Source: Gemmatimonadota bacterium
Lineage (GTDB): Bacteria; Gemmatimonadota; Gemmatimonadetes; Gemmatimonadales; GWC2-71-9
Assembly: GCA_039588295.1 (NCBI GenBank)
Contig: JBDHAB010000070.1
Coordinates: forward strand, 1-12,096
Length of the DNA stretch: 12,096 nt
Direction of reading: 5' to 3'
Position numbers and translations under genes: made by a program. Under the pieces are notes generated by a model that was not told the origin of the DNA, did not search any database, and saw only the letters and a program-made list of their open reading frames with translations. Below, in pieces: positions 1 through 12,096 of the stretch (within the stretch, counting starts at the first letter, position 1; every line of letters starts with the position of its first letter).

Positions 1-370
1 TCACGAACTCGCTCGGTTCGGTCACACCGTAGTCGAGCAGGATACCCACCGTCGTGTACTGGAACTTGAAGTAGGTGACCTCGCCGCTCTCGGTGTACTG
101 GACTTCGATCTTGTAGCCCATACTGCTGAATTCACGGTCCAGCATGATGAGATCTCTGAACTCCGTACTCTCGATCGACATGAACGGCGCGACCTCATCA
201 GCCTTCATCTTCTCGTACAGCTGGTGTACTTCGCTCTTGGGCATTCCCAAGTAAAAGCCTCTGATCTTGAGACCTTGGCTCGCCGGAGCGTCTTCCTGGG
301 CCCTGACGGTACCGGCCAGCAAGGTCACTCCAACGAGGCCAAGCAGCGCTATGGTTGCTCCGCGTCTCAT
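1..370 (-). CDS. Exported hypothetical protein, 3'-partial (not in the ORF track)
   Basis: Translated by hand. ATG at 370 is preceded by GGAGGAGG. The protein reads MRRGATIALLGLVGVTLLAGTVRA|QEDAPASQGLKIRGFYLGMPKSEV..., with a Sec-type signal peptide, and stays open to the window edge. Confidence 0.85.
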   Translation of the reverse strand, partial: MRRGATIALLGLVGVTLLAGTVRAQEDAPASQGLKIRGFYLGMPKSEVHQLYEKMKADEVAPFMSIESTEFRDLIMLDREFSSMGYKIEVQYTESGEVTYFKFQYTTVGILLDYGVTEPSEFV

Positions 371-402
371 CTGTTCCTCCTCCGGCGTACGGCTGAGGGC
401 GG

Positions 403-1347
403 CTACCCGAGCACCTTCGCCGGGTTTATCAGTCCCAATCCGGTGAGCGGGTCTCGCTCTAGCTCGCCTAGATCAGTTGCTCCGACGGTCAACGCCGTCC
501 GCAGCGCCGCTGGCTTGAGTGGCGGCTTGCCCTCCGCTTTCCGCAGCGCCAGCAGCAGCGCGGCCACGCCACATGCGAATGGGGCGGCCATCGATGTGCC
601 GCTCGTGACGGCCCATACATCGGGCGGAAAGGTCGAGAGGATCTCGCCGCCCGGTGCCACGAGATCGATCTCGCGTCCAACGGCGGTGTCGAGACCGGCT
701 TCGACGTTGCCATCGGCATCCCGCGTCACGTAACCGACTGCGATCGTCTCTGGATACGCGGCCGGAAAGGCCACGCTGCCCTCGATGGGCCCGGTGTTGC
801 CAGCGGCGCAGATGGTCGCGATGCCCGCGTCCACGGCTTCGACGATCGCTGTGCGGACCTTGGGCGTTTTGACTGCGCTCTGCAGGCTCAAGCAGATCAG
901 ATCTGCCTCCAGTTCGATGCACCACCGGATGGCGCCGGCCACGGCCACCTCGGTGATGGGCTCTCGCGGCCGTCGCAGCACTTTCGCATTGAGCAGGCTC
1001 ACCAACGGTGCGACGCCCGTGATTCCCTTTCCGTCCACACGGGCACCAATGATACCGGCCACATGTGTGCCGTGACCCACCTCGTCAGCGATGCCAGCTG
1101 GACTGCCGCTGAAGTCTTGGCTGTCGATCACCGCGTCGCCAAGATCCGGATGCGCCGTAGCCACGCCAGTATCGACCACGCCGACCAGCACGTCTCCCCC
1201 ACCGGTCAGATGCCAGAGATCCGACACCTCGAGGAACTCGAGCCCCCAATCGACCCGCTCGGGCTGCATCGAGATGTCGATCACGTCGAACGGCGGGACA
1301 GTGAAGGCCGGCCTCAGTACGCGTTTCCGCGGGCGTAGCGTGGCCAT
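403..1347 (-). CDS. S8 family subtilisin-like serine peptidase, no signal peptide or large pro-domain
   Basis: Catalytic motifs VGVVDTGV (Asp), GHGTHVAG (His), AAGN (oxyanion Asn) and SGTSMAAP (Ser). The ATG overlaps the upstream stop (TGATG). Confidence 0.95.
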   Translation of the reverse strand: MATLRPRKRVLRPAFTVPPFDVIDISMQPERVDWGLEFLEVSDLWHLTGGGDVLVGVVDTGVATAHPDLGDAVIDSQDFSGSPAGIADEVGHGTHVAGIIGARVDGKGITGVAPLVSLLNAKVLRRPREPITEVAVAGAIRWCIELEADLICLSLQSAVKTPKVRTAIVEAVDAGIATICAAGNTGPIEGSVAFPAAYPETIAVGYVTRDADGNVEAGLDTAVGREIDLVAPGGEILSTFPPDVWAVTSGTSMAAPFACGVAALLLALRKAEGKPPLKPAALRTALTVGATDLGELERDPLTGLGLINPAKVLG

Positions 1348-3206
1348 CAGAAGCGGAACAGGGTGAGGTCGACACCGATGAAGCCGACCACCCGCAGCGC
1401 ATTTCGCTCCACGGTTCCAGCATCGCCTTCCACTGCGCGCAGATTAGGGGCATACTCCACGCCAAACCCGATGGCCACCGGATAGCGTCCGGTTATTCCT
1501 AGCGTGACCCATACCCCCGGCGCAAAGATGTGTTGGAGTCCAAACTCGGGTTCGCTGCTGACGGCCAGCGTGTCCGTGGCCGTCTCCGCATCCAGACCGC
1601 CGAGCCGGAGACTCGCCAATGTACCGACGTTCAGCATCGACGCCATGATGCCGAGGGATGCGTCTCCCAACCCAAAGGACAGCTCGAGGCCCACCGGAAC
1701 GAACATTCCTGCAAACTCACCCTTGACGCTCATGTCCGGCACCACATCCTGCACCCACTCCACGCCACCCGCCACGCCCACGTAGCTGACCACCGAGACC
1801 CGGACGGCGCCACTTCGACGGCGCTCGCGGAATGAGCCCACGGGGTCCGCCCAAGCTTCCAGCGCGTGCCTCACGCCTTCGCTGCTGCTCGCATCGGCCA
1901 GTGCAGCCGCCAGGGCCACGACGCGCTTGAGTTTGACAAGTGCCTTCCCTGCGTCGCCCTCCTTTTCGGGGATGGCGCTTACGACCACGAGGAGCAGCTG
2001 CCCGTGGTCACGATCCTGGAGCATACGGAGCAGGCCGCGCGCCGTTGCCAACGCCCGTTCGGCACGGGGACGCACGTCGGGCGGGACTAGTGCTCCGGCG
2101 ATGTCGAGCGCCTCACTGACGGCCCGAAGCACATCGAACGATGTGGCATTGTTTCTCGATTGTTGCGCAAACGACTCGATACTCCTGATTCGCCTGTAGG
2201 CATTCAGGATGCGGTCGACCGTATCGTTCGCGGAGTCGACCAAGTTGCGGAGGCCATCGGCTTCGAGGTCGTAGAGCAAGATTGTCAGGAACACTCTGCG
2301 GGTGGTCTGATTCTCGAGCAGGCGCTCTATGGGTCCCGAGGCAACGTTGCCCACCCACTTCGCGAATTTTGGATGGGCACTGTGGGCGAGTTGTAGTGCC
2401 GACCGTTCGCGAGCCAGCATGCCGATGAGTCGAAAGGCCGTTCTGACATCGTCCTGGCCGAGCTGGTCACGGGACAGGTTTGCGAGTTTGGCGGCGCTCT
2501 CCTCGAAGGGGACCCCGCTCATCACGTCAGTGGCGCGTTGCGCGATGAGGGAAACTGCCTGCACTTCCCATGGTACGCCGCCCGACCAGAAGCTCAGGCC
2601 CGGGTCAGCGACGTTAACTGGCAATTTCCGGAGATCTTCCTCGCCCGCGACCCGCAGCGCCGGGATCAACGTGCGAAACGTGAGGTTGTCGGCGGCGCGG
2701 ACCATCGCGTGTAGGTTGGGAAACAAGGTCGCCAGATCGCTGTTGTTCTCGAACAGGCGGGCGAGGTCGCGGAACACGGACTGAACAACCTCATCCCGCG
2801 CTCGCTGCAGGAGAAAGTCAGTCAGGCCGCTGACGACGGTCGCGCCCAGCGGCCCTGTGCCGAGCCCCGGGGCGCTTGCCGTCTTGAGCGACGCTTCTTC
2901 CAGGCTCTGCTCGAGAGAATCTCGCACTATGGTATCGATTCCGTCATAGATGGATTGAACCGAGCTAGGGCTCAGTGGGAGGCTGCCGATTCGCGGAACC
3001 GCCTCAAGACGCACGCTATCGAGGATGGTGGCGATCTGGCGGGCCGGCGCCTCGGCGGCGCAGACGGGCCCAGTGGCACACCATCGGCTGATGACGAGGC
3101 TCTGGAACGTTCGGTAGGCGAGCGAGGAACTTGGCGTCGTCTGGCCCTGGGCGGCGACAGGCAATCCAGCGACTGCGAGCAGGAACACCATGATCAATCG
3201 TGGCAC
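1347..3206 (-). CDS. Large exported hypothetical protein: helical N-terminal region, beta-rich C-terminus ending in Phe (possibly outer membrane)
   Basis: 619-aa ORF with a GTG start after GGAGAG and a signal peptide (MPRLIMVFLLAVAGLPVAA|Q). The C-terminus has alternating hydrophobic, Gly-rich strands ending ...VGFIGVDLTLFRF. Confidence 0.8.
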   Translation of the reverse strand: MPRLIMVFLLAVAGLPVAAQGQTTPSSSLAYRTFQSLVISRWCATGPVCAAEAPARQIATILDSVRLEAVPRIGSLPLSPSSVQSIYDGIDTIVRDSLEQSLEEASLKTASAPGLGTGPLGATVVSGLTDFLLQRARDEVVQSVFRDLARLFENNSDLATLFPNLHAMVRAADNLTFRTLIPALRVAGEEDLRKLPVNVADPGLSFWSGGVPWEVQAVSLIAQRATDVMSGVPFEESAAKLANLSRDQLGQDDVRTAFRLIGMLARERSALQLAHSAHPKFAKWVGNVASGPIERLLENQTTRRVFLTILLYDLEADGLRNLVDSANDTVDRILNAYRRIRSIESFAQQSRNNATSFDVLRAVSEALDIAGALVPPDVRPRAERALATARGLLRMLQDRDHGQLLLVVVSAIPEKEGDAGKALVKLKRVVALAAALADASSSEGVRHALEAWADPVGSFRERRRSGAVRVSVVSYVGVAGGVEWVQDVVPDMSVKGEFAGMFVPVGLELSFGLGDASLGIMASMLNVGTLASLRLGGLDAETATDTLAVSSEPEFGLQHIFAPGVWVTLGITGRYPVAIGFGVEYAPNLRAVEGDAGTVERNALRVVGFIGVDLTLFRF

Positions 3207-3639
3207 GGGCCGTCACTCTCCAAATGGGACAGAACGGTCGGAGGAACGGACTGAGAGACTCAACCGCGCTTCGCGACGGAGGATCCTGTCGGTGCCACAG
3301 GCCGCAAGAGCCGCCAGCACCAACGGCGCGGAAACGGCAAGAGTACAGTGTTACATATGCTCACTCGCAGCCGTCCAAAGGACCTGTCATCAGCTGCACG
3401 CGACACGCTGGCTGGCGAGCGCCCGCAGGCCGGGGTGTGCTGCACGAGCTGCAGGTCCGGCTGACAGTGTCCATATGTTGCCTTTCAGCCTCACAGCGAA
3501 ACTGCGGCTCAACGGCACCTAGGGCAAGCACGACAAACAGACCGTTGTGATCCCCTTTTGGCCACCGGCAGGCATGGCTCGGAAGCTGAATGAATTAGAG
3601 GTGCATCCAACCCCGAGCGCTTCCTCGCTAGTCGGGGCT

Positions 3640-4222
3640 GTACCTTCCGATAAGCTTGAACTTGAGGCAGACACCCATGCGCACATCCCTCGGAACGATC
3701 CTCGCAGGCGTTTCCCTGGCGGCCACATCCGCGGCCGCCCAGGAATCCCCCTACACCCAGCACACTCAGCGCGAGATCAAGGCGCTCTCGGCCGAAGAGG
3801 TGGAGGGCTACCTGGCGGGAGAAGGAATGGGCATGGCGCTGGCGGCGGAATTGAACTCCTACCCCGGCCCCAAACACGTGCTGGAACTGGCCGACTCGCT
3901 GGAGCTGAGCGACGAGCAACGAGCCGAGACCCAGGCGGTGTTCGACCAGATGAAAGCCGAAGCAATTCGGCTCGGCCAGGAGATCGTGGAGCGGGAGCGG
4001 CGGCTCGACGGGTTGTTCGCCTCAGGAGCGATCACCGAGGAGACCCTCGAGGCGCTGGTGACCGAAATCGGCGTTCTCAACGGCGAGCTGCGCCACGCCC
4101 ACTTGAGAGCCCACCTGGCGGTGAAACGGCTGCTCTTGGCCGAGCAGGCGGCCCGGTACGACGCCTTGAGGGGGTACGGAGAAGGGCATCGGGGAGAGCA
4201 TGAGCACGGGGAGCACCGGTAG
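3640..4222 (+). repeat. Direct repeat copy 1 (leader plus gene); partner at 9787-10373
   Basis: Similarity starts at GTACCTTCCGA and ends at the stop codon. 156 of 181 aa are identical by manual alignment. Confidence 0.95.
3677..4222 (+). CDS. Spy/CpxP-like periplasmic helical protein with His-rich tail, copy 1
   Basis: ATG 3677 chosen by alignment with copy 2. Signal peptide ...SAAA|Q; LSDEQ and LLAEQ resemble LTxxQ motifs; GMGMALAAELNSYPGP block; tail HRGEHEHGEHR. Confidence 0.85.
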   Translation: MRTSLGTILAGVSLAATSAAAQESPYTQHTQREIKALSAEEVEGYLAGEGMGMALAAELNSYPGPKHVLELADSLELSDEQRAETQAVFDQMKAEAIRLGQEIVERERRLDGLFASGAITEETLEALVTEIGVLNGELRHAHLRAHLAVKRLLLAEQAARYDALRGYGEGHRGEHEHGEHR

Positions 4223-4241
4223 GAGGCATGCTATTGGGCAA

Positions 4242-4271
4242 CACGACGCCCAGCGTGTGCCGGGCGTTGTG
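4242..4271. terminator. Hairpin between convergent genes, possible terminator
   Basis: CACGACGCCC (4242-4251) pairs with GGGCGTTGTG (4262-4271) with one G.U pair. There is no clear U tract. Confidence 0.4.
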
Positions 4272-4351
4272 GCTCGTTGGGCTCCGCACTCCCGCGAGGT
4301 TCAGTTGATGCAGAGAGGTAGTGGGGTGGTTTGATTGACGGGGGCCCTGGC

Positions 4352-5386
4352 TCATGTGGGACGGTCGTCTGATGGTGACAGTCTCTTTCGCAGCGTCTCG
4401 AGTTGGTCATGCACCTCGGCCGGCGTGGTCAGATCGTCGGCGATCGCGGCGATCTCTTCCGCCTCCCTCCACGCCAACTCCAGGAGCCACAACTCTCCCT
4501 CCAGCGCGCAACGCTCGCTCTCTTCGTTGACGGCCATCTCGACGGCCAGCCGCACGTCCGCCGGCAACCCGGGCAGGCTGTTGAGTGCACCGGGTCGGGT
4601 GGGGTGCGCGGCGAAGGCCGTTGCCGCTCGCACGTATTGCAGGGGATCGTCGAACACCTCAAGGTGTTTCACCGCCCGTCGCACCGTGGAAGCGGTGCCT
4701 CCGGTGCCGTTGATGGTGGGAAGAATGAGGCTCATGGCGTGGTAGGCCTCGTGACCGTCCAACAGGGCCTTGCCCCCGGTGTGCGGCAGCTCCAAACGCC
4801 ATCCCTCTGCGCGGCCGGCGTCGATGTTCAGGCGGCTTTCGGCCAGGTGAGCGTGGCGGACGGTGACCACGTTGCCCGGAGATAACGGGACTCTCGCGAC
4901 GAGCTGCCGCGCGCGTCGATCGGCGGCCCATCGGCTGAAGGCTCGATACGCCCAGAACCCGCCCAGGGACGCCGCGCCCATCGTCGCGGCGCCTAACGCG
5001 GCCACCCCAACACCCACGGCCACCGCGGCTCCAGAGGCGAGGTTTCGCCGCCGTCGCCGGCCGAACTGATCGCCGTAACGCCATGCGGCAAACTCCGGCC
5101 GCAACGGCTCGCCGATACGCACCAGCTCCAACCCCTCATCCAAGCGCGCCAACCCGATGTGCTCCGAGGTCACGCGCTTGCGCGCCTCACGAAATCGGCG
5201 GTCGCAATCCTCGACCGCTTCCCAGCGCTGGTCCAGCGGCGTGAGGTTCCAGCGCTCGCAGCGCGCGCACACCACCCAGAGCCGGCCGTGCGCCGCGTCG
5301 AACGCGAGGCGACGGCCCATGGGAAACGCCTCGATCACATCGTTGGCACCGAGGGGATGGGAGCAAAACAGACAAGTGCTGTACAT
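4352..5386 (-). CDS. Conserved hypothetical protein with N-terminal Zn-ribbon (CxxC...CxxC) and a central hydrophobic segment
   Basis: MYSTCLFC...VVCARCERWNL; poly-Arg followed by an Ala/Gly hydrophobic stretch; acidic C-terminal helix AWREAEEIAAIADDL. The start was moved from 5482 to ATG 5386, where the recognisable protein begins. Confidence 0.85.
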   Translation of the reverse strand: MYSTCLFCSHPLGANDVIEAFPMGRRLAFDAAHGRLWVVCARCERWNLTPLDQRWEAVEDCDRRFREARKRVTSEHIGLARLDEGLELVRIGEPLRPEFAAWRYGDQFGRRRRRNLASGAAVAVGVGVAALGAATMGAASLGGFWAYRAFSRWAADRRARQLVARVPLSPGNVVTVRHAHLAESRLNIDAGRAEGWRLELPHTGGKALLDGHEAYHAMSLILPTINGTGGTASTVRRAVKHLEVFDDPLQYVRAATAFAAHPTRPGALNSLPGLPADVRLAVEMAVNEESERCALEGELWLLELAWREAEEIAAIADDLTTPAEVHDQLETLRKRLSPSDDRPT

Positions 5387-5394
5387 CCCGAAGC

Positions 5395-5400
5395 ATAGTA
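5395..5400 (-). promoter_or_regulatory. Candidate -10 box for a leaderless transcript
   Basis: TACTAT lies 8 nt upstream of ATG 5386, and no Shine-Dalgarno sequence is present. Confidence 0.45.
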
Positions 5401-5690
5401 GCGGCGCGGCGCTAGATGTGCCGCCCCCTTCGAGATGCTCTATCCGTTTGATGGTGGCGCAGCCGGCCGGCGTGCTCGCCACACAAGCCGGTGTTGTTGA
5501 TCAATCTCGGATTGGCACTCCGTGGATAGCACGCTCGGCCATGCCGGCCGACTAAGCTGCCGCGTGCCCACCTGATTGAGGAAGGTGAGCTCGGTTGCCT
5601 GGACGGAACCGAGGTTCGATCCACATCCTTCATACATGACTATCATTCCCGCGCGCAGCTAACAGCATTGTTGCATAAGGAGACGAAGCG

Positions 5691-6320
5691 GTGACAGCAA
5701 CGTTTTGGGACAAACGTGCCCAGAAGTACAACACCGAAATTGAAAAGCATGATACCGTCTATAGGCAGACAATTGACAGCACGAGAGCGCTCCTATCCAA
5801 GTCAGATTTCGTGCTAGATCTTGGCTGTGCATCCGGCGAGTTCGGCCTTGATATTGCCCCCAGCGTTCACCGAGTCCATGGGATCGACACGTCGCCCAGG
5901 ATGATCGCTCTTGCTTCGGAGAAGGCGCGTAGCAGCGGAGTGGACAATATCAGGTTTGACCAGGCTGATGTGTTCGACCGATCGCTAGATGAAAACAGCT
6001 ATACCGGGGTTCTCGCCTTCAGCATCTTGCACTTGGTGGAAGACATCCGCGCCGTCTTGCGCCGCGTCAATGAGCTCTTGCCAACTGGCGGGCTGCTCAT
6101 CTCGGAAACACCGTGCTTGGGCGAAAGGGGCTTTCTCTTCAAATTGTTCGTTGGCTTCGCCCAGAAGCTGAAGATCGCGCCGCCAATTCTCAGCCTGACC
6201 GTTGCCGAGCTTGAAGCACAGATTGCAAGAGCCGGCTTTGACATTACTGAGTCAAAGGAATGGGACTCGAAGAAAGCGCTTCGTTGGATCGTCGCCAGAA
6301 AACGACAACCTTCGAACTGA
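5691..6320 (+). CDS. Class I SAM-dependent methyltransferase
   Basis: VLDLGCASG motif I, GIDTSPRMI, ILHLV and LPTGGLLI. AAGGAG lies upstream of the GTG start. Confidence 0.93.
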   Translation: MTATFWDKRAQKYNTEIEKHDTVYRQTIDSTRALLSKSDFVLDLGCASGEFGLDIAPSVHRVHGIDTSPRMIALASEKARSSGVDNIRFDQADVFDRSLDENSYTGVLAFSILHLVEDIRAVLRRVNELLPTGGLLISETPCLGERGFLFKLFVGFAQKLKIAPPILSLTVAELEAQIARAGFDITESKEWDSKKALRWIVARKRQPSN

Positions 6321-6381
6321 AGGAGATTCATCACTGTGAACAGGAGGCCGCACGGGGTGCTAGGCCCCCGAGAGCGATGCC

Positions 6382-6410
6382 ACTTAACACGCGCATGGAT
6401 CTCGAGCGCG
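6382..6410 (+). other. Remnant left half of an attC-like site
   Basis: ACTTAAC fits RYYYAAC and is followed by ACGCGCATGGATCT. Positions 6385-6402 match 11963-11980 at 17 of 18 nt. No complementary right half was found. Confidence 0.55.
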
Positions 6411-6510
6411 TACCTTCCAAAGGAACTTGAATGTTGATGTGCCAAGCGTTGATGGGGCACGCGTGGGTCGGCTCTTCAGCAGCCAGGCTGCCATGGAACT
6501 CGGCAGCATG

Positions 6511-7524
6511 ATGAAGGCAATCGTCCAAGACAGGTACGGCCCGCCTGACGAAGTTCTCCAGCTCCGAGAAGTTGACATACCCGTGGTTGGCGATGACGAG
6601 GTGCTGGTGCGCGTTCGTGCGGCCTCTGTCCATCCGGACGTGTGGCATGCCGTGACCGGCCGGCCTTACGTGCTGCGCTTGATGGGGGCCGGGGTGTTGC
6701 GACCAAAGGACCCCGTTCCGGGAACGGATGTGGCGGGGATCGTCGAGTCGGTCGGCAAGAACGTTACGCGGTTCCAGCCCGGCGACGAGGTGTTTGGCGA
6801 GACACGCGCAGCATTCCAGTGGCGGAACGGTGGCGCGTTTGCCGAGTACGTGTCCGTCCCACACGACGTGCTGGCGCTCAAGCCCCAAGGCATCACGTTC
6901 GAACAAGCCGCGGCCGTCCCGACGTCCGGGTTGATCGCGCTGCACAACCTTCAGACCGGTGGGGAGATCCGGCCAGGTCAGCGTGTGCTGATCAACGGGG
7001 CGGGTGGTGGGGTGGGCAGCATAGCCGTGCAGCTCGCCAAGGCGTATGGCGCGCGCGTGACGGGGGTCGACAACACCGAGAAAATGGAAATGGTCCGCTC
7101 ACTCGGCGCCGACCACGTTATTGACTACACCCAGGAGGACTTCACCCAACGTGGCGAGCGTTACGATCTCATCCTGGACGTTGCATCGAACCTCTCGCTC
7201 GCAGCCTGCAAGCGCGCGGTGACACCCAAGGGGATCTACGTTCTCATTGGCCACGATCATTTCGGAGATGCGGCCGGGCGTGTGTTTGGAAGCCTGGCAC
7301 GCTTTCTGAGGCTTGCCGTGCTCTCACGGTTCGTCAAATACTTGCCCGACCTGAACTTCACGATGCCACGCAAGAGAGAAACTATGGCCGTCTTGCGCGA
7401 CTTCCTCGAGGCAGGGAAGCTCACGCCCGTCATCGACAGAACTTTTCCACTGAAGGAAGTGCCTGAGGCCATGCGCTATCTCCAAGGGAGACGGGCTTGC
7501 GGAAAGATCATCATCACCCCCTGA
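6511..7524 (+). CDS. NAD(P)-dependent MDR-family (quinone oxidoreductase-like) dehydrogenase
   Basis: MKAIVQDRYG N-terminus, GTDVAG, Rossmann motif INGAGGGVG and C-terminal GKIII. The start could be 6493, 6508 or 6511. Confidence 0.93.
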   Translation: MKAIVQDRYGPPDEVLQLREVDIPVVGDDEVLVRVRAASVHPDVWHAVTGRPYVLRLMGAGVLRPKDPVPGTDVAGIVESVGKNVTRFQPGDEVFGETRAAFQWRNGGAFAEYVSVPHDVLALKPQGITFEQAAAVPTSGLIALHNLQTGGEIRPGQRVLINGAGGGVGSIAVQLAKAYGARVTGVDNTEKMEMVRSLGADHVIDYTQEDFTQRGERYDLILDVASNLSLAACKRAVTPKGIYVLIGHDHFGDAAGRVFGSLARFLRLAVLSRFVKYLPDLNFTMPRKRETMAVLRDFLEAGKLTPVIDRTFPLKEVPEAMRYLQGRRACGKIIITP

Positions 7525-7684
7525 CCCGAATATTCAGCTTGTGGTTGATAGCGACGTGGATCCCAAGGTTTATCAGGTGTTGCAGCACTACCATCGTGCC
7601 AACAGTATTGGCAGGCGCGGCCCGCGGACGAGGCCTCGCGGGTCATGGGCGAACCGTTGGACCAAGCGTAATCAAGGAGTGGCT

Positions 7685-8752
7685 GTGCAGTCTTTCAGGT
7701 TGCCGGCAGCACGGGTGGGTGGCGCCGTAGCCATGGTCGCAGTCGTCGCCGTCTCGTCCGCGGCCGCCCAGGATCTTCCCACGTGGAGCCTCGGCACCCG
7801 GGGCGTCCAGCTGGACGGTGGAGCCATGCCGTTCTATCGAGTTACCGGCGCGCAGTTCTTGCCGGACGGCTCGATCGCCGTGGCCGACGCCGGGAACGCG
7901 CGCGTCGCGGTCTACGCCCCCTCCGGGAACCTGCTTCGCTCCCTCGGCAGGGAAGGAGACGGCCCCGGTGAGTTCCGGTCGCTGAGCCACCTCTTCGTGT
8001 TCGGCGATACGATTGCCGTTTACGACCAGATCGCCTTGCGATTCACGATCTGGGATGCGATCGACGCCCGACCGCGATCGTTTCGGTATCTGACCTACGG
8101 CGTCGCACCGCCCACCGTGCAGGGGGCGTTTTCGTCCACGGAATACCTGCTGACATCGGTGGAGCGCACCCCGCGAGAGGCGCGCGGTCTGTTCATCGAT
8201 CACGCTGACCTCTTGCGGCACACGCTTGCCGAACCGGAGGCTCAGGTGCTCGGGCGCGGCCCCCACCGATACCTCTACTTTTTCGGGGAGCGCAGCGGGA
8301 CCACGACCTACCGCACACCGTTCTTCGGGGCGACCGCTTACGCCATCGCCGGGGGGACCATCGTTACCGTCCCACTGCATGCGGCACGGATGCGCTTGCT
8401 CGATCCGCGTGACGGACGTGAGGTTGCGGATCTCCAGCTTCCATTGGAGGAGCGAAAGTTCGACCGGCGGGAGATCACTCGGTATCGCGACGCGCTGCTG
8501 GAACGCGCGCATGACGCGGCAACGGCCAGCCGGATCCGCGACGCCTTCGACGGCATCGAGCCGCCAGCGACGGCTCCCACGGTGCGGGACCTGGTCGTCG
8601 TGGGGGAGTTGGTGTGGGTCGAGCGCTTCCCCAAGTTTGGGCAGTCACCGGTGACGTGGGTGATCGTCGATCCGGACGCCCGGCGCGCCATCGCGACAAT
8701 CGAGTTGCCGGCAGGGAGCCGGCCGATGAGTGGACGAGGTGAGTCCGTGCTC
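7685..8752 (+). pseudogene. Exported NHL/6-bladed beta-propeller-like protein, C-terminus cut by the IS110 remnant (frame reads through to 9124)
   Basis: AAGGAG at 7674-7679 precedes GTG 7685. Signal peptide ...SAAA|Q; NHL-like DGSIAVADAGNARVAVY...GREGDGPGEF. After GESVL the sequence is antisense IS110. Confidence 0.75.
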
Positions 8753-9012
8753 CGCGCGAAGTCGCGCACTTGGCGAGGATTCGCCACCACGATCGGCACC
8801 CGCGCCGCCGCGAGCGCTGCGACGACCGGCTGTTCAAACCCGCCCGTCGCCTCACACACCACGAGCACCGACCCGCGACCACCCAGGCGGCCCACGAGTT
8901 CGCTCACCCCGGCGTCATCATTCGCGACATGCCATGTCTCTCCGCTCGGCCGCACCGCCACATCCAGCACCGCCTTCGACACGTCGATCCCCACATACTG
9001 CGTCGCGCTCAT
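8745..9012 (-). pseudogene. Truncated IS110 DEDD recombinase (first 89 aa)
   Basis: YVGIDVSK, VCEATG and ANPRQVRDFARST are present. The expected KTD motif and the C-terminal serine domain are absent. Confidence 0.92.
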
Positions 9013-9030
9013 CGTGCCTCCCCGCGCTCG

Positions 9031-9180
9031 CTCGTCCCAACTCGACCTTGCGCCATGCGGGCTCTTCGGCCCCGATCAACTGTTCGAGTTCTTGAACGAG
9101 AATGACCGGCGATGTCCTGGCTAACGGACGGTCTCGAGGACCCTAGGCTGCACGGACTATCGCCCGCCGTAATCTGGTCA
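9031..9180 (-). ncRNA. Candidate IS110 bridge RNA (target-binding loop ~9108-9164, donor-binding loop ~9031-9100)
   Basis: Two stem / internal-loop / hairpin modules. First: stems 9108-9117 and 9154-9164, inner hairpin 9130-9142. Second: stems 9039-9045 and 9084-9090, extended by 9031-9035 and 9096-9100, inner hairpin 9059-9072. ACAGT and CAAGG occur as in the IS621 donor loop. Confidence 0.75.
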
Positions 9181-9216
9181 CAAGTTGGAGGCGAATCGAT
9201 ATCCAAGGCATCGAGT

Positions 9217-9669
9217 ATGACGCGTTGCGAGCTGATTGTCGAAACCTTCCCCAGTCGCTTCGCTGCGCGCGTCCGCGACCGTGAGTCACAGGTCTTGCTC
9301 GATGGTCTCAACGCATTCAACGCCAGCCACACCGGCGACGACTCCGTAGAGTTGCTCGGCATCTTCCTCCGAACCGATGATGGAAAGGTGGTGGGAGGTC
9401 TACTTGGGGAGATCTCGTGGGAGTGGCTGTACGTGAGCGTCTTGTGGGTTGCGGACGCGCACCGACGTGAGGGCTATGGCTCCCAGATCCTCCAGGCCGG
9501 AGAGGAAGAGGCCCGCAAGCGTGGGTGTCACTCGGTGCACCTCGAATCGCTGAGCTTTGGCGCAACGCAGTTCTATGAACGTCGGGGTTACGAGATTTTC
9601 GCGCAGCTGGACCACTACCCCGGCGAGCACAGCCGACTGTTCCTCAAGAAACAGCTCGTGCCGCTCTGA
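9217..9669 (+). CDS. GNAT family N-acetyltransferase
   Basis: LWVADAHRREGYGSQIL (acetyl-CoA motif A) and FYERRGY. The start was moved to ATG 9217 because 9112-9184 lies within the IS110 end. Confidence 0.92.
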   Translation: MTRCELIVETFPSRFAARVRDRESQVLLDGLNAFNASHTGDDSVELLGIFLRTDDGKVVGGLLGEISWEWLYVSVLWVADAHRREGYGSQILQAGEEEARKRGCHSVHLESLSFGATQFYERRGYEIFAQLDHYPGEHSRLFLKKQLVPL

Positions 9670-9726
9670 GAGGGCGATGCCAACGCCATTAAGAAGTACT
9701 CTGTCAAGTGAGCGCAGGTGTTCCTG

Positions 9727-9760
9727 AGCGGCGAGCATCGCTCGCCGCTTTGTTGTTTGT
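9727..9760 (+). terminator. Rho-independent terminator
   Basis: Perfect 10-bp stem AGCGGCGAGC/GCTCGCCGCT with a 3-nt loop, followed by TTGTTGTTTGT. Confidence 0.75.
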
Positions 9761-9786
9761 GGTTCTTGTATCCTGTCTTTTGCGCG

Positions 9787-10373
9787 GTACCTTCCGACGA
9801 GCTTGACCCTTAGGCAGGAACTCCATGCGCATCTCACTCGGAACCATCCTGACTGGCGTTTCCCTGATTGCCACCTCCGCGGCGGCCCAGGAATCCCCCT
9901 ACACTCAGCACACCGAGCGCGAGATCAAGGCGCTCTCGGCCGAAGAGGTGGAGGGCTACCTGGCGGGCAAGGGGATGGGGATGGCGCTGGCGGCGGAATT
10001 GAACTCCTACCCGGGCCCCAAACACGTGCTGGAACTGGCCGACTCGCTGAAGCTGAGCGACGAGCAACAGCTCCAGACCCGTGCGGTGTTCGACCGCATG
10101 AAAGCCCAAGCCACTCGGCTCGGCCAGGAGATCGTGGAGCGGGAGCGCTGGCTGGACGGGCTCTTTGCCTCAGGGGAGATCTCCGAGGAAGGGCTCGAGG
10201 CCCTGGTGACCGAAATCGGGCTCCTCACGGGCGAGCTGCGCTACCACCACCTGAGAGCCCACCTGGCGGTGAAACGGCTGCTCTTGGCCGAGCAGGCGGC
10301 CCGGTACGATGCCTTGAGGGGGTACGGGGACGGGCACGAGGGCGAGCACCGGCACGAGGAGCACCGGCCGTAG
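9787..10373 (+). repeat. Direct repeat copy 2 (leader plus gene); partner at 3640-4222
   Basis: Starts at GTACCTTCCGA and ends at the stop codon. Confidence 0.95.
9825..10373 (+). CDS. Spy/CpxP-like periplasmic helical protein with His-rich tail, copy 2
   Basis: Paralog of 3677-4222. AGGA precedes the ATG; tail HEGEHRHEEHRP. Confidence 0.85.
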   Translation: MRISLGTILTGVSLIATSAAAQESPYTQHTEREIKALSAEEVEGYLAGKGMGMALAAELNSYPGPKHVLELADSLKLSDEQQLQTRAVFDRMKAQATRLGQEIVERERWLDGLFASGEISEEGLEALVTEIGLLTGELRYHHLRAHLAVKRLLLAEQAARYDALRGYGDGHEGEHRHEEHRP

Positions 10374-10519
10374 ACCTCACGCTCGGGTGTTGTGCGACGA
10401 ACGCCCCACATCGGGCACCCGATGTCCCAAAACCAGTCTGGCGCCCGTCTACGCCACCTCCTATCGTGGTGACTGGGCCGCCGGAATGATGCTTTCCAAC
10501 GCTTCGTGGAGGTCGTGCA

Positions 10520-11035
10520 ATGCTGACACGTGCCGTCCCAATTCTGTCGCTGCTAGCGCTGTGCGCTGGAAGTAGTGACCTCAGCGCCCAAACGGACCGC
10601 CACGTGGTGGCCATTTTCCCGACGCCACTCGGCGTGGCCGGTGCCGAGCTGACCATCGCCGTGCAGCACGCCGGCTCGGCACCAACCATCGAGCTCGTGG
10701 CCAGTGCCAAACTGCCTAGCGCCAAGACGGTCACCGTTCAGGTTCCAGCCGAGGCGCTCCGCACCTGGCTCGACTCGACGGTGGTCCCGTGGGTCACGCC
10801 CACGACGACACACTCGGGCAGCACCGGCAACTTGGATGTGTTCAACGAGTCCCTCGATGCCGTGGGTGGCAGCGTACTCCTCGCGCGCCATCACACACTC
10901 CGCAGCATCAACTTCACTCTCGCGGTACGGGATGAAACACAGATGGCGGTGCGCGGCTTGAACGCTGAAGAGACCCTGGCACTGATTCACGCGCTTTGGG
11001 CGGCGATGAACTACGCGGAGCGAGGCCAGGGTTAG
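10520..11035 (+). CDS. Exported hypothetical protein
   Basis: GGAGG RBS and signal-peptide-like N-terminus MLTRAVPILSLLALCAG...LSA|Q. No recognisable domain. Confidence 0.65.
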   Translation: MLTRAVPILSLLALCAGSSDLSAQTDRHVVAIFPTPLGVAGAELTIAVQHAGSAPTIELVASAKLPSAKTVTVQVPAEALRTWLDSTVVPWVTPTTTHSGSTGNLDVFNESLDAVGGSVLLARHHTLRSINFTLAVRDETQMAVRGLNAEETLALIHALWAAMNYAERGQG

Positions 11036-11239
11036 GCCCGCTGGGATCGGCAGCGGCTTGTGCGGGTTTATGCATGTTAGGCTGCGAACCCGTCGCAGCA
11101 GATCGCACATGGCACGTGGGTGAGCAATCCAAAGCTCATGTGAAGACAGCACGTGTTGCAGGAGTCGTTGGGTCGGGTGATGTGCATATGCTGCGAAGAA
11201 CACGCTTGATATTGAGTTACACTGGTCAGTCCAATATGA

Positions 11240-11966
11240 GTTAGCTAGCCCAAAACCTGCGATCTCCGATGCCTCGAAAGAAGTCTCAGTCCACACCACC
11301 GCGACAAACACTACGAGCGCGCAAGGTCCTATCACAAGCTCGTGAGTCAACCCAGGGACTGCTCACTGCGTTGGATACAGTACGTCAGACTCGCAAAGCA
11401 ACTCGGGGGGCACTGACAGATGAGGAGCAGGACCTCCTCAGAGCTACACTCGTCTTTGCCGCCGCAGGTCTAGACTCCACTCTTAAGGAGCTCATACGCG
11501 GATCGATCCGTTCGCTCGCGGCTGCCGACCCTGACGTCCAGGCCGAGCTAGAGATCTTCGTTCAACGCCAGCTCCGCGGCGACGTCGACGAGCCTGACAC
11601 CGCGGCTGGCCACAAATTCCTCTCGAAAGTACTTGTCGCCTCATCTCCTCAGGAACGCCTGATCGATGAGTACGTCACGGAGTTGACTGGAACGAGCCTG
11701 CAGTCAGCTCAGCAGCTCATGAAGGCGACGAAGGCTCTGGGCCTGGATCCGAAGCAGATGGGCATCGATCCCAAGAAGCTGCAGACTATCTTCGGCGTCA
11801 GAAACAAGATCATTCACGAACTTGACGTGAATCTTGCCAAGACTTCCGCGCGGCGCAGCCGCAACAGCCGCAGGCGCGACGACATGGAGGGCTGGTCCAC
11901 GCGCCTTCTTGAGATAGCCAAGGCTCTGGTTGCAGGGGTCGAAGGGAAACTTAAGGGCTAGCTAAC
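11240..11966 (+). mobile_element. Integron-type gene cassette carrying the HEPN gene
   Basis: GTTAGCTAGCCC (11240-11251) is the exact reverse complement of GGGCTAGCTAAC (11955-11966). The stop codon lies inside the right repeat, and the gene has a short SD-less leader. Confidence 0.75.
11269..11961 (+). CDS. HEPN-domain protein (putative RNase)
   Basis: Rx4H motif RNKIIH (nt 11800-11817); N-terminal helix LLRATLVFAAAGLDSTLKELI; all-helical character. Confidence 0.75.
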   Translation: MPRKKSQSTPPRQTLRARKVLSQARESTQGLLTALDTVRQTRKATRGALTDEEQDLLRATLVFAAAGLDSTLKELIRGSIRSLAAADPDVQAELEIFVQRQLRGDVDEPDTAAGHKFLSKVLVASSPQERLIDEYVTELTGTSLQSAQQLMKATKALGLDPKQMGIDPKKLQTIFGVRNKIIHELDVNLAKTSARRSRNSRRRDDMEGWSTRLLEIAKALVAGVEGKLKG

Positions 11967-11986
11967 ACGCGCATGGACCTGCCGAG
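11960..11986 (+). other. Left half of an attC site, interrupted by an IS
   Basis: AGCTAAC inverse core overlaps the stop codon and is followed by ACGCGCATGGACCTGCCG, which is shared with 6385-6402. Confidence 0.65.
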
Positions 11987-12096
11987 GGAACCTCCCTCAC
12001 TTTGGTAGACACTTTCACCTAACCGGGGGGAGGTGTCGATGGCACGCGCAGGCCCGCGGAAAGTCCGGGCGTACAGCCGCGAGTTCAAGCTGACGG
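11987..12096 (+). mobile_element. IS3-family element, left end (partial)
   Basis: IRL-like GGAACCTCCCTCACTTTGGTAGACAC. It lacks the canonical TG, so the boundary is approximate. A GGAGG RBS and the OrfA start follow. Confidence 0.7.
12039..12096 (+). CDS. IS3-family transposase OrfA, 5' partial
   Basis: MARAGPRKVRAYSREFKLT... carries the YSxEFK motif typical of HTH_Tnp_1. Only 19 codons are visible. Confidence 0.75.
   Translation, partial: MARAGPRKVRAYSREFKLT

What the first reader, a model, noticed from the sequence alone, without database searches (positions are those of the whole stretch)
9108..9164. IS110 bridge RNA whose target guides spell an integron attC core site
Seen (minus strand): stem GGCGATAGTCC, guide GTGCAGCCT (9153-9145), hairpin GGTC-CTCGA-GACC, guide CCGTTAG (9127-9121), closing stem GGACATCGCC. 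Known: in IS621 bridge RNA the left guide equals target-left plus the CT core, and the right guide is the reverse complement of core plus target-right. Inference: the target is GTGCAGC-CT-AACGG, containing GCCTAAC/GTTAGGC, a perfect RYYYAAC/GTTRRRY integron core. The attC-targeting elements I know of are IS1111-type, with the guide RNA downstream of the transposase. This one has a 5' non-coding end, so it may be a separate RNA-guided lineage parasitising cassette arrays.
Basis: partly seen in the sequence, partly recalled or inferred. Interest (0 to 1): 0.9.

Follow-up and report, generated by a model that had tools for sequence, protein, structure and literature searches.

The report
RNA-guided transposon aimed at integron sites
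This is the guide RNA of a broken copy of a jumping gene whose intact relatives mostly land at one exact spot in the recombination sites of integron gene cassettes, apparently without destroying those sites; it is a second RNA-guided lineage aimed at integrons, distinct from the one described so far.

Summary
Confirmed. 9108-9164 (minus strand) is the target-binding loop of an IS621-like bridge RNA in the 5' end of a dead IS110-group remnant (89-aa transposase stub). The left end runs to a CT core at 9207-9206, which is the AG of an attC R' box (GTT-AG-GC) in front of the GNAT cassette.

The right guide matches the right flank in 41 of 44. Left-guide position 5 tracks the flank in 21 versus 1 independent pairs. 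24 of 36 evaluable empty sites pass an attC rule (control 3 of 899). One element sits in an intI-linked array.

The transposases form one clade among 5'-NCR IS110 elements, 24-29% identical to this genome's IS1111-type attC element, which uses the R'' side. Insertion leaves the attC hairpin. In 36 of 41 transposases the target completes the stop codon.

Limits: the left guide is loose (this copy 3 of 7), RNA and activity are not shown, and ISfinder and two key papers were unreadable. Earlier scan notes saw a similar element on other DNA. New variant of a known kind.

The parts
9206..9207 (-). CT core at the left junction; equals the AG of an attC R' box (GTT-AG-GC) on the + strand
   Evidence: Same junction 38-48 nt (mostly 43) upstream of the loop in 130 of 136 rows; nearest copy diverges from the window exactly here
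9013..9205 (-). IS110 left end (5' non-coding region) encoding the bridge RNA
   Evidence: Alignment A1; family core-to-ATG length 196-201 nt in 43 rows
9201..9205 (-). Right-donor sequence, TGGAT here against TGTAT in relatives (probably a decay change)
   Evidence: Only 2 of 130 junctions read TGGAT
9182..9187 (-). Putative -10 box, 17 nt from a -35-like hexamer that exists only at the circle junction; CAACTT here, TAACTT in the nearest copy
   Evidence: Inference; TAAAGT or TAAACT in 61 of 130, many others begin with C or G
9106..9166 (-). Target-binding loop domain (the finding)
9145..9153 (-). Left target guide (7 nt + CT): reads the first bases of the downstream cassette
   Evidence: Covariation with flanks at positions 5-7
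9121..9127 (-). Right target guide (7 nt): reads core + AAC of R' + 2 bases of the L'-R' spacer
   Evidence: 41 of 44 right flanks match 5 of 5
9040..9089 (-). Donor-binding loop domain: left donor guide 9083-9077, hairpin 9072-9059, right donor guide 9056-9047
   Evidence: Left donor guide equals the right end of its own element in 43 of 44 (1 not parsed), three variants covarying; stem swaps
8749..9012 (-). Transposase stub (N-terminal ~88 aa; has the first D and the E, lacks DxxD and the catalytic Ser); 3' part and right end deleted
   Evidence: PF01548 E 8e-11 over profile positions 1-86 of 155
9208..9684 (+). GNAT gene cassette (ATG 9217, stop 9669). Its start after the core mirrors its own inverse core at 9675-9684, one T missing
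9685..9758 (-). End remnant of an IS1111-type element sitting next to the cassette's R'' box
   Evidence: 76% identity to ends in G000 C3 and C83; 5 such ends in G000
7679..8748 (+). Beta-propeller-like gene, 3'-truncated and fused to the transposase stub (deletion junction near 8750)
   Evidence: DUF5128 weak hit below cut-off; the junction as a deletion is inferred from the sequence

Best explanation
The stretch is the target-binding loop of a bispecific bridge RNA in an IS110-group (IS621-like, 5' non-coding end) insertion sequence of about 1.15 kb. The lineage is programmed against the R' box of integron attC sites. Shown by sequence: element ends, CT core, guide-flank covariation, attC nature of most empty sites, antisense orientation, insertion at the AG of GTT-AG-RY. 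Inferred from IS621: the element circularises, the junction completes a promoter, the RNA binds the DEDD/Ser recombinase, the target loop pairs with both strands of the linear double-stranded 14-bp site and the donor loop with the circle junction, and strands are exchanged at CT. The right guide supplies most of the specificity. The left guide is a loose consensus of cassette starts (GCNGC), so most attC sites of an array qualify. Inferred consequence: R'', both L boxes and the GTT crossover stay intact and the element lies inside the start of the downstream cassette, so IntI can probably still use the site. The window's copy was later killed by a deletion.
For: Right guide vs right flank 41 of 44 (permutation mean 29.4, 0 of 10000; four guide variants each found with their own flank). 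Left guide position 5: 74 of 112 vs 32.3; position 7: 107 of 112 vs 96.2 (both 0 of 5000). Independent pairs on a guide-masked tree: 21 own vs 1 swapped, 5 ties, of 27 (p 1e-5). Empty sites: 42 of 43 read GTTAG, 38 of 43 GTTRRRY. 24 of 36 evaluable pass an attC rule vs 3 of 899 host GTTAG sites and 10 of 1800 shuffles. Other attC in the loci: 58 on the cassette strand vs 2 opposite. G004:C80 has intI followed by 9 attC-pattern hits with an element in one R'. ATG-led ORF within 40 nt of the junction in 32 of 68 vs 306 of 2000 random places. Host genome has an intI over cut-off and two sister left ends at cassette starts. Same donor-right CTTGTAT as IS621. Catalytic motifs in 42-43 of 44 full proteins.
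Against: No RNA or activity data: 0 contigs laid from the one RNA run tried. The window's own left flank matches the guide at 3 of 7 and its right flank is lost. Left-guide positions 1-3 do not covary; position 2 gives 7 vs 5 pairs, and positions 4 and 7 have only 2 informative pairs each. 12 of 36 sites fail the attC rule, including all 4 evaluable sites of the GCGTTAG-guide subclade. The L'-R' spacer limit was widened from 8 to 9 after seeing three near misses (21 of 43 under the strict rule). intI was hit in only 1 of the short loci. Rows are kin, and metagenome repeats can be misjoined.
Confidence: 0.9

Rival explanations
1. Same element and target, but the recombinase needs the folded single-stranded attC hairpin (structure-guided homing, as recalled for group IIC-attC introns), with the guides only fixing the position.
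For: Two thirds of sites are full attC hairpins (24 of 36) although the left guide is loose.
Against: 11 of the 12 sites that fail the attC rule still carry CT-AAC with guide-matched flanks. IS621-type loops pair both strands of duplex DNA (PMC11208160, passages). Uninterrupted attC already match the linear consensus: 54 of 68 AACGG, 52 of 68 GCNGY.
Confidence: 0.12
2. It is a member of the known IS1111-attC group whose non-coding region has moved upstream.
For: Some IS1111-family elements have an upstream NCR (PMC11187229 section 6). Named IS1111-attC proteins were not obtained, so they are missing from the tree.
Against: Proteins 315-321 aa, 42-49% identical to ISEc32 but 24-29% to the host's 3'-NCR attC element L002; long separating branch with support 99. 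Inverted repeat only 3-5 bp in 46 of 46 against 7-17 bp for IS1111. IS621-type donor and loop order.
Confidence: 0.03
3. The guide's likeness to attC is chance, or the targets are REP-like palindromes unrelated to integrons.
For: A CT-core loop spells RYYYAAC by chance about 1 time in 256, which is not rare over a genome scan. IS621 relatives commonly target REPs.
Against: The empty sites have R'', 5-nt spacer, L boxes with an extra base and R'. They recur every ~0.6 kb between single genes, all on one strand, next to intI in G004 and G059.
Confidence: 0.02

Closest known systems
IS621 and ISCro4 bridge recombinases (Durrant 2024 PMC11208160; Hiraizumi 2024 PMC11208158; PDB 8wt6, 9t56)
   Same: 5' bridge RNA with target loop then donor loop, CT core, identical donor-right start, short terminal inverted repeat, 315-330-aa DEDD/Ser protein (E 3e-35 and 5e-37). 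Handshake positions fit the post-exchange pattern: C after the right target guide in 129 of 136, G after the right donor guide in 14 of 15.
   Different: Target is attC R', not REP. Natural right guide is 7 nt rather than 4. The right end overlaps the ORF, whose stop is completed by the target.
IS1111-attC group (ISKpn4, ISPst6, ISPa21, ISPa25) and their seekRNAs (PMC11187229; Tetu & Holmes 2008 and Post & Hall 2009 seen only as citations)
   Same: RNA-guided DEDD elements that home to attC sites.
   Different: Their guide RNA lies downstream of tnp, and they have long subterminal repeats. The IS1111-type elements of this host genome sit next to R'' and split the hairpin (5 ends), whereas this lineage enters R' and leaves the hairpin. 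The exact site of the named elements was not checked here.
Group IIC-attC introns (PMC3001079, abstract and passages)
   Same: Mobile elements that specialise on attC sites in cassette arrays, in opposite orientation to the cassettes (PMC9229058 passage).
   Different: Retroelements with a reverse transcriptase; no bridge RNA.
ISEc32 and other 5'-NCR IS110-group elements in plasmids (L155, L156, L158, L159)
   Same: Nearest neighbours in the tree (42-60% identity); three of the four show the same CT-TGT/TAT left junction region or donor loop by eye.
   Different: Different target loops; their flanks, read by eye only, show no attC core.

Membership tests
IS110 family, IS110 group (IS621/Piv branch) | DEDD RuvC-fold + Ser domain transposase of about 315-330 aa | tested here: met
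   Relative L066 passes NF033542 (213 bits vs cut-off 140); motifs in 42-43 of 44. The window's stub alone is below cut-off (54.7 bits).
IS110 family, IS110 group (IS621/Piv branch) | Long non-coding end upstream of tnp, short right end | tested here: met
   Left end 196-201 nt in 43 rows; right core lies at the ORF's stop in 36 of 41
IS110 family, IS110 group (IS621/Piv branch) | Bridge RNA with target and donor loops complementary to target and donor around a shared core | tested here: met
   Covariation (sequence level only)
IS110 family, IS110 group (IS621/Piv branch) | RNA is expressed, bound by the protein and needed for recombination; circular intermediate | not testable with these tools
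   No RNA contigs laid; no circle junction sought in raw reads
IS1111-attC group | Guide RNA region downstream of tnp | tested here: not met
   Upstream in all parsed rows
IS1111-attC group | Subterminal inverted repeats of 7-17 bp | tested here: not met
   3 bp in 15 and 5 bp in 31 of 46 (one register tested)
IS1111-attC group | Transposase in the IS1111 clade | tested here: inconclusive
   Far from two 3'-NCR elements (24-31%), but the named members were not available
IS1111-attC group | Inserts in attC sites | tested here: met
   24 of 36, at R'
Integron attC site (the target) | R''(RYYYAAC)-5 nt-L''...L'-spacer-R'(GTTRRRY), extra-helical bases on the R''-L'' arm, 57-142 nt | tested here: met
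   21 of 43 strict, 24 of 36 with a 9-nt spacer allowed; lengths 79-145 nt. The first extra base is C on the bottom strand, not the usual G; G-to-C cost only 2.7-fold in VCR (PMC2727003 passage).
Integron attC site (the target) | In arrays linked to an integron integrase | tested here: met
   G004:C80 (intI in pieces, below cut-off) and G059:C7 (intI over cut-off)
Integron attC site (the target) | Recombined by IntI | not testable with these tools
   Needs an assay

The most novel reading that the evidence does not exclude
A second, independently evolved RNA-guided integron specialist that is built into the cassette system instead of breaking it. It inserts just downstream of the IntI crossover, so the attC stays usable and the element can travel as cargo at the head of the next cassette. 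It also uses the invariant AA of the attC core as its own stop codon. In the excised circle the ribosome would run about 66 codons through the bridge-RNA region to a TGA overlapping the transposase start, giving a translational switch between the circular and the integrated state.
Probability: 0.3. Interest if true: 0.78.

Novelty: new variant of a known kind. Interest (0 to 1): 0.6.

Why it matters
The attC-targeting insertion sequences in the papers I could read are all IS1111-type. This shows convergent RNA-guided targeting of attC from the IS621 side of the family, at the opposite end of the site, and both kinds flank the same cassette in this window. It makes an open question testable: PMC11616780 notes that little evidence exists on what attC-targeting IS do to integron function, and here one lineage spares the hairpin while the other splits it. 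The family also gives a natural set of more than 100 guide/target pairs with a 7-nt right guide and a degenerate left guide, useful for bridge-recombinase specificity rules. The window's copy itself is only a fossil.

Tried and rejected
Rfam scan: 0 matches. Folding z-score: uninformative.

A left boundary at 9184 was considered and dropped after L015. An exact 14-mer target in the host: 0 sites within 1 mismatch, 16 at 2 mismatches.

Sequencing runs: 24 listed, none with half of the words, best share 0.35. Four were laid; no contig spans the element and the RNA run gave 0. This is no evidence either way.

Hitch-hiking test among full elements: 0 pairs share a downstream cassette with different upstream cassettes. 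One pair (L042/L102, elements 99.9% identical) shares the upstream cassette with different downstream ones. That goes against simple hitch-hiking, or is a misjoin or an independent insertion.

Own-inverse-core test: 21 of 56 vs 10 of 56 on the wrong strand, weak. The donor-loop handshake count was discarded because the script often caught the wrong GCAAG. The outermost donor-domain helix did not align. Half-site HMMs found one clear attC half in the window (11962-11984, E 0.0025) and weak ones.

Plasmid searches: no listed near-full-length relative above 55% identity (3001 records matched, the best 40 and 60 spread rows seen). Named IS1111-attC elements were not recovered. The careful tree did not finish; the quick tree is used and L110 is a frameshifted long branch. 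No structure or complex prediction was run.

Full report
Observation. They lie upstream of a minus-strand ORF starting at 9012 whose first ~88 residues match the IS110 DEDD domain and then run into the antisense of a truncated beta-propeller-like gene. The window is a whole 12-kb contig of a 64% GC genome. The nearest titled relatives are Gemmatimonadota. Folding alone is not above shuffles (z -0.08) and Rfam has nothing.

True left end. A 93%-identical copy (L015) fixes the junction at the CT core 9207-9206, followed by TGGAT where 128 of 130 junctions have TGTAT. On the + strand the flank reads AG-GCATCG-AGT-ATG into the GNAT gene, and the mirror of that start lies after the gene at 9675-9684 with one T missing. 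A start mirrored by an inverse core after the gene is what a cassette looks like (established integron knowledge, recalled). Two sister left ends in the same genome (C57, C65) have the same right guide, a left guide ending GT, and flanks ending GT. C96 begins with a right end followed by AACGG. The genome has an integron integrase over cut-off.

Family. With 5 loci this gives 136 rows: 130 with the left junction, 47 with a right end, 46 with both (54 had at least 1300 nt downstream). Elements are about 1145-1166 bp (one 1091) with proteins of 315-321 aa (two outliers, 297 and 336).

Guides. Right guide vs first five bases of the right flank: 41 of 44 exact, permutation mean 29.4. The variants predicting AACGG, AACGC, AACAG and AACTA each occur with their own flank; the three misses are listed. 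For the left guide, 112 rows were used after dropping 15 duplicates and 9 without junction, flank or a 9-nt guide. Positions 5, 6 and 7 exceed all 5000 permutations (74, 108, 107 of 112), position 4 is marginal (4 of 5000), and positions 1-3 show nothing. On a tree with guides masked (100 rows), independent pairs differing at position 5 favour the own guide 21 to 1 with 5 ties; position 2 gives 7 to 5; positions 4 and 7 give 2 to 0 each. The left donor guide equals the element's own right end in 43 of 44. Guide A at position 5, the window's variant, is the least faithful (4 of 19).

Targets. After dropping 3 duplicates, 42 of 43 rebuilt empty sites read GTTAG on the cassette strand. 21 of 43 pass a strict attC rule. 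Leaving out 7 rows with under 150 nt of flank and allowing a 9-nt spacer, 24 of 36 pass, against 3 of 899 host GTTAG sites and 10 of 1800 shuffles. The rule is my own, built from the box layout in PMC2727003 and PMC5027507 (passages), with spacer lengths recalled; IntegronFinder was not available. Of the 12 failures, some are damaged attC by eye, and the 4 evaluable sites of the GCGTTAG subclade are not attC by this rule. 28 of 60 long loci hold further attC on the cassette strand (58 vs 2 opposite). In G004:C80 a split intI is followed by nine attC-pattern hits, one holding the element in R'. G059 has 46 such hits, two elements and an intI-linked array. Free attC sites fit the guide consensus as well as occupied ones, so the RNA is tuned to the host's attC class, not to one cassette.

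Mechanism. Steps beyond sequence are inferred from IS621 (PMC11208160 passages and supplements; PMC11208158 passages). After insertion R' reads GTTAG-CA in 24 of 24 passing sites. R'', the L boxes and GTT are untouched, and bottom-strand folding weakens by about 3 kcal/mol in 21 and not at all in 3. That the filled sites still pass my rule follows from the rule and is not independent evidence. The only conserved attC bases are AAC/GTT and the crossover is between C and A of the bottom strand, so the element falls inside the downstream cassette. Movement with a cassette was not seen, and one pair points the other way. Loose left matching fits the half-match activity reported for IS621 (bioRxiv 10.64898/2026.08.31.748434, passages).

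Side result. In 36 of 41 distinct full proteins the stop codon is the core's T plus the target's AA. In the circle the frame would continue 65-68 codons in 35 of 36. That frame of the left end is stop-free in 69 of 77 distinct left ends, against 0 and 3 of 77 for the other plus frames. The length is a multiple of three in 68 of 77, and the frame ends at a TGA overlapping the start codon in 67 of 77. Among 8 representatives under 85% identity, 6 are stop-free against 1.1 expected. Kinship and RNA constraints could produce part of this, so it is a lead.

Relations. The window's stub nests in one clade of 43 rows (support 98-99, quick tree, 54 rows). The clade lies among 5'-NCR elements such as ISEc32 and far from the host's 3'-NCR element L002 (24-29%). 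Best solved relatives are ISCro4 and IS621. The L002-type ends sit next to R'' at 5 places in the host, one right behind the same GNAT cassette.

Literature. Searches and the supplements of PMC11187229 (one file unreadable) and PMC11208160 (one file unreadable, two cut) found no description of an IS110-group element targeting attC. PMC11187229 (abstract, sections 6 and 13, passages), PMC11616780, PMC11089894, PMC12444791 and PMC9229058 (passages) tie attC targeting to the IS1111 group. The 'IS110' in the abstract of PMC11616780 is ISPa21, IS1111 group. PMC5034289 (passages) was not relevant, and PMC3001079 was seen as abstract and passages. Close relatives and attC-like targets do stand, unlabelled, in the supplementary alignments of PMC11208160. 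Tetu & Holmes 2008 was not held; Post & Hall 2009, ISfinder and most subscription papers were not seen, so prior mention cannot be excluded. Earlier scan notes report what may be the same class on other DNA (e1-7778605, e1-3238359); I did not check those loci.

Verdict. Real bridge-RNA target loop of a dead copy. The lineage targets attC R' (0.9). New variant of a known kind; interest 0.6.

Noticed in passing
window 9685-9758 (-): End of an IS1111-type element directly after the GNAT cassette's R''; the cassette in G000:C57 is likewise bracketed by both element types.
   Followed up: partly
window 11191-11244 (+): 81% similar to the attI-like stretch between intI and the first cassette in G000:C3; followed by a HEPN-like gene (weak PF18735 hit) and an attC left half at 11962-11984.
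   Followed up: partly
window ~11987-12096: Looks like the start of an IS3-family element (label recalled, not tested) interrupting that attC at the contig end.
   Followed up: no
window 3637-4222 and 9784-10373 (+): Two copies of a 182-188-aa periplasmic-type gene, 89% identical over 300 nt, with similar upstream DNA; the second has a weak LTXXQ hit.
   Followed up: no
G000:C3 1-1721; G004:C80: The cassette array lies downstream of intI in the same orientation (inverted-integrase layout, term recalled).
   Followed up: partly
window 9009-9206 (-) and family left ends: Stop-free frame through the bridge-RNA region ending at the TGA that overlaps the transposase ATG; the transposase stop is completed by the target.
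   Followed up: partly
window 403-3206 (-): Subtilase gene next to a 619-aa protein with no Pfam match.
   Followed up: no
L042 and L102: Near-identical elements in the same upstream attC but with different downstream cassettes and one guide difference.
   Followed up: partly
window 5549-5565 (-), 6385-6397 (+), ~7595-7666 (+): Weak or decayed attC-like halves between genes (first two, third by eye), suggesting a decayed cassette cluster.
   Followed up: partly
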